Shown: piece by piece, positions 1-64,000 of the stretch
Numbering within the stretch: position 1 is the first letter of the stretch
How the letters are laid out: each line of letters starts with the position of its first letter
Origin: Thermodesulfobacteriota bacterium
Lineage (GTDB): Bacteria > Desulfobacterota_D > UBA1144 > Nemesobacterales > UBA2774
Direction of reading: 5' to 3'
NCBI GenBank assembly: GCA_965216785.1
Contig: OZ244197.1
Coordinates: 320,001-384,000, forward strand
Length of the DNA: 64,000 bases
Notes under the pieces: model-generated
What the model was told of the DNA's origin: nothing
Databases searched by the model: none
The model's input: the letters and a program-made list of their open reading frames with translations, nothing else
Position numbers and translations under genes: made by a program

Positions 1-39
1 TAGCTTATTTTCAATTATTTCGTCTAGTATGGTGCTCAT
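1..39 (-). CDS. trpC: N-terminus of indole-3-glycerol phosphate synthase (partial, runs off window start)
   Basis: Reverse complement of 1-39 reads MSTILDEIIENKL, a typical TrpC start, 20 bp downstream of trpD on the same strand. Confidence 0.6.
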   Translation of the reverse strand, partial: MSTILDEIIENKL

Positions 40-59
40 CTTATATAGTTAACACAGGC

Positions 60-1079
60 TTAGTTATTGGTAGTAAAACTTATAAGCTCATTTAATTTTT
101 TTAGAGCGGCACCCGAATCAAGCGACTGCTCTGCCGATGAAAGGGCTTCTGCCATGTCGGACGCCTGCTCGGCAACGTAGATTGCGGCTGCTGCGTTTAG
201 AAGCGCGACATCACGTTTAGCCTCTTTTTCTTCACCCTTTAATATTGAAAGAACGATCTGTGCATTTTCTTTCGGGCTTGCCCCGCCTTTAAGCTCTGCC
301 AGGTCCCTTCGTTTAATACCAAGTTCACTTGGGTCAAGCTGATATTTTCTGACCATACCGTCTTTGAGCTCTGAAACGATTGTTTTGCCGCCTACCGAGA
401 GCTCATCAAGAGAGTCCGCGCCGTGAACTACCATAGCGCTCTTGTGTCCGAGGTTGCGAAGCACCTTCACTACAGGATCAATGAGGACTTCAGAATATAC
501 GCCCATTACCTGATGTTTCACTCGCGCCGGGTTTACAATGGGTCCGAGAATGTTAAAGATTGTCCTTATCCCCACCTCTTTGCGCGGGCCCGCGACGTGC
601 TTCATTGCGGGATGGTATATCGGGGCGAAAAGAAAAACAATACCGACATTATCGAGGCATTTACCCGCAAGCTCTGTTGAATGGTTTATATTCACGCCGA
701 GCTCTTCAAGTACATCTGCGCTGCCGACAGGACTAGATACCGAGCGGTTACCGTGCTTTGCTACAGCTACACCGGCCCCCGCCACGATGAAAGAGGCCGT
801 AGTGGATATATTGTAAGTCCCGAGGCTGTCTCCGCCCGTCCCGCACAGATCCACGACCGTATCATGTGAAGTGCTGACCTTACCCGCCTTCTCAAACATT
901 GCCTTTGCCGCTCCTGTAATTTCAGACACGCTCTCGCCCTTCATCCTGAGCGCTACGAGAAAGGAAGAGATCTGGGCGGGCGTGGCCTCCCCCTCCATCA
1001 TCTGCTCTACGACAGCCGACATTTCATCTTCTTCAAGATCGATTCTCTCTACAACTTTGGATATAGCCTCTTTTATCAT
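60..1079 (-). CDS. trpD: Anthranilate phosphoribosyltransferase
   Basis: Motifs DLCGTGGD, NISTT, KHGNRSVSS, GSADVLE, RTIFNILGP. Confidence 0.97.
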   Translation of the reverse strand: MIKEAISKVVERIDLEEDEMSAVVEQMMEGEATPAQISSFLVALRMKGESVSEITGAAKAMFEKAGKVSTSHDTVVDLCGTGGDSLGTYNISTTASFIVAGAGVAVAKHGNRSVSSPVGSADVLEELGVNINHSTELAGKCLDNVGIVFLFAPIYHPAMKHVAGPRKEVGIRTIFNILGPIVNPARVKHQVMGVYSEVLIDPVVKVLRNLGHKSAMVVHGADSLDELSVGGKTIVSELKDGMVRKYQLDPSELGIKRRDLAELKGGASPKENAQIVLSILKGEEKEAKRDVALLNAAAAIYVAEQASDMAEALSSAEQSLDSGAALKKLNELISFTTNN

Positions 1080-1520
1080 TTACAATTCACCTTTATCCCG
1101 ATCTTCCTTTACTTTGTCCAGGATGCCGTTTATGAATGCACCGGACTCTTCCGTGCCGAAGGTTTTTCCAAGCTCAACGGCCTCGTTTATGGTAACAGCG
1201 GGCGGAATGCTGCTCAAGTAAAGTATTTCATACACGGCAATCCTGAGAATATTTTTATCGATTTTAGATATTCTGGACAGCCGCCAATTCTTTGAATAGC
1301 GAACTATGATATCATCCAGCTGACTAAGGTTCGAACAGCATCCTTTGGAGAGCACGGACGAAAATTCTTTAACCTCTGCATCCGTGTTGACGCCGTCACG
1401 CTCCCAAAACAGGGAGAGCGATTCCTCTACTGAAGGAGATTCAGGGGAGGATTCGTTTAGCGAGTCGTGTTGATAGAGAAACTGGAGTGCAAGCTCCCTG
1501 GCGCGTCTCCTTTTACCCAT
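1080..1520 (-). CDS. nusB: Transcription antitermination factor NusB
   Basis: RRRARELALQFLY, DKNILR, INEAVELGKTFG, FINGILD; follows ribH as usual. Confidence 0.97.
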   Translation of the reverse strand: MGKRRRARELALQFLYQHDSLNESSPESPSVEESLSLFWERDGVNTDAEVKEFSSVLSKGCCSNLSQLDDIIVRYSKNWRLSRISKIDKNILRIAVYEILYLSSIPPAVTINEAVELGKTFGTEESGAFINGILDKVKEDRDKGEL

Positions 1521-1531
1521 GGGACGCTATA

Positions 1532-2008
1532 TTACCTTTTTTTGGATAATTCTTTAGTGAGATTTGCCATTTCTATGGCTGAGAGCGCGGCTTCACTGCC
1601 GCGGTTGCCTGCCTTGGAGCCCGCTCTTTCAATTGCCTGCTCTAGTGTCTCTGTCGTTAAAACGCCTGAGGAGACAGGCACGTTTTTATCTAGGCTGATC
1701 GTTATCAGACTGCTCGTTACTGTGGAGGCGAGGAATTCGTAATGAGAGGTCTGACCCCTAATAATAGCGCCAAGAGCAATTATAGCGTCGTACTTACCTC
1801 TCTCGGCCGCTTTCTTAACCGCAAAGAGAATCTCGTAGGACCCCGGTACTTTTATAACATCTATATCCTTTTCCGATCCGCCGTGTCTGGTAATTGTATC
1901 TACCGCGCCGCTCAAAAGCCTGTCGGTAACAAATTCGTTGAACCTGCTTACGACCACGGCAAGTTTGAGTCCTTTGGCGTTCATATTCCCTTCATAGGTT
2001 TGAGTCAT
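1532..2008 (-). CDS. ribH: 6,7-dimethyl-8-ribityllumazine synthase
   Basis: VVSRFNEFVT, VPGSYE, LGAIIRGQT, QAIERAG motifs. Confidence 0.97.
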   Translation of the reverse strand: MTQTYEGNMNAKGLKLAVVVSRFNEFVTDRLLSGAVDTITRHGGSEKDIDVIKVPGSYEILFAVKKAAERGKYDAIIALGAIIRGQTSHYEFLASTVTSSLITISLDKNVPVSSGVLTTETLEQAIERAGSKAGNRGSEAALSAIEMANLTKELSKKR

Positions 2009-2019
2009 AAGAGTCTCCT

Positions 2020-3228
2020 TTAATCGACCATGGAAAGAATGTGACCGAGCTTGTCCTTTTTGACCTTAAGGTAATTGGAGTTCTCACCGTTGGGCGCTAT
2101 CTCTATGGGAACGCGCTCCACGATCTGGAGACCGAACCCTTCGAGTCCCTTCACCTTTCTGGGATTGTTTGTGAGAAGTCTGATATTCCTTACACCCAGG
2201 TCTAAAAGCACCTGAGCGCCGATTCCGTAGTCTCTGAGATCGGGCTTAAACCCGAGCGCCTCGTTTGCTTCAACGGTGTCGAAACCATCATCCTGAAGGG
2301 TGTAGGCCTTTATCTTATTCAGAAGACCTATGCCCCTGCCCTCCTGGCGCATATAGAGAATTACTCCCTTGCCGTCTTCATTAATAATGCGCATTGCCTG
2401 GCGCACCTGCGGGCCGCAGTCGCAGCGCAGTGAGCCGAACACATCGCTTGTAAGACACTCTGAATGAACTCTTACCAGCACGTCGTCTTCAGGGGTGATA
2501 TCGCCCTTAACGAGCGCTATGTGGTGCTGGGGGTCTATATCGCTCTCATAGACAATGACCTTGAAGTCGCCGAACTCTGTAGGTAGAGCGGCTGAGGCCG
2601 CTTGCTTGACGAAGCTTTCACGGCGCAGGCGGTAGCTGATGAGGTCTGCGATCGAGGCGATTTTGATGTCGTGCTTTTCTGCAAATGTTTCAAGATCGGG
2701 GAGCCTGGCCATATCTCCGTCGTCATTCATTATCTCGCATATAACCGCCGCGGGCTTAAGCCCCGCGAGACGGGCTATGTCAACCGAGCCCTCCGTATGT
2801 CCCGCCCTAACGAGCACCCCGCCTTGTCTTGCGATGAGCGGGAACACGTGCCCGGGCCTAACAAAATCCTCAGGCTTTGCATCCTCTGAAATAGCGAGCT
2901 TCATCGTGGATGATCTGTCATATGCTGAAATGCCTGTAGTGATCCCTTTGCAGGCGTCGATGGAAATAGTGAACGCCGTGTACTGGGGCACAGGGTTATA
3001 TTCGGGTGTTATTGGCTGAAGACCTATCTGATCGGCATTGTCCTTTGTGATTGCCATACAGATGAGCCCTCTTCCGTGTGTGGCCATGAAATTGATTACA
3101 TCCGGACCTGCGTGCTCTGCCGCTATAACTAGGTCGCCCTCGTTTTCACGGTCCTTGTCGTCTACCAGTATTACCATTTTGCCGTCTTTAATGTCGGAAA
3201 TGGCTTCTTCTATCGTACAAATCGGCAT
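2020..3228 (-). CDS. ribBA: Bifunctional DHBP synthase / GTP cyclohydrolase II (start probably ATG at 3228)
   Basis: DRENEGD, RPGHVFPL, GHTE, RVHSECLTSDVFGSLRCDC, QEGRGIGL, LLTNNP. Confidence 0.97.
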   Translation of the reverse strand: MPICTIEEAISDIKDGKMVILVDDKDRENEGDLVIAAEHAGPDVINFMATHGRGLICMAITKDNADQIGLQPITPEYNPVPQYTAFTISIDACKGITTGISAYDRSSTMKLAISEDAKPEDFVRPGHVFPLIARQGGVLVRAGHTEGSVDIARLAGLKPAAVICEIMNDDGDMARLPDLETFAEKHDIKIASIADLISYRLRRESFVKQAASAALPTEFGDFKVIVYESDIDPQHHIALVKGDITPEDDVLVRVHSECLTSDVFGSLRCDCGPQVRQAMRIINEDGKGVILYMRQEGRGIGLLNKIKAYTLQDDGFDTVEANEALGFKPDLRDYGIGAQVLLDLGVRNIRLLTNNPRKVKGLEGFGLQIVERVPIEIAPNGENSNYLKVKKDKLGHILSMVD

Positions 3229-3282
3229 TATTCTCAAAAACCCCCAAAATACTTATTGTTTAAATATATTAATCTGACTTAC

Positions 3283-3310
3283 AATATAAGCCAGGAACTA
3301 GTTTTGTCAA
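3283..3310 (-). promoter_or_regulatory. Putative sigma70 promoter of the ribBA-ribH-nusB-trpD-trpC operon
   Basis: Minus strand TTGACA-16 bp-TATATT about 55 bp upstream of the ribBA start. Confidence 0.5.
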
Positions 3311-3421
3311 ATATGTAAGACGCCCGTAAGATTGAGAAAAAATGGCTGAAAAATTTGCATTAAGAATAAGATACCAAGCTCAGATGTCGGATAAATTTAC
3401 AGTAATTCCGCAGACTCTTTA

Positions 3422-4423
3422 TTAATTCGCCGTGATATTCGAATCTATATTTATACTCTTAGTGAGCGCTTCAAACGCTTTATTATAGTATGTCTTCCGA
3501 TCAGGATACACTATAAAAGCTCCGACTTGGGGATGTTTCTCTAAAAATTCAATTGCCTTGTCCTTACCCATTACAAATAGTGATGTGGCGTATGCGTCGG
3601 CAAGAGTGTTATTAGCTTCCATCAATACAGTTACGCTAAGAAAATCGTTCCCGGGCTTTCCTGTTTGGGGCAAGATCAGATGGTGGTAAGTCTTCCCGTC
3701 CGAAGTGACGGTCCTTTCATAACCTCCGCTGGTAGATATTGCGAGGTCACCCGCTCCGGTCTGAAACTCTGCGATCGCGCCTTGACTGCCCGGGTCTTTG
3801 ATACCCATATTTACTTCGTGGCCGAATACCCTTATATCTCCGGAAAGAGAGACAATACCTTTTGATACTCCTTGTTCTTTTAAAGCCTCGACTGCCTTAT
3901 CTATGGCAAAACCCTTTCCTATGCCTCCCAGATCGAGCATCATACCCTCTTTTTCTAAATAAACCGTATCACCCTCGATTAAAAGGTCTTTATAGTTGAC
4001 TAGCAACTTTGCGTTTTCGATATCTTCTTCCGTAATCTTAGATTGCCGGTCTCTTCCAAAGCGGTAAACGCCTATGGTGAGCGCGCCTATGGTCGGGTCG
4101 AACTCCCCTCCGGTTTCAGTAGCTACTTGTTTTGATATTAGAAGGACCTGACTTACGTCGGGGCTTACTTTTACCGGCTGTTTACCCGCTTGCCTATTTA
4201 TTTCAGATATCTCACTTGTGGGCTTGTAGTCAGAAAGGAGATTGTCGATCCTTGCTATTTCTGAAAACGCGCGGTCTGCCTGATTATTGCCAGCGCCGTA
4301 AATAAGCACACGGGCGTGTGTCCCCATGTGATACTGCTGCCTCTCAAGCGCGGGCCCCTCTGAAAAAGCGGAAACACTTGCTAAAATAAGAATGAATGTA
4401 CAGAGTAGTGATAAAGCTTTCAT
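3422..4423 (-). CDS. apbE: FAD:protein FMN transferase (ApbE family)
   Basis: Signal peptide, MGT, FDPTIG, LDLGGIGKGFAID, STSGGYER, YHHLI..TG.P, ADAYAT. Confidence 0.93.
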   Translation of the reverse strand: MKALSLLCTFILILASVSAFSEGPALERQQYHMGTHARVLIYGAGNNQADRAFSEIARIDNLLSDYKPTSEISEINRQAGKQPVKVSPDVSQVLLISKQVATETGGEFDPTIGALTIGVYRFGRDRQSKITEEDIENAKLLVNYKDLLIEGDTVYLEKEGMMLDLGGIGKGFAIDKAVEALKEQGVSKGIVSLSGDIRVFGHEVNMGIKDPGSQGAIAEFQTGAGDLAISTSGGYERTVTSDGKTYHHLILPQTGKPGNDFLSVTVLMEANNTLADAYATSLFVMGKDKAIEFLEKHPQVGAFIVYPDRKTYYNKAFEALTKSINIDSNITAN

Positions 4424-4477
4424 GTTTAAAAGTGTATCACAACAACTAGTTATCTATACACGGACTTTAAAATAGTA

Positions 4478-4506
4478 TTGACTTAAACCTCCGAAAGCAT
4501 TAACTT
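4478..4506 (+). promoter_or_regulatory. Putative sigma70 promoter
   Basis: TTGACT-17 bp-TAACTT upstream of the CDS at 4561. Confidence 0.4.
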
Positions 4507-4560
4507 TTATACTGTAATGGCTTTATATTATTACAAAAATGCTATAGATTAGAGCAAGTT

Positions 4561-5943
4561 ATGATTATTCAATGCAGCAGGTGCAGCCGAAAGTTTAAAA
4601 TCGACAATTCCAGAATCAAGCCTGAGGGCAGTAATGTCAGATGCTCTAAGTGCGGTCATATATTTATAGTTAAAAGAGGGGAGCCTGTACTTGGCCATGA
4701 TCCGCTTACCGAGGAGCCTGAAAAGGTATCCCAAACTGATATCAATCAAGATATAAACATTGAGAAAATCCCTGTAGACACAAGAGTTGAAGAGAGTTTT
4801 AGTGAAACCAGCTCAGTTGAGGACGTCGATATCGGCCGAGATGAGATTGCTCAGCCCGAGGAAGTTCCCACGGAGCTTGGAAGAGATATGCCTGATGATG
4901 ATCAGCTGGACATTGAGTTTGATCATGTACATAAAAACGCCGAGAATTGGGAAGAGTTTGTAAGCATAAGTAAGACCGGGGGGCATAGCGAGGATATTGA
5001 GACAAGCGAGAGTGGGGTGAGTGAGAAGGAGCAAAACGACTTTAGCTGGGAGAATATAAATATAGAGGAAGAGCCTGAAGATCAGAGCCCCGATATTCCA
5101 CAGATGTTTGAAGACGAAGAGGATACGAGTCCCCAAGAGCCAGAAGATGCTGAAGAGGCCGAAAAGAATATAGCCTCTCAAGATAAAAGTGAATCTGACG
5201 GTTACGAGTATCAAAAAGGGTCAGCCGAGAAGCTTACCCTAGATAGGGAGTCTCCCGATAAGTATATGGATAGTGAGGGAGAGTTTGGGCAAGTAGAGCA
5301 AAGAACTGTTCACCGTAGGGCAGAATATTACGGGTCACAAGGTAAATCAAAAAAAGGCTTTTTAGGAAAAATTGTATCTACACTTATGATAGCAGCCGTT
5401 TTTGTCATAATTATTACAGCCAGTATTACTATATTGATTAACCTCGAGCTTATACCGGAGGAGAATGTAAGCAAGGCTAAAACCCTGGTTGAGTCGGTAC
5501 TGCCGATTAAGCTCACGGCAGAGAAAACCCGTGATATCGTAATTACCCAGCATAGCGGCAATTGGATGAATACCAGGTTCGGACCGCTGTACGTGATATC
5601 GGGAATGATTAAAAATATATCTGATCATCCGATTCATTACATACAGATAAGAAGCGAGTTTGTATCGGCAGGGAAAACATTATACGAGGATACAATCTAC
5701 GCAGGCAATACGTTTAGTGATAATGAGCTTAAGGTTTCGAAAGTTGAAGATATAGTCTTCAAGCTCAAAAAGAAAAACGGCGATATAGACTACTACGATA
5801 TGAAAAAGCTCTCAGGCCTGAATTACGACGTTAAGCCGGGGGAGTCTATACCGTTTTTCGCTGTTTTCCCCTATGACAGCACTGTTTTGGGCTTAAAATA
5901 TAACCTTGAAGTAGTAAATTACGAAGATTCTACGATCAATTAA
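4561..5943 (+). CDS. MJ0042-type zinc-ribbon membrane protein with acidic linker and DUF3426-like periplasmic domain
   Basis: N-terminal CSRC-x19-CSKC ribbon, long D/E-rich low-complexity linker, one TM helix (IVSTLMIAAVFVIIITASITILINL), C-terminal LYVISGMIKN...VKPGESIPFFAVF. Confidence 0.8.
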   Translation: MIIQCSRCSRKFKIDNSRIKPEGSNVRCSKCGHIFIVKRGEPVLGHDPLTEEPEKVSQTDINQDINIEKIPVDTRVEESFSETSSVEDVDIGRDEIAQPEEVPTELGRDMPDDDQLDIEFDHVHKNAENWEEFVSISKTGGHSEDIETSESGVSEKEQNDFSWENINIEEEPEDQSPDIPQMFEDEEDTSPQEPEDAEEAEKNIASQDKSESDGYEYQKGSAEKLTLDRESPDKYMDSEGEFGQVEQRTVHRRAEYYGSQGKSKKGFLGKIVSTLMIAAVFVIIITASITILINLELIPEENVSKAKTLVESVLPIKLTAEKTRDIVITQHSGNWMNTRFGPLYVISGMIKNISDHPIHYIQIRSEFVSAGKTLYEDTIYAGNTFSDNELKVSKVEDIVFKLKKKNGDIDYYDMKKLSGLNYDVKPGESIPFFAVFPYDSTVLGLKYNLEVVNYEDSTIN

Positions 5944-5991
5944 CCGTTTTCACAAAAGCACTCTAAACAGAGGAGTACCGCAATAATTTCC

Positions 5992-6020
5992 TTGCTATCC
6001 TGCAGTAACTCAAGTAAAAT
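5992..6020 (+). promoter_or_regulatory. Putative sigma70 promoter of the 6156-guaB-guaA unit
   Basis: TTGCTA-17 bp-TAAAAT. Confidence 0.5.
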
Positions 6021-6155
6021 AACCCAGATAAAAGTAAGATATATTTTTACCACTCAATCTGATCTCTTATAAAATCAGAAGATTTATGAAAAAAGATTAT
6101 TTAGTGTATTTAAATAAATACGGGACGTTTTCTATTTGTACCAAGCGAGGTTATT

Positions 6156-6683
6156 ATGAAATCCACCCGTCTTAAAATTAGTGTAAGCCAGGACGGCCTG
6201 CTGCCGCAGGAAACGGCTGAAATTGCGACTCTGGAATTCCCAACGCTGCCTAAAAAGCTTCTTAAAGCTCTAGGTTTTGAGCGCGTAGACTCAAAAACCT
6301 ACGTAGGGGTGCTTCCTGTATTTATTAACCTTGGGGAAAAAGACCAGGAAATTGAGATTGAGCTCGGCGTAACTCTCCCCGAGATGAGAAAGAAAATAAT
6401 AGAGATAGTGAAAACCCCTGCAAGACTGATTGCAGTGGCTCAAGAAGCAAAAGCTGTATCTGAGGCAAAAACTGCTAAGAAAGCGGCGGCCAAAACGGCC
6501 AAGGCACCGGCAAAGCCTAAAGCCGAGCCCAAAGCAAAAGCCAAAGCCGCGCCAAAAGCAAAGCCCAAAGCGGCACCCAAAGCAGCTGCTAAAACTACAG
6601 CAAAAGCTAAACCGAAAACCGCGGCAAAAACCACGACCAAGACCCAAAGCAAGACTACTACTAAACGGACAACAAAAAGGTAA
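6156..6683 (+). CDS. Hypothetical protein with histone-H1-like K/A/P/T-rich C-terminal tail
   Basis: RBS GAGG before ATG; about 95-aa globular-looking N-terminus followed by AKPKA/AAPKA repeats; ends 6 bp before guaB. Confidence 0.8.
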   Translation: MKSTRLKISVSQDGLLPQETAEIATLEFPTLPKKLLKALGFERVDSKTYVGVLPVFINLGEKDQEIEIELGVTLPEMRKKIIEIVKTPARLIAVAQEAKAVSEAKTAKKAAAKTAKAPAKPKAEPKAKAKAAPKAKPKAAPKAAAKTTAKAKPKTAAKTTTKTQSKTTTKRTTKR

Positions 6684-6689
6684 TAGAGA

Positions 6690-8168
6690 ATGCGCGCTGA
6701 TTTTGTGGAAGAATGTTTGACTTTCGATGATGTTCTTTTAAAACCTGCGTACTCTGAGATTTTGCCTAATGAAGTGGACGTATCCACTAATCTTACTGCT
6801 AAAATAAAACTCAACACCCCGCTTTTAAGCGCGGCCATGGATACCGTGACCGAAGCCAAAACGGCTATAGCAATGGCGCAGGAGGGCGGGATCGGCATTA
6901 TTCACAGAAACCTCGGTATAGACCTTCAGACAGCGGAAGTAAAAAAAGTAAAAAAGTACGAAAGCGGCATGATTGTAAATCCCCTTACCGTACGGGCGGA
7001 TCACAGGGTAGAGGAAGCACTGGAAATCATGCTGAAACAAAATATTACAGGGCTCCCCGTAACTAAAGAGGACGACACTCTGCTGGGAATTGTGACTTTC
7101 AGAGACCTTAGGTTCGAGAAGAACCTGGATTATAAGGTTAAGCAGATAATGACTCCGAAAAAGAATCTTATTACTGTCGGAGACGGGACGAACCTTGAGG
7201 AAGCCAAGGAGCTTCTCCATAAATACAAGATTGAAAAACTTCCCGTAGTTGATAAAAAGTTTAGACTCCGAGGACTCATTACAATGAAGGATATTGAGAA
7301 AATAGAGAAATATCCTACAGCTTGTAAAGACGACATGGGAAGACTTAGATGCGGGGCCGCAGTGGGCGTAGGCGCTGACAGAGAGGAGAGGATTGAGTCC
7401 CTGATAAAAGTCGGATGCGACGTTATCATAATAGACACTGCCCACGGTCATTCTAAAATGGTTATCGACGCGGTAGCCGATACGAAGAAAAACTTTTCAG
7501 GAATTGAGATAATAGCGGGTAATATAGCTACCGGGGAGGCTGCCGAGGCGCTCATTAAAGCAGGCGCGGACGGAGTGAAGATCGGGGTAGGCCCGGGCTC
7601 AATATGCACGACGCGCGTAATCGCCGGAATCGGCATGCCTCAAATATCGGCCATTCAGGACGTTTCAGAAGTGACGGAGAAGTACGGTATACCCGCAATT
7701 GCCGACGGCGGCATAAAGTATTCAGGCGATATAGCAAAAGCCCTGGTTGCAGGCGCTAACTCCGTAATGATAGGAAACCTATTCGCTGGAACCGATGAGG
7801 CCCCGGGCGAGGTGATACTTTTTCAGGGCCGCACGTATAAGGTGTACAGAGGTATGGGCTCAATCGAGGCGATGAAAAAAGGGAGCAGCCGCGACCGTTA
7901 CGCTCAGAATATCGGCGATGAAATGATAGATTCAAAACTTGTGCCCGAAGGCATTGAGGGCAGGATCCCCTACAGAGGCCCCTTGGGCGCTATGATTTAT
8001 CAGTTGGTTGGAGGGCTCAGGGCCGGAATGGGATACACCGGCTGTAAAACCATAAACGAGCTCAGGACAAAAGCGAATTTTATTAAAGTCACCAATGCAG
8101 GGCTTCGAGAAGGGCACGTTCACGATGTAATAATTACAAAAGAAGCCCCAAATTATAGAATCGAGTGA
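6690..8168 (+). CDS. guaB: IMP dehydrogenase with CBS subdomain
   Basis: [27 protein letters not shown] (catalytic Cys), IADGGI, YRGMGS. Confidence 0.98.
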
Positions 8169-8238
8169 TGCTGTAATAAAGAGCTTTTAACTAAGTATTG
8201 CAGTATGCTCGAACGAATCTTTTTCTTCCGATTTAAAT

Positions 8239-9771
8239 ATGAGAGAAACTATATTAGTTCTTGATTTTGGCTCACAGTACACCCAGCTGATTGCAAGGAG
8301 GGTGCGGGAGCTGGGCGTATATTCAGAGATAAAACCCTATAACTTAACCCTAGCGGAAATTTCCGAAATAAACCCTAAAGCTATTATTCTTTCTGGGGGG
8401 CCTTCAAGCGTTTGGGACGAAGAGCACCCCTCGTTAGACACCAAAATATTCGATATGGGTTTGCCGATACTCGGCATTTGCTACGGACTTCAGATAACGA
8501 TGCACCTGCTGGGGGGCACGGTGGAGCGCTCTGAGAAACGAGAGTTCGGCCCCGCGCGGCTTAGCGTACTCGATGACTCCGATATATTCTCGGGAATTTC
8601 GAAAGAGAGTGACGTTTGGATGTCTCACGGAGACAGGGTCTTGGATCTGCCAGAGGGGTTCACGGTCATAGCAAAAAGCGACAACTCTCCACAGGCCGGA
8701 GTAAAAAGTGAAAAACTTAAGTTCTGGGGCACCCAGTTTCACCCAGAAGTCGTTCATACGGACTGCGGGAAAGAAATACTTTCTAACTTCGTACATAAAA
8801 TTGCGGGGTGCGCTAACTCCTGGACGCCGAAGTCATTCGCTGAGACCACGATAAACGAAATAAGGGAAAAGGTGGGAGACTCGCAGGTAGTATGCGGACT
8901 CTCTGGCGGAGTGGATTCCGCAGTGGCGGCGCTAATTATACAGCATGCCATATGGGACAAGCTCCACTGTATATTTGTCGACACCGGAATGATGAGACTG
9001 AACGAGGCAGAAGAGGTAGTCCGCTCTTTTCAGGATATGGGACTCAACCTTATCCATGTGGACGCTAAAGACAGGTTTTTAGAAAAGCTTCGTGATGTGA
9101 CGGACCCGGAAAAGAAAAGGAAGATTATAGGCGAGGAGTTCATCAGGGTTTTTGAAGAGGAATCCTCTCACCTGAGCGGGGCCGAGTATCTGGCGCAGGG
9201 GACGCTTTACCCGGACGTGATAGAAAGCGTGAGTGTGAAGGGCCCGTCGGCAACGATAAAATCACACCATAACGTAGGCGGGCTGCCAGAGAAAATGGAC
9301 CTTAAGCTTGTAGAGCCTCTAAGAGAGCTGTTTAAGGACGAAGTCAGAGCCGTAGGGCGAGAGCTTGGTCTAGACCCGAATATACTAAACCGCCACCCCT
9401 TCCCAGGCCCGGGACTGGCAATCAGGATTATGGGGGAGATCACGGAGGAAAGGCTCGACGTGCTAAGGCTGGCCGACTATATATTTATCGAAGAGATAAA
9501 AAAAGCCGGGATTTACGATGACATATGGCAGGCTTTCTGCGTCTTCCTTCCCGTGAAAACCGTGGGCGTGATGGGTGATGAGCGGACGTATGAGAACGTG
9601 ATAGCGCTAAGGGCTGTAACGAGCCTTGACGGAATGACCGCTAAATGGGCCAGAATACCCGCTGAAACACTTGAGAGGATCTCGGTCAGGATTATTAACG
9701 AAGTGAAGGGTATAAACCGCGTGGTGTATGATATATCCACAAAACCGCCGGGTACTATCGAATGGGAATAA
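8239..9771 (+). CDS. guaA: GMP synthase (glutamine-hydrolysing)
   Basis: [43 protein letters not shown]. Confidence 0.98.
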
Positions 9772-9790
9772 AATCTAAAACGATTTTATT

Positions 9791-9902
9791 AACCACAAGT
9801 GGACACGAATAAGCACAAATTTAGAAGTAAATACAAAAATAGTATTTATTTCTTTTCAAAACCGTATTTAAAATTCGAGAAAATTAGCGTTAATTCGTGG
9901 CT
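9791..9902. repeat. REP/MITE-like imperfect inverted repeat built from 3 x 10-bp units per arm
   Basis: Left arm CCACAAGTGG ACACGAATAA GCACAAATTT (9793-9822); right arm AAATTCGAGA AAATTAGCGT TAATTCGTGG (9871-9900); lies between convergent genes. Confidence 0.6.
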
Positions 9903-9929
9903 GAATATATTCTTGCTTTGTAGTAGTTA

Positions 9930-10139
9930 TTAACTGGCCGGCTTTTTAAATATTCCGAACTCACCCGCAATAGTAACGAGCTCCCAGGACTCTTCACCGA
10001 GCTTCTTTAGGGTTGATTCTATACCATCACCCAGCTTAGTACGCCTCGCGGAGGCGGCGTCTTTCGATACGGCAATATCGTGGTCGCCGTTTTCATGAAA
10101 GAGCTTGTCTACGGAAATTACCTTATAGTCCCACTTCAT
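9930..10139 (-). CDS. Small DUF4177-like protein
   Basis: MKWDYKVI...LKKLGEESWELV...IFKKP pattern. Confidence 0.75.
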   Translation of the reverse strand: MKWDYKVISVDKLFHENGDHDIAVSKDAASARRTKLGDGIESTLKKLGEESWELVTIAGEFGIFKKPAS

Positions 10140-10375
10140 TCGGTCTCTTCCTCTTCTTCAGTCTCCGAGTCTTCCTGCCCAGCTTCTTGTTCCTGATCGA
10201 GCAGTGCTTCTTCCTCTGCGATTTCGTCTTCGAAAACAAGGGGCTCGCCCTTATCTTCAACATCGGGCAGGCCTTTTACGTATTTGTCGTAATCTTTTTT
10301 GGAAACTGCGCCTTCCCTAATATTCCTGTCTACAATTCTTACATCGTAATCTAATTCTTCTTTATTCTTGGTCAT
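10136..10375 (-). CDS. Small hypothetical protein with acidic tail (start ATG 10375)
   Basis: GGAGG RBS at 10381-10385 (minus strand); DVRIVDRNIREG...YVKGLPDV; ATGA overlap with the next gene. Confidence 0.7.
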   Translation of the reverse strand: MTKNKEELDYDVRIVDRNIREGAVSKKDYDKYVKGLPDVEDKGEPLVFEDEIAEEEALLDQEQEAGQEDSETEEEEETE

Positions 10376-10465
10376 ATATACCTCCGGCCCAATTAAAGAT
10401 ACCCTAAGATAGGCGTTTCGCAATTGAGGGTTTTGAAAACAATATAAAGTGAAAAGTTGTTAGTG

Positions 10466-11392
10466 TTATACCGCACTATTTTCCTTAAACCATAGCCAAG
10501 TATTTTTAATCCCCTCGCTAAGAGTTGTCTCGGGCGTCCATCCGAGCGCTTCTCCCGCAAGCTTAACGTCAAGACTGATGCTTTGCACCTCGCCCGGGCG
10601 CGGGTCCATGTACTTTACATTGAAATCTTCCCCAGATGCTGACTTGAGCTCGTCGATCAGACCGTTTACTGAGGTTTCTATCTCAGTTCCTATGTTATAG
10701 CTTCCCTCAGAGACGCCAAGAGCGAGCACATTGGCGCGCGCTACGTCGCCCGCGTATACGTAGTCCCGTGTCTGCTTACCGTCACCGAATACAAGACAAT
10801 CATCTGAGGACAGTATACGGCTGCAAAATATAGCGATAACCCCGGCTTCTCCGTGAGGGTTTTGTCTGGGACCGTAGACGTTCGCGTAGCGGAGAGCAAC
10901 GTAATCGAGTGAGTGAATGTGCCTGTAGTACTGAAGATATTTTTCCACGGCGTACTTGGAAGTCCCATATGGGGAAATGGGCATTGGGGGAGTACTCTCA
11001 TCGGCCGGGATGTCTTCGGGCTCTCCATAAATGGCCCCACCGGTGGATGCGAATATGAATTTCCCCACACTGTTAGCCACGCACGATTCAAGGAGATTCA
11101 GGGAGCCGATAATGTTAACGCCCGCATCGAACATCGGATTCTCTACCGATTTTCGTACGTCTATCTGAGCCGCATGGTGGTTTACAATATCCGGCTTAAA
11201 CCCCGAGATTGTTTTATCTACCACACCACGATCTGTAATATCACCCTCTACAAATTCTGCCTTCCGGGGAACGTTATCCATTAAGCCTGAGGATAAGTTG
11301 TCGAGAACTAAAACCTCGTGACCTTCTTGGATGAAAGCATCAGCTACCCAGGAACCGATAAACCCCGCGCCGCCCGTGACTAAGATTTTCAT
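10466..11392 (-). CDS. NAD-dependent epimerase/dehydratase (UDP-glucose 4-epimerase-like)
   Basis: TGGAGFIG, HAAQ, STGGAIYG, YGTSK, RYANVYGPRQ. Confidence 0.92.
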   Translation of the reverse strand: MKILVTGGAGFIGSWVADAFIQEGHEVLVLDNLSSGLMDNVPRKAEFVEGDITDRGVVDKTISGFKPDIVNHHAAQIDVRKSVENPMFDAGVNIIGSLNLLESCVANSVGKFIFASTGGAIYGEPEDIPADESTPPMPISPYGTSKYAVEKYLQYYRHIHSLDYVALRYANVYGPRQNPHGEAGVIAIFCSRILSSDDCLVFGDGKQTRDYVYAGDVARANVLALGVSEGSYNIGTEIETSVNGLIDELKSASGEDFNVKYMDPRPGEVQSISLDVKLAGEALGWTPETTLSEGIKNTWLWFKENSAV

Positions 11393-11626
11393 ATATGAAA
11401 CCTCTTATAATATTTTAGGATAATTGTTTAGGATAACCCCATTTAGATATTTAATGCGTAAGCAACTTCGCGTAACAAAGCTAATATTCACTTCAAACTA
11501 CTGTGTTGTCAATAACTTTGTCGTCTATCTTGTAATATGAGTCGAAAAACAAGGTCATTTTACCTATTCAGAGGAGAATAGCCTTACCTAAGATAAGACA
11601 AAATTATGTACCGATTGACACCAATT

Positions 11627-11641
11627 TGACAAATTTTGTCA
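11627..11641. promoter_or_regulatory. Perfect palindrome, candidate enhancer-binding protein site (UAS)
   Basis: TGACAAA-T-TTTGTCA about 90 bp upstream of the sigma54 box; a degenerate copy GACAAAATTATGTA lies at 11597-11610. Confidence 0.55.
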
Positions 11642-11729
11642 TCTGTGAATTTACCTTGATTTACCACCTGTCATAGCCACGCAAGAGATTTGTTGAATGA
11701 TATCAGCCTATTACATATCGTATTTCAAG

Positions 11730-11745
11730 TGGCATGAACATTGCT
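11730..11745 (+). promoter_or_regulatory. Sigma54 (-24/-12) promoter
   Basis: TGGCATG-AACA-TTGCT matches TGGCACG-N4-TTGCW with exact spacing, 56 bp before the sigma factor ATG. Confidence 0.8.
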
Positions 11746-11801
11746 TATAAGATTGCTGAGGAGCAGATAGCAGAAAGTAAATGAAGGATGGAGGATAAAA
11801 A

Positions 11802-13010
11802 ATGGATCGGAACAACGCGGATAGACAAAATAGTTTGCAGGGGGACAATTATTTGAACTACTCAAACTACTCGAACAACAAGGGGCAGAAGAGCTCGATC
11901 GTATCGGATCAGTTTAACTCCACAAGTGGAGGGGGATCACAGAAACCCAAGAGCAAAGTAATTGCGGATGATGATTACAGGCTGTTGCAGACATACTTTA
12001 AAGACGTTGGAGAAGAGGGGCTCCTGACCGCTAAAGAGGAGTTCCAGATAGCTACTAAAATAAAGACTTACAGCGCAAGATCGCTCGCGCTTGAAGGGAC
12101 AGTAGAGCAGCTAACGAAGAAGCTGGAGAAAAAAACCCGCTCCAATGTCTGTACTTGCCGGGTACAAAATGATAAACACGAAACCCCTAAGAACCCTGAG
12201 AAGCTGTGCGAAAGGGGGCTCTTGAAGAAGAACCTGAATAGAGCAAGCGCTCTAATGAGGGTCTATAGAAATCAGGAAACGCTGTATAAGGAAAGGTTCA
12301 CTAAATCCAACTTGAGGCTGGTCGTGAGTATCGCAAAGAATTACATAGGACGAGGCTTACCGCTGGCAGACCTTGTGCAGGAAGGAAACCTGGGACTGAT
12401 TAAGGCCGTTGAGAAATTCGAGCCGTCTAAGGGTTACAGATTCTCTACTTACGCCTCCTGGTGGATTATCCAGAGCATTACAAGATCATTATTTGATCAA
12501 ACAAGAGTTATAAGAGTACCGGTAAGGGTGCTGGAGCAATCCAACAAGATCAACAAGACCATAAATATGCTCACAAATGAACACGGTGATAAACCAAAAA
12601 TGGAAGACGTCGCTAAAAAGACAGGCCTTAGCCTGAAAAAAGTAAATAAGGTTATGAAAGCGACTTCAACAAGTATTATTTATCTTGACGCCGTAAGCGC
12701 CAACAGCCAGGAAGGAAAAAACAGCTTTGTGGATTATATACCGGACGAGGGACTTCCCACAGACACCGTGCTATCAAATGTTTCCATGCAGAACAAGGTG
12801 AAGGAAGCACTTTCGAACCTGAGCGACAGGGAAGAGGATATCCTCAGAATGCGCTTTGGTATCGGGTATGACGACTCCTACACGCTCGATGAGATAGGAT
12901 GCCGCTATAGTTTGACGAGGGAGCGTATCAGGCAGATTGAAAGACGCGCTCTTAAGAAGCTCAGACAAAACGGCACTGGTGCTGTGCTTAAGGAGTTTAT
13001 TACTAACTAA
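11802..13010 (+). CDS. Sigma-70 family RNA polymerase sigma factor, RpoD/RpoS-like, lacking acidic region 1.1
   Basis: Region 1.2 YFKDVG..LLT..EE; region 2 SNLRLVVSIAK, DLVQEGNLGL, RFSTYASWWI; region 4 TLDEIG..LTRERIRQIE. Confidence 0.93.
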   Translation: MDRNNADRQNSLQGDNYLNYSNYSNNKGQKSSIVSDQFNSTSGGGSQKPKSKVIADDDYRLLQTYFKDVGEEGLLTAKEEFQIATKIKTYSARSLALEGTVEQLTKKLEKKTRSNVCTCRVQNDKHETPKNPEKLCERGLLKKNLNRASALMRVYRNQETLYKERFTKSNLRLVVSIAKNYIGRGLPLADLVQEGNLGLIKAVEKFEPSKGYRFSTYASWWIIQSITRSLFDQTRVIRVPVRVLEQSNKINKTINMLTNEHGDKPKMEDVAKKTGLSLKKVNKVMKATSTSIIYLDAVSANSQEGKNSFVDYIPDEGLPTDTVLSNVSMQNKVKEALSNLSDREEDILRMRFGIGYDDSYTLDEIGCRYSLTRERIRQIERRALKKLRQNGTGAVLKEFITN

Positions 13011-13032
13011 GCTTTAGATAACCCAATGAAAG

Positions 13033-14034
13033 TTAATTGCCGGGGGCTAGGGACTCGATGGTGTCCCTAACAACCTGGCGCGTAGCTTTGGGCGGAAACA
13101 GCAGTATCGGGGTAGTGGCGCCACGGGCGCGGTAGTTTTCAATCAGCGCCCTTCCCTTTTCGGCCGTACCCCAGATGGAGAGCGAATCGAGCATTTCATC
13201 GCTTACGCTCCGTAGCGCTTTTACCCTGTCTTTATTTTTAAACGCATTCACTATATTTTTAGCTTCATTCTCAAAACCATGCCGGCTGACCGTATTGTAG
13301 TAATACGTTCCCATGGCGCCTATGTAGTGCGCAATGTGCTCCTGAAGCGCTTTCTTTGAGGATTTCTCATCACTTGAAACCGCCGATGCAATATATGGAC
13401 AAATATTTATTTCGCCAATATCCCTACCCGCTGACTCAGCACCAAGAGACAAGTGCTCAGCGGCATCCTTTAACCCCTGAACCGGGATGAGAAAGGGTAT
13501 CCAGCCGTCTGCCACCTCCCCTGCAAGGTACGTGTTCTTCGGCCCTATGGCCGCAATGAGTATGGGTATGTCACTCCGCAGGGGTTTAAACTGGAGCTTG
13601 AAATTCTTGAGCTTAAATATCTCGCCCTCGTAATTTACCCTCTCATAGTTAAGGGCCATCTTAATGATCTCTACGTATTCCCTGGTCCTTTGAAGAGGTT
13701 TTTCGTATTTTATCCCGTGCCAATTTTCAATTACGATTGGACCGCTGGTGCCGATCCCGAGCATGATGCGCCCGCCGGAGATTTCATCAAGCGTGGCCGC
13801 ACTCTGGGCTATCATGGCGGGGGTTCTGCTGAAAACGGAGATTATCCCGGTTGCGAGTTTTATCTTTGAGGTCCTCGCCGCCAGGTGACCAATGAGCGAG
13901 AACGCGTCCCTGCCCCACATCTCGGGCACCCAAACGGAGTCGTAGCCGAGCTCTTCGGCGAGCTTTGCGTACTCTACGAGCTCGTCCATTGTAATATCGC
14001 TCCAGTAAGGCGCGACTATCCCGATTGTAGACAT
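13033..14034 (-). CDS. LLM-class oxidoreductase, probably F420-dependent (start ATG 14034)
   Basis: AEELGYDSVWVPEMWGRD, RTPAMIAQSAATLDEISGGR..LGIGTSGP.VIENWHG, AAIGPK, GEVADGW. Confidence 0.85.
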   Translation of the reverse strand: MSTIGIVAPYWSDITMDELVEYAKLAEELGYDSVWVPEMWGRDAFSLIGHLAARTSKIKLATGIISVFSRTPAMIAQSAATLDEISGGRIMLGIGTSGPIVIENWHGIKYEKPLQRTREYVEIIKMALNYERVNYEGEIFKLKNFKLQFKPLRSDIPILIAAIGPKNTYLAGEVADGWIPFLIPVQGLKDAAEHLSLGAESAGRDIGEINICPYIASAVSSDEKSSKKALQEHIAHYIGAMGTYYYNTVSRHGFENEAKNIVNAFKNKDRVKALRSVSDEMLDSLSIWGTAEKGRALIENYRARGATTPILLFPPKATRQVVRDTIESLAPGN

Positions 14035-14170
14035 CAAGGACTCCTCCCCTTTTAGCTTATCTATACCCAAATCTCGAAGCAATTACATTTACAACCCATG
14101 GTTGTATGATACATAGTATACTATCTCTCGAATATGAGAAAAGAGAAATTAGATACCGGAGAGTTAACGC

Positions 14171-15145
14171 ATGACTGAAACTAATAACGAAAAACTTATG
14201 AGTGCCGCAAGGATCGCGGTGAATGACTGTATGGCTGTAAAGCCGGGAGAAAGCGTGCTCGTGATAACCGACGAGCCTGCAAGATCAATAGGCTACGCCC
14301 TTTGGGAGGCTTCCAAAGAGGCCGGGGCAGAGGCGATAATAACGGAGATTACCCCTAGGGAATCAAACGGCGAGGAGCCTCCCCTTGCGGTAGCCGGGCT
14401 TATGAAAGATGTGGATGTAGTACTGATACCCACATCTAAATCGCTTAGCCATACGGATTCAAGACGTGAGGCAAGCAAAGCGGGGGTCAGGATAGCAACG
14501 CTTCCCGGGATTACAGAAGACATGATGATCCGCACGCTAAACGCAGACTTTAACCAAATAGCTGAGAAGAGCAATAAGCTTGCTGACATCCTGAGCGCGG
14601 GGACGAACGTGAGGGTAACATCTGAGAAAGGCACGGATATAAACCTCGTATTGGAATCCAGAGAAGGTCAGCCCGATACGGGACTTAACCACAACTCGGG
14701 TGACTTTAGCAACCTTCCAGCGGGGGAGGCGTACGCAGCTCCGCTAGAGGGAAAATCAAGCGGCACAGTGGTTATGGACGGCTCGATGGCAGGAGTGGGA
14801 ATTCTAGAAGGTGAGGTAATACGAATAAAAGTACAAGACGGCTATGCCGTGGAAATCTCAGGCGGAGAGGCCGCGGAAAAACTGGAATCCATTATGAAGC
14901 CGCATGGGAAAGACGCTTATAACCTTGCGGAGCTAGGAATCGGAACCCATGACAAGGCCCTTATAACCGGAAACGTGCTCGAGGACGAAAAGGTAATAGG
15001 AACTGTGCACATTGCATTCGGTGACAACAAGAGCATGGGAGGGGTGATAAGGGTGGCGAGTCATTTAGACGGCGTCATAATGGAGCCTACGGTTGAGGTT
15101 GACGGCGAGGTTATAATGAGGGCTGGAGAGTTTCTCATATTTTAA
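14171..15145 (+). CDS. Aminopeptidase, M29 / aminopeptidase T-like
   Basis: NLPAGEAY, AELGIG, EDEKVIGTVHIAFGDN, SHLDG metal-ligand motifs. Confidence 0.85.
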   Translation: MTETNNEKLMSAARIAVNDCMAVKPGESVLVITDEPARSIGYALWEASKEAGAEAIITEITPRESNGEEPPLAVAGLMKDVDVVLIPTSKSLSHTDSRREASKAGVRIATLPGITEDMMIRTLNADFNQIAEKSNKLADILSAGTNVRVTSEKGTDINLVLESREGQPDTGLNHNSGDFSNLPAGEAYAAPLEGKSSGTVVMDGSMAGVGILEGEVIRIKVQDGYAVEISGGEAAEKLESIMKPHGKDAYNLAELGIGTHDKALITGNVLEDEKVIGTVHIAFGDNKSMGGVIRVASHLDGVIMEPTVEVDGEVIMRAGEFLIF

Positions 15146-15187
15146 GTTAAGGGCGATACCTCCGGGTTCTGTGGTAAATTTATTCTA

Positions 15188-17437
15188 ATGGAAACTTCTA
15201 TAAGTAACCTTATATTTTTAAATCCCCCGGGTATATTCGAGGCTGTATTACTAGTACTCTTAGCTGTAGTAGTCGTCTACGGATCGTACAGGAGCACTAG
15301 ATTTCTGACTGACGGCAAAAAGAAATTTGCCCTTATCTCACTGCACGCGCTTTCCTTCGTTCTGATAGCGTTCCTGCTCCTTAACCCTGCCCTAAGGAAA
15401 GAGTCCTATAAGGAGGAGAAGAAAAACCTGAGTGTTATTGTAGACAGCTCGTTTAGCATGAGTCTTTCAGGAGATGAGAGCGGGAATACCAGGATAGATA
15501 GAGTCCGGGGGTTTTTAGACAAAAACACCGGCTTCTTTACCGAGATTGAAGAGAACTACATCGTTGAGTACTTAAGTTTCGATGACACTCTCGAGCCCAC
15601 GTCTAAAGAAGCTGTATTCGAAGATGAGCCCCTCGGGAAGCATACGAGTTTCGGAAATCTAGTTAGGGAGCTAAAGGAAAAGAGGGATAGGGGTGAGACA
15701 GATATTGCTATCCTCATTTCTGACGGCGGCAGGGAGGATGGTCGATCCGTGGAGATTTTAGATGATTTAGAGGACGTGGATTTCCCGATCAACTCCGTAA
15801 GCCCTGTATCCGGCACGTCGGAGAACGATGTATGGATAGATGATATAAACGCGAGCGAGGTAACTTTTCTAAGATACGAATTCCCGGTTGAGGTTGTTGT
15901 TAAGACAAACAGAAAAGACGGGATAGACCTTCCGGTCTCACTTTATGAAGACAATAGGCTCATTTCCATTAAGGAGGTCTATCTGCCTCCGAAGACCAAA
16001 GAAGGAATTGTCAGCTTTGAGATAAACCCTATAACTCTCGGGAGAAAAATCTACACGGTTTCTGTGCCTAAAGTATCTGGTGATCAGATTCCTGAGAACA
16101 ACGAAAAATCTTTTTTCACCGACGTTATTATTAACAAGATACGGGTGCTGCATGTAGCGGGGAGCCCGTCCTGGGACGTCAGGTTTATGAGAAGGGCGAT
16201 GAAGAGAAACCCGAACATCGATCTCGTTTCATTTTTTATCCTGAGGGACCCCTCTGACCTGGTGTTCGCTTCCGAGAGTGAGCTCAGCCTGATCCCCTTC
16301 CCGGTAAATGAAATATTCGGAAGCGAGCTTAAAAGCTTTGACGTAGTCATATTCCAGAATTTTAACTTTCAGCCCTACGGGATATTCGGCTTTCACTTGA
16401 GGAGTGTTAAGGACTATATAACCCAGGAGGGAGGAGCGTTTTTAATGATCGGGGGCAATAAGAGCTTTGAGAGCGGAAACTACGGGAGAACTCCGATCTC
16501 CGACATTTTACCCGTAGAGCTCGATTATCTCCCGCGCACGCTGTCCGATTCGATAAGCGATCAGGCGTTCAGACCGGAGCTAACTCAAGCGGGTAGGAAC
16601 CACCCGATAATGAGAATAATTCCTAACAAAGATGAGAACGAGAGATACTGGGACAATATGCCCGAGCTCGAGGGGCTTAATATAGTAAACGGCGTCGACC
16701 CGGACGCTGCGACCCTGCTCAAGACACCACAAGGAGAGCCTCTGCTCGCTGTAGGCGAGGTAGAGAAGGGAAAAGTGGCCGCATTTCTATCCGACTCCTC
16801 ATGGAGGTGGAATTTCGTGGGCGCGGGAGACGGGGACTTATCACCTTATTACGGAAAATTCTGGAACAGGCTTTTCCTCTGGTTCGTGGATGACCCGGAA
16901 CTACAGAATATCCGGATTAGCACGGACAAAGCAATCTACAATCCCGGAGACAGCGCTAAAATTGAGGTCAGGGGATCGGAAGCTGATATTACAGAAAAGG
17001 ATACTAAGCCAGTGTTAATACTTCCCGGCGGAGAAGAGGAAGATATAAAAATCGAGAAGACTTCTGAGAACGGATACAGCGGACAGATAAGGGTAAGCGA
17101 GTACGGGAATTACAGGCTTACTGTATCAGATGATGATTACGATTTATTTACCGACTCTGATAATAATGGTATATCATTTAGCGTAGAGCCTGCCGAGAAC
17201 GAAGTCAGGGGCCCGACTGCGAATAAAGGGCTTTTGGAATCAATAGCCGAGAATACAGGCGGGAGATTTATTACTACGGAACAAAGCCCTGGGAAGCTCG
17301 GTATAGATCACAGGAAAAAGAGGACGATAACGGGCTATGAGACTGTGGAGCTTTGGGACAGCCCGATCTTTTTCTTCCTGCTTGTGGGGCTTCTTTCAGG
17401 AGAGTGGCTCCTTAGAAGAAGGTGGGGTCTAAAATAA
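15188..17437 (+). CDS. Membrane protein with VWA domain and glutamine-amidotransferase-like domain
   Basis: Two N-terminal TM helices, MIDAS DSSFS...T...LISDG, GGAFLMIGG..SF, SWRW, C-terminal EWLLRRRWGL anchor. Confidence 0.8.
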   Translation: METSISNLIFLNPPGIFEAVLLVLLAVVVVYGSYRSTRFLTDGKKKFALISLHALSFVLIAFLLLNPALRKESYKEEKKNLSVIVDSSFSMSLSGDESGNTRIDRVRGFLDKNTGFFTEIEENYIVEYLSFDDTLEPTSKEAVFEDEPLGKHTSFGNLVRELKEKRDRGETDIAILISDGGREDGRSVEILDDLEDVDFPINSVSPVSGTSENDVWIDDINASEVTFLRYEFPVEVVVKTNRKDGIDLPVSLYEDNRLISIKEVYLPPKTKEGIVSFEINPITLGRKIYTVSVPKVSGDQIPENNEKSFFTDVIINKIRVLHVAGSPSWDVRFMRRAMKRNPNIDLVSFFILRDPSDLVFASESELSLIPFPVNEIFGSELKSFDVVIFQNFNFQPYGIFGFHLRSVKDYITQEGGAFLMIGGNKSFESGNYGRTPISDILPVELDYLPRTLSDSISDQAFRPELTQAGRNHPIMRIIPNKDENERYWDNMPELEGLNIVNGVDPDAATLLKTPQGEPLLAVGEVEKGKVAAFLSDSSWRWNFVGAGDGDLSPYYGKFWNRLFLWFVDDPELQNIRISTDKAIYNPGDSAKIEVRGSEADITEKDTKPVLILPGGEEEDIKIEKTSENGYSGQIRVSEYGNYRLTVSDDDYDLFTDSDNNGISFSVEPAENEVRGPTANKGLLESIAENTGGRFITTEQSPGKLGIDHRKKRTITGYETVELWDSPIFFFLLVGLLSGEWLLRRRWGLK

Positions 17438-17476
17438 AGAATATATTCTCATTTCTGATAGGTAGAGTGTAAAAAG

Positions 17477-18241
17477 ATGATACTAGCAGTAGACATAGGT
17501 AACACCAATATAGTATTCGGACTATTCAATGGGGATGAGATTGTATGCGATTGGCGGGTCGGGACCGATAAAGCGAAGACTTCTGATGAGTATGGGCTCC
17601 TCTTTAAAAACCTTCTCGAGTTTAGAGGAATTGACATTGATAACGTAGATGGGGCCGCGATATCTTGCGTAGTGCCTACGATACTTGGCACGATAACGGA
17701 CGCTATAGATACCTATTTCAATGTGGACGCCATAGTAGTAGGCCCGGGAGTAAAATCGGGAATGCCCATTTTGTATCACAACCCAAAAGAGGTAGGTGCG
17801 GATAGGATATGTAACGGTGTGGCAGCCTTTGAGAAGTATAAAAGCAATGTGATAGTTGTGGATTTTGGCACGGCGACGACATTTGACTGCATCTCGGAAA
17901 AGGGCGAGTATATGGGCGGCATAATAACACCGGGGCTAATGATTTCGGCCGAAGCGCTTTACCGAGAAGCCTCCAAGCTTCCGAGAGTGGAAATCATGAA
18001 GCCGGAAAACGTGATAGGGAAAACTACAGTTGAGAGTATGCAGTCGGGTCTCGTATACGGATACGCCGGGCTAGTTGACGGCATAGTGGCGAATATCCGT
18101 GAAGAGATGAAAACAAGCCCGGGGGTAATTGCCACAGGAGGGTCCGCGAACCTCATAGCAACTGAGAGTAAAGCTATCGAATCTGTAGACGAGTTTCTCA
18201 CACTAAAGGGACTTAAGCTTATTTATGAACGAAACCTCTAG
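17477..18241 (+). CDS. coaX: Type III pantothenate kinase
   Basis: [37 protein letters not shown]. Confidence 0.96.
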
Positions 18242-18617
18242 ATTTATAATCCGGCACCATAAAACAAATAGACCGCACTATGATCTGACTCTTGAGAATA
18301 ATAAAGAGATAAGGTCATGGATTTTGCCCGGGGGAGTTCCGGGAGTAGAAAAAGAGAGGAAGATTGCGATTGAAGAGGCTGGGGAAGATATGTCTATTGA
18401 TGAATCCCTGGATGACATTTATAAGGATGCTTACGGACAAGGGCGGCTTAAGACCTGGGACAGCGGCCCTTACAGCATACTTACCGAAAACAGCATAAAA
18501 TATATAATCTCGGCAAGCGGAGAAAAATTTAAAGGCCGCTACCTCCTGCATAATCCCGGATGGGGAAGATGGACGAAGAAGAAGCTGTGGGTTATCGAGA
18601 AAGTCCCTGCCAAGTAA
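18225..18617 (+). CDS. Stand-alone LigD 3'-phosphoesterase-like domain protein (degenerate)
   Basis: RFIIRHH...HYDLTLE...SWILPGG...YGQG...WDSGPY...KFKGRYLL follows the LigD_N pattern. Confidence 0.75.
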
Positions 18618-18712
18618 TTCAGACTCAAAATATTTCCGAAATTTGTGTAAAGTAGTCTTATGCCGGTCCTCTTTAAAAAACCAGGCATTTACTAAACCTA
18701 TACGGTCTCTGT

Positions 18713-20053
18713 ATGACTAAATATGCGATTATCATAATAAGCGCGCTTTGCTCAGTGGCTCTATACCAATTCGCGCCTATTGATAAGAACGTTTTGAAAG
18801 GGCTTTCGATACTGCTGTTCATAGCTGCCCTATGGCTGACCGAAGCCCTTCCGATTACGGTCACAGCGCTGATAGTGCCGGTGCTGGCTGTTATAACGGG
18901 TATTTTCAACGTTAAAGAGGCTCTGAGCTACTTCGCGCACCCGATAATATTCTTGTTCCTCGGAGGTTTCGGACTGGCGGCGGCCTTGCACAAGTACAGC
19001 TTGGACGAGCTTTTCGCCGGCTATATAATGAAAGCCGCCGGCACGAAAATGCTGTACTCGATACTAGGGCTATTCGTATCAACCGCGGTTCTGAGCATGT
19101 GGATAAGCAACACGGCGACGACCGCTATAATGCTTCCCGTTGCTCTCGGACTTATAGCGAGCCTTAAAGAAAAGAACGCGGCGAACGAAACTTTCATTCT
19201 GCTCGGGGTCGCTTACTCGGCCAATATCGGCGGTATAGGAACCATAATAGGAAGCCCGCCGAATGCCATAACCGCAGCGAACCTGGGCCTTAGCTTCAGC
19301 GAATGGTTAAGTATCGGAATTCCAGCCGTATTGGTACTGTTCCCCGTGATGATAGTAGTACTCTATTTCAAATTAAGACCAAGGCTTCCGGAAGTAAGAA
19401 CGGTCCGTAAAACAACAGTGGAGCTAGTATTCAGTAATCCTAAGAGTTATAAGGTCGCGGCTATATTTGCAATCACCGTGCTACTGTGGTTATTTAGCAA
19501 ACCCCTCTCATCACTCTTGGGGATAGAAAAGAATTTTGACTCGCTTATCGCTGTGTTCGCGATAGTGTTACTTGTGCTTTTCAGAACTATCAGGTGGAAG
19601 GAGGTGGAGCGCTTTACGGACTGGGGGGTGCTGCTCTTATTTGGCGGGGGACTCGTGCTGAGCGGAGTATTGGGAGAGACGGGGGCGAGCAGATACCTTG
19701 CAGGGATAGTCGAATCCGGCATGTCCCACTACGGTCTATTACTTTTGCTCTTGGGTTCAGTAACACTAATGATTTTCTTGACGGAGTTTGCGAGTAACAC
19801 GGCGAGCGCGGCGATTATGGTACCTATATTTCTGACCCTCGGCCAAGAGCTTTCACTCGCCTCGCCTGATGTGCTGGCTCTGAGCGCGGGGATAGCGGCA
19901 TCATGCGCTTTTATGCTCCCGGTCGCGACACCGCCAAACGCGCTGGTTTTCGGAACGGAAAAGATAAAACAGCGGACAATGATAAAAACGGGCCTAGTAC
20001 TAAATATAATATCGGCGCTGATTATAGCCGTTATGGCCTATTTTATAATCTAA
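18713..20053 (+). CDS. DASS/SLC13 sodium:dicarboxylate (or sulfate) symporter
   Basis: FAHPIIFLFLGGF, two SNT motifs (WISNTAT, FASNTAS), GSPPN, FMLPVATPPN. Confidence 0.92.
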   Translation: MTKYAIIIISALCSVALYQFAPIDKNVLKGLSILLFIAALWLTEALPITVTALIVPVLAVITGIFNVKEALSYFAHPIIFLFLGGFGLAAALHKYSLDELFAGYIMKAAGTKMLYSILGLFVSTAVLSMWISNTATTAIMLPVALGLIASLKEKNAANETFILLGVAYSANIGGIGTIIGSPPNAITAANLGLSFSEWLSIGIPAVLVLFPVMIVVLYFKLRPRLPEVRTVRKTTVELVFSNPKSYKVAAIFAITVLLWLFSKPLSSLLGIEKNFDSLIAVFAIVLLVLFRTIRWKEVERFTDWGVLLLFGGGLVLSGVLGETGASRYLAGIVESGMSHYGLLLLLLGSVTLMIFLTEFASNTASAAIMVPIFLTLGQELSLASPDVLALSAGIAASCAFMLPVATPPNALVFGTEKIKQRTMIKTGLVLNIISALIIAVMAYFII

Positions 20054-20076
20054 ACAGCAGAGAATCAAAGAGTGCA

Positions 20077-20346
20077 TTACTGCTTGGTAAGCTTATGGGG
20101 ATTACGGTACGGGCATGAGCGGTCGCTGCACCTGTCGGGGATTATTTTCGTACCTTTCTACCATTAGTGAGCCGTGCAGTACTCACTGTTAGGCCTTGAG
20201 TCTACCCAGAAATTACATTCTTTTTCCCTGCACTTGTATACAGGGCCGAAGCGGCCCCTTACGGGATTTAATTCTCCCCATTTGCAATCAGGACATGTAA
20301 CCCCGGTTGGAGTCAGCTCTGTGAATTTACAATCTTCTTGTGCCAT
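20077..20346 (-). pseudogene. Disrupted topoisomerase-type C4 zinc-finger protein
   Basis: CPDC...GRFG..YKC...C finger; in-frame TAA and TAG, then the same frame resumes KGTKIIPDRCSDRSCPYRNPHKLTKQ*; the bridging segment reads GSLMVE in a shifted frame. Confidence 0.6.
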
Positions 20347-20434
20347 TATCGAGACCGTCTCATAACATGATTTATCTTACTTATTGTATTATAGATGCGG
20401 CGGCACAAAATTGGTTTCGCATACTTGTCTGCAA

Positions 20435-21235
20435 CTACCAGCTTAGAGTGAACATCAACCCTGAAGACTGTCCGTCGGTAAAAGGCAAAACGGTAAATCT
20501 GTTTCCCTTTTTATTTTTGTGCACCTTGGCTACTCCCCTTCCGATGGCCGTGCCGAGCGCCGCGCCGAACAGTACGTCGGATAGAAAATGTTTGTTATCG
20601 GAGATTCGGGACAGCCCTACAAACCCGGCAAAAGCGTAGAGCGGGATACCGATTTTATGACCGTACATTGAATCTACGGTAGCGGCGAGAGCAAAGCTGC
20701 CTGATGTGTGACCCGAAGGAAACGACGAGGTAAAACGCGTGCCGCTGCCGTCAGGTCTCTCTCTACCTACTGTAAGCTTGAGCACACTTGTGCTGAAGGC
20801 TGTTAAAATATTCGCCTCAAAAAGAGCCTTTGCCGTCTCTATAAGTTTCTCATCGCCAGAGCTGGAACCTATTAAAAATAAAGCAGTATTGATACCGGCG
20901 AGTGTGAGTGCGTTTCCGCCTATATCACCGATATCACCGAATTTACCTAAAGAGTTATTCAGACTATCCTGGATTTCTCGGTCGGCATCTGTTTGGGAAA
21001 GCAGTAGAGACGCCCCCGTAGCAGTGCCTAAAATAGCGAGGTTCCAGCCCCTAAATGTATTACTCGCGCCGAGAAGTAGGTTTTTAGGAAGGGTCTGGGT
21101 TAAGTAAGTCTTATAATTTTCTTCTCCCGATTCTCCGTACTCAAGCTCCTCCGCTGAAGAACCCGGCAAGAGTAGAAAGATATATAGAGAAATTGCGATT
21201 AATAGCTTTACAATAAAATGCAGTGCTGTCTGCAC
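20435..21235 (-). CDS. PAP2 family phosphatase with N-terminal signal (start probably GTG 21235 or later)
   Basis: C1 KLTVGRERP, C2 SFPSGH, C3 SRISDNKHFLSD all intact; the ORF-track start at 21295 lies upstream of the predicted -10. Confidence 0.85.
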   Translation of the reverse strand: MQTALHFIVKLLIAISLYIFLLLPGSSAEELEYGESGEENYKTYLTQTLPKNLLLGASNTFRGWNLAILGTATGASLLLSQTDADREIQDSLNNSLGKFGDIGDIGGNALTLAGINTALFLIGSSSGDEKLIETAKALFEANILTAFSTSVLKLTVGRERPDGSGTRFTSSFPSGHTSGSFALAATVDSMYGHKIGIPLYAFAGFVGLSRISDNKHFLSDVLFGAALGTAIGRGVAKVHKNKKGNRFTVLPFTDGQSSGLMFTLSW

Positions 21236-21270
21236 TATATGATCTATAGTAGCCGCCCCCCTAGAGAACC

Positions 21271-21324
21271 AGAGTAAAGAGCCACTATTACACAATCATT
21301 ACGTGAAAATTACATTACTGTAAT
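21271..21324 (-). promoter_or_regulatory. Response-regulator operator/promoter, copy A (PAP2 gene)
   Basis: Minus strand ATTACA-GTAA-T-GTAAT-TTTCAC-GTAAT-GATTGT-GTAAT-10 bp-TACTCT. Confidence 0.7.
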
Positions 21325-21495
21325 ATTCAGGATATTTACCGTTAAATGATAGAATGAGGAATTATAATATAGTAGAATCATAATATATTAGGGTTAAGTA
21401 TCTTACTCCTATGCGTAAGTAATGACGGTAACTTAAGATTACTTTTTACAGCTGTAATTGAGATTCAACGATGGCGATGGGCTAGAGCGGGCTAA

Positions 21496-22785
21496 ATGAT
21501 GAAAATCAACTATAAGGTGCTTTCTATCATGACAGTCTTTATATTTTTACTCTTGCTTCCTACCGAATCCTACGGACAGGCGCGCAAAGCCCGTTCGGAA
21601 GGCTTTGACCCAAACGAACCCCCGGAGACAAGGTTTAAAATTGCCCCCTACCTTACGTTCGGAGCTCAGATTGAGGTTGAGTATAAGCTCGACAGGAACG
21701 TGGACCTGGACGGCTCTACAGATGAAGACCTTTCCACAATAGAGCCTGAAGTGAATCTTGCTTTCTCCTTTGATCCGTTCAGCTTCCTTCAGGTGTTCGC
21801 GAACTTTAAGCTCGGCTTGGAATTTGAGATAGAGGACGGCCGGAAACAAAAAGACCGCTCGGTGTTTGAAGTCGAGGAAGCCTATCTTTTTCTAAAAGAT
21901 TTATTTGATGACAGGTTTTCACTTCAAATCGGACGTCAGCAGTTTGATGACGAAAGACAGTGGCTTTATGACGCAGAGCTTGACGGGGTTAGAGCTTTTA
22001 TTTTGACTTATGGCGTTGTTACCCAGCTTTCCGTGAGCCGGGGCGGTCTCGTAAATAGGGATCTTTTGAGAGAGAGCGCCGGTGACAAGATAAATAACTA
22101 TATTGCTTATTCGACTTATTTCTTTAACGAGGATACAAACGTGGCGGCATACTTTGTGGCCCGTGATGATACCACGGGTGAGAACGACAGCCCTATATTT
22201 ATCGGGATTCACTCTGACGGAGAGGCTACTGACAGTCTGGATTACTGGATAGAGCTTGCCTATGTGACAGGGGAGGAAGGTACGAATAATTTAAGTGGGT
22301 TCGGGTTTGATATAGGTACGGTTTACGCTTTTGACACCTTGCTCGAGCCCTCAATTACGCTCGGATACGCGTTTGGGACCGAGGAATTCCGTCAGACGGG
22401 GCTTCAGAGTAACGAAGGGGATTTTAATGGTGTGGTTGATTTCCTTTATTACGGAGAGCTGTTTGACCCGGAGCTTAGCAATCTTTCTATATTGACAGGG
22501 GATGTAGGAATTCTTCCTACTGAGGAAACCTCTATTGACCTCGTATATCACTACTACTTTCAGACTGAGGCTTCGGATGAAATTAGGGAATCAACACTTG
22601 AAGCCGAGCCTGACGGAGTGAACAAGAGTCTTGGGAGCGAGATCGATCTGATACTCGGGTTCGAGCAGAAAAGTGAAAAAATCGCGGCTGCTTTATCTTT
22701 TGGATTCTTCTTTCCAGGAAGCGCTTTCCCTAATGACGCTGTGAACGCTTTTTCAACAAAACTTATTCTGTCGTATGAATTCTAG
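21496..22785 (+). CDS. Outer-membrane beta-barrel, alginate export (AlgE)-like porin
   Basis: Signal peptide, amphipathic strands, LQIGRQQFDDERQWLYDAELDGV, YGELFDPELSN, LGSEIDL, C-terminal YEF. Confidence 0.8.
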   Translation: MMKINYKVLSIMTVFIFLLLLPTESYGQARKARSEGFDPNEPPETRFKIAPYLTFGAQIEVEYKLDRNVDLDGSTDEDLSTIEPEVNLAFSFDPFSFLQVFANFKLGLEFEIEDGRKQKDRSVFEVEEAYLFLKDLFDDRFSLQIGRQQFDDERQWLYDAELDGVRAFILTYGVVTQLSVSRGGLVNRDLLRESAGDKINNYIAYSTYFFNEDTNVAAYFVARDDTTGENDSPIFIGIHSDGEATDSLDYWIELAYVTGEEGTNNLSGFGFDIGTVYAFDTLLEPSITLGYAFGTEEFRQTGLQSNEGDFNGVVDFLYYGELFDPELSNLSILTGDVGILPTEETSIDLVYHYYFQTEASDEIRESTLEAEPDGVNKSLGSEIDLILGFEQKSEKIAAALSFGFFFPGSAFPNDAVNAFSTKLILSYEF

Positions 22786-22842
22786 CGAAATAAGTTTAAG
22801 TAGGCTTGCGTATGAATAAAAAATGTGTAAGAAGGTTAAATT

Positions 22843-23517
22843 ATGCGGGTATTGGTTATAGAGGACGATAAAAAGATAGCCTCCTTTATTAATAAGGGCT
22901 TAAAACAGGCGGGATTTGCGGTAGACCACGCCGAAGATGGAGAGGAGGGTCTGAGCCTGGCGCTTCATGAGTCATACGACGCAGCAGTTGTAGACATCAT
23001 GCTTCCTAAGCTAGACGGGCTGAGCGTTATAGAAGAGCTGAGGAGAAGCAAGGTCAATACCCCCGTAATAATACTCAGCGCAAAACGCTCGGTGGACGAT
23101 AGGATCAGGGGGCTTGAAAGCGGGAGCGATGACTATCTTACAAAGCCGTTTTCGTTCTCAGAGCTTCTGGCACGCATATACGCACTTATCAGACGGGCGA
23201 GCGGGGCGGCTGAATCGACACGACTGAGCGTCGGCAGCCTTACGATGGACATACTCAACCGCGAAGTCATAAGAGATGATAAGAATATAAATCTGCAGCC
23301 GCGGGAATTCACCCTTCTCGAATACTTTATGCGGAGCGCCGGGCGGGTGCTTTCGAAGACCCTCATAATGGAGCACGTATATGATTATAACTTCGACCCG
23401 CAGACCAATGTCGTGGACGTGCTAGTTTGCAGGCTCCGTAACAAAGTGGACAAAGGATTTGAAAAGAAGATGATCCATACCATAAGAGGTGTTGGCTATG
23501 TTCTTAAAGAACCCTAA
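22843..23517 (+). CDS. OmpR-family response regulator (CusR/CzcR-like)
   Basis: IEDD, DIMLP, GSDDYLTKPF, wHTH TNVVDVLVCRLRNKVD, TIRGVGY. Confidence 0.95.
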   Translation: MRVLVIEDDKKIASFINKGLKQAGFAVDHAEDGEEGLSLALHESYDAAVVDIMLPKLDGLSVIEELRRSKVNTPVIILSAKRSVDDRIRGLESGSDDYLTKPFSFSELLARIYALIRRASGAAESTRLSVGSLTMDILNREVIRDDKNINLQPREFTLLEYFMRSAGRVLSKTLIMEHVYDYNFDPQTNVVDVLVCRLRNKVDKGFEKKMIHTIRGVGYVLKEP

Positions 23518-24883
23518 ACTGCTCTTTAAATCAAACAGCTTCAGGATGATAACGTGGTACACGGTGTTCTTTGTCCTGAGCTCCCTTATTGTAAACATCT
23601 ACGCATACTCGGTGATATCTAAATTTATATATGAGCAGAGTAGAGAGGAAGTAGGGGAGGATATAGAGGAGCTAAGGGATATATATCTGGAAAGCGGCAC
23701 TGAGGCGCTTCATACAGAAGTGTTTGAAGACGCGAACGACCCTTTCATAGTACGAATGGTCACAAAACAAGGGGATACGGCGCTGCTGAGAATCCCGCAA
23801 GATTGGGAGGGCGTTAACCTTGCGCAAATGGATCAAACACTTTACTCCCAGTATACACAGTGGGCATATCTTACAGAAAGCGGGATGGAGGAGCGGATTG
23901 AGTTTGCGACTCTAGGAGTATCGGATGGCTCGATATTACAGATCGGACAAGAAATTGACGCAAGAGAAGACCTCTTGAGCCGTATACGCCGGGTATACCT
24001 CTTTTCTCTGATTCCTATCCTGGTCCTTGGCTATTTAGGCGGGCTGTTCGTAGCCGACCGTGCTCTTAACCCTGTCAGACAGCTCATATCTACGCTCAAT
24101 TCCATAGTGGAAAGCGGGAAAATGAACGTCAGGGTACCAGTGCCTGAGACCGATGAACTGTACAGAGAGCTGATATCGCTCTTTAACACTATGCTCAGTA
24201 AAATAGAGACCTTGGTTAACGGAATGAGGGGAGTGCTGGATAATGTTGCGCACGATTTGAGGACGCCGATGACAAGATTTAGAGGCACTGCCGAGGTAGC
24301 GCTCGCGTCAGAGCAAAATGGGGAGACGCTACGCGAGGCCCTGGTTGATTGCGTTGAGGAATCTGAGCGAATCTTAATAATGCTGAATACTCTGATGGAC
24401 GTCTCGGAAGCGGAGACGGGAGCCATGAAGCTTAACCCAGAAAAGATGAACGTGACTCCGCTTATTGAAGACATAGTAGACCTCTACGACTATGTTGCTG
24501 AGGAAAAAGGCGTTACTGTCAAAACCGGCTTCCCGGAAGAGATTTATCTCACAGCCGACCGTAACCGTTTGCGCCAGGTGCTGGCAAACCTGCTTGATAA
24601 CGCCATTAAGTACACACCTGCCGGAGGGAGAGTAGACGTCGAAGCCAGCCGGGAAGACAAAGAAGTAAAAATCACGATAAAAGACACCGGGGTCGGCATA
24701 TCCGACAAAGAGCTCGACAACATTTGGGACAGGCTTTACCGGGGCGATAAAAGCAGGACTCAAAGAGGGCTCGGCCTCGGGCTTAGCCTGGTCAAAGCTA
24801 TCGTCGGGGCTCACAGGGGATACGTCGAGGTCCTGAGCAAGCCCGGCTCGGGCTCGGTATTTTCAGTACACTTGCCTGCGTAA
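23498..24883 (+). CDS. HAMP-domain sensor histidine kinase (start ATG 23498)
   Basis: Two TM helices, HAMP, H-box VAHDLRTP, NLLDNAIKY, DTGVGI, GLGLGL; overlaps the end of the regulator gene. Confidence 0.95.
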   Translation: MFLKNPKLLFKSNSFRMITWYTVFFVLSSLIVNIYAYSVISKFIYEQSREEVGEDIEELRDIYLESGTEALHTEVFEDANDPFIVRMVTKQGDTALLRIPQDWEGVNLAQMDQTLYSQYTQWAYLTESGMEERIEFATLGVSDGSILQIGQEIDAREDLLSRIRRVYLFSLIPILVLGYLGGLFVADRALNPVRQLISTLNSIVESGKMNVRVPVPETDELYRELISLFNTMLSKIETLVNGMRGVLDNVAHDLRTPMTRFRGTAEVALASEQNGETLREALVDCVEESERILIMLNTLMDVSEAETGAMKLNPEKMNVTPLIEDIVDLYDYVAEEKGVTVKTGFPEEIYLTADRNRLRQVLANLLDNAIKYTPAGGRVDVEASREDKEVKITIKDTGVGISDKELDNIWDRLYRGDKSRTQRGLGLGLSLVKAIVGAHRGYVEVLSKPGSGSVFSVHLPA

Positions 24884-24924
24884 AGTAGCCTTTCAGATTG
24901 TTTCTACTATCTCCACCCTGAATT

Positions 24925-24978
24925 ATTTCAAAACCGTAATGTTAGGGAAATATTCCCGTAATCCTCTCCTGATAGTCT
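24925..24978 (+). promoter_or_regulatory. Response-regulator operator/promoter, copy B
   Basis: ATTTCA-AAAC-C-GTAAT-GTTAGG-GAAAT-ATTCCC-GTAAT-10 bp-TAGTCT (with TG extension). Confidence 0.7.
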
Positions 24979-25008
24979 GTATGTAAAATCTAAATCAGGA
25001 GGTGTTTT

Positions 25009-25815
25009 ATGAGACGTATAAAGGCGTTTGGGTTTATTTCCGACGGTTTTAGAATGCGGGGGCGTATCGGGTTATTTGCTCTACTTTTGGCGGCGGTATT
25101 CGTCATGGGTCTCTCAGGAACCGCTGAGGCATTTGAAGACGCCGAGGTTAGGATCGAGACAAATTCCACCGATGGAGACTCCGGACTTCAGCTCTTTTTT
25201 GACGGAGAGCCATGGAAGAGAACCATAGTCAGGGGACCTGACGGGCGTATCGTATTTTGGGTTACCAACCTAGGGAAGCTGAGGAGATTCGGCACTACCG
25301 AGAATTTTATGGAGAGTAACGAGCCTAACTACGAGGAAGAAATGACCCTGCCCGAGATCCTCGAGTTTTTACCCGCGGGTGAATATAAGTTCCACGGTAG
25401 AACTGTCGACAACGAAAAACTATTTGCTACAGCGACATTAACTCATGACTTACCGTGCGGACCCGTAGTTACCTCGCCTGTATCACCGGATCCGGAAGAA
25501 GACCCTGAGCTGGACCCGAGCATGCCGGTAATTTCGTGGGAGGCGGTAGTGAACAAGATCGATACGGAATCTGATTTCGGGGAGTGCGATGAAGCAGACT
25601 TTGATATTACTGTCACCGGTTACGAGGTCGTGGTAGAAAATGAGAGCACAGACCCCACGGAAACGTTCACTATAAAACTTCCGGCGGGAGTGCTTCAGGT
25701 AACGCTTCCTCCGGAATTTGTTATCCCCGGCGATGATTATAAATTCGAAATACTCGCGATCGAGGAAAGCGGGAATCAGACAATAACTGAAAGTAACTTT
25801 ACGGCTATTGAATAG
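25009..25815 (+). CDS. Secreted acidic hypothetical protein, C-terminal FN3-like beta sandwich
   Basis: Strong RBS AGGAGGT, signal peptide ending AEA, ISWEAV...GYEVVVE...YKFEILAIEESGNQT pattern. Confidence 0.8.
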   Translation: MRRIKAFGFISDGFRMRGRIGLFALLLAAVFVMGLSGTAEAFEDAEVRIETNSTDGDSGLQLFFDGEPWKRTIVRGPDGRIVFWVTNLGKLRRFGTTENFMESNEPNYEEEMTLPEILEFLPAGEYKFHGRTVDNEKLFATATLTHDLPCGPVVTSPVSPDPEEDPELDPSMPVISWEAVVNKIDTESDFGECDEADFDITVTGYEVVVENESTDPTETFTIKLPAGVLQVTLPPEFVIPGDDYKFEILAIEESGNQTITESNFTAIE

Positions 25816-25844
25816 CCAATAAATTGAATAGCCCCTTTAAGGGT

Positions 25845-25904
25845 AAAGGGACCTCTCTTAACAGTATTGTTGCTGGAAGGGCAGCGGAGGGAGAGGTCCC
25901 CTTT
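25845..25904 (+). terminator. Hairpin / possible terminator or structured RNA after the 25009 gene
   Basis: GGGACCTCTC (25848-25857) pairs with GAGAGGTCCC (25891-25900), with an inner GTTGCT/GGCAGC stem. Confidence 0.5.
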
Positions 25905-25976
25905 CATATTGATTGCCAGCCCTAATATCTAAATGCTTTTAAACACAGCCCACCTTCTCTCTCATTATATATTTAC

Positions 25977-26010
25977 CACCCCGGCCACACCTTCCCCATC
26001 GGCCGGGGTG
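25977..26010. repeat. Perfect 10-bp GC-rich inverted repeat
   Basis: CACCCCGGCC-14 nt-GGCCGGGGTG. Confidence 0.7.
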
Positions 26011-26056
26011 TATCCCCGAGAAAGAGGTTTGGATTGCGTATGAAATGTGCAGGTTC

Positions 26057-26110
26057 CTTTCCGTTTTGTAATGATTGTGAAAGATTCGCGTAATTCTAGT
26101 TTGCTATTCT
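26057..26110 (+). promoter_or_regulatory. Response-regulator operator/promoter, copy C
   Basis: CTTTCC-GTTT-T-GTAAT-GATTGT-GAAAG-ATTCGC-GTAAT-10 bp-TATTCT (with TG extension). Confidence 0.7.
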
Positions 26111-26145
26111 GCAATTAAATTCAAGTTTACAGAGGAGGTATTAGT

Positions 26146-26871
26146 ATGAAGCGTTTAATTAGCCTAACGGCTTTATTGGTAACTATATCTATTCTGTCCA
26201 TTGGCGGCTGCAGCAGCAGCGGGGGCGGGGGAGGTAACAACGGGGGATGTCCTGAAACAAACACGAGTATAGCTGTCTGTGACCCGGAGACCGGAGTGTT
26301 CTCATTAACCATAGATAACGGTTTCTTCCCCCTGGTCGTGGGCGATGAGCTGGTGCTCGAAGGCGAGGACGATGAAGGCACTTTCATTGAGATTATTATT
26401 ACAGTTCTTGATGAGACGGAAGTAGTTGCCGGGGTAACCACAAGGGTTGTGGAGGAAGCAGAATTCGAGGATGGAGAAATGGTCGAGGTCTCAAGGAATT
26501 TCTTCGCTCAGGCCCAGGACGGCACCGTTTGCTACTTCGGTGAAGACGTGGACGATTTTGAGGACGGGATGATAGTCGGGCACGAAGGGGCATGGCGTGC
26601 CGGAGAGGACGGGAACCTGCCGGGAATAATTATGCCGGGGAATCCACAGGTCGGCATGGTGTTTAGTCAGGAAGTAGCGCCCGGCATAGCCGAGGACCAG
26701 GCCGAGATACTGCTTTTCGGCGAGACTATTGACGTGCCTGCAGGAGAGTTCAGTGATACGCTTACCACACTTGATTGTAACCCGCAGGAGAACGGCTCTA
26801 CAGATGAAAAGGTTTACATAAGAGGAATCGGGCTTGCTATCGATGAAGATGCAGAGCTCGTATCCTTTTAG
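26146..26871 (+). CDS. Acidic lipoprotein of unknown function
   Basis: RBS AGGAGGT, lipobox IGGC followed by a Ser/Gly tether; IDNGFFPL, FAQAQDGTVCYFGEDV, GAWRAG, PGIIMP, VPAGEF. Confidence 0.82.
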   Translation: MKRLISLTALLVTISILSIGGCSSSGGGGGNNGGCPETNTSIAVCDPETGVFSLTIDNGFFPLVVGDELVLEGEDDEGTFIEIIITVLDETEVVAGVTTRVVEEAEFEDGEMVEVSRNFFAQAQDGTVCYFGEDVDDFEDGMIVGHEGAWRAGEDGNLPGIIMPGNPQVGMVFSQEVAPGIAEDQAEILLFGETIDVPAGEFSDTLTTLDCNPQENGSTDEKVYIRGIGLAIDEDAELVSF

Positions 26872-26910
26872 ATTGACTATTAAAAACAATCATCACTCTA
26901 AACCTCTTAT

Positions 26911-26950
26911 TGGGCGGTGAGAACAGGTAAATCCCTGCATTCACCGCCCA
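26911..26950. terminator. Inverted repeat between convergent genes
   Basis: TGGGCGGTGA-20 nt-TCACCGCCCA. Confidence 0.55.
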
Positions 26951-26954
26951 CTTT

Positions 26955-27383
26955 CTATTCCGCTTTATTGATCTCGGCAAGCTCGATGAGGACTCCGTTC
27001 ATCGCCTTTGGATGGATGAACGCCACCCTTGAGTTGTAGGCGCCCGGCCTGGGGGATTCGTCTATGAGTCTTACCCCCTGATCTTTAAGTCTATTCAGCA
27101 CAGCCTCGATATCGTCTACGAGATAACAGATGTGGTGGATACCCTCCCCTCTCTTATCCAGAAATTTAGATATGGGGGAGTTATCGTCTAAAGGCTCTAG
27201 AAGCTCGATTGCGGTGCCGCCTTTTTCCGGCACAAGCATGGAAGTCTTTACGCCCTGGTCTTCAACAACCTCACGGTGCTCTACTTTAAGACCCAGAGCG
27301 GTCTCGTATATTTTTTCTACCTGCTCAAGGTCTCTTACAGCTATCGCGACATGATATAGATTTTCAAGTATTCCTTTATCCAT
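26955..27383 (-). CDS. mce: Methylmalonyl-CoA epimerase
   Basis: HVAIAV, QGVK, IELLEP, GEGIHHICY, FIHPK..NGVLIEL. Confidence 0.92.
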   Translation of the reverse strand: MDKGILENLYHVAIAVRDLEQVEKIYETALGLKVEHREVVEDQGVKTSMLVPEKGGTAIELLEPLDDNSPISKFLDKRGEGIHHICYLVDDIEAVLNRLKDQGVRLIDESPRPGAYNSRVAFIHPKAMNGVLIELAEINKAE

Positions 27384-27460
27384 TATTTTATACTCCGAAG
27401 TTTAAATGATTTTTATAATGACAGGTTGAGTTATATCTTACCTGTATAAAAGAGAAAACA

Positions 27461-27883
27461 TTAAACAGACTGGGCTTTTTTGGTTCCGGACTGGATCTTT
27501 CTTTCGATCCCCCTGGCAAACCTTTCCTCATTTACGATGTACATATCGTTTGAGCCTGAGGCTATCTTTTCCGTATCGTCGTATGCGTCTATCTTAAAGT
27601 AGATCGTGCTGCCTTTGCACTTATCGATTTCAGCCCTGACCATAAGCTCTGAGCCTATTGGCACAGAGGCAAAGTGGCTTAGCTCAATCCTGGTGCTCAC
27701 TACCATCTCGCCCTTATCCAGAAAAGGGGCCATAAGATCGGCGCACGTTGTCTGCACGAATGTAATGAGAGAAGGGCTTGAAAGCACCTGTGGGGAATTT
27801 GCGTGAAAGCGTGACGCGGCCATGTCGGGCTTTGTATCGATTCTTTTTTCTATGAACATCCCGGGCTCAAATGATCGTCTCAT
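27461..27883 (-). CDS. Hotdog-fold FlK-like thioesterase family protein
   Basis: VLSSPSLI...VSTRIELSHFASVPIG...KIASG...IVNEERF aligns by eye with fluoroacetyl-CoA thioesterases. Confidence 0.75.
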   Translation of the reverse strand: MRRSFEPGMFIEKRIDTKPDMAASRFHANSPQVLSSPSLITFVQTTCADLMAPFLDKGEMVVSTRIELSHFASVPIGSELMVRAEIDKCKGSTIYFKIDAYDDTEKIASGSNDMYIVNEERFARGIERKIQSGTKKAQSV

Positions 27884-28048
27884 AAATCCTCCGCATTAAT
27901 TTATAAACCACTTTAAGTTACCCATGTAACCCACGTGCAGGACTGCTATAACCACCCTACATCCTTAAATATACCTCAGTTTCATGAGCGTGTATATCTA
28001 TAAATATGGCTGAATTATCAGATCTTAAAAATGGACTCAGCAATTGAA

Positions 28049-29170
28049 TTATTGATAGCCGGTGAGCTCGACGTAGCCGCTTCCGGATGTACCGCTGCCT
28101 GAAGCACTTACGGCTCCTTCCCAGTAGACGAACGAGAGATTAAGCTCCTGGTTGGGCTGATAGGGCACGACTGTCAGATCAATCCCATATTCCGGAATAG
28201 ACACCTGCCACTTTGAGGGATAGGTGACACCTGTTTCAGGACTCTCCCAGGTACTGAGGACTTCTATATTGAACTCCGAAGCCTCAAGAGCTATTGTCGA
28301 ACCATCTTTTTCTATCAGTGTGCCGGCGGAGTGAGTATCAATAGAGCCGTCTTTTTTTCTTAGCTGATAGAGCATAATTTCACGCCCGTCATCGAGCTGA
28401 ATGGAAAACCAGTCCCAACCCTCTAGTTTTTCACTAAGTGCGCTCGTGCTCCATTCACGGTCGAGCCAGCTGAGTCCCTGCACTTCAAACTCACTACCGT
28501 CTACTTTGATACTTCCCTCTGTTTTAATGCGTGTAACTGAGTAGTAATAAGACGCGTTACCGGGCTCACTGCTCTTTTGACTAAGACCACGGTCGCCCTG
28601 GAGAACAAGGGGCTTTAGGGACTCTAGTGTCAGATTAATTGAGAAATCAATATCGCTTGCTGTAAGCTTGATTACGTCCCTTTCTTTAGTAGAATTCCAG
28701 TCCTTGATCCATACGCGGTGGGGATCGGCCTTTGCTCCGGCAAGCCCAAGCGCCGCCCTACTCCACCTTTCAGCGCTGTAGAATTTCTTGTTCTCTATAT
28801 CGCTTACAGTGAAGTGCGCGAAATAAATCTGGTTTGCCGCCCAAGCAGATTCCCTCTCTATATTATCGGGGGTTAAAGCTCTCCTGAAAAAGGTAAGCTG
28901 GTAACCGAAGCTGCGGCCTGAGCTGTCCTCTAAATTGCCGGTGTAATACCACCATTCGGTTTGATACCCAGGGTGCGGGCCCGAATCCTCAGGGAACTTA
29001 AAATTCCTTACTTCCTGAGCCCTCTTAAAACCTGGATGTGGCTCGCCTGAGAGGGTGCTTGAAAAGTCAGTGCGACGCTCCTTTTCCGGCTCAGCCCAGG
29101 ATAGTAAGATGAATGGACCTGTAAAAAAAGAGAGAATTAAAATGAATGCGACTATGTATCGTTTTTTCAT
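28049..29170 (-). CDS. AttH / CrtC-like double lipocalin-domain secreted protein
   Basis: H..YQTEWWY, GYQLTFFR, YYYS, WLDREWS, GWDWF, YWEG, GYVELTGY. Confidence 0.9.
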   Translation of the reverse strand: MKKRYIVAFILILSFFTGPFILLSWAEPEKERRTDFSSTLSGEPHPGFKRAQEVRNFKFPEDSGPHPGYQTEWWYYTGNLEDSSGRSFGYQLTFFRRALTPDNIERESAWAANQIYFAHFTVSDIENKKFYSAERWSRAALGLAGAKADPHRVWIKDWNSTKERDVIKLTASDIDFSINLTLESLKPLVLQGDRGLSQKSSEPGNASYYYSVTRIKTEGSIKVDGSEFEVQGLSWLDREWSTSALSEKLEGWDWFSIQLDDGREIMLYQLRKKDGSIDTHSAGTLIEKDGSTIALEASEFNIEVLSTWESPETGVTYPSKWQVSIPEYGIDLTVVPYQPNQELNLSFVYWEGAVSASGSGTSGSGYVELTGYQ

Positions 29171-29181
29171 AATAAACCTTT

Positions 29182-31737
29182 TTACTCCTCCCTTAATAAA
29201 GCGGCTGTGTCTTCCCGGTCTATTACAAGAGCCGGATAAACTCCCGCAGCTAAAGCCGCTATAACGGATACTGCAATCCCCTCGACGAAGAACCTAGGCT
29301 GAAGCGTGAGATCGATAGTCCATCCGAAAGAGCGGAGATTTACCACATAAATGAGTAAATACGAGAGCAGAAGACCCACTGGGATGGAGAGCAATCCTGC
29401 TGTGAGGCCAATGAGGGCATTTTCTAAAAATGTCATTTTTCTTAACTGCGCCACCGTCATTCCGATTGCCCTGAGCATGCCGAACTCCTTTACCCGTCCA
29501 AGCTGAAGGGCCATGAGTGAGCTAAGGACACCTATGAACGCAACCACCACGACTAGAATCCTGAGCGCTCCCGTGACCTTAAAAGTGCGGTCAAATGTAT
29601 TTAAGGCGGACTCTTTGAGAGCATAGTTGGAACGGACGCGGACATTATATTTTTGAGATAATTCATTTGTGAGCTCCCGCGCTATTTCTGCCGGGTCTTG
29701 CCGCGAGACAACATTTGCCGCAAGAGAATTAATCAGCGCATCGTCCCATAAAGAACGATATACAGTATCCGACATCAGGACGACCCCTGTTTGATAGCTG
29801 TAATCATAATAAATGCCAGCGACTTTAAACTCCCTGTACCCATTGTCAGTAAGAAGCTTGACGGTATGCCCAGGGCCGGGCTGAATGTTGTTTCTATATG
29901 CGAATGATTCAGAGACCAAGACCGAGTCCTTAAGAAGTTTCTGCCAAATCTGTGCCGGGCTTCCCTCGCTCCATATGAATTTTTTATTCTCAGACGCTAT
30001 ATCCTCTGTTACGGCGAGCAGGTTGAAGGGTCCGTACTCGGGACTCGTAAGCCTTAGTCTCCTGGCCGTAGCAACATTATCTATGCCGGGGAAACCGGCA
30101 ACTTCAGAGAAAATAGCGGGATCAAGCCCAATATTGCTGCTTACGTTCTGCGAAGCTGCGGAAATGAAAATATCTGCGTTAAGCGTGCCCTCGAGCCAGC
30201 TTACAACTGTGACCCTGAAGCTCCCTATCATAATCCCTACGCTCAGTATGACCGAAACAGCAACTGTGAGTGAGGCAATGGCAACACCTGTGCGGCTTAG
30301 TGAGCGTACAACATTGAGTGGAGCCATTTGAGCGATAACCCCGATAGAACCGCCAAGGTATGAAAAGAGATTCATTAACACTCTCGTAATGAGAGGGACA
30401 AGAAGGGAAGAGCCGAGGAGTATTAAGAACACAGAGACGAGGCCGAGGCCAAGGCTATCTGAAGGAATGTATATAAGCAGTAAGCCGGTAGCGATTAAAC
30501 CCGCCCCGGCAAAACTTAAAGGCTTAAGTGACTTAAGCACCAAGCTTTCCAATGTGGACCGGGACAGAGCGCCCGCCGGTTTAACACGGGAAGCCTCGTA
30601 AGCGGGAACAACGCCGGCAATAACCGATGCTACTATCCCAAGCAGTAAACCTTTTATCATAGTATAGGGTGATAGGGTGAAATCTGTAACCGTGAGTGTG
30701 AAGTAGAGGTCGTTTATAGTGCTCGTAACGAGGCCGAGAATCCCCCTTCCCATAAAAGCGCCGAGAAATAAACCCAAAATACTTCCGATGATTCCCAGTA
30801 TGAGGGTTTCGACAAGGACCGTTTTAAAGACCTCGGGGCCTGTGACGCCGAGCGCGCGAAGCACGGCGAATGTGTGGCGTCTTGAGAGAACCGAGAATAT
30901 GACGGCGTTATAAATAAGGAATAAGCCCACAAAAAGAGCGAGCAGGCTGAGGGTCATCAAATTGAGCTCAAAAGCCCTGGTCATACTCTCGGCTGATTTA
31001 GACACCTGATCGATGCGCTCGATATCCATGCCTTCAGGCAAAATATCTTGTATGAGGGCAAGACTGAGACTGCCCTCTGATGACTTGTCATCTAGAGAGA
31101 GATCAATGTGTGTTAGCAGGCCGCTCTTATTCAAAAGCTCCTGCGCCGTCGATATATCGCTGATTATAATTCCGTCAAGATCAATTGCCCCGGCACTTCT
31201 ATCGGGTTCTATAAAGCCGATTATCCGAACTTTTTCACTCATAGAGCCGTAGGTGATCTGGAGCTGATCCCCTTTGCTTATTCCTTCACTATCTGATAGG
31301 GACTTGGGTAAGAGAACAGCGCCTGGCGCAGTGAGTAATGAAGAGAAGGTTTCCGGCGGCAGGTCCTGATCTAAAATACTTTCACTTGAATTTGAGCTCG
31401 AGAAGGGATCGATGCCGATAAGCCTAAGAGCGCGCCCGTCAAGAGCAGGGACGTTAATATAATCTTCGACGTAAGGCAGGACATTACTTACGCCCTGTTT
31501 TATTAGATCGACATATACACCTTCTTCGACACTGCCGTTTCTCCCGGTTATACGGTGTGTGGCACCTTTGGAAAACGCCTCGGTGCTGATTGAAAACGAT
31601 AGCGCCGCGCTCTTGTTCGCGAGATCTACAGAGGTTACAAGCGCTACGCCAAGAGCGATTCCGAGAACGAGCAGAAAGCTCTGGAGCGCGTGTTTTCTTA
31701 TATAGCTAAATCCGACTCCGAGTAAAGTAAGATTCAT
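29182..31737 (-). CDS. FtsX/MacB-type ABC permease (AttF/G-like, duplicated architecture)
   Basis: Two MacB_PCD+FtsX halves; LGIALGVAL, LRALG, LRAIG, NLRSFGWT. Confidence 0.9.
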   Translation of the reverse strand: MNLTLLGVGFSYIRKHALQSFLLVLGIALGVALVTSVDLANKSAALSFSISTEAFSKGATHRITGRNGSVEEGVYVDLIKQGVSNVLPYVEDYINVPALDGRALRLIGIDPFSSSNSSESILDQDLPPETFSSLLTAPGAVLLPKSLSDSEGISKGDQLQITYGSMSEKVRIIGFIEPDRSAGAIDLDGIIISDISTAQELLNKSGLLTHIDLSLDDKSSEGSLSLALIQDILPEGMDIERIDQVSKSAESMTRAFELNLMTLSLLALFVGLFLIYNAVIFSVLSRRHTFAVLRALGVTGPEVFKTVLVETLILGIIGSILGLFLGAFMGRGILGLVTSTINDLYFTLTVTDFTLSPYTMIKGLLLGIVASVIAGVVPAYEASRVKPAGALSRSTLESLVLKSLKPLSFAGAGLIATGLLLIYIPSDSLGLGLVSVFLILLGSSLLVPLITRVLMNLFSYLGGSIGVIAQMAPLNVVRSLSRTGVAIASLTVAVSVILSVGIMIGSFRVTVVSWLEGTLNADIFISAASQNVSSNIGLDPAIFSEVAGFPGIDNVATARRLRLTSPEYGPFNLLAVTEDIASENKKFIWSEGSPAQIWQKLLKDSVLVSESFAYRNNIQPGPGHTVKLLTDNGYREFKVAGIYYDYSYQTGVVLMSDTVYRSLWDDALINSLAANVVSRQDPAEIARELTNELSQKYNVRVRSNYALKESALNTFDRTFKVTGALRILVVVVAFIGVLSSLMALQLGRVKEFGMLRAIGMTVAQLRKMTFLENALIGLTAGLLSIPVGLLLSYLLIYVVNLRSFGWTIDLTLQPRFFVEGIAVSVIAALAAGVYPALVIDREDTAALLREE

Positions 31738-31753
31738 GATTAGTTAACTGTGC

Positions 31754-32443
31754 TTAGTTACCAGATACCCGGACGAGGCTCCCTTTCTCAATGCTGTAAA
31801 CTGTGTCTCCCCGGCCCGCTATTTCACCGCTGTGCGTTGCAATTATCATTGTTTTCCCGGACTTACGCTGTATCCCTAGCAGCAGCTCAAGGACCTCTTT
31901 TGAAGTCTCCGTGTCGAGGTTTCCGGTAGGCTCGTCAGCCAGGATCAGCGCAGGGTCGTTGATGAGAGAGCGTGCAATGGCGACACGCTGCTGCTCTCCA
32001 CCCGAGAGAACATCGGGGTAGGAATCGGCCCTATTTTGAAGACCGACCATGCCTAAGAGAATGAGTGCTTTATCAAAGCTATCTTTCCTTGGCTGCCCTG
32101 TAAGCTCGCTTGGAAGAGATACGTTTTCTATCACGGTAAGAGTGGGGATAAGATTAAAAAACTGAAAGATAAAACCTATCTGATCCCTTCTAAGAAGTGT
32201 GAGCTCGTTCTCTGTAAGGCCCGAAATATCTTTGCCGTCAATTTCAATACGTCCGCTGTCGGGTGAATCGATTCCTGAAACAAGGTTTAGAAACGTAGTC
32301 TTCCCGGAGCCGCTTTTTCCAAGCAGTACGACAAGCTCCCCGGCTGGGATTTCCACGCTTACGTCATGGAGGATATTGACCCGGTTTCCGCCCTCTTCAT
32401 AGAATTTGCATAGACGATCAAACCGTAATATCGGTTTCTTCAT
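31754..32443 (-). CDS. ABC transporter ATP-binding protein (LolD/AttE-like)
   Basis: [28 protein letters not shown]. Confidence 0.95.
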
Positions 32444-32544
32444 AAGATTTCTGAAAACAGTAAATTGAATGAAAATTTCGACCCGTATCGGTCAGATATT
32501 AATACTGCTTCAAGTAAGTAAGGGTAATGGCCAGGCGGCCTTTT

Positions 32545-33342
32545 TCAAGGTGAATCCGGTGTATAGCCGTCTTCATGGATAGTGAAATTGAGCGTTTGTG
32601 AGGACTCTGCGCCATCTGAATCGGTTACTACGATAAGGACTTCGAATTCGCCCGTGTCTTGCGCGCCGTACACCCAGGTGATGAGCCCTGTAGCGGGCTC
32701 GATGGTCATCCCCTTGGGAGCGCCCTTCAAGGTAAAATCAATACTGTCGCCGTCAGGGTCAACGGCCTCGACCGTGTAGTTAAACTCTCCTTCGTCGAAC
32801 AAAGAGCCGGGCTCTGAGATAATCTTCGGGGGAGAGTTTGGAATGACTATGCTGCCCTCCGCCTGCAAAGCCCCTTGGCCGAGCTCACTTACGGGAATTA
32901 CAGCAACAGATAAGGTATCGCCCTTGGTAAACTCGTCCTGCCATTCTAATACCTGATCCGTGCCGCCTACAATTTCCTCTCCGTTTAATTTCCACTGATA
33001 TAAAAAATCTAAATCTCCTTTATTCGCGCTATCACTTTCCACAAGGGCCTTAAACCCTTCTCTTATATCAGGACTTAGCGTGGCTATAGTGATTGTGGTG
33101 ATCCTTGGGAGCCTGCCGACGCGCTCGCTTTCTTTATATGTGTATTCTGGGTCTGACTCGTATCCCATGTATTCCTCTTGTGCCCGAGGCTCATGAGACA
33201 CCTCTTCCGTCACCGTATCCTGAGCAATTTCAGGCTCGGGCGGGTCATCGCCGCCGCAAGCATATACCCCAAGTATTAATAGGGCTGCTAATATAGTACT
33301 GAAATTTATTGAAGAGAGACTTTTAAGTAAGCTTTGAAACAT
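32545..33342 (-). CDS. Lipoprotein with Ig-like / cadherin-like domains
   Basis: Lipobox VYAC; NSPP...AVDPDGD...APKGMTI...TGLITW...VTDSDGA. Confidence 0.8.
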   Translation of the reverse strand: MFQSLLKSLSSINFSTILAALLILGVYACGGDDPPEPEIAQDTVTEEVSHEPRAQEEYMGYESDPEYTYKESERVGRLPRITTITIATLSPDIREGFKALVESDSANKGDLDFLYQWKLNGEEIVGGTDQVLEWQDEFTKGDTLSVAVIPVSELGQGALQAEGSIVIPNSPPKIISEPGSLFDEGEFNYTVEAVDPDGDSIDFTLKGAPKGMTIEPATGLITWVYGAQDTGEFEVLIVVTDSDGAESSQTLNFTIHEDGYTPDSP

Positions 33343-33420
33343 CTTGTTGAACCTGCCATTTTCATGACATCATTTAAATATCATCCATATACCTAAAAAC
33401 CCCCAGAGTGTTGGAGCCAC

Positions 33421-34914
33421 TCATTCAATCTCCACCTGGAATTTCTCTACCCTGCCGCTTCCGCCTTTAAAGTTTATTTCAATTCCGTATTGCTTCTGCA
33501 TTTTATCGATGTTGTCTTTCTCTGATAATTTTAATGCTTTTATCACGTTAGAGTTAGCTTTGACAATAATTTTCTTTTCATTTCCTTTGGAATTATCTAT
33601 CTGCTTTTTTATCTCTCTGATGATTTCGTAGGACACAGTGTGGTGGGATTTAAGAAGCCCTACACCTTCGCAATAGGGGCAAGGCTCGGCAAGCTCTGAC
33701 AAAATGCTTTCTCTTAGACGCTGCCTGGTCATTTGAATGACCCCGAAAGAGGACATTTCAAGAACTACTGATCTGGAGCGGTCCAGCTTGAGCGCCTCGA
33801 CGAACGCCTCGTAAATCTGGTCCCTGAGCTTTGGGTTCCTGATGTCTATAAAATCAATGACGATGATGCCAACGAGGTTTCTGAGCCTGATTTGCTTAAC
33901 GATCTCGGTGGCCGCCTCGAGGTTCAGGCTGTAAATGGTCTCTTCCTGGTCCTTGCCGCTCTGGTATCTGCCGGTGTTGACATCGACCACCGTAAGCCCT
34001 TCTGCCTCATCTATTATGATATGCCCGCCCGACTTAAGCCACACTTGTCTTTTGAATATCTTTTTTAACTCGTTCTCTACCCCGAAATGCTCAAATATAG
34101 GAACTTTCTTCCTGTATAACTCAACCTTTATTTTAATGTCGGGGAAATTGCGTTTCAGGTAGCTCTTGATCTCTCTGTACACGGGCTCTGAATCAATCAG
34201 TATTTTGTTAATATCAGCCGAGATGAAATCCCTTACGGTTTTTATGTAAAGCTTGGGCTCAGTGTATAGTAATGTCGGGCGCTTTGCCGATTCGCTCTTT
34301 TTCTTTACGTTTTCCCATTCAACAATCAAATCCTTCATATCCTTTTCGAGCTCTTCGATGGAGGCCCCTACGCTCGATGTACGCGCAATTAGTCCCAGGC
34401 CTTCGGGCTTCATATCCCTTACTGCTTTACTGAGCCGGTCTCTTTCTTCCTGTTCTTCTATCTTTCTCGATACCCCCACGATGTCGACCGTTCCGAGCAG
34501 TACCAAGTACTTACCAGGGATGGCAATGTAGGATGAGAGTTTCGCTCCTTTTCCACCAACAGATTCTTTTAAAACCTGAACCAGAACTTGGAGACCTTCC
34601 CTGAGAATATCCTGTATTAACCCTTTTACTTCTTTTTTGGGATCCACTTCATCAGTGCCGCTTTCGAAAGATAAATCGTATAGCGACTCTTCATTTACAT
34701 CCTCTACAGAGATAAAACCTGACTTCTCTAGACCTATATCGATGAAGGCGGCCTGCATTCCGGGCACGACTTTCCCAACCTTGCCCTTATATATATTTCC
34801 GACAACTCGGGGGACGGACTCACGCTCTATATAGAGCTCCGCAACCGAGCCGTTTTCCATCTTGGCCACCCTGGTTTCGTTGAACGTTACATTTATTAAA
34901 ATTTGGTTATCCAT
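33421..34914 (-). CDS. rng: Ribonuclease G (Rne/Rng family)
   Basis: GNIYKGKV..VVPGMQAAFIDIG, DVNTG, IVIDFID, CPYC.G.G. Confidence 0.92.
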   Translation of the reverse strand: MDNQILINVTFNETRVAKMENGSVAELYIERESVPRVVGNIYKGKVGKVVPGMQAAFIDIGLEKSGFISVEDVNEESLYDLSFESGTDEVDPKKEVKGLIQDILREGLQVLVQVLKESVGGKGAKLSSYIAIPGKYLVLLGTVDIVGVSRKIEEQEERDRLSKAVRDMKPEGLGLIARTSSVGASIEELEKDMKDLIVEWENVKKKSESAKRPTLLYTEPKLYIKTVRDFISADINKILIDSEPVYREIKSYLKRNFPDIKIKVELYRKKVPIFEHFGVENELKKIFKRQVWLKSGGHIIIDEAEGLTVVDVNTGRYQSGKDQEETIYSLNLEAATEIVKQIRLRNLVGIIVIDFIDIRNPKLRDQIYEAFVEALKLDRSRSVVLEMSSFGVIQMTRQRLRESILSELAEPCPYCEGVGLLKSHHTVSYEIIREIKKQIDNSKGNEKKIIVKANSNVIKALKLSEKDNIDKMQKQYGIEINFKGGSGRVEKFQVEIE

Positions 34915-35085
34915 AGAAGATGTGGGGTATATATTACTCTAAACTTTATAACGATTATTAAGTATAGTCCATAAGTTGTTTACATGAAAGCTTAAAAGGT
35001 GTAAAATTGGATTAATGGTATTTTTTGCAAGCCATAGCTCGGTTTGTAATAAAGCCGTTCTGAAATAAGAAGGAGGTATGGTGGG

Positions 35086-36090
35086 ATGTACTTGAGAGTT
35101 GTACTCGCAATTTTCTTATTGTCGGGAATGGCCCTGGCGGAGGGTAGCCTGCCGTATCCGAAAGACGGTACTACGATTTACGTCGTCCGTCCCGGAGACA
35201 CCCTGTGGAAGATTTCAGGAAGGTTTTTCGACAACCCGCTGTTTTGGCCGCGCCTTTGGGACCTGAACCAGCAGATCGATAACCCGAGCCGCATATACCC
35301 GGGCGATGTATTATCCCTTAAAATTCAGCCTCCGGCAGATATGCCGGTTGTGAAGGTCGAGCCTAAATCTCAAAAAATATCATTTAAAGACATCGAGCCT
35401 CCGCCGCCCGTTTACTATTACTCACCAGGAGGGTCGGAAGGTTTCATATCCACAAACCGATGGAAGCATCTGGGAACAATACTCACTTCGGAGCCTTCGA
35501 AAATACTGCTCGGAACGGGGGACATTGTATTTGTGAACGTAGGCTCTGAACAACAGGTAAAAGTAGGGGAAAGATTTACCGTATTCCGCAGCTCAAAACC
35601 CGTAGACCACCCGATCACCGGTCGTAGAATAGGTTATAAAGTATCGATTCAGGGTGTAATAGAAATAGTAGAGGTACTCGACAAGAGGAAATCGACGGCT
35701 GTAATAATCGAATCCTTCAGAGAGATCACGCGCGGAGCGCGCATTAGAGAACACGAGCCATTTGTGAAGGAAGTAGTGGAGAAAAAAGCGGTTGAGAGGG
35801 CGGACGGGTTTATTGTAGAAACGAAAAACGCTACACAGTTGACCGGAAGGGGTGATATTGTATATATGGACATAGGTGAAAATTACTCCGTAGTGCCGGG
35901 CAACACTATGTCTATATACACGAATCCTCGTAAAGTATATGACCCCGACGCAGGAAAGCATGTAACCATCCCGGGCATCTTAATCGGCAAGATCGTAGTG
36001 CTCGATGTTGATGAAGAGAACTCAACCGGTATAATAACGGAAAGCTCAAAACAAGTTCAAATCGGAAATGTAGTAAGTTTAGATATATAG
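35086..36090 (+). CDS. LysM peptidoglycan-binding protein
   Basis: Signal peptide; YVVRPGDTLWKIS...WPRLW..N..IDNPSRIYPGD. Confidence 0.9.
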   Translation: MYLRVVLAIFLLSGMALAEGSLPYPKDGTTIYVVRPGDTLWKISGRFFDNPLFWPRLWDLNQQIDNPSRIYPGDVLSLKIQPPADMPVVKVEPKSQKISFKDIEPPPPVYYYSPGGSEGFISTNRWKHLGTILTSEPSKILLGTGDIVFVNVGSEQQVKVGERFTVFRSSKPVDHPITGRRIGYKVSIQGVIEIVEVLDKRKSTAVIIESFREITRGARIREHEPFVKEVVEKKAVERADGFIVETKNATQLTGRGDIVYMDIGENYSVVPGNTMSIYTNPRKVYDPDAGKHVTIPGILIGKIVVLDVDEENSTGIITESSKQVQIGNVVSLDI

Positions 36091-36095
36091 AACAA

Positions 36096-36163
36096 AACTC
36101 GGCGGCTGCTTAGGTACTAGAATATCCTCCTTTTTAATTCTTACTTATCCGGCCGCCCGAGTT
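36096..36163. terminator. Large-loop inverted repeat between convergent genes
   Basis: AACTCGGCGGCTG ... CGGCCGCCCGAGTT (one bulge). Confidence 0.4.
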
Positions 36164-36172
36164 ACTCACCGA

Positions 36173-36871
36173 TTAAGATTTCTGAGTCTCCCCTGTCATA
36201 GAAACAAAACGAACCGAAGTTACATCCTTTATATCAATCCCGCTATCCGTCTTTTCTACGAGCTTGAGCTCTTGACTGACATCACCGACTGGGATAACCA
36301 TCCTACCGCCGGTTTTTAATTGCTCTATGAGTTTCTTAGGAATACTTTCAGGAGCTGCCGTCACGATAATAGCGTCAAAAGGAGCATGCTCTTGCCACCC
36401 GCCGTAGCCGTCTCCGATTTTAAACTTTATCTTGCTGTAACCTAACCTTTCGAGAATAGAACGGGCCTTTACAGCTAGTAGCTCAACGATCTCGACCGTA
36501 TATAGATCGCATCCGGTCTCGGCCAACACGGCAGATTGGTAACCCGAGCCAGTGCCTACTTCTAAAATTTTTTTACCCGGGGCAGGATCGAGAAGCTCGG
36601 TCATGAGGGCGACTATGTAGGGCTGTGAAACAGTCTGGCCTTTGTCAATGGGAACAGGACTGTCTTTATAGGCTGATTCCCGATGGCTCTCGGACACGAA
36701 CTCGTGCCTCGGGACCTTGAGCATGGCTTGAATGACCCTACCATTCTGAATGCCTCTTGAGATGATCTGGTTCTCGACCATTTCAAAACGCTTTTGAGCA
36801 TAGGGGTCCTCTTCGTCGTATAGTGAAAGGAGGATTACAAACGTGAGGGCGTATAAAGAGAATACTTCCAT
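36173..36871 (-). CDS. pcm: Protein-L-isoaspartate O-methyltransferase (start probably ATG 36871)
   Basis: VPRHEFV, GQTVSQP, LEVGTGSGYQ, APFDAIIVTAA, VRFV. Confidence 0.95.
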   Translation of the reverse strand: MEVFSLYALTFVILLSLYDEEDPYAQKRFEMVENQIISRGIQNGRVIQAMLKVPRHEFVSESHRESAYKDSPVPIDKGQTVSQPYIVALMTELLDPAPGKKILEVGTGSGYQSAVLAETGCDLYTVEIVELLAVKARSILERLGYSKIKFKIGDGYGGWQEHAPFDAIIVTAAPESIPKKLIEQLKTGGRMVIPVGDVSQELKLVEKTDSGIDIKDVTSVRFVSMTGETQKS

Positions 36872-36936
36872 ATATAGAAAGGATACCACTTAACGATCAA
36901 TCATTTAAGAAGGTTAAATGTAGGATATTGGTGGAG

Positions 36937-37890
36937 TTATATAATCTTTTCAATAACCCGCTTTGCACCTTCGTAGGGATCGATCTCGCCTGATTTTACA
37001 AGATCGTAAATCTTTTTTACTTCCTTACTCTCGAGCTTTTTACCGAACTCTCGCTCTAAATTCTCCTTAATAATCAAAGAGAACTCATCCTCTTTTCGCT
37101 TTTCTCTGATCTTCTGAAACCGCTCGGTACTGTGGAGATAATCCTTATGCTTTTCAATCTCGTTCTTCAAACCCTCTATACCTTCGTTCGCCTGAGCAGA
37201 GGTAAGGAGCACGGGAGGCTCCCATGCGTCTTTATATGATTTAATGGAGATAATGCTTTGTATTTCGGAGGCAAGGATCTTCGCCCCGTCTCTGTCCGCC
37301 TTGTTGACTACGAATATATCGGCAATCTCCATTAGCCCGGCTTTCATGGTCTGGACCGTGTCTCCCGCCTCGGGCACAAGAACAACAACCACCGTGTCCG
37401 CAACGTCCATGATATCAAGCTCTGTCTGCCCTACCCCCACAGTTTCGACAATTACGTCGTCCATACCAAACGCCCCGTAGAGCTTTATCATCTCGCTGAC
37501 CGAGCGCGCAAGACCTCCGCTAAGCCCCCTACTGCTTAAGCTCCTTATAAATACGCCGTCGTCCATCGAGTGCTCGTGCATGCGCACCCTGTCGCCAAGT
37601 ATCGAGCCCCCGGAAAATGGGCTTGAAGGATCAACCGCTATGACCCCTACTCTCTTGCCCTGGGCCCGGTATTGGCCGATCAGCTTGTCGGTGATGGTGC
37701 TTTTACCCGCTCCGGGAGGGCCGGTGATGCCGATCACATAGGAGTCATACGCCTTGGAATTTATGCGCCCAAGGATGTCCGGGAGGGAAGCGCTCCTGCT
37801 CTCGGCCAGAGTCATGAGCCTCCCAAGAGCAACCCGGTCGCCCTTTTGCATCTGCTCTACAAGCTTGATCTCGTCTTTAGTAAGAGACAT
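36937..37890 (-). CDS. meaB: Methylmalonyl-CoA mutase-associated GTPase
   Basis: GITGPPGAGKST, AVDPSSPFSGGSILGDRVRM, ETVGVGQ, VNKAD. Confidence 0.95.
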   Translation of the reverse strand: MSLTKDEIKLVEQMQKGDRVALGRLMTLAESRSASLPDILGRINSKAYDSYVIGITGPPGAGKSTITDKLIGQYRAQGKRVGVIAVDPSSPFSGGSILGDRVRMHEHSMDDGVFIRSLSSRGLSGGLARSVSEMIKLYGAFGMDDVIVETVGVGQTELDIMDVADTVVVVLVPEAGDTVQTMKAGLMEIADIFVVNKADRDGAKILASEIQSIISIKSYKDAWEPPVLLTSAQANEGIEGLKNEIEKHKDYLHSTERFQKIREKRKEDEFSLIIKENLEREFGKKLESKEVKKIYDLVKSGEIDPYEGAKRVIEKII

Positions 37891-37933
37891 AGGGAAATAC
37901 GATAATTAGGAGGCCGGTGATTGTCAAAAGAAA

Positions 37934-38338
37934 TCATTTGCCCATTTTGAGAATAAGATCGAATTCCTTTTTGGTAACGGGCATTACCGAGAGCCTGCTG
38001 TGTTTTATGAGGGGCATGTTTTTTAGGCGCGCTTCGGATTTGATATCGGAGAGCGTAACAGGGGTAATAAGCGGTTTTACGGGCTCTATATCGACCGCTA
38101 CCCATCTGTCATCCGAAGTAGTGGGGTCTTGATAATGCTCTTTAATCACCTTGGCAACGCCAACAATCTCAAGCCCGATGTTGCTGTGATAATATAGGAT
38201 CTGGTCGCCCTCTTTCATCTCTTTAAGGTTGTTACGGGCCTGGTAGTTCCTAACCCCGTCCCAGTACGTCCAGCCGTCCTTCACAAGGTCGTCCCAGGAG
38301 TATGTGCCGGGCTCTGATTTAACAAGCCAATAATTCAT
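37934..38338 (-). CDS. EVE domain protein
   Basis: YWLVKSEP, WDGVRNYQARN, YHSN, RLSVMPV. Confidence 0.93.
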   Translation of the reverse strand: MNYWLVKSEPGTYSWDDLVKDGWTYWDGVRNYQARNNLKEMKEGDQILYYHSNIGLEIVGVAKVIKEHYQDPTTSDDRWVAVDIEPVKPLITPVTLSDIKSEARLKNMPLIKHSRLSVMPVTKKEFDLILKMGK

Positions 38339-38441
38339 AGCATTATTATGTCCAAATCCCTATTTATTACAAACAGAGCCTGGCCGGGGCTCCACATATA
38401 GTTCTTTCGCTAGCCGTATATTACTGTATATTTATAGCGTT

Positions 38442-39122
38442 ATGGAAATACTAAAACGACCGGGACTTATGGTATTAGCGGTATTGATCGCGTTAATTTG
38501 CCCGTTTTCGGGCTTAGCGGATGAGGATGCAGCCAAGAAGAATATCGGTATACTCGAAGGAGCGGATGATTCCAGTAAGGAACTAAAGAGCATAGCGGTA
38601 ATACCGTTTTCAACAAAACCCGGCCTATCGATATACGACCCTGTGGCTATCGTTACACCTGAGGAAAGATTTCTTACTTTGGCGCTCTACGAGGCGCTCC
38701 TTACCGAGGTAACGACGGTGAGAATACTGCCCATCAGAGCATCGGATAATGAATTTGTGGAAATAAAGACCGAGTACCCGGGATCTCACTACAGAAATAC
38801 CGCGATTGACGTGGGTAAATCCCTTGGAGCGGACGCAGTGCTCGTAGGGACTATATCGGAGTACCGTGAGCGCGAGGGCGGGGACTACGGGGCCTTTTCC
38901 CCTGCGTCTGTTGCGTTCAGCGTGCAGCTTTACAGTACTGAAGACAAGAAGCTTCTCTGGGAGAGTTATTTTTCCGAAACCCAGAGGGCGCTTACCGATA
39001 ATGTATTCGAGATAAAGAAATTCTTTAAGCGGGGAGGTAAGTGGATTACCGTGGATGAGCTTGCGAAGGAAGGGGCGAGAACCGCCGCCATGAGAGTAAA
39101 CAAATACCTACTGGAGAAATAA
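38442..39122 (+). CDS. Exported protein, CsgG/LpoB/TolB-N-like fold
   Basis: Signal peptide; IAVIPF, GKSLGADAVLVGTI..YRER, PASVAF, KWIT. Confidence 0.7.
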   Translation: MEILKRPGLMVLAVLIALICPFSGLADEDAAKKNIGILEGADDSSKELKSIAVIPFSTKPGLSIYDPVAIVTPEERFLTLALYEALLTEVTTVRILPIRASDNEFVEIKTEYPGSHYRNTAIDVGKSLGADAVLVGTISEYREREGGDYGAFSPASVAFSVQLYSTEDKKLLWESYFSETQRALTDNVFEIKKFFKRGGKWITVDELAKEGARTAAMRVNKYLLEK

Positions 39123-39845
39123 GTGCAAATAATACCCGCGATCGACCTTAAAGACGGAAAGTGCGTGAGGCTGTACAAAGGAGAGGAAAGTAATGTAACC
39201 GTATTCTCGGAAAACCCGGGAGAGGTGGCTAAGAAATGGGAAGACGCCGGGGCGAGCATGATACATGTGGTTGACCTCGACGGCGCTTTCTCGGGAGAGC
39301 CAGTGAACCTGGCTGCCATTCAGGATATAGTGGACAGTGTTTCATGCCCGGTGCAGCTTGGGGGCGGTATTAGAAATATAGAGACAGTGAGAAAATATAT
39401 TGACCTTGGAATAAAGAGGATAATTATCGGGACAGCCGCCTTTAGCGATAAAGAGTTTCTGAGAGAGGCCTGTACCGAATTTCCGGGAAGTATCGCCGTC
39501 GGCGTAGACACTAAAAACGGGAAAATCGCCGTGAAAGGCTGGACGGAAGTAATTGACGCAGACAGCTCTGCCCTGCTTAAGGAATTTGAGGAAATCGGCG
39601 TAAGCGCAATATTAAATACAAATATAGACCGGGACGGAACGATGGAGGGAATCAATCTCGATCAGATCAGCGAATTTATAAGCGACTCCCCTATTCCGGT
39701 GATAGCCTCGGGCGGCATCGCATCGACAGATGACCTGGATAAACTCGCTACGATTGAAGAGCTCGGGATCTCGGGAGCCATACTTGGAAAGTCATTATAT
39801 ACAGGAACGATAGACCTTAAAGATGCTATAGAGAGGTACTCGTAA
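39123..39845 (+). CDS. hisA: ProFAR isomerase
   Basis: [40 protein letters not shown]. Confidence 0.96.
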
Positions 39846-40603
39846 TGCTTTCAAAGAGAATTATTCCATGCCTTGACGTAAAAGACGGCAGAGTGGTAAA
39901 GGGCGTGAACTTCGTTAACCTTCGGGACGCGGGTGACCCGGTGGAGATAGCCAAGAAATACAGCGATGAAGGAGCGGACGAGGTGTGCTTCCTTGATATA
40001 ACGGCGTCTCATGAAGAGAGGAACACTATGATCGACGTCGTTGAGCGCACTGCAGGGCAGGTGTTCGTTCCTCTTACCGTAGGGGGTGGAGTAAGGACGC
40101 TCGAAGATGTAAGGGCATTGCTCCTGGCAGGAGCGGATAAGGTGTCTATAAACACCGCTGCCGTTAACAACCCTGAATTCGTTGCCGAGGCCGCACAAAG
40201 ATTCGGAAGCCAGTGCATTGTGGTGGCAATCGACGCAAGGAATACGGGCGAAGGGAAATGGGAAGTATATACGCACGGCGGTAGAAACCCGACGGGGATT
40301 GACGCTGTAGAGTGGGCTAAGAAAATGGAAGCTAACGGCGCGGGTGAAATACTGCTAACGAGTATGGATAAAGACGGCACAAAGTCCGGTTATGATCTTG
40401 AGCTTACAAGAGTGATATCGAGGAGTCTCAGCATTCCGATTATTGCCTCGGGGGGCGCGGGCACTCTTGAGCACCTGGCGGACGGCGTGAAAGACGGGGA
40501 AGCGGACGCTGTGCTTGTGGCATCGATCTTTCACTACGGCGAGCATACGATAGGAGAGGCGAAGGAGCACATGAAGGAAAGGGGAATCTCGGTAAGGGTG
40601 TAA
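39845..40603 (+). CDS. hisF: Imidazole glycerol phosphate synthase cyclase subunit
   Basis: [35 protein letters not shown]. Confidence 0.98.
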
Positions 40604-40615
40604 CGGGGCCAGTGA

Positions 40616-41665
40616 ATGAGTATTAGAGAGCAGACAGAAGAGATTGAAAAAAAGACGTTATCTTCCTTCGCATGTCTTAGCGTTAACTCAAAAGGCAGGG
40701 CCGAACCCGAAGAGAAGTGTTCCATAAGAACGGACTTTCAGAGGGACCGGGACAGAATAATCCACTCAAAATCATTCAGGAGAATGAAACATAAGACCCA
40801 GGTGTTTCTATCCCCTACGGACGATCACTATAGAACGAGACTTACGCACGTAATAGAGGTGGCGCAGATAGCGAGAACCATCTCGAAGGCGCTAAGGCTG
40901 AACGAGGACTTAACCGAGGCAATCGCGCTAGGGCATGACCTGGGGCACACACCTTTCGGTCATGCGGGCGAGAACGCTCTGAACGAAATATTCCCGGGAG
41001 GGTTTAAGCACGTGATACACAGCCTTAGGGTAGTTGACGTACTCGAGAAAGGCGGGCGCGGTCTTAACCTGACGCACGAAGTGCGCGACGGAATAGCAAA
41101 GCATTCAAAGGGGATGGGAAAACTAGATAACCCCAAATACAGAGCACAAACCCTTGAGGGCCAGGTGGTCAGGATCTCAGACCTTGTGGCTTACGCAAAC
41201 CACGACCTAGACGACTCTATCAGGGCGGGGATTATAACTTATGACGACCCGCCGAAAGAATGCATTGAAGCATTAGGGAAATCTACCTCTGAAAGAATAA
41301 ACACCATGGTTACCGACATAATAGGCGAGACCCTCAAAAACGGCGGGGACAAGATTTCCGTGAGCCCTGAAATAGAGCACGCGATGGTGGAGCTTCGAGG
41401 CTACTTATTTAACACCGTGTATATGAACGAGAAGATTAAGAATAATTTCCTTAAGGCTCAGAAAGTCATCAAGGAGTTATACGCTTATTTTTGCGAGAAC
41501 GAAGAGGAGTTCTGGGCGCTTTACAAGAAGAGCCCCAAGGAGGGTGAGACTCTCGAGCGCGCTGTGTGTGATTTTATTGCCGGTATGACGGATTCTTACG
41601 CAATATGGATATATGAAAGAATATTCCTGCCCAGGAGATGGCAGGGTGATATGAGCTCGTTTTAA
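40616..41665 (+). CDS. dgt: dGTP triphosphohydrolase-like HD protein
   Basis: RTDFQRDRDRIIHS, KTQVF, RTRLTH, HDLGHTPFGHAGE, DFIAGMTD. Confidence 0.93.
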   Translation: MSIREQTEEIEKKTLSSFACLSVNSKGRAEPEEKCSIRTDFQRDRDRIIHSKSFRRMKHKTQVFLSPTDDHYRTRLTHVIEVAQIARTISKALRLNEDLTEAIALGHDLGHTPFGHAGENALNEIFPGGFKHVIHSLRVVDVLEKGGRGLNLTHEVRDGIAKHSKGMGKLDNPKYRAQTLEGQVVRISDLVAYANHDLDDSIRAGIITYDDPPKECIEALGKSTSERINTMVTDIIGETLKNGGDKISVSPEIEHAMVELRGYLFNTVYMNEKIKNNFLKAQKVIKELYAYFCENEEEFWALYKKSPKEGETLERAVCDFIAGMTDSYAIWIYERIFLPRRWQGDMSSF

Positions 41666-41760
41666 GATTTAGATAGTCAGGTAACCTAAAGGCTTTACCA
41701 AACTTCTTTATCCAATAAAAAATAGTAACGGGATAAATTGCCGATCAATGGAATATATGG

Positions 41761-42582
41761 GTGAATACATTGCTTAGACTGGGTACGGTGTCTTTTCTGA
41801 ACTCTAAACCGCTTACGTACGCAATTGAGGAAAATTTAGTAGATAATGATTTTGAGCTCGTGGCGACGCCCCCCGCGGAGCTGTCGGTGAAACTGCATAG
41901 CAGCGAGCTGGACGTGGCTTTAATCCCCGTTGCGGAGCTTCTGAAGAGAAATAGTTACTCTGTCGTTCCCGGCATATCCATATCTTCAAAAGGGACAGTG
42001 GATAGCGTAATACTATTAACAAAGTGCAATATAGATGAAGTAAATAAAATTGCCGTGGATAAGAGATCTCAGAGCTCTACGGCGCTGCTGAGGATAATTC
42101 TTGAGAAATTCTATGATCTCTCGCCTGAGTATGAGTCCAGAAGATATAAGCCGGGTAATCTGGACGGGGAATTTTTAAAAGACGCGGACGGGGGTATGCT
42201 GATAGGGGACGCGGGTCTTGAGTATATGTATAATCCTCCAGAGGGGTACAGGGTGTATGACCTGGGGGATATATGGACCGAGCACACCGGGCTTGCTTTC
42301 GTATACGCGGTTTTTGCCGTAAACGAGGGAGTTGAGCTTGGCAAAAACCTGGAAGCGCTACAGAAATCGAAAGCCTACGGTCTGTCGAATCTCCAAAAGA
42401 TTGCAGAGCTTGGGTCCCGGGAAACCGGACTGAGCAGAGAAATATGCTTTAAGTACATAAGCCAGAGCATTCGGTATGATCTGGGGCAATATGAGATAAA
42501 TGGAATTATAAAATACAGCGAGCTTCTTTCAGAGCTCGGTATATGTGATAAAATCACGGGTCTGAATATGTACCCCGGATGA
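41761..42582 (+). CDS. mqnA: Chorismate dehydratase (futalosine pathway)
   Basis: VSFLNSKPL, GTVDSV, SQSSTAL, LIGDAGL, DLG..W...TGLAFVYAVF. Confidence 0.9.
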   Translation: MNTLLRLGTVSFLNSKPLTYAIEENLVDNDFELVATPPAELSVKLHSSELDVALIPVAELLKRNSYSVVPGISISSKGTVDSVILLTKCNIDEVNKIAVDKRSQSSTALLRIILEKFYDLSPEYESRRYKPGNLDGEFLKDADGGMLIGDAGLEYMYNPPEGYRVYDLGDIWTEHTGLAFVYAVFAVNEGVELGKNLEALQKSKAYGLSNLQKIAELGSRETGLSREICFKYISQSIRYDLGQYEINGIIKYSELLSELGICDKITGLNMYPG

Positions 42583-42608
42583 AATAAAGACAGCCAGGAG
42601 AAGATACG

Positions 42609-43442
42609 TTGAGCAAACTGAAAATGAAACTAGGGCACAGCCCGGACGCGGACGACGCGTTTATGTTTTACGCTATAGCAAAGCATAAAGTTCCTTCGGA
42701 CAGAATTGATTTCGAGCACGTAATCGAAGACATACAGTCGCTGAATAAACGGGCGCTGAACGCAGAGCTTGAGGTGACCGCAATATCGGCGCACGGATAC
42801 CTTTCGGTACAGGATAATTACAGAATAATGTCGTGCGGGGCAAGCATGGGTGAAGGGTACGGCCCGATTGTGGTGTCCAAAGAGCCGATAGATACGCTGG
42901 AGGGTAAAAAGATCGGGGTTCCCGGAAAACTTACCTCGGCGTTTTTACTACTCAGTATTTTTGAAGACGGTTTTATACCCGTAGAGATGGCGTTTGATGA
43001 AATAATGCCCGCGGTCGAGAACGGGGAAATAGAAACAGGGCTACTGATACACGAGGGGCAGCTTACATACGAAGAGGCGGGACTGCACATATACGCAGAC
43101 ATTGGTGAGCTCTGGGCAAAAGAAACGGATTTGCCTCTTCCTCTGGGGTTAAACGTCGTTAGGCGTGATTTTGATGAAGAGCTTCAGCGAGAGATTCTGA
43201 GAGTCCATAAAGAGAGCATTGAGTATGGTCTGGCACATAAGGAAGAGGCCCTTGAATACGCAATGGAATACGGAAGGGGAATGGAAGAAGAGGTCGGAGA
43301 GAAATTCGTTCTAATGTACGTAAACGAATATACAATTGATCTTGGTGAAAAAGGTAAGGCGGCACTCGAATATTTATTTAAAAGGGCGCACGACAAAGGT
43401 ATAATCGAAAAAGAAGCAAGGCTCGATATACTGGAGCCCTGA
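42609..43442 (+). CDS. mqnD: 1,4-dihydroxy-6-naphthoate synthase
   Basis: GHSPDADDAFMFY, GASMGEGYGP, LIHEGQLTY, LPLPLG, MYVN. Confidence 0.92.
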   Translation: MSKLKMKLGHSPDADDAFMFYAIAKHKVPSDRIDFEHVIEDIQSLNKRALNAELEVTAISAHGYLSVQDNYRIMSCGASMGEGYGPIVVSKEPIDTLEGKKIGVPGKLTSAFLLLSIFEDGFIPVEMAFDEIMPAVENGEIETGLLIHEGQLTYEEAGLHIYADIGELWAKETDLPLPLGLNVVRRDFDEELQREILRVHKESIEYGLAHKEEALEYAMEYGRGMEEEVGEKFVLMYVNEYTIDLGEKGKAALEYLFKRAHDKGIIEKEARLDILEP

Positions 43443-43469
43443 AATCTGATTTCATAAACAGAAGGGATC

Positions 43470-44903
43470 ATGCCTCAAGAATTCGGGTTTTTGACAAACG
43501 GAAAATGGCTTAAGAGCAAAACAAAGAAGGAGATAAAAAGCCCTTATAACGACGAAGTAGCGGGCGTGATAAATATCCCCGATTTGGAAACCGCTGTTGA
43601 GTCCGTGGATTATGCGGAAAAAGCATATACCGAGACTAGAAAAAGCCCCTCACATCTTAGAAGAAGAATTCTGGACGAGATCGCCCGCGGAATCGGGGAA
43701 AGAAAAGAGGAATTCGCAAAAGCCCTTGTGCTAGAAGGCGGGAAACCTCTCAAGACAGCAAGGGTGGAAGTGGACCGCGCTATAACGACTTTCTCGATAG
43801 CTTCAGAGGAAACAAACAAGTTCGGCGAGGGCGAGCTTGTGCCCATAGACACCGTAGCCGGAAATGAGGGAATGTTCGGTATCACCAGGAGGTTCCCGCT
43901 CGGGGTAGTAATGGGAATATCCCCCTTTAATTTCCCTTTAAATTTAGTAGCTCATAAAGTGGCCCCGGCAATCGCGTGCGGCAACACTATGCTGCTGAAA
44001 CCAGCTTCACAGACTCCTATATCCGCACTCATGCTCGGGGAGATAGTAGCGGAGTCAGACCTTCCCCCGGGCGCGCTTAATATCCTGCCGCTTCCCGGAG
44101 CGTCGATAGAACCTGTGATGGATGACCCGCGGATAAAAAAAGTATCGTTCACTGGGAGCGATGAAGTCGGTTGGGAGCTGATGAAAAAGTATACTAAGAA
44201 AAAAGTGACGCTCGAGCTTGGCGGGAACGCGGCTGTAATAATTGATGAAGACCCTCCGGACCTGGATTTCGCAGCCAAGAGAAACGCTTGGGGAGCTTTC
44301 TATCAGGCGGGGCAGAGCTGTATATCGGTACAGAGAATGTATGTTCACGAGAAGATATTCGATGAGTATCTGGATAAATTCGTTACCGCTACGAAGGCGC
44401 TTAAGCTCGGAGATCCGATGCTCGAAGACACCGACATTGGCCCCGTGATTGACGATCATTCGGCTGAACGAATAGCGGCGTGGATAGATGAAGCGCTTGA
44501 GAAAGGAGCTGAGCTGATAACGGGAGGCGGGAGAGACGGGAGAATGATCGAGCCGACGGTATTAACTAATGTTCCGCTCGACGCGAATGTTTCCTGCAGC
44601 GAAGTGTTCGGCCCAGTAGTTCAGGTCGAAAAATACAGCGACTTTGACCTCGCACTCGAGCTGGCCAACAACACGCGCTACGGTCTTCAAGCAGGTTTGT
44701 TCACCAAGGATATGCAAAGGGCGTTCAAAGCTTATGAGACACTTGAAGTGGGAGGGGTAGTAGTTAACGATTACCCGAGCTTCAGGGTTGAAAACATGCC
44801 CTACGGCGGCGTCAAGGACTCGGGAGTCGGCAGGGAAGGACTCCGTTACGCAATAGAGGAAATGACCGAGTTAAAACTGATGGTAGTGAATTTGAATTAC
44901 TGA
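43470..44903 (+). CDS. Aldehyde dehydrogenase (ALDH21 / lactaldehyde dehydrogenase-like branch)
   Basis: ISPFNFPLNLVAHKVAPA, FTGS, LELGGN, AGQSCISVQR, EVFGP, MPYGGVKDSG. Confidence 0.9.
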   Translation: MPQEFGFLTNGKWLKSKTKKEIKSPYNDEVAGVINIPDLETAVESVDYAEKAYTETRKSPSHLRRRILDEIARGIGERKEEFAKALVLEGGKPLKTARVEVDRAITTFSIASEETNKFGEGELVPIDTVAGNEGMFGITRRFPLGVVMGISPFNFPLNLVAHKVAPAIACGNTMLLKPASQTPISALMLGEIVAESDLPPGALNILPLPGASIEPVMDDPRIKKVSFTGSDEVGWELMKKYTKKKVTLELGGNAAVIIDEDPPDLDFAAKRNAWGAFYQAGQSCISVQRMYVHEKIFDEYLDKFVTATKALKLGDPMLEDTDIGPVIDDHSAERIAAWIDEALEKGAELITGGGRDGRMIEPTVLTNVPLDANVSCSEVFGPVVQVEKYSDFDLALELANNTRYGLQAGLFTKDMQRAFKAYETLEVGGVVVNDYPSFRVENMPYGGVKDSGVGREGLRYAIEEMTELKLMVVNLNY

Positions 44904-44933
44904 GCTTAATTACAGAAGGGACTTAAAAAGAAC

Positions 44934-45587
44934 TTATCCGGCTTTTTTACCAATAAAATTCAAACCCGACAGAACTTCTAAAGTCTTATTATTACTTTTC
45001 CTAGATAAAAATTCTGCTAAATCCTCCGGCTGGTCTATATCAAGAGCAATCCTTGGGTTCCTATGGGTATCAAAGGGAATTCCCTTCTCCGTAGCCTCAT
45101 CCATGTGCTTTCTGAAGCTATCGTCACCGAACCTTGAGGGAATCGAATCTGGAGGTTTTCTCAATATAGCGTTAGTGCCGAAGTCGTCTCTTGCAGGAAC
45201 GAGAATTACAGAAGGGGATTCGCTCTCTTTCTCAAGAACAGAATCAATATCCTGTGAAGTAATCAGAGGAGCGTCTCCGGGGATAACGAGAACAGACTCA
45301 GCCCCCTTATCCATACAAACCCTGGAGGCGTAATCCACAGAGTGGCTTTCACCCTTCTGCTCGGTTTCCTCTATCACCTCTATACCGTAAGAGAGCGCGA
45401 TCTCGATGGCTCGGCGGTCCATGGTGACGATGAATCGACGGTCTGCGAGTTTTGAGCCTTGTACCGCAATCAGCACGTCCTCAAGCATGGCATAGGCAAG
45501 AGCAGTCCTGTCTTCCTGAGACAGTATGGAGGATAATCTCTCCTTGGCTTTAGACAGGTCCTTTACGGGAACTATGACAAATTTCAT
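44934..45587 (-). CDS. cofC: 2-phospho-L-lactate / PEP guanylyltransferase (F420 biosynthesis)
   Basis: IVPVKDLSKAKERLS, AMLEDV, IPGDAP, GTNA, FG.DSF..H, LDIDQPEDL. Confidence 0.9.
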   Translation of the reverse strand: MKFVIVPVKDLSKAKERLSSILSQEDRTALAYAMLEDVLIAVQGSKLADRRFIVTMDRRAIEIALSYGIEVIEETEQKGESHSVDYASRVCMDKGAESVLVIPGDAPLITSQDIDSVLEKESESPSVILVPARDDFGTNAILRKPPDSIPSRFGDDSFRKHMDEATEKGIPFDTHRNPRIALDIDQPEDLAEFLSRKSNNKTLEVLSGLNFIGKKAG

Positions 45588-45781
45588 ATTCACTCAATGT
45601 TAGACTAAATTTAGTATCTTTCCGATTCACATATTAGCATCATAAGATGAACCGGAAGAACGATATAATACCCAAATTAAATTAATTCTACAGACTAGCT
45701 ACTTAGGAGCCGATATGGAAAATTTCTTAGTCATTGGCTAATGGCGCTAATCACAAGTTATAATTCTCCCGGAGCTTTATC

Positions 45782-48670
45782 ATGCAAAAGGACGCACTTT
45801 ACCAAGACCTTGAAGACTCCCTCAAAAAAGAGCTAAGGGGAGAGGTGCGTTTCGATAAGATAAGTAAGATCCTTTACAGCACTGACGCGAGCAATTATAA
45901 GATTGAGCCGATCGGGCTGGTAATACCAAAAACGGTCGAGGATGTAATTGCGGCGGTGAGAGTCTCCGCAAGCTACGGAGTCCCTATACTACCGAGAGGC
46001 GGGGGCACAAGCCTGACGGGTCAGTCCATAGGGCACGCGGTGATCATAGATTTTTCCAAATACTTAAACAAGGTCATAGATGTCGATAGGGATTCAAGGA
46101 CAGCGCGAGCGCAGCCGGGCATATACCTCGATAACCTGAACCGTGAGCTAAGAGCACACGGCTTGATGTTCGGTCCCGACCCCTCTTCCTCGAAGGTTGC
46201 GACGCTTGGGGGCGTGGTAGGGACCAACGCCACGGGAGCTCATTCTATCCTCTACGGAATGGCGGGAGACAACGTCCTGGCTTCAAAGATAATATCGGCT
46301 GAAGGCGATATTTTCGACTTACACGCTGTTACGAAAAAAGAGCTCACACCAAAATTAAAAGAGAATGATGCAGCCGCGCTACTTTACACAAAGCTTCAAG
46401 GGCTCAGAAACAAATATTCTGATATTATTGAAAACAATTTCCCCCGTCACTGGCGGCGCTCATCGGGCTACAGCTTAAATTACATGCTCGAGGAGCCGTT
46501 CAACCCCTCTAAACTGCTCGCGGGATCCGAAGGGTCACTCGCTATTCAATCTGAATTCACGCTGAAGCTCGAGCCACTGCCCAAGCTTACAGGTCTTGCA
46601 GTACTTCAATTCGAGGACTTTACGGGAGCCATGGAGTCGGTCCCCTTTATACTCGAGCACGGACCCTCGGCAATTGAACTGATAGACAGCACTTTGATAG
46701 AACTTACGAGAGAGCACAGAGGGTTTTCCTCCATGCTCTCCTTTGTAGACGGCAGTCCTGAGGCTATTTTAGCCGTAGAGTTTTACGGAACGAGTGAAAA
46801 AGAAATCGGAAAGAAAACTAAAAACCTCATATACGCGCTCAAGAGGAGAAATACCCGCTTTAGCGCAAGCACCGCGCTTACGCCCAAAGCGCAGGCAAAC
46901 GTGTGGAACGTAAGGAAGGCGGGGCTCGGGCTCCTGGTGAGTAAGCCGGGAGAGTTTAAGCCCATAGCCTGTATAGAAGACGTATCCGTTCCGGTGGATA
47001 AGCTGGCCGAATATGCCCGCAGCATTAAGCGACTCACAAACAAGCTCGGCTCGAGGGCCGCATTTTACGGACACGCGAGCGCCGGCTGCCTGCACGTAAG
47101 ACCCTTCGTCAATCTGAAAACGAGCGGCGGAGTCAGGATTATGGAAGAGCTGAGCGAAGAAGCGCTTAAGCTTACGGAAAAACTGGGGGGCGTAATGAGC
47201 GGTGAGCACGGGGACGGCGTTCAGAGAAGCTATTTAAACGAGCGGCTTTTCGGAGATGAGTTATATGGAGCCATGAAGGAGCTGAAGAGCGCATTTGACC
47301 CTGAAGCAAGACTCAATCCCGGTAAGATTGTTGAGCCGTTATCTCCAGCTCAGAACCTGCGCTACGGAGCAGCTTATGAAACAATAAAACTGAAAACAAA
47401 CCTGGATTGGTCTCTTGATGCTGGATTTGACCGTGCTGTAGAAATGTGCAACGGACAGGGAGTGTGCAGGAAGCTGGATGAGGGCATAATGTGCCCCTCT
47501 TACAAGGCGACACGTGACGAGAAAGACACCACAAGAGCAAGGGCGAACGCGCTTAGGGCCGTACTGTCGGGGGGGCTATCCAAAGAGGCGCTTACGAGCA
47601 AAGAAATGTATGAAATCTATGATCTGTGTATATCCTGTAAGGCTTGTAAGACGGAGTGCCCTTCGAAGGTGGATGCGGCAAAGATGAAGCTTGAATTCCT
47701 GAGTCATTATAATAAATCGCACGGGCTCTCTTTAAGACGGCGGCTTTTCGGACACGTTCATGATCTGAGCAAATACTCTTCGCGTATCCCACAACTATCA
47801 AACCTAATGATAGACAACCCCGTAACCAAGACAATACTGTCCAAAATGGGAATCGCGTTTGAGCGTACTCTCCCCTTGGTGTCGACCGAAAATTTTGCCG
47901 CCTGGTTTAAGAGGAGAAACAGGCGCGCAGAAAATTACAATGGGAAGAAGGTGGTCTATTTTCACGATACGTGGGCTTCTTATTACATGCCCGAAGCAGG
48001 AAAAGCAGCGGTAAGGCTTCTGGAAGCCGCGGGGTTTGAAGTTGTACTGGAAGAGAAAAGGGTATGTTGCGGGAGGCCGATGCTGAGTGAAGGGATGGTG
48101 GAAGAGGCGCGAGAGTTGTCGTGGAAAAATGTATCTACACTGCTTCCTTACGTAAACGAAGGAATTCCTATAGTCGGCACTGAGCCAAGCTGTATTTTGA
48201 CTTTCAGGGACGAGTACCTGTACCTGCTGCCCGAAGATAAATACGCAAAGACCCTGGCTGATAACAGCTATCTATTGGACGAGTTTTTGTACGGCCTTTA
48301 TAAAAAAGGGGAGCTCGACATTAAGTGGAAAGACGACGGACCCGAGGTTATTTATCACGGGCACTGTCACGAGCGCTCGATGGTCGGAGACGATAGCGCG
48401 CTAGAGCTTCTGGAGCTATCGGGGTGCAGAGTGGAGCCGAGCGGCGGTGGCTGCTGTGGAATGGCGGGCGGCTTTGGGTATGAGAGCGAGCACTACGGCG
48501 TCTCTCGCGCCATTGGAGAAGACAGGTTGTTCCCGAAGGTTAAAGAGGCGGGCTACGACACCGTAATCGCAGTTTCGGGCTTTTCTTGCGGACATCAGAT
48601 TGAGCATTTTACAGCAAGACAAACGAAACATATAAGCATGGTTCTGGCCGATCAGCTGAGAGAAAGCTGA
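45782..48670 (+). CDS. FAD-binding + Fe-S oxidoreductase (GlcD-GlcF fusion, 2-hydroxyacid dehydrogenase-like)
   Basis: PRGGGTSLTGQ, GHASAGCLH, SGEHGDG, CNGQGVC, CISCKACKTECP, CCG motifs. Confidence 0.9.
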   Translation: MQKDALYQDLEDSLKKELRGEVRFDKISKILYSTDASNYKIEPIGLVIPKTVEDVIAAVRVSASYGVPILPRGGGTSLTGQSIGHAVIIDFSKYLNKVIDVDRDSRTARAQPGIYLDNLNRELRAHGLMFGPDPSSSKVATLGGVVGTNATGAHSILYGMAGDNVLASKIISAEGDIFDLHAVTKKELTPKLKENDAAALLYTKLQGLRNKYSDIIENNFPRHWRRSSGYSLNYMLEEPFNPSKLLAGSEGSLAIQSEFTLKLEPLPKLTGLAVLQFEDFTGAMESVPFILEHGPSAIELIDSTLIELTREHRGFSSMLSFVDGSPEAILAVEFYGTSEKEIGKKTKNLIYALKRRNTRFSASTALTPKAQANVWNVRKAGLGLLVSKPGEFKPIACIEDVSVPVDKLAEYARSIKRLTNKLGSRAAFYGHASAGCLHVRPFVNLKTSGGVRIMEELSEEALKLTEKLGGVMSGEHGDGVQRSYLNERLFGDELYGAMKELKSAFDPEARLNPGKIVEPLSPAQNLRYGAAYETIKLKTNLDWSLDAGFDRAVEMCNGQGVCRKLDEGIMCPSYKATRDEKDTTRARANALRAVLSGGLSKEALTSKEMYEIYDLCISCKACKTECPSKVDAAKMKLEFLSHYNKSHGLSLRRRLFGHVHDLSKYSSRIPQLSNLMIDNPVTKTILSKMGIAFERTLPLVSTENFAAWFKRRNRRAENYNGKKVVYFHDTWASYYMPEAGKAAVRLLEAAGFEVVLEEKRVCCGRPMLSEGMVEEARELSWKNVSTLLPYVNEGIPIVGTEPSCILTFRDEYLYLLPEDKYAKTLADNSYLLDEFLYGLYKKGELDIKWKDDGPEVIYHGHCHERSMVGDDSALELLELSGCRVEPSGGGCCGMAGGFGYESEHYGVSRAIGEDRLFPKVKEAGYDTVIAVSGFSCGHQIEHFTARQTKHISMVLADQLRES

Positions 48671-49713
48671 GAGATAAAATCCTGCATAAACTGTACTAGT
48701 TTTTCAAAACCCTCAGGTGACGATACGGGGCTTCTCAGCTCCCGTACTATCTCGAGCTGCATTGAAGGAACACCGAGATTCCTTGCCGCATACTTAGTTA
48801 CTGTCATCTGCCTAGCAGCCGGAAAGACGTCCTCACCGCCGATACTAACGCCCAAAGAGACTGATGAGCTTAAGAGCGCATCGAAATAATGCTCTTTACC
48901 GAGCAGGAACTCTCTTGCCTCACCTGTGCCGGGGAATACCTCGGCACTCCGCCCGGGCCCTGTGCCGTGGAGATCGACCAGGAACTTAAAATCCGCTCTG
49001 CCGCTTATCTCTAAGAGTTTTTCCTTGAAGGGTGAGTCATCATAGTAGTTCGGATCGATTTGAGAGAGACTATTCGTATATAAAACATGACACCCCATAG
49101 TGTTGTGTAGGAGGGAGGAAAGGGCTCCGGTGAAAAACTCCTGACGCTTAAGCTTCCCCATACGCACATGGGCCGTAGCGTGTGGGGCCGTAATAAGGAC
49201 CGGCACATTTCCGCTTATGTATATTTGCTGATCCGAACTGTTTGAGAACTGCTCTTTATATGCCTTTTCCTGTAGATTCTCAAAATTTACGGCAAACGCC
49301 GTTGGGTCTGTTTTAGCAAGAGATGAGTACCGTCTCCAGGAGCCATCTTCGATTTTGTTCTCAAAAGTAGTCTTGGCTTTGAGTGAAGCTCCCGCACGGT
49401 AACTGAAAAATTGTATGCCGTCATGGCTTAGCAGAACCCTCTCGAACAAACCCGAATCTACATGCTCTACAAGATCGAGCTCTTGCAGCTTCCCCTCGGG
49501 GTCGGGCATATGATAAAGCTCGCCGGAGATAGTATCGTCTGATCCGGGGTCAAACGTCGCTGCCGGGTAGCGGCTGCCCATATCGTATAGACTTCCGGGA
49601 ACTTCAAGGACTCCTATAAGACGGCAATCACTCATGTAGTGACACCTCTTCTCACCCTTGAGAAGAGTTCCATATACAAAAAGGGTTTTGCATAAGTCCG
49701 TCATTTCTGCCAT
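48652..49713 (-). CDS. Fusion of gamma-glutamylcyclotransferase domain with N-formylglutamate amidohydrolase / PGA-hydrolase-like domain
   Basis: N-terminal LFVYGTL...YPA...GELY...LDLVE; C-terminal ITAPH...E..TG...DLHG...QLEI. Confidence 0.75.
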   Translation of the reverse strand: MAEMTDLCKTLFVYGTLLKGEKRCHYMSDCRLIGVLEVPGSLYDMGSRYPAATFDPGSDDTISGELYHMPDPEGKLQELDLVEHVDSGLFERVLLSHDGIQFFSYRAGASLKAKTTFENKIEDGSWRRYSSLAKTDPTAFAVNFENLQEKAYKEQFSNSSDQQIYISGNVPVLITAPHATAHVRMGKLKRQEFFTGALSSLLHNTMGCHVLYTNSLSQIDPNYYDDSPFKEKLLEISGRADFKFLVDLHGTGPGRSAEVFPGTGEAREFLLGKEHYFDALLSSSVSLGVSIGGEDVFPAARQMTVTKYAARNLGVPSMQLEIVRELRSPVSSPEGFEKLVQFMQDFISQLSLS

Positions 49714-49723
49714 ATGATAAACA

Positions 49724-50956
49724 TTATGTCCGGGAGTAGAGAATATTTCCCCTGACCATTAGCATGTCTAAATTATCACTTGTAGACGATATTACGGACA
49801 AGTAGGGATCGTTTGAGCGGTTATCGGAGTTAAGAAAAATGAGATCGGCCTCTTTCCCTATTTCAATGCTGCCGGTTTTATCCTCTATGTATAACGCTCT
49901 AGCGCCGCCCAGAGTGGCGCAGTAAACAGATTTAGCTGCAGCGTCTTTCCCCAGAGTAAGCGACATCAGCAGATGGAGCGAGCGGAGCTCTTCAAAATAG
50001 TCAAGGTTATAGTTACTCGAAAGCCCGTCGGTGCCGAGCCCCAACCTGTCAAGACCATTATAATTTTCAAGTGGGGGGATTCCTACCTGAAGAAATAAAT
50101 TACTTCTCGGGCATAGTACAATACCAACGTTTTTATCTCGAATCTCTTGAACTTCTTGTGGGTTTACCTGAACCATATGCACCGTGGTAACCCCGGAGTC
50201 ATCGAAAAAACCCATTTCACCCAGATACGAGAACGGAGTATCGGCCATATTTCTTGAAAACGGTTTTTTATTTATTATCGGGAATATCGTACTCTCAAAA
50301 GCGTTCTCTTTTCCGCGCACGAACTCCATTTCATTGGGGCTTTCAGCAAGGTGGATACCAAGAGGTATATTATTCCTTTTATGAGATTGCAGTACCTTTT
50401 TAAGAAGTCCGGGTGAGCATGAGTAAGGAGCATGCGGAAAGAGTCTTTCCTGAAACAACGGCAGGTTTTCAAAATTGTCCAGATCACACGTCTCTTCCTT
50501 TGAATCAAGAATTTCTCTAAAGAGCACAGTTCTTAAGCCCGAGCGCTTTAATATAGGGATATCAATTCCCCCGTAAGAGGAAATCTCGCCTATGGTTGTG
50601 ACTCCGCTCGACAAAATGGTCTCTATACCGTCTTTAACGGAGCTCTCTATGGTCTCTTCCGCAATCGGCTCTCTCTTTGCTTTTATAATTTGCTTGAGCC
50701 AGCCTGTAAACCCCTGAAATAAGCCTATTTTTTCTTTAATCCATCCAAGCTCAAGGTGCACGTGGGCGTTTATAAAACCCGGCATGAGCACACCGCTGCC
50801 GAGCTCAATCACCTTAGCGCCCTGATAGGTCCTTATGAGTTTTTGCGCCGGACCTATGTCCTTGATAACACCGTCTTGTATCAGGACGGCCGAATTATTC
50901 ATTGGAGGAGAAGAGATCGGAAGTACTGTATCTGAGGTTAAAAGAAGCTTACTCAT
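49724..50956 (-). CDS. Amidohydrolase, probable aminodeoxyfutalosine deaminase
   Basis: PGFINAHVHLEL, GEISS, PHAPYS, HLAES, CPRSN, GTDGLSSN. Confidence 0.8.
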   Translation of the reverse strand: MSKLLLTSDTVLPISSPPMNNSAVLIQDGVIKDIGPAQKLIRTYQGAKVIELGSGVLMPGFINAHVHLELGWIKEKIGLFQGFTGWLKQIIKAKREPIAEETIESSVKDGIETILSSGVTTIGEISSYGGIDIPILKRSGLRTVLFREILDSKEETCDLDNFENLPLFQERLFPHAPYSCSPGLLKKVLQSHKRNNIPLGIHLAESPNEMEFVRGKENAFESTIFPIINKKPFSRNMADTPFSYLGEMGFFDDSGVTTVHMVQVNPQEVQEIRDKNVGIVLCPRSNLFLQVGIPPLENYNGLDRLGLGTDGLSSNYNLDYFEELRSLHLLMSLTLGKDAAAKSVYCATLGGARALYIEDKTGSIEIGKEADLIFLNSDNRSNDPYLSVISSTSDNLDMLMVRGNILYSRT

Positions 50957-51013
50957 GGCTTTGATAGTTTATTGGTTATAAAAACGAATATATTTGAGAA
51001 TAAGGAGCGCATA

Positions 51014-51877
51014 TTACAAAAGAGATTCAATTCTATCAAGGATATCTTTACTAAGTGAACCCGTCGCAACCTCCTCCACAGCGCCCCTCATCTTGATCGT
51101 CCAATCCTCTCTGATCTCGATATCGAGCTCTCCTCCGGGCATGGCGATGGTTACGTTTGCGTCAGTGAGAGAGTTCTTTACGCAGGCTGAAGCTACGGCG
51201 CAGGAGCTGCTGCCGGAAGCAAGGGTGTACCCTGCCCCTCTTTCCCAGATAAGAATCTCGACCCTGTCTCTTGAGACGGGCTTTGCGATCTGCACATTAA
51301 TGCGGTTTGGAAACATCTCGTGGTTTTCTATCAGCGGACCTACGAGCTTGATGTAACCTTCGTCTAGTTCGTCCATGAACACAACGCAGTGAGGGTTTCC
51401 CACGGATACCGCGGTGAACTTAAGCGGCTCTCCCTCGACAATTATCTCTTCGCCAACCACCTCTCTGTCTTCTCCTGCTACGGGTATGAGTGTACTTTTA
51501 AAGGTTGCCTCTCCCATTTCAACCGTAACGTAAGGCACCCGCCCGTCTTCTATCTCAAGCTCTGCAGTAACAATGCCGCCCAGGGTATCGATAGTAAACT
51601 TTTCGTTATGGGCATGGCCGTGCTCATAGAGATACTTCGCAAAGATCCTGAGACCGTTTCCGCTTTTCTCTGCCTCACTACCGTCGGGGTTAAGTATCCT
51701 GAGACCGAAATCGGTTCTATCTGAGGGTACCAACAAAAGTATGCCGTCAGAGCCGATGCCGTAATTTCTGTCGCATAGAAGTTTTGTAATTTCCGGGTTC
51801 AGATCGAACGTCAGATCCGATGAGTCCATGACGAAATAGTCGTTCCCAAGTCCGTGCGATTTTACAAATCGGTTCAT
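51014..51877 (-). CDS. dapF: Diaminopimelate epimerase (Ser/Ser active-site variant)
   Basis: HGLGNDY, GIGSDG, NPDGSEAEKSGNG, GNPHCV, WERGAG.TLASGS. Confidence 0.9.
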   Translation of the reverse strand: MNRFVKSHGLGNDYFVMDSSDLTFDLNPEITKLLCDRNYGIGSDGILLLVPSDRTDFGLRILNPDGSEAEKSGNGLRIFAKYLYEHGHAHNEKFTIDTLGGIVTAELEIEDGRVPYVTVEMGEATFKSTLIPVAGEDREVVGEEIIVEGEPLKFTAVSVGNPHCVVFMDELDEGYIKLVGPLIENHEMFPNRINVQIAKPVSRDRVEILIWERGAGYTLASGSSSCAVASACVKNSLTDANVTIAMPGGELDIEIREDWTIKMRGAVEEVATGSLSKDILDRIESLL

Positions 51878-51998
51878 ATCATCTACTCCCTAATAGGCGC
51901 TAAATTTAAGTTAAGATTAGATTATACATTGGAGAACTCAACAATTACGTATATTTAGTTACTTATCTTTTAAAAGACGGCTGTGAAACCGAGCGAGA

Positions 51999-52673
51999 CT
52001 ACTCGAGAATTACATTTCCGCCGTAACCCCGTTTTCTGAGTTTGGAGGCCGCTTTCTTTGCGTCTTTTTCGCTGGAATACCTGCCTACCCTGACTCTGTG
52101 GTAATCATCTCCATTTACCTTCACTGTCTCGATCCTTACTTCATCATACTCTATGTCCAGTCTCTTTTTAACATTAACAGCGGAAGCCCTTTCCTTGTAT
52201 GATCCCACCTGTACCGTGTAGTTAGCGTCAAAATAGCTGCCGCTCCTCGAAGAAGGCGTGGACATAACTTCCACTTTAACCTTAACGGTGCCTTTCTGTA
52301 TCATGTCGATCGCTTTGGCGGGCGCGTGTGAGAGGTCAATGATGCGGTCTCCTACAAAAGGACCCCTGTCGTTAATCTTAACCACAACATCGCGTCCATT
52401 CTCTAGATTGGTCACGCGTACAACAGTGCCCATGGGAAGACTTTTATGAGCAGCGGTATAGGCGTACTTACTGAACTTCTCGCCGCTCGCGGCATAATTA
52501 TTGTGCTCTTCGATCCCATACCAGGAGGCTATGCCGACTTGTGTATGCCCCTCGGTTACGTAGGGCTTTTCCTCGGTGGTGCCTTCATATACGTCCGTAG
52601 TAGGGACAGATTTTTTACCGCATGAGAAAAACACCGGAATCACTATCAATAGGAGTAATGCCTTAATACGCAT
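51999..52673 (-). CDS. rlpA: RlpA lytic transglycosylase lipoprotein with SPOR domain
   Basis: Lipobox FFSC, ASWYG, TAAHKSLP, INDRGPF, IDLS; C-terminal YTVQVGSY...RVRVG. Confidence 0.92.
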   Translation of the reverse strand: MRIKALLLLIVIPVFFSCGKKSVPTTDVYEGTTEEKPYVTEGHTQVGIASWYGIEEHNNYAASGEKFSKYAYTAAHKSLPMGTVVRVTNLENGRDVVVKINDRGPFVGDRIIDLSHAPAKAIDMIQKGTVKVKVEVMSTPSSRSGSYFDANYTVQVGSYKERASAVNVKKRLDIEYDEVRIETVKVNGDDYHRVRVGRYSSEKDAKKAASKLRKRGYGGNVILE

Positions 52674-52739
52674 ATAAAGAAATTTAACACAATGACGCTA
52701 ATTTCTAAAGATTGTTACTCGCTCCTGCCCGGGACTTTA

Positions 52740-53117
52740 CTAACTTTCAGGCTTGGAGACAATTTCTACTCTTACCCTTGTGACGCCCCGGCTTAAGATA
52801 CCTATGCTGCTGGCAGCAGCGCGGGAAATATCTATGATACGTCCCCTGATGAAGGGCCCCCTGTCGTTTACTGTAATAACAACATCTTTTCCGTTCCTCA
52901 GATTAATAACTCTTACCAGAGTACCGAAGGGGAGGCTCCTGTGGGCTCCGGTAAATGAGTGCTGGTCAAACCTTTCTCCGCTAGCCGTCTTTTTCCCTTG
53001 AAAAGATTTCCCATACCACGAGGCATTTCCGTACTGCGGATAGACTTCGCCCGAGATTGCGAAAAGCGGTAGTAATAAAAACAATATGGCGGCTGTTGGT
53101 ATGAAGAATTTAATCAT
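52740..53117 (-). CDS. RlpA-like DPBB domain protein (no SPOR domain, no lipobox)
   Basis: ASWYG..FQGKKTASGERF, AHRSLPFGT, VNDRGPF, IIDIS. Confidence 0.88.
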   Translation of the reverse strand: MIKFFIPTAAILFLLLPLFAISGEVYPQYGNASWYGKSFQGKKTASGERFDQHSFTGAHRSLPFGTLVRVINLRNGKDVVITVNDRGPFIRGRIIDISRAAASSIGILSRGVTRVRVEIVSKPES

Positions 53118-53220
53118 AGATACCCGTCCCCAGAACTATTCTCCCTTAATTTCCTTGAGATTGTCAAGGATTCGCATACAATTATCCAAAATACGATAAG
53201 ACGGAACCAGACAATAAACT

Positions 53221-54408
53221 ATGCAGCAGACACTTGAAGATTTTTCACTCATTAGAAGACTCCCGCCCTATGTGTTCAACATAGTAAACGAGTTAAAGTA
53301 CAGGGCCAGAGCCAGGGGAGAGGATATTATCGACCTTGGGATGGGAAATCCGGACCAGGCCACTCCCGAGCATATTGTAAAGAAGCTCGTTGAAGCCTCT
53401 GAGGACCCAAGGGCGCACCGCTACTCCGCCTCGGCAGGCATTCCCAAGCTCAGGCTCGCGATATGCGACTGGTATAAGAGAATGCACGGCGTGGAGCTTG
53501 ACCCTGAAACTGAGGCCGTTGTCACAATAGGCTCAAAAGAGGGAATATCGCATCTTATGCTCTCTATACTATCGCCCGGGGATATGGTGATCGTGCCTAA
53601 CCCGGCATACCCGATACACCTGTATTCGGTGATTATATCCAGGGGAGACGTGCAGAGCGTCCCGTTAACCGAGGGGCCGGAGCTCATTGAGTCGATCGAA
53701 AAAACCGTAAAAGAAGTATGGCCAAAGCCCAAAGTGCTGATGATATCATTTCCGAATAACCCGACGACCCATACGGTGGATTTGGACTTTTTTAAGGACA
53801 TATACGAGCTGGCAAAGGAGACGGGGCTTATAGTAGTTCACGATTTCGCATACGCTGAGCTCTGTTTTGACGGATATAAAGCGCCGAGCTTCCTTGAGGT
53901 TCCGGGCGCAAAGGAAGTGGGGGTTGAGTTCTACTCTCTGTCAAAGAGCTACAACATGCCGGGCTGGCGCGTGGGGTTCATGGTGGGAAATCCGAAGATA
54001 GTGGCCGCGCTTAAAAGGATTAAAAGCTATATGGACTACGGTATCTTCACGCCTATTCAGGTTGCCGCCATAGCGGCTTTAAACGGCCCGCAGGACTGTG
54101 TTGACGAGATACGAAACCTCTATAAGCTCCGCCGCGACAGACTGGTCGAAGGACTGTCCAGAGCGGGATGGGAAATACCCAAACCCAAAGGCACAATGTT
54201 CGTATGGGCTGAAATACCAGAAGAGTTTAAGCAAATGGGGTCGCTTGAGTTCTCTAAACTCCTTATAGAGGAGGCTAAAGTGGCCGTATCGCCCGGCGTA
54301 GGGTTCGGCAATTACGGAGAAGGATATTTAAGACTCGCCCTTGTGGAAAATGAGAAGAGGATAATGCAGGCCGTAAGAGGAATAAGAAAATTTCTCAACA
54401 GTAAGTAA
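53221..54408 (+). CDS. alaC: Class I/II PLP aminotransferase, AlaC-like
   Basis: [49 protein letters not shown]. Confidence 0.8.
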
Positions 54409-54422
54409 CCCTTCTTAAGCTC

Positions 54423-57400
54423 TTAATAGTCAAAGTTGAAAAAGAGGTCCGCTCCCGTTTCGTCCCCGATCGCACTTTCAACGGTTAAGAAATCAAAGAT
54501 TCTGTATTCTACTACAGCTCTGTTAGCGGTTACGATGGACGACTGCACCCCCGGGCTGAAGAAATATCTTTCATAGAAAAAACGCTCGTAGGAATATCGC
54601 TCATACCCTACATAGAGGTCTTCTGTCACGTATTTACCTACCTCAATACCTGTTTCGCCAAACCCGGTCTGACCCCCTTTTATCGTAATAACATCTACAG
54701 CGAATTGGTCCCCGAACATGTCGCGGATCTCATCTACCGCCATGCTGCCAAGAAATTCGCCTGCTTTTTCCTGAAAAGCTACCCGGTCATCCGCCCCCAG
54801 GCTCTCGGAGGATGTACCGAATACTAAATATGAGACTATTTCGTTCTCATCAAGTGGAGGGTCGCTCGAGAGCTGAATTTTGGGCTTTTCCGCAGTGCCC
54901 GTTATGTTTATATACACTTCGATGTTAGATATCTCATAAAGCGCCCGGACATCGATAAACGGATTTATTATTTCCTTACCCCTGAAGCTCACCGTACCAC
55001 CCTGGATGACAAAGAGTTTGCCCATGAACTGATATTCACCCCTTACTACATCTATGTTTCCGGTCACGATGTAAGGCTCTTTTAATTTCTTATTGATCTC
55101 GAGCCTACCCTCAACTTCGATATTAGCACCGCTTCCCTTAACCCACGAGTCTTTGGGAATATCGACATTAAGCTTCATTTCCACATACTCTATGAAATAA
55201 TCTATTTCACCTTTTCCGGTATATATAAACTCCTCGCGCTCAGCTTCTCTCTGGTTTACGAATTTGATATTCTCTACGACCTTAATGGGCTTTTCGGGAA
55301 CGATCACCTCTATGTCCCGTGCTGTTATGTCTCCTGTGATGAGAGCGTTTAACATTTCTCCCTTAACGTCGATCTGCCCGTCCATCCTGGCCGTAACCTC
55401 AGCCGGAGTAGCCTTTACCATGAGTCCGTTCAAGGCGCCCTTACCCGAGTACTTGAGAGTACGGAAATCCACACTGCCCTCAAACGTTCCTTCCCCTTCC
55501 TCAGTCAGTATTTTAAGCGGGTGGAGTTTTCCCTTCTTACCGCTCATTTCAAAAACGGCCTCTGGTATTCGGAGCTTATTCGCAAGAGAGTACATTTGAA
55601 AATTTACGTCTTTTACTTCTATCTTTCCGTTTATATTAGGGTCCATTCCGCTGCCCGACGCACTCAGATCGACAATTAATCTCCCGTCAATAGTTTTAAG
55701 CTCCTCGTTAAATGCTATGAGCGGGCTAAGATCAATACCGTCCGATTTTATATTCGCGTTGAACGTAGTGTTCTGAAAGCTTTTTTCGAAGTCCTTTTGA
55801 GTAAGATCGACCTTGGCCTTTGCCGTAGCCGAAAGGATGGACTTTGAGTTCTCAAATACGTGAAAGCCAAGATCAATATCGCCTTTTGAGAATAGTACAT
55901 CTAGGGTGATCTGATCGCTATTAAAATTCATGTACTGCAAGTTACTCGCCTGAATACTGGCGTTTACATCAGGGAAATTGAGAGACGGCCCGAAATTGAG
56001 TACGCCAGAGACCTGACCTTTTAGGGGAAATTGAAAATTGAGGAGCTCGGAAACATCTAGAAGATCGATCTTTTTGAGCTCGATTTTTGCTTGAAGAGTG
56101 TTGTCGAATCCGACTTCGGCATCGCCTATTATGTAATTATCCTTATGATGTAAATTAAAAGAGCGAAGTGTCAATCTATCCTTGAATATCTTTACATCCA
56201 CAGGCTCCTTATTTGTAAGTACCGACTTTTCGATGTTGAGGTTGATATTATCGACTTCAAGAGCGGTCTCATCCCCCATCAGATCCCTGAGCTTAAAGTC
56301 CATTGAATATTTCCTCGTCTTAGTTTCGAGAATCTTCAAGTTACCGTCCACACCGCCTGCCGCGCTCTTTGCGTTGAACTTTACGGTCTCGATGTCTCTT
56401 CCATTAAAAAAAGTGTCCCTGAGTGTTCCGCCTGCGCGTAGACTCAGGTCTGAAAAATCAAAATTAGTGGCGCCCGACAAATCGAACCTTCTAATTTTCA
56501 ATGCATCGCTGTCATAAGAGAAATCTAAACCTGTTGTTGTAAATGTGAGCTTAGGCGCATCAATGTCACCGCTCAATTTTCCTTTGGCGTTCAGAGAGCC
56601 TTGTAGCAGAGCATCCTGGGTAAATGTAGAGACGACGCTTAGGTCTTTAATATCGATATCGTAATTAATCCCGCGGGTGCCGGGACCTCCGAATGTCCCG
56701 CTCGCATTGGCGTTTATCTTATCGGAATTAAGGACAAGCGATTTTAAAGTGAGGACGTTGTTACTAAACGAGGCATCGATTCTCCCACGCTCCAAACTCA
56801 TATCAAATATACTCGAGGGCTCAAACTCGGCCTTAACCGAGCCTTCGAAATTCTGTGGAAACTCACCCTCTAAACCTAAAACACCCTTAAGCTTGAAGCT
56901 CGAGTTCAGATCGCTCTTGTATAGATCGTCCTCCAAGAGTGGGGCCAGATTGGCGTTTAAAAATTTTACATCGAAATCATAGTCCAGTGTGGAGTCGGCC
57001 AGTTTAAGCGGCCCGGTCAGATTTATTTCACCTGCGGTTCCGCTTACAATTTTAAGGTCTTTAAAATCAAAAAGCGCACTGAAAGACTCTGAGTCGCTCC
57101 AGCTACCCTTAAAGTTGATATCAGAATTTACGTCCGCACTGTATTTTTGCGCTATTTCTTCATCACTAAGCTCCTCTGATTGCTGAAAGAGCTTTAGCAC
57201 CTCCGCAGTCTGAAGCGCCTCGAGAGATATATTTATATCAACAGTGTTATTCCCGCTTCCCTCCATCATCTCTTCCAAATAAAGACTCCCTTCAAGAGAT
57301 GCCTGACCGAAATCGGTATTTAGCGTACCCTCGGTAAAATCCAAATCATTACCCTTAATGATGATCCTATCTACCCCACCCCCGATTTTTGTATCCATAA

Positions 57401-58316
57401 GCAGCGAATCCACAAGCTTAAGCTCGGCTGTGGCGTCAATCTCTTCATAGTCCTTATATAGACCCCTGGTTTTTATCTCAAGATTAACACTTCCCGCATC
57501 TCCAAGATCAATACCCAGAGCTGAGGCTTTGAAATTGAAGCTCGGATTTTCAAACTTTCTGATCGTGCCCTCTAGAGAGACGTCCGCACGACCGAGAAGA
57601 AAGCTCAGGTGCTTTATACTGAGCTTGTCCATTTTTTCGTTTATTGAGTAAGTAGCTTTTCCTGAAGCTTCATTAAGGTGTACCTCGAAGTTCTCCTGAT
57701 CGTGATATCTGGCAATCAGATCACCGTTATCGAGTTCCACCTCAATATTCTCTATCAATTTCAGCACCTTGAGGCTCAAATCCAGGTTGTTGAGCTCGTA
57801 CTCTATGAGCTCGTTCTTGATACGGTCGTTTACGAATATTCTGACATCTGACCCCTTGGCGTTTTGAATAAAGACGTTCCAATCTGTGGGATCACGCCAC
57901 TCGCGGGGCTTGAAAGGCTCGAGCACCTCGTAGTTCCATGATTTGTCAGGGTAATAAATCAGGTTTAGGCGCAGCCCCTTTGTAGTCAATTTTTCTATCG
58001 GGATCAGCTTACTGAATAGAGTGGAGCTATCGAGCATCAATGGAAGGGAATAGTCTATAAAAATTTCATCTATATCGAGAAAGTCCTCGTTGTCGATTTT
58101 AAAGCTGACGTCCTTGAGCACAACTCCGCGTAAAAAATTCCCTTCTATGCTGCCGATGTAGAATTCCTGATCGGTGAGTGCATTAATTACGGAGTTTGCG
58201 GATACTCTGACGAATTCCCTAAAATAGCGGGTCTGTACCAAAAAAAACAGGATTGCCGCTAATAAAGCAAGTATCAATAGGAATATTCCGATAGGCTTGA
58301 GTACGGTTGAGCGCAT
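54423..58316 (-). CDS. tamB: Translocation/assembly module TamB (AsmA-like) protein
   Basis: N-terminal TM anchor, long beta-rich body, C-terminal GTAEKPKIQLSSDPPL..NEIVSYLVFG...GKYV. Confidence 0.85.
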   Translation of the reverse strand: MRSTVLKPIGIFLLILALLAAILFFLVQTRYFREFVRVSANSVINALTDQEFYIGSIEGNFLRGVVLKDVSFKIDNEDFLDIDEIFIDYSLPLMLDSSTLFSKLIPIEKLTTKGLRLNLIYYPDKSWNYEVLEPFKPREWRDPTDWNVFIQNAKGSDVRIFVNDRIKNELIEYELNNLDLSLKVLKLIENIEVELDNGDLIARYHDQENFEVHLNEASGKATYSINEKMDKLSIKHLSFLLGRADVSLEGTIRKFENPSFNFKASALGIDLGDAGSVNLEIKTRGLYKDYEEIDATAELKLVDSLLMDTKIGGGVDRIIIKGNDLDFTEGTLNTDFGQASLEGSLYLEEMMEGSGNNTVDINISLEALQTAEVLKLFQQSEELSDEEIAQKYSADVNSDINFKGSWSDSESFSALFDFKDLKIVSGTAGEINLTGPLKLADSTLDYDFDVKFLNANLAPLLEDDLYKSDLNSSFKLKGVLGLEGEFPQNFEGSVKAEFEPSSIFDMSLERGRIDASFSNNVLTLKSLVLNSDKINANASGTFGGPGTRGINYDIDIKDLSVVSTFTQDALLQGSLNAKGKLSGDIDAPKLTFTTTGLDFSYDSDALKIRRFDLSGATNFDFSDLSLRAGGTLRDTFFNGRDIETVKFNAKSAAGGVDGNLKILETKTRKYSMDFKLRDLMGDETALEVDNINLNIEKSVLTNKEPVDVKIFKDRLTLRSFNLHHKDNYIIGDAEVGFDNTLQAKIELKKIDLLDVSELLNFQFPLKGQVSGVLNFGPSLNFPDVNASIQASNLQYMNFNSDQITLDVLFSKGDIDLGFHVFENSKSILSATAKAKVDLTQKDFEKSFQNTTFNANIKSDGIDLSPLIAFNEELKTIDGRLIVDLSASGSGMDPNINGKIEVKDVNFQMYSLANKLRIPEAVFEMSGKKGKLHPLKILTEEGEGTFEGSVDFRTLKYSGKGALNGLMVKATPAEVTARMDGQIDVKGEMLNALITGDITARDIEVIVPEKPIKVVENIKFVNQREAEREEFIYTGKGEIDYFIEYVEMKLNVDIPKDSWVKGSGANIEVEGRLEINKKLKEPYIVTGNIDVVRGEYQFMGKLFVIQGGTVSFRGKEIINPFIDVRALYEISNIEVYINITGTAEKPKIQLSSDPPLDENEIVSYLVFGTSSESLGADDRVAFQEKAGEFLGSMAVDEIRDMFGDQFAVDVITIKGGQTGFGETGIEVGKYVTEDLYVGYERYSYERFFYERYFFSPGVQSSIVTANRAVVEYRIFDFLTVESAIGDETGADLFFNFDY

Positions 58317-58521
58317 GTCTCTAACTCTGAATTATAACATAAGGGCCTAAAAAAAGAATTAAAATCGGGCTTTTACAGCTAAAACGAAAACCGAAACTTA
58401 ATATTCATAGCTACAAAGACTTAAGCCCTGAACTCTACAATTAAATATACCCAACACCTGGGGGAAAAGAGCTGTATTGAGGGCTTATGTGCTTATCTTA
58501 ACCCTGTCTTAATATTAGAAC

Positions 58522-58550
58522 TTGCTAAGCCAATAATGCTCAGATAATAT
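58522..58550 (+). promoter_or_regulatory. Putative sigma70 promoter of nuoGH
   Basis: TTGCTA-17 bp-TAATAT, 33 bp before the ATG. Confidence 0.5.
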
Positions 58551-58583
58551 TCTCAGGACTCTAGATTTACCATAAATTCCCCT

Positions 58584-60188
58584 ATGCCTAAACTAACTAT
58601 AGACGGAAAGGAATTAGAGGTTGAAGACGGCCTGAATCTGATTGAGGCCGCCTCGCGAATCGGGGTGGAAATACCCCATTTTTGCTATCATCCCGCGCTT
58701 AGCGTAGTGGCGCAGTGCAGACAATGCTTGGTAGAGGTGGAAGGTGTGCCTAAGGTAATGCCCGCCTGTAATACTTACGTGAGAGAAGGGCTTATAGTTA
58801 AGACAAATTCAGAGCGTGCCGTAGAGGCCAGAAAGGCAACAGTTGAATTTACACTTATCAACCACCCGCTCGACTGTCCGATCTGCGATAAAGGCGGTGA
58901 ATGCCCGCTTCAGATGACCACAGTCTCACACGGACCCGGTTACAGCCGCTTTGAAGGCCCTGAGGAAAAGAAGGTAAGACAGAAATATTACCTGAGCGAT
59001 AAAATTATATATGACCCCAACCGCTGCATTATGTGTACAAGGTGCGTAAGGTTTACGGATGAGGTGACACAAACGGGCGAGCTTGGATATGAGGGAAGAG
59101 GATTCAGGAAGAAAATCGTGGTTTTCCCCGGAAAGAATCTGGATAACGAGCTTTCCGGAAACGTTACCGACCTTTGCCCCGTGGGCGCGCTGCTTAATAA
59201 AGATACGCTTCATAAGGAGCGAGTCTGGTATTGGAAATTCACGGATACTGTGTGCTCGCTTTGTAGTAACGGCTGCAACATAACAGTCGGAGTAGACCCG
59301 AGAAAGGGAAAAGTCGCCAGAGTGAGACCTAGAACGAATACGGATGTTAACGACTACTGGATATGCGATAGGGGCCGCTATGAGTGGACAGATATACAGG
59401 ACGCGGATAAACGCCTTAAGGACCCTATTATAAGAAGGGGCGAGGGGTATGAGATAACGGATTGGGAAGAGGCGTTAAGCTTCACGGCTGAAAGGCTTGT
59501 TGAGGAAAGTCGTAAGCCTCTGCAATCAATCGCATTTTTAACCTCGGCAGCATTAACCAACGAAGAGCTTTATCTGTTTAAAAAAATTGGAGAAACGCTG
59601 GGAAGCAATAATATCGCTTCTAGCATAGGCCTTATTAACGATAAAAAGACTTTTGGCCTGCTCAGCTCGGATCCCTACCCTAACAGCACGGGAGTGAAGG
59701 ACCTGGGGTATCCATACGGTTCGAACATGGTTTTTGAGGTCATAGAGTCAATTATGGAAGGCAAGATTAAATCCCTCTATACGGCCGGAATAGATATTTT
59801 TGATTTTGTGAAGCAAGAGGATAAGCCAAGGCTAAGTGACGCGCTATCCAGGCTCTCTTTATTCGTAGCTCAGGATGTAATGCTTACCGAGACGCTCAGA
59901 CTTTCGCACGTGATACTCCCCGGAGCAAGCGCATATGAAAAAGACGGCACATTTACAAACGACAGGGGAAGGGTGCAGAGAGTAAGAAAGGCGATAACGC
60001 CTCCCGGCACCGCGAAAGCGGACTGGGAGATACTATCACTAATAGGAAAAGAGATCGACGAAACGCTATTTGGCTACAAAGACCCGGGAGACGTCATGGA
60101 CTCTATTGCCAGCGAGTTTCCGGCATACGGTGGTATATCCTACGATAATATCGGAATGCTCGGTATAATGAGATCGGGCCCGGCTTGA
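58584..60188 (+). CDS. nuoG: NADH-quinone oxidoreductase subunit G (short form)
   Basis: N1b CYH...CRQC...C, N5 HPLDCPICDKGGEC, N4 CIMCTRC...CPVGAL, N7 CSLCSNGC...C. Confidence 0.9.
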   Translation: MPKLTIDGKELEVEDGLNLIEAASRIGVEIPHFCYHPALSVVAQCRQCLVEVEGVPKVMPACNTYVREGLIVKTNSERAVEARKATVEFTLINHPLDCPICDKGGECPLQMTTVSHGPGYSRFEGPEEKKVRQKYYLSDKIIYDPNRCIMCTRCVRFTDEVTQTGELGYEGRGFRKKIVVFPGKNLDNELSGNVTDLCPVGALLNKDTLHKERVWYWKFTDTVCSLCSNGCNITVGVDPRKGKVARVRPRTNTDVNDYWICDRGRYEWTDIQDADKRLKDPIIRRGEGYEITDWEEALSFTAERLVEESRKPLQSIAFLTSAALTNEELYLFKKIGETLGSNNIASSIGLINDKKTFGLLSSDPYPNSTGVKDLGYPYGSNMVFEVIESIMEGKIKSLYTAGIDIFDFVKQEDKPRLSDALSRLSLFVAQDVMLTETLRLSHVILPGASAYEKDGTFTNDRGRVQRVRKAITPPGTAKADWEILSLIGKEIDETLFGYKDPGDVMDSIASEFPAYGGISYDNIGMLGIMRSGPA

Positions 60189-60204
60189 GGAATAAAAACT
60201 ACAC

Positions 60205-61269
60205 ATGATTTATGCAGAACTGGGATTTACGCTCTTAAAAATTGCCCTTCTTTTATTCGTAGTGCTTACGCTCGTAGCGTACCTGACGCTTGCGGAGAGA
60301 CGCGTGAGCGCGTTTATACAGGACAGGCTGGGCCCGAACCGAGTGGGCCCGTTCGGCTTTCTGCAGCCGCTTGCAGACGGTATCAAATTTATATTTAAAG
60401 AAGATATAGTCCCGAAAGAGGCAAACAGACCTCTATTTATAGTGGCGCCCGCCTTTGCATTGGTTACAGCGCTTATAGCCCTTGCAGTAGTGCCGATCGG
60501 AAGGGGTTTTGAAACAGACGTATTCGGCCTGCTACAGGAGCCTCTGTTTGTGAAGCTTCAGATTGCGGACTTAAACGTAGGTGTGCTTTACGTGCTCGCT
60601 ATCGGGTCTTTGAGTGTATATGGAGTTGTGCTCGGAGGCTGGGCGTCAAACAGTAAATACTCTTTTCTCGGAGGACTCAGGGGCGCGGCGCAAATGATAA
60701 GCTATGAGCTTGCTATGGGTATATCCATACTGGGCGTTATTGCGTGGACAGGGTCACTCAGGCTTCAAGATATAATAGAAGCTCAGTCACATTACTGGTT
60801 TATATTCCCTCAGATACTTGGCGGCATAGTATTCATAATAGCCGCGTTTGCGGAGACAAACAGGCTGCCGTTCGATATGCCCGAAGCAGAGCCCGAGATT
60901 GTGGCAGGCTATCACACGGAGTACAGCAGTATGAAATTTGCCATGTTCTTTATGGCAGAGTACACGCACATGATTGTGGTGTCGTGCCTCGTAGTGGCGC
61001 TCTTTTTCGGCGGGTGGTACCCGCTTCCCTGGGGAGGCTGGTTCGGAATAGATATAGATACGTACTGGTATCTGCCGCCGCTCGTATTCGTAGGAAAGGT
61101 GCTCGCGTTCCTGTTCTTTTTCATCTGGGTAAGGTTCACCCTGCCCCGCTTCCGCTATGATCAGGTGATGAACCTCGGTTGGAAAGTACTCTTCCCCATA
61201 GCCATACTGAACATCATCGTGATCAGTATAGCCATCCTGGTGCTTCAGCACTATGGGTATCTTAGCTGA
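60205..61269 (+). CDS. nuoH: NADH-quinone oxidoreductase subunit H
   Basis: ERRVSAFIQDRLGPNRVG, QPLADGIK, AETNRLPFD.PEAE, LPRFRYDQ. Confidence 0.97.
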   Translation: MIYAELGFTLLKIALLLFVVLTLVAYLTLAERRVSAFIQDRLGPNRVGPFGFLQPLADGIKFIFKEDIVPKEANRPLFIVAPAFALVTALIALAVVPIGRGFETDVFGLLQEPLFVKLQIADLNVGVLYVLAIGSLSVYGVVLGGWASNSKYSFLGGLRGAAQMISYELAMGISILGVIAWTGSLRLQDIIEAQSHYWFIFPQILGGIVFIIAAFAETNRLPFDMPEAEPEIVAGYHTEYSSMKFAMFFMAEYTHMIVVSCLVVALFFGGWYPLPWGGWFGIDIDTYWYLPPLVFVGKVLAFLFFFIWVRFTLPRFRYDQVMNLGWKVLFPIAILNIIVISIAILVLQHYGYLS

Positions 61270-61315
61270 TTCTATCTTTTAAATATTGAATTAGGGTAAA
61301 ACGAGAGCGGTTAAG

Positions 61316-61678
61316 CTAATCGTCCTTCTGAACCATCGTGATTTCGTCTTTTTTATTGGGCACGACGCACAGGAACTCAAAAGGCTCGTCGCTGAGCACT
61401 TCGTAAAAGTGGGGTACGCCCGCGGGGATAAAAACGACGTCGTCTTTCTCGACTTCGAATACCTCATCTCCGATCCCGATTTTAGCTCTGCCGCTTAGCA
61501 CATACTGTTCGTGCTCAACGGTATTGGTGTGAGCTGGTATGCCACCACCGGGCTCCATTACAAACCGCCTCATTGCGAAGTTAGGCGACTCGTCAGGGCC
61601 GATTAGCACCTGAGTATGGGTTAGCCTTCCAGCTTCGACTTTTTTCAGGCTTATATCGTTTATGTTTTTTACAGGCAT
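61316..61678 (-). CDS. Cupin domain protein
   Basis: FAMRRF..EPGG..PAHTN..EHEQYVLSG, FIPAGVPH. Confidence 0.9.
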   Translation of the reverse strand: MPVKNINDISLKKVEAGRLTHTQVLIGPDESPNFAMRRFVMEPGGGIPAHTNTVEHEQYVLSGRAKIGIGDEVFEVEKDDVVFIPAGVPHFYEVLSDEPFEFLCVVPNKKDEITMVQKDD

Positions 61679-61690
61679 TAAAGTTTGAGT

Positions 61691-64000
<2,310 letters not shown>

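Follow-up and report, generated by a model that had tools for sequence, protein, structure and literature searches.

The operators that most resemble those analysed here belong to metal-sensing response regulators. AgrR of the Cupriavidus metallidurans AgrRS system (PMC7380067) and LciR of the Legionella LciRS system (PMC6989116) act at an ATTACA-N4-TGTAAT core with further elements toward the -10 hexamer, and mutagenesis showed that these are needed. The LciR paper also describes this type of element as common to many CusR-like systems, states that each part of it matters, and proposes that the short elements set direction (PMC6989116). The Pseudomonas CzcR motif is GAAAC-N6-GTAAT, and among CusR/CopR/CzcR-type sites a pair of divergent operons can share a single palindrome (PMC11195947). 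A sequence-only reading of the present DNA had implied that a hybrid inverted-plus-tandem operator was novel. This is not supported, since the design was already published for AgrR (PMC7380067) and LciR (PMC6989116). What is new here is the uncultured Dadabacteria-like lineage, the target genes, a regulator that the trees place in a different clade from CusR/HprR/CzcR, and the acidic nature of the sensor. A literature search by title and start of the abstract, with most subscription journals outside its coverage, found no paper on this lineage's system.

Three sites of this design are present in the window, i.e. the whole 64-kb stretch of DNA that was analysed:

21271..21324, minus strand: operator-promoter A, ATTAC (21324-21320) N6 GTAAT N6 GTAAT N6 GTAAT (21291-21287) N10 TACTCT (21276-21271); 39.8 bits
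24925..24978, plus strand: operator-promoter B, ATTTC N6 GTAAT N6 GAAAT N6 GTAAT N10 TAGTCT; 52.2 bits
26057..26110, plus strand: operator-promoter C, CTTTC N6 GTAAT N6 GAAAG N6 GTAAT N10 TATTCT; 44.3 bits

Direct inspection of the sequence confirmed the strings, strands and coordinates given earlier for all three copies, as well as their common spacing: half-sites start at offsets 0, 11, 22 and 33, and a TAnnnT hexamer at offset 48. Transcription is predicted to start at about 21264-21262 for site A, at ~24985 for site B, which is followed by AGGAGG at 24997-25002, and at ~26117 for site C, which is followed by GAGGAGG ahead of ATG 26146. The 12-mer GTAATGATTGTG is indeed common to A and C, but it occupies offsets 22-33 in A and 11-22 in C, so that it does not constitute positional identity. 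A mirror relation between half-sites 1 and 3 (ATTAC/GTAAT, ATTTC/GAAAT, CTTTC/GAAAG) holds for the three copies in the window only and fails in relatives.

The same arrangement of a 16-bp palindrome followed by half-sites in 11-bp phase is found at E. coli CusR/HprR and C. metallidurans CopR1/CzcR sites. The -10 offset of 48 is that of E. coli cusR, compared with 49 in cusC, hiuH and pMOL30 copA1. The hiuH core equals the consensus of copy A, but in cusC and hiuH the fourth half-site is degenerate, unlike in the present sites. The proposed ATTACA-N4-TGTAAT inverted repeat is exact in A, where it forms a perfect 6-4-6 palindrome, and imperfect in B and C, in which the proximal half is better kept, as in the AgrR operators. 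On its own promoter AgrR has a core with its centre at -43.5, which lies a little further upstream at other promoters, and direct repeats accompany this core at some operators only, whereas here the centre near -52 and the two downstream half-sites are fixed. LciR resembles the present case in having ATTACAAnnTTGTAAT plus two short conserved elements at a precise distance before the -10; it differs in that it is reported to have one target and not to be autoregulated (PMC6989116), against three sites and probable autoregulation here. The suggested PhoB-like direct repeats were also recovered: the two half-sites have an 11-bp period and leave 10 bp up to the -10, which is precisely the geometry of E. 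coli phoA, although the Pho box has GTCAT/GTCAC half-sites and no upstream inverted repeat, as opposed to GTAAT-type half-sites and an inverted repeat here. Finally, a review (PMC8963506) describes for the U/Zn/Cu-responsive Caulobacter UzcRS system a related half-site, CATTAC-N6-TTAA, whose distance to the downstream start is 43 or 53 bp, and a regulon made up largely of secreted or membrane proteins that have no known function. UzcR, however, acts globally at dozens of sites whereas the present regulon is local; the likeness concerns sites and targets.

The pattern GTAAT-N6-GWAAK-N6-GTAAT-N10-TAnnnT, allowing up to 2 mismatches, matched the window 3 times where 0.01 matches were expected, and none of 100 shuffles reached 3; without mismatches it occurs at only three places in the whole 3.12-Mb genome, namely A, B and C. 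As this pattern was defined post hoc, a matrix built from 38 sites of relatives is the better test, although these sites were picked by a rule seeded with the consensus of the window and the test is not fully independent. With this matrix A, B and C scored 39.8-52.2 bits and the next best site in the ~3.1-Mb genome 10.9, so that the motif is not, as the earlier reading had allowed, as frequent elsewhere.

The motif is likewise kept upstream of orthologues in other families. The 38 matches came from 17 of 41 genomes, and a spacing-matched search of 120 genomes from the phylum gave 54 matches in 28 of them, the reversed control yielding 0 in both sets; related genomes in either count are not independent samples. 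Across families the spacers diverge while the half-sites and their spacing stay. That the three copies reflect chance or local duplication of a promoter fragment, with no regulatory meaning, might be suggested by the 12-mer shared by A and C and by the AT-rich region, but the differing registers of the 12-mer, the 0.01 matches expected from shuffles, the empty reversed controls and this pattern of divergence leave it practically no chance, and conservation upstream of orthologues has in fact refuted it.

The three sites lie around a two-component pair:

22843..23517, plus strand: OmpR/PhoB-family response regulator (PF00072 and PF00486), the likely binder of the sites
23498..24883, plus strand: sensor histidine kinase (start ATG 23498; first codon of the ORF GTG 23489), whose periplasmic domain is acidic and ~125 aa long

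The heavy-metal two-component models TIGR01387 and TIGR01386 were the top matches of regulator and kinase, respectively, but both curated cut-offs were missed (270.2 vs 279.2, and 215.3 vs 292.55). The regulator is 45-50% identical to CusR/HprR/CopR1/CzcR and, in trees built without AgrR, LciR and UzcR, formed a separate clade, both in a quick tree and in a careful 19-row tree; in the latter this clade (91/94) stood beside CusR-CopR1-CzcR-HprR (100/98). Topology tests on the 19 rows did not reject one joint clade (p-AU 0.447), rejected pairing with HprR alone (0.022) and were borderline for CzcR alone (0.060). The regulator is not a PhoB orthologue (37% identity; TIGR02154 score 190.9 vs 296.2), and a search of solved structures returned general OmpR members only.

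The motif tracks the kinase of this pair. The sensor domain was found in 15 of the 41 genomes, all 15 of which carry the motif, and in none of the 24 motif-less genomes; in the two genomes with the motif and without the sensor, the site lies near a contig end. Outside the lineage, regulators of the same clade adjoin a 42.4-bit site preceding a PepSY gene on a Paraburkholderia plasmid (72% identity), a 33.8-bit site in a Desulfobacterales record (66%) and an 18.2-bit site on a Vibrio plasmid (53%), and no site of at least 15 bits was found at a Paracoccus plasmid locus (L066) with a same-clade regulator. Distant homologues of gene C (see below) that lack this regulator in their vicinity are hardly ever accompanied by a site; a single weak match, of 19.4 bits, was obtained at L144. 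A different, genome-wide regulator, such as the PhoB-like paralogue G000:C1:831830, could instead bind the sites, the adjacent pair being a mere neighbour. The downstream geometry is that of a Pho box, and cross-regulation at common sites has been described among CusR, CopR and CzcR (PMC11195947) and also for HprR/CusR. The best further site in the genome at only 10.9 bits, the missing sensor in every motif-less genome and half-sites unlike the GTCAT/GTCAC of phoA make such a regulator very unlikely. The genome encodes one other full-length OmpR-type match, which is 33% identical and groups with PhoB.

Absence of the motif elsewhere in the genome, its retention upstream of orthologues and its association with the adjacent kinase together uphold the proposal of a local regulon. 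We therefore consider it probable, with good confidence, that A, B and C are conserved four-half-site operators from which the adjacent regulator would activate its targets and probably its own operon too. What is directly established for the three sites is at the level of sequence, spacing, conservation, kinase co-occurrence, a poor -35 and a conserved TAnnnT.

Two other readings of the array were weighed against four-half-site activation. One is a plain PhoB-like tandem array of three direct half-sites in which the inverted half-site 1 is incidental. Half-site 1 is imperfect in B and C, and its first base is the most variable (A in 24, C in 14 of the 38 relatives' sites). Its T, T and C positions, however, are invariant in 38/38, it is a perfect ATTAC in 11/11 porin-linked divergent copies (see below), and mutation of the inverted repeat abolishes activation in AgrR and LciR, which renders this reading improbable; G-n-A-A at offsets 22 and 33 is present in 36-38 of the 38. 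The other reading is that the regulator binds but mainly represses, its array over the -35 region blocking polymerase until a signal removes it. The array does span the -35 position, and related regulators repress at some promoters, CopR at pcoA2 (PMC11195947) and CzcR at oprD (PMC7380067). Against this, the would-be -35 elements agree with TTGACA in no more than 0-3 of 6 positions, and a sigma-70 consensus scan (8 sites vs 9.0 in shuffles) contained none of promoters A, B and C, which indicates that there is little basal promoter to repress. As identical geometry activates in AgrR and LciR, we give repression little credence and favour activation. The -10 call is supported by an extra site in five relatives, which has ATG or ATA 8-9 nt past the -10. 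The relatives' 44-aa ORF had no match in the present genome (best E 0.13).

The genes and elements next to the sites are as follows:

20435..21235, minus strand: PAP2-family phosphatase (PF01569, E 9e-18), predicted target of A, start codon uncertain
21350..21378, plus strand: predicted porin-RR-HK operon promoter, -35-like TAGAAT (21350-21355), 17 bp, -10 TAGAAT (21373-21378)
21496..22785, plus strand: alginate-export-family outer-membrane porin (PF13372, E 2e-34), first gene of the regulator operon
25009..25815, plus strand: gene B, predicted target of site B, acidic protein whose N terminus, judged by eye, resembles a signal peptide
25848..25901, plus strand: possible terminator between B and C, a hairpin and then a T-rich tail after gene B
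26146..26871, plus strand: gene C, predicted target of site C, very acidic predicted lipoprotein with a GGC lipobox

The longest PAP2 ORF (TTG 21295) overlaps site A, indicating that the true start is downstream, GTG 21235 being the first candidate. KxxxxxxRP, PSGH and SRxxxxxHxxxD, which we take to define the PAP2 motifs, are all intact in the protein. Neither gene B nor gene C protein matched Pfam/NCBIfam. The gene B protein is predicted to consist of two beta-sandwich domains, the C-terminal one fibronectin-III-like (model pLDDT 96.7; best structure match Z 11.3 at rmsd 2.3 over 95 aligned residues, on a par with numerous FnIII entries), and the gene C protein to be an open beta-barrel (pLDDT 96.9; 4fvs_A, Z 10.6, rmsd 4.0, 167 aligned; 6ntr_A, Z 9.9, rmsd 3.7). 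For neither fold did the structure search return a solved structure clearly apart from the rest. Both families are widespread (228 and 4714 homologues), with only weak family leads in their unnamed Atlas clusters (fn3 for 39% of one cluster, DUF3108-like for 12%). Rfam gave 0 matches in window positions 20000-27000 at E up to 1. Some relatives have a feature similar to the C/T-rich stretch plus hairpin that separates B from C; this is a candidate RNA gene at most.

The earlier proposal that site A also serves the divergent porin-RR-HK operon gains comparative support. The predicted start of this operon is ~21385, which places the centre of the site A palindrome near -68. The -35-like element reads TAGATT in most relatives, and the -10 lies at offset 64 from the start of the palindrome in 10 of 11 loci and at 63 in the other one. 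In addition, the array is retained at eight loci whose outward -10 has decayed; against this, six of the eight keep a co-oriented gene that may be driven by a shifted -10. The conserved promoter at a fixed distance and the persistence of the array support autoregulation, which would not be universal, since at three loci (L042, L120 and L064) a palindrome was not found in the 400 bp preceding the regulator gene.

Copper or silver is unlikely to be the signal, judging from the sensor domain, which is acidic and has no conserved His, Met or Cys. Fourteen sensor domains contain 0-2 His, 0-3 Met and 0 Cys, none conserved, and 26-35 Asp+Glu, unlike CusS (9 His and 7 Met) and unlike LciS, which is reported to sense copper by means of a 28-aa loop containing His and Cys. 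Conserved acidic residues occur in the stretches EQSRxExxED and EVFED. With only 2 His, CzcS is likewise poor in this residue, so zinc may be the signal. No copper/zinc efflux or oxidase genes lie beside the regulator pair, the targets being PAP2, the porin and two unannotated proteins; in one relative an RND pump lies behind a site, under the CusA/CzcA cut-off (438.5 vs 701.45).

We propose that kinase 23498, probably responding to a metal-cation or envelope signal, switches on regulator 22843, which would turn on the PAP2 phosphatase, the secreted beta-sandwich protein, the beta-barrel lipoprotein and probably its own operon. By analogy with AgrR, LciR and PhoB, one dimer would bind head-to-head to the palindrome (half-sites 1 and 2, centre near -52), and further subunits would occupy the in-phase direct half-sites 3 and 4, which both flank and overlap the place of the -35 and stop 10 bp short of the -10, like the Pho box at phoA. 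These latter subunits may recruit RNA polymerase in lieu of a -35 and so set the direction of activation, and the site A palindrome near -68 of the porin-RR-HK promoter would, from comparison, mediate autoregulation that is most likely positive. Most speculatively, carboxylates would recognise the signal, a cation other than Cu/Ag, and the phosphatase together with the acidic targets might buffer or remodel the envelope. A wider joint reading, which we regard as rather unlikely, would combine an undescribed OmpR subfamily ranging from Dadabacteria-like bacteria to proteobacterial plasmids, sensing of a hard cation (calcium, ferric iron, lanthanide or uranyl) by carboxylates, acidic periplasmic binders and PAP2 that trap metal as envelope phosphate, and a feedback brake formed by a leaderless 44-residue membrane peptide at a fourth operator copy in one genus.

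For specialists the system is tidy rather than surprising, given the known operator design. It provides a well-defined regulon and a 38-site matrix for an uncultured lineage without regulatory data in searchable papers, and would link two widespread families of unannotated proteins to a single inducible response of the envelope. The clean four-half-site array is also a good substrate for the structural question of how one OmpR-type regulator binds inverted and tandem half-sites. If the acidic sensor truly reads a hard cation, the importance of the system would be greater.

The three 54-bp operator-promoters proposed by the sequence-only reading were re-read in the window and lie, with the genes beside them, as follows:

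20435..21235, minus strand, PAP2 phosphatase gene
21324-21271, minus strand, site A
21496..22785, plus strand, porin gene
22843..23517, plus strand, regulator gene
23498..24883, plus strand, sensor kinase gene
24925-24978, plus strand, site B
25009..25815, plus strand, gene B
26057-26110, plus strand, site C
26146..26871, plus strand, gene C

Their positions and identical spacing were as claimed. Each consists of 5-bp half-sites at offsets 0, 11, 22 and 33, the first inverted and the remaining three direct, followed after 10 bp by a TAnnnT hexamer at offset 48. With up to two mismatches this pattern had three matches in the window (0.01 expected from 100 shuffles), and without mismatches it matched only sites A, B and C in the whole genome (3,118,197 bases). 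An exact sequence had also been said to be shared by A and C; a 12-mer is indeed common to both, but in different registers.

Orthologues of gene B were found in 13 of 41 genomes and those of gene C in 20. The same architecture, whose conservation there had been set as a test, was present upstream of B/C orthologues in 16 of the 17 loci fetched; the exception (L045) has both genes, and the regulator is absent from the fetched DNA. A matrix was built from 38 sites of relatives' loci and none of the source genome; sites were picked by a rule seeded with the window's consensus, and three were excluded: two palindromes read in reverse and an L044 site whose first half-site was poor. In the genome this matrix scored B at 52.2, C at 44.3 and A at 39.8 bits, the next best position reaching 10.9. 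The consensus pattern matched 38 times in 17 of the 41 genomes and 54 times in 28 of 120 genomes of the phylum, with no match for the reversed control in either set; gene context was checked for part of the 16 extra matches. Five matches among the 41 genomes lay outside the first loci, before PAP2 genes (two), before a distant paralogue of C and just after kinase genes (two). The regulon is therefore local, as had been claimed, with occasional satellites. The three sites are real and conserved and very likely functional.

The likeness to CusR/HprR-type boxes that had been noted was borne out: at E. coli cusR the offsets are unchanged and the -10 hexamer is identical to that of copy A; at cusC, hiuH and copA1 of the Cupriavidus metallidurans plasmid pMOL30 the -10 lies one base further. 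According to PMC7380067, the AgrR box consists of an ATTACA inverted repeat of imperfect 6-4-6 form together with direct repeats that are in phase. Both repeat types add to binding and activation, and the promoters concerned have a good -10 but a poor -35. The Legionella LciR element, compared here by its text description, comprises ATTACAAnnTTGTAAT and, ahead of the -10, two further short elements, and is conserved throughout CusR-like systems; of four mutants, three no longer showed induction and one retained very little (PMC6989116). The CzcR motif is GAAAC-N6-GTAAT, and one palindrome can serve two divergent operons (PMC11195947); PMC8963506, PMC8249747 and PMC10127602 were also drawn on for comparison. 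On two 50-kb pMOL30 stretches, the top matrix matches include low-scoring sites before czcE and copA1. These likenesses show that the operator belongs to the known AgrR/LciR/CusR-type class. The hybrid inverted-plus-tandem design that had been proposed is present, and its kind is not new. The best matrix match in the czc region of pMOL30 (L150, 29446-29499, minus; 25.3 bits, good -10) lies just upstream of a P-type ATPase gene at 29605, but is directed away from it.

The hexamers at the -35 position agree with TTGACA in 0-3 of 6 bases, and the -10 is conserved among the 38 matrix sites (T 36, A 33, T 34). Half-sites 3 and 4 end 10 bp before it, as in the Pho box at E. coli phoA, in keeping with the PhoB-like repeats proposed earlier. 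A PhoB-like activator would substitute for the -35, with a symmetric dimer holding it on the palindrome, whose centre lies near -52; we consider this mechanism likely. In five relatives an extra site precedes a conserved 44-codon ORF starting 8-9 nt after the -10 with ATG (ATA in one). This spacing is consistent with a leaderless start and supports the position given to the -10. This fourth operator copy lies between genes B and C in L036 (ORF 4093-4224, minus), L049, L051, L069 and L040 (the ATA start). The ORF product, with an MKK start, one hydrophobic helix and a basic tail, had no Pfam match and was not found in the source genome; the layout is reminiscent of feedback peptides such as MgrB. 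In L056 (5635-5688) an operator that comes after a kinase fragment has a C/T-rich stretch and no long ORF behind it, which may mark a small RNA or a lost gene; a comparable stretch with a hairpin occurs at window positions 25950-26012 and after the 44-codon ORF in relatives.

Site A is directed toward the PAP2 phosphatase, whose catalytic motifs are intact, and away from the operon that by family profiles encodes an alginate-export-family porin, an OmpR-family regulator and a sensor kinase. Sites B and C precede genes for two unannotated acidic proteins (Asp+Glu versus Lys+Arg, 49 versus 14 in B and 48 versus 5 in C), with a hairpin and T-rich tail between the genes. The high-confidence model of protein B has two beta-sandwich domains, of which the second is fibronectin-III-like. 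Protein C has a conserved lipobox and a predicted open beta-barrel, best matched by a Parabacteroides lipoprotein (Z 10.6, rmsd 4.0, 167 aligned). Among named homologues, the nearest carry the label Thermodesulfobacteriota or Candidatus Dadabacteria. Gene C homologues are frequently in tandem in Gemmatimonadota, Actinomycetota, deltaproteobacteria and one archaeon (L094, L095, L096, L101, L136, L138, L141, L144), some adjoining other OmpR-type regulators or gene B homologues; the operator is absent there. Near the locus, a CrtC/lipocalin-domain gene lies behind ABC-transporter-like permease and ATPase ORFs (28049-32443, minus), a region in which the operator was not found.

The suggestion that the copy A palindrome may also drive the porin operon finds support by comparison, with some points against it. 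A promoter on the operon side is conserved (TAGAWT-like, 17 bp, TARAAT). Across the 11 porin-first loci its -10 is separated from the palindrome start by 64 bp, except for one locus with 63 bp; mean identity over the 25 bases before its -35 is 42%, and the leader up to the porin spans about 52 to 151 bases (8 loci measured). The outward TAnnnT is present in the three loci keeping PAP2 and in none of the eight without it, yet all eight retain the palindrome and both downstream half-sites, which favours the array having a role in the operon of the regulator itself. On the other side, six of the eight carry a further co-oriented gene for which a shifted -10 might act, in three regulator-first loci no palindrome was found within 400 bp upstream, and LciR is described as not autoregulated (PMC6989116). 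In L035, L037, L038, L041, L075 and L076, which lack PAP2, the next co-oriented gene beyond site A resembles, by eye, phosphoenolpyruvate carboxylase. In the rearranged locus L078 (6779-10063) one operator stands directly before the lipoprotein, porin, regulator and kinase genes, all of them in one orientation, which would mean positive autoregulation. The porin leader in the window (21430-21460) holds extra half-site-like words (GTAAT, GTAAC, ATTAC, TTAC-AGCT-GTAA) outside the 11-bp phase.

As to which protein binds, the kinase N-terminal half was found in 15 of the 41 genomes, each of which belongs to the 17 that have the motif; in the other two the site is near a contig end. Because the genomes are related and not independent, this should be read as a pattern rather than as a test statistic. 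Outside the lineage, sites accompany same-clade regulators on plasmids of Paraburkholderia (72% identity; 42.4 bits, before a PepSY gene), Vibrio (18.2 bits, before an HbpS-like gene) and Rhizobium (26.2 bits), and in a Desulfobacterales record (33.8 bits); none was found in the Paracoccus locus L066. The genome has just one other full-length OmpR-type match, which shares 33% identity and falls with PhoB.

Both regulator (270.2 versus 279.2) and kinase (215.3 versus 292.55) fall below the heavy-metal subfamily cut-offs. In a tree of 19 of the 35 rows of an earlier quick tree, the regulator's clade is separate from CusR, CopR1, CzcR and HprR, and a sister relation to them is not rejected (p-AU 0.447). 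In the 14 sensor-domain sequences parsed, acidic residues number 26-35 and His 0-2, and Cys is absent, unlike CusS (9 His, 7 Met); CzcS is also His-poor, so zinc may be the signal. The signal is inferred to be, most probably, a metal cation or envelope stress, copper or silver being the least likely among metals. In relatives the regulon also includes an RND pump encoded behind PAP2, a DUF4390 protein and additional lipoproteins. In L055 (527-6403, minus), from the same order, the operator precedes PAP2, outer-membrane factor, adaptor and RND permease genes, reminiscent of agrABC; the permease falls below both multidrug and CusA/CzcA cut-offs. In L057 (6085-7125, minus) the gene just behind PAP2 is ligand-gated ion channel-like, with a score below its family cut-off. 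The predicted gene content of the regulon all points to the cell envelope. The operator class was already known; what is new is a distinct regulator clade with uncharacterised targets.
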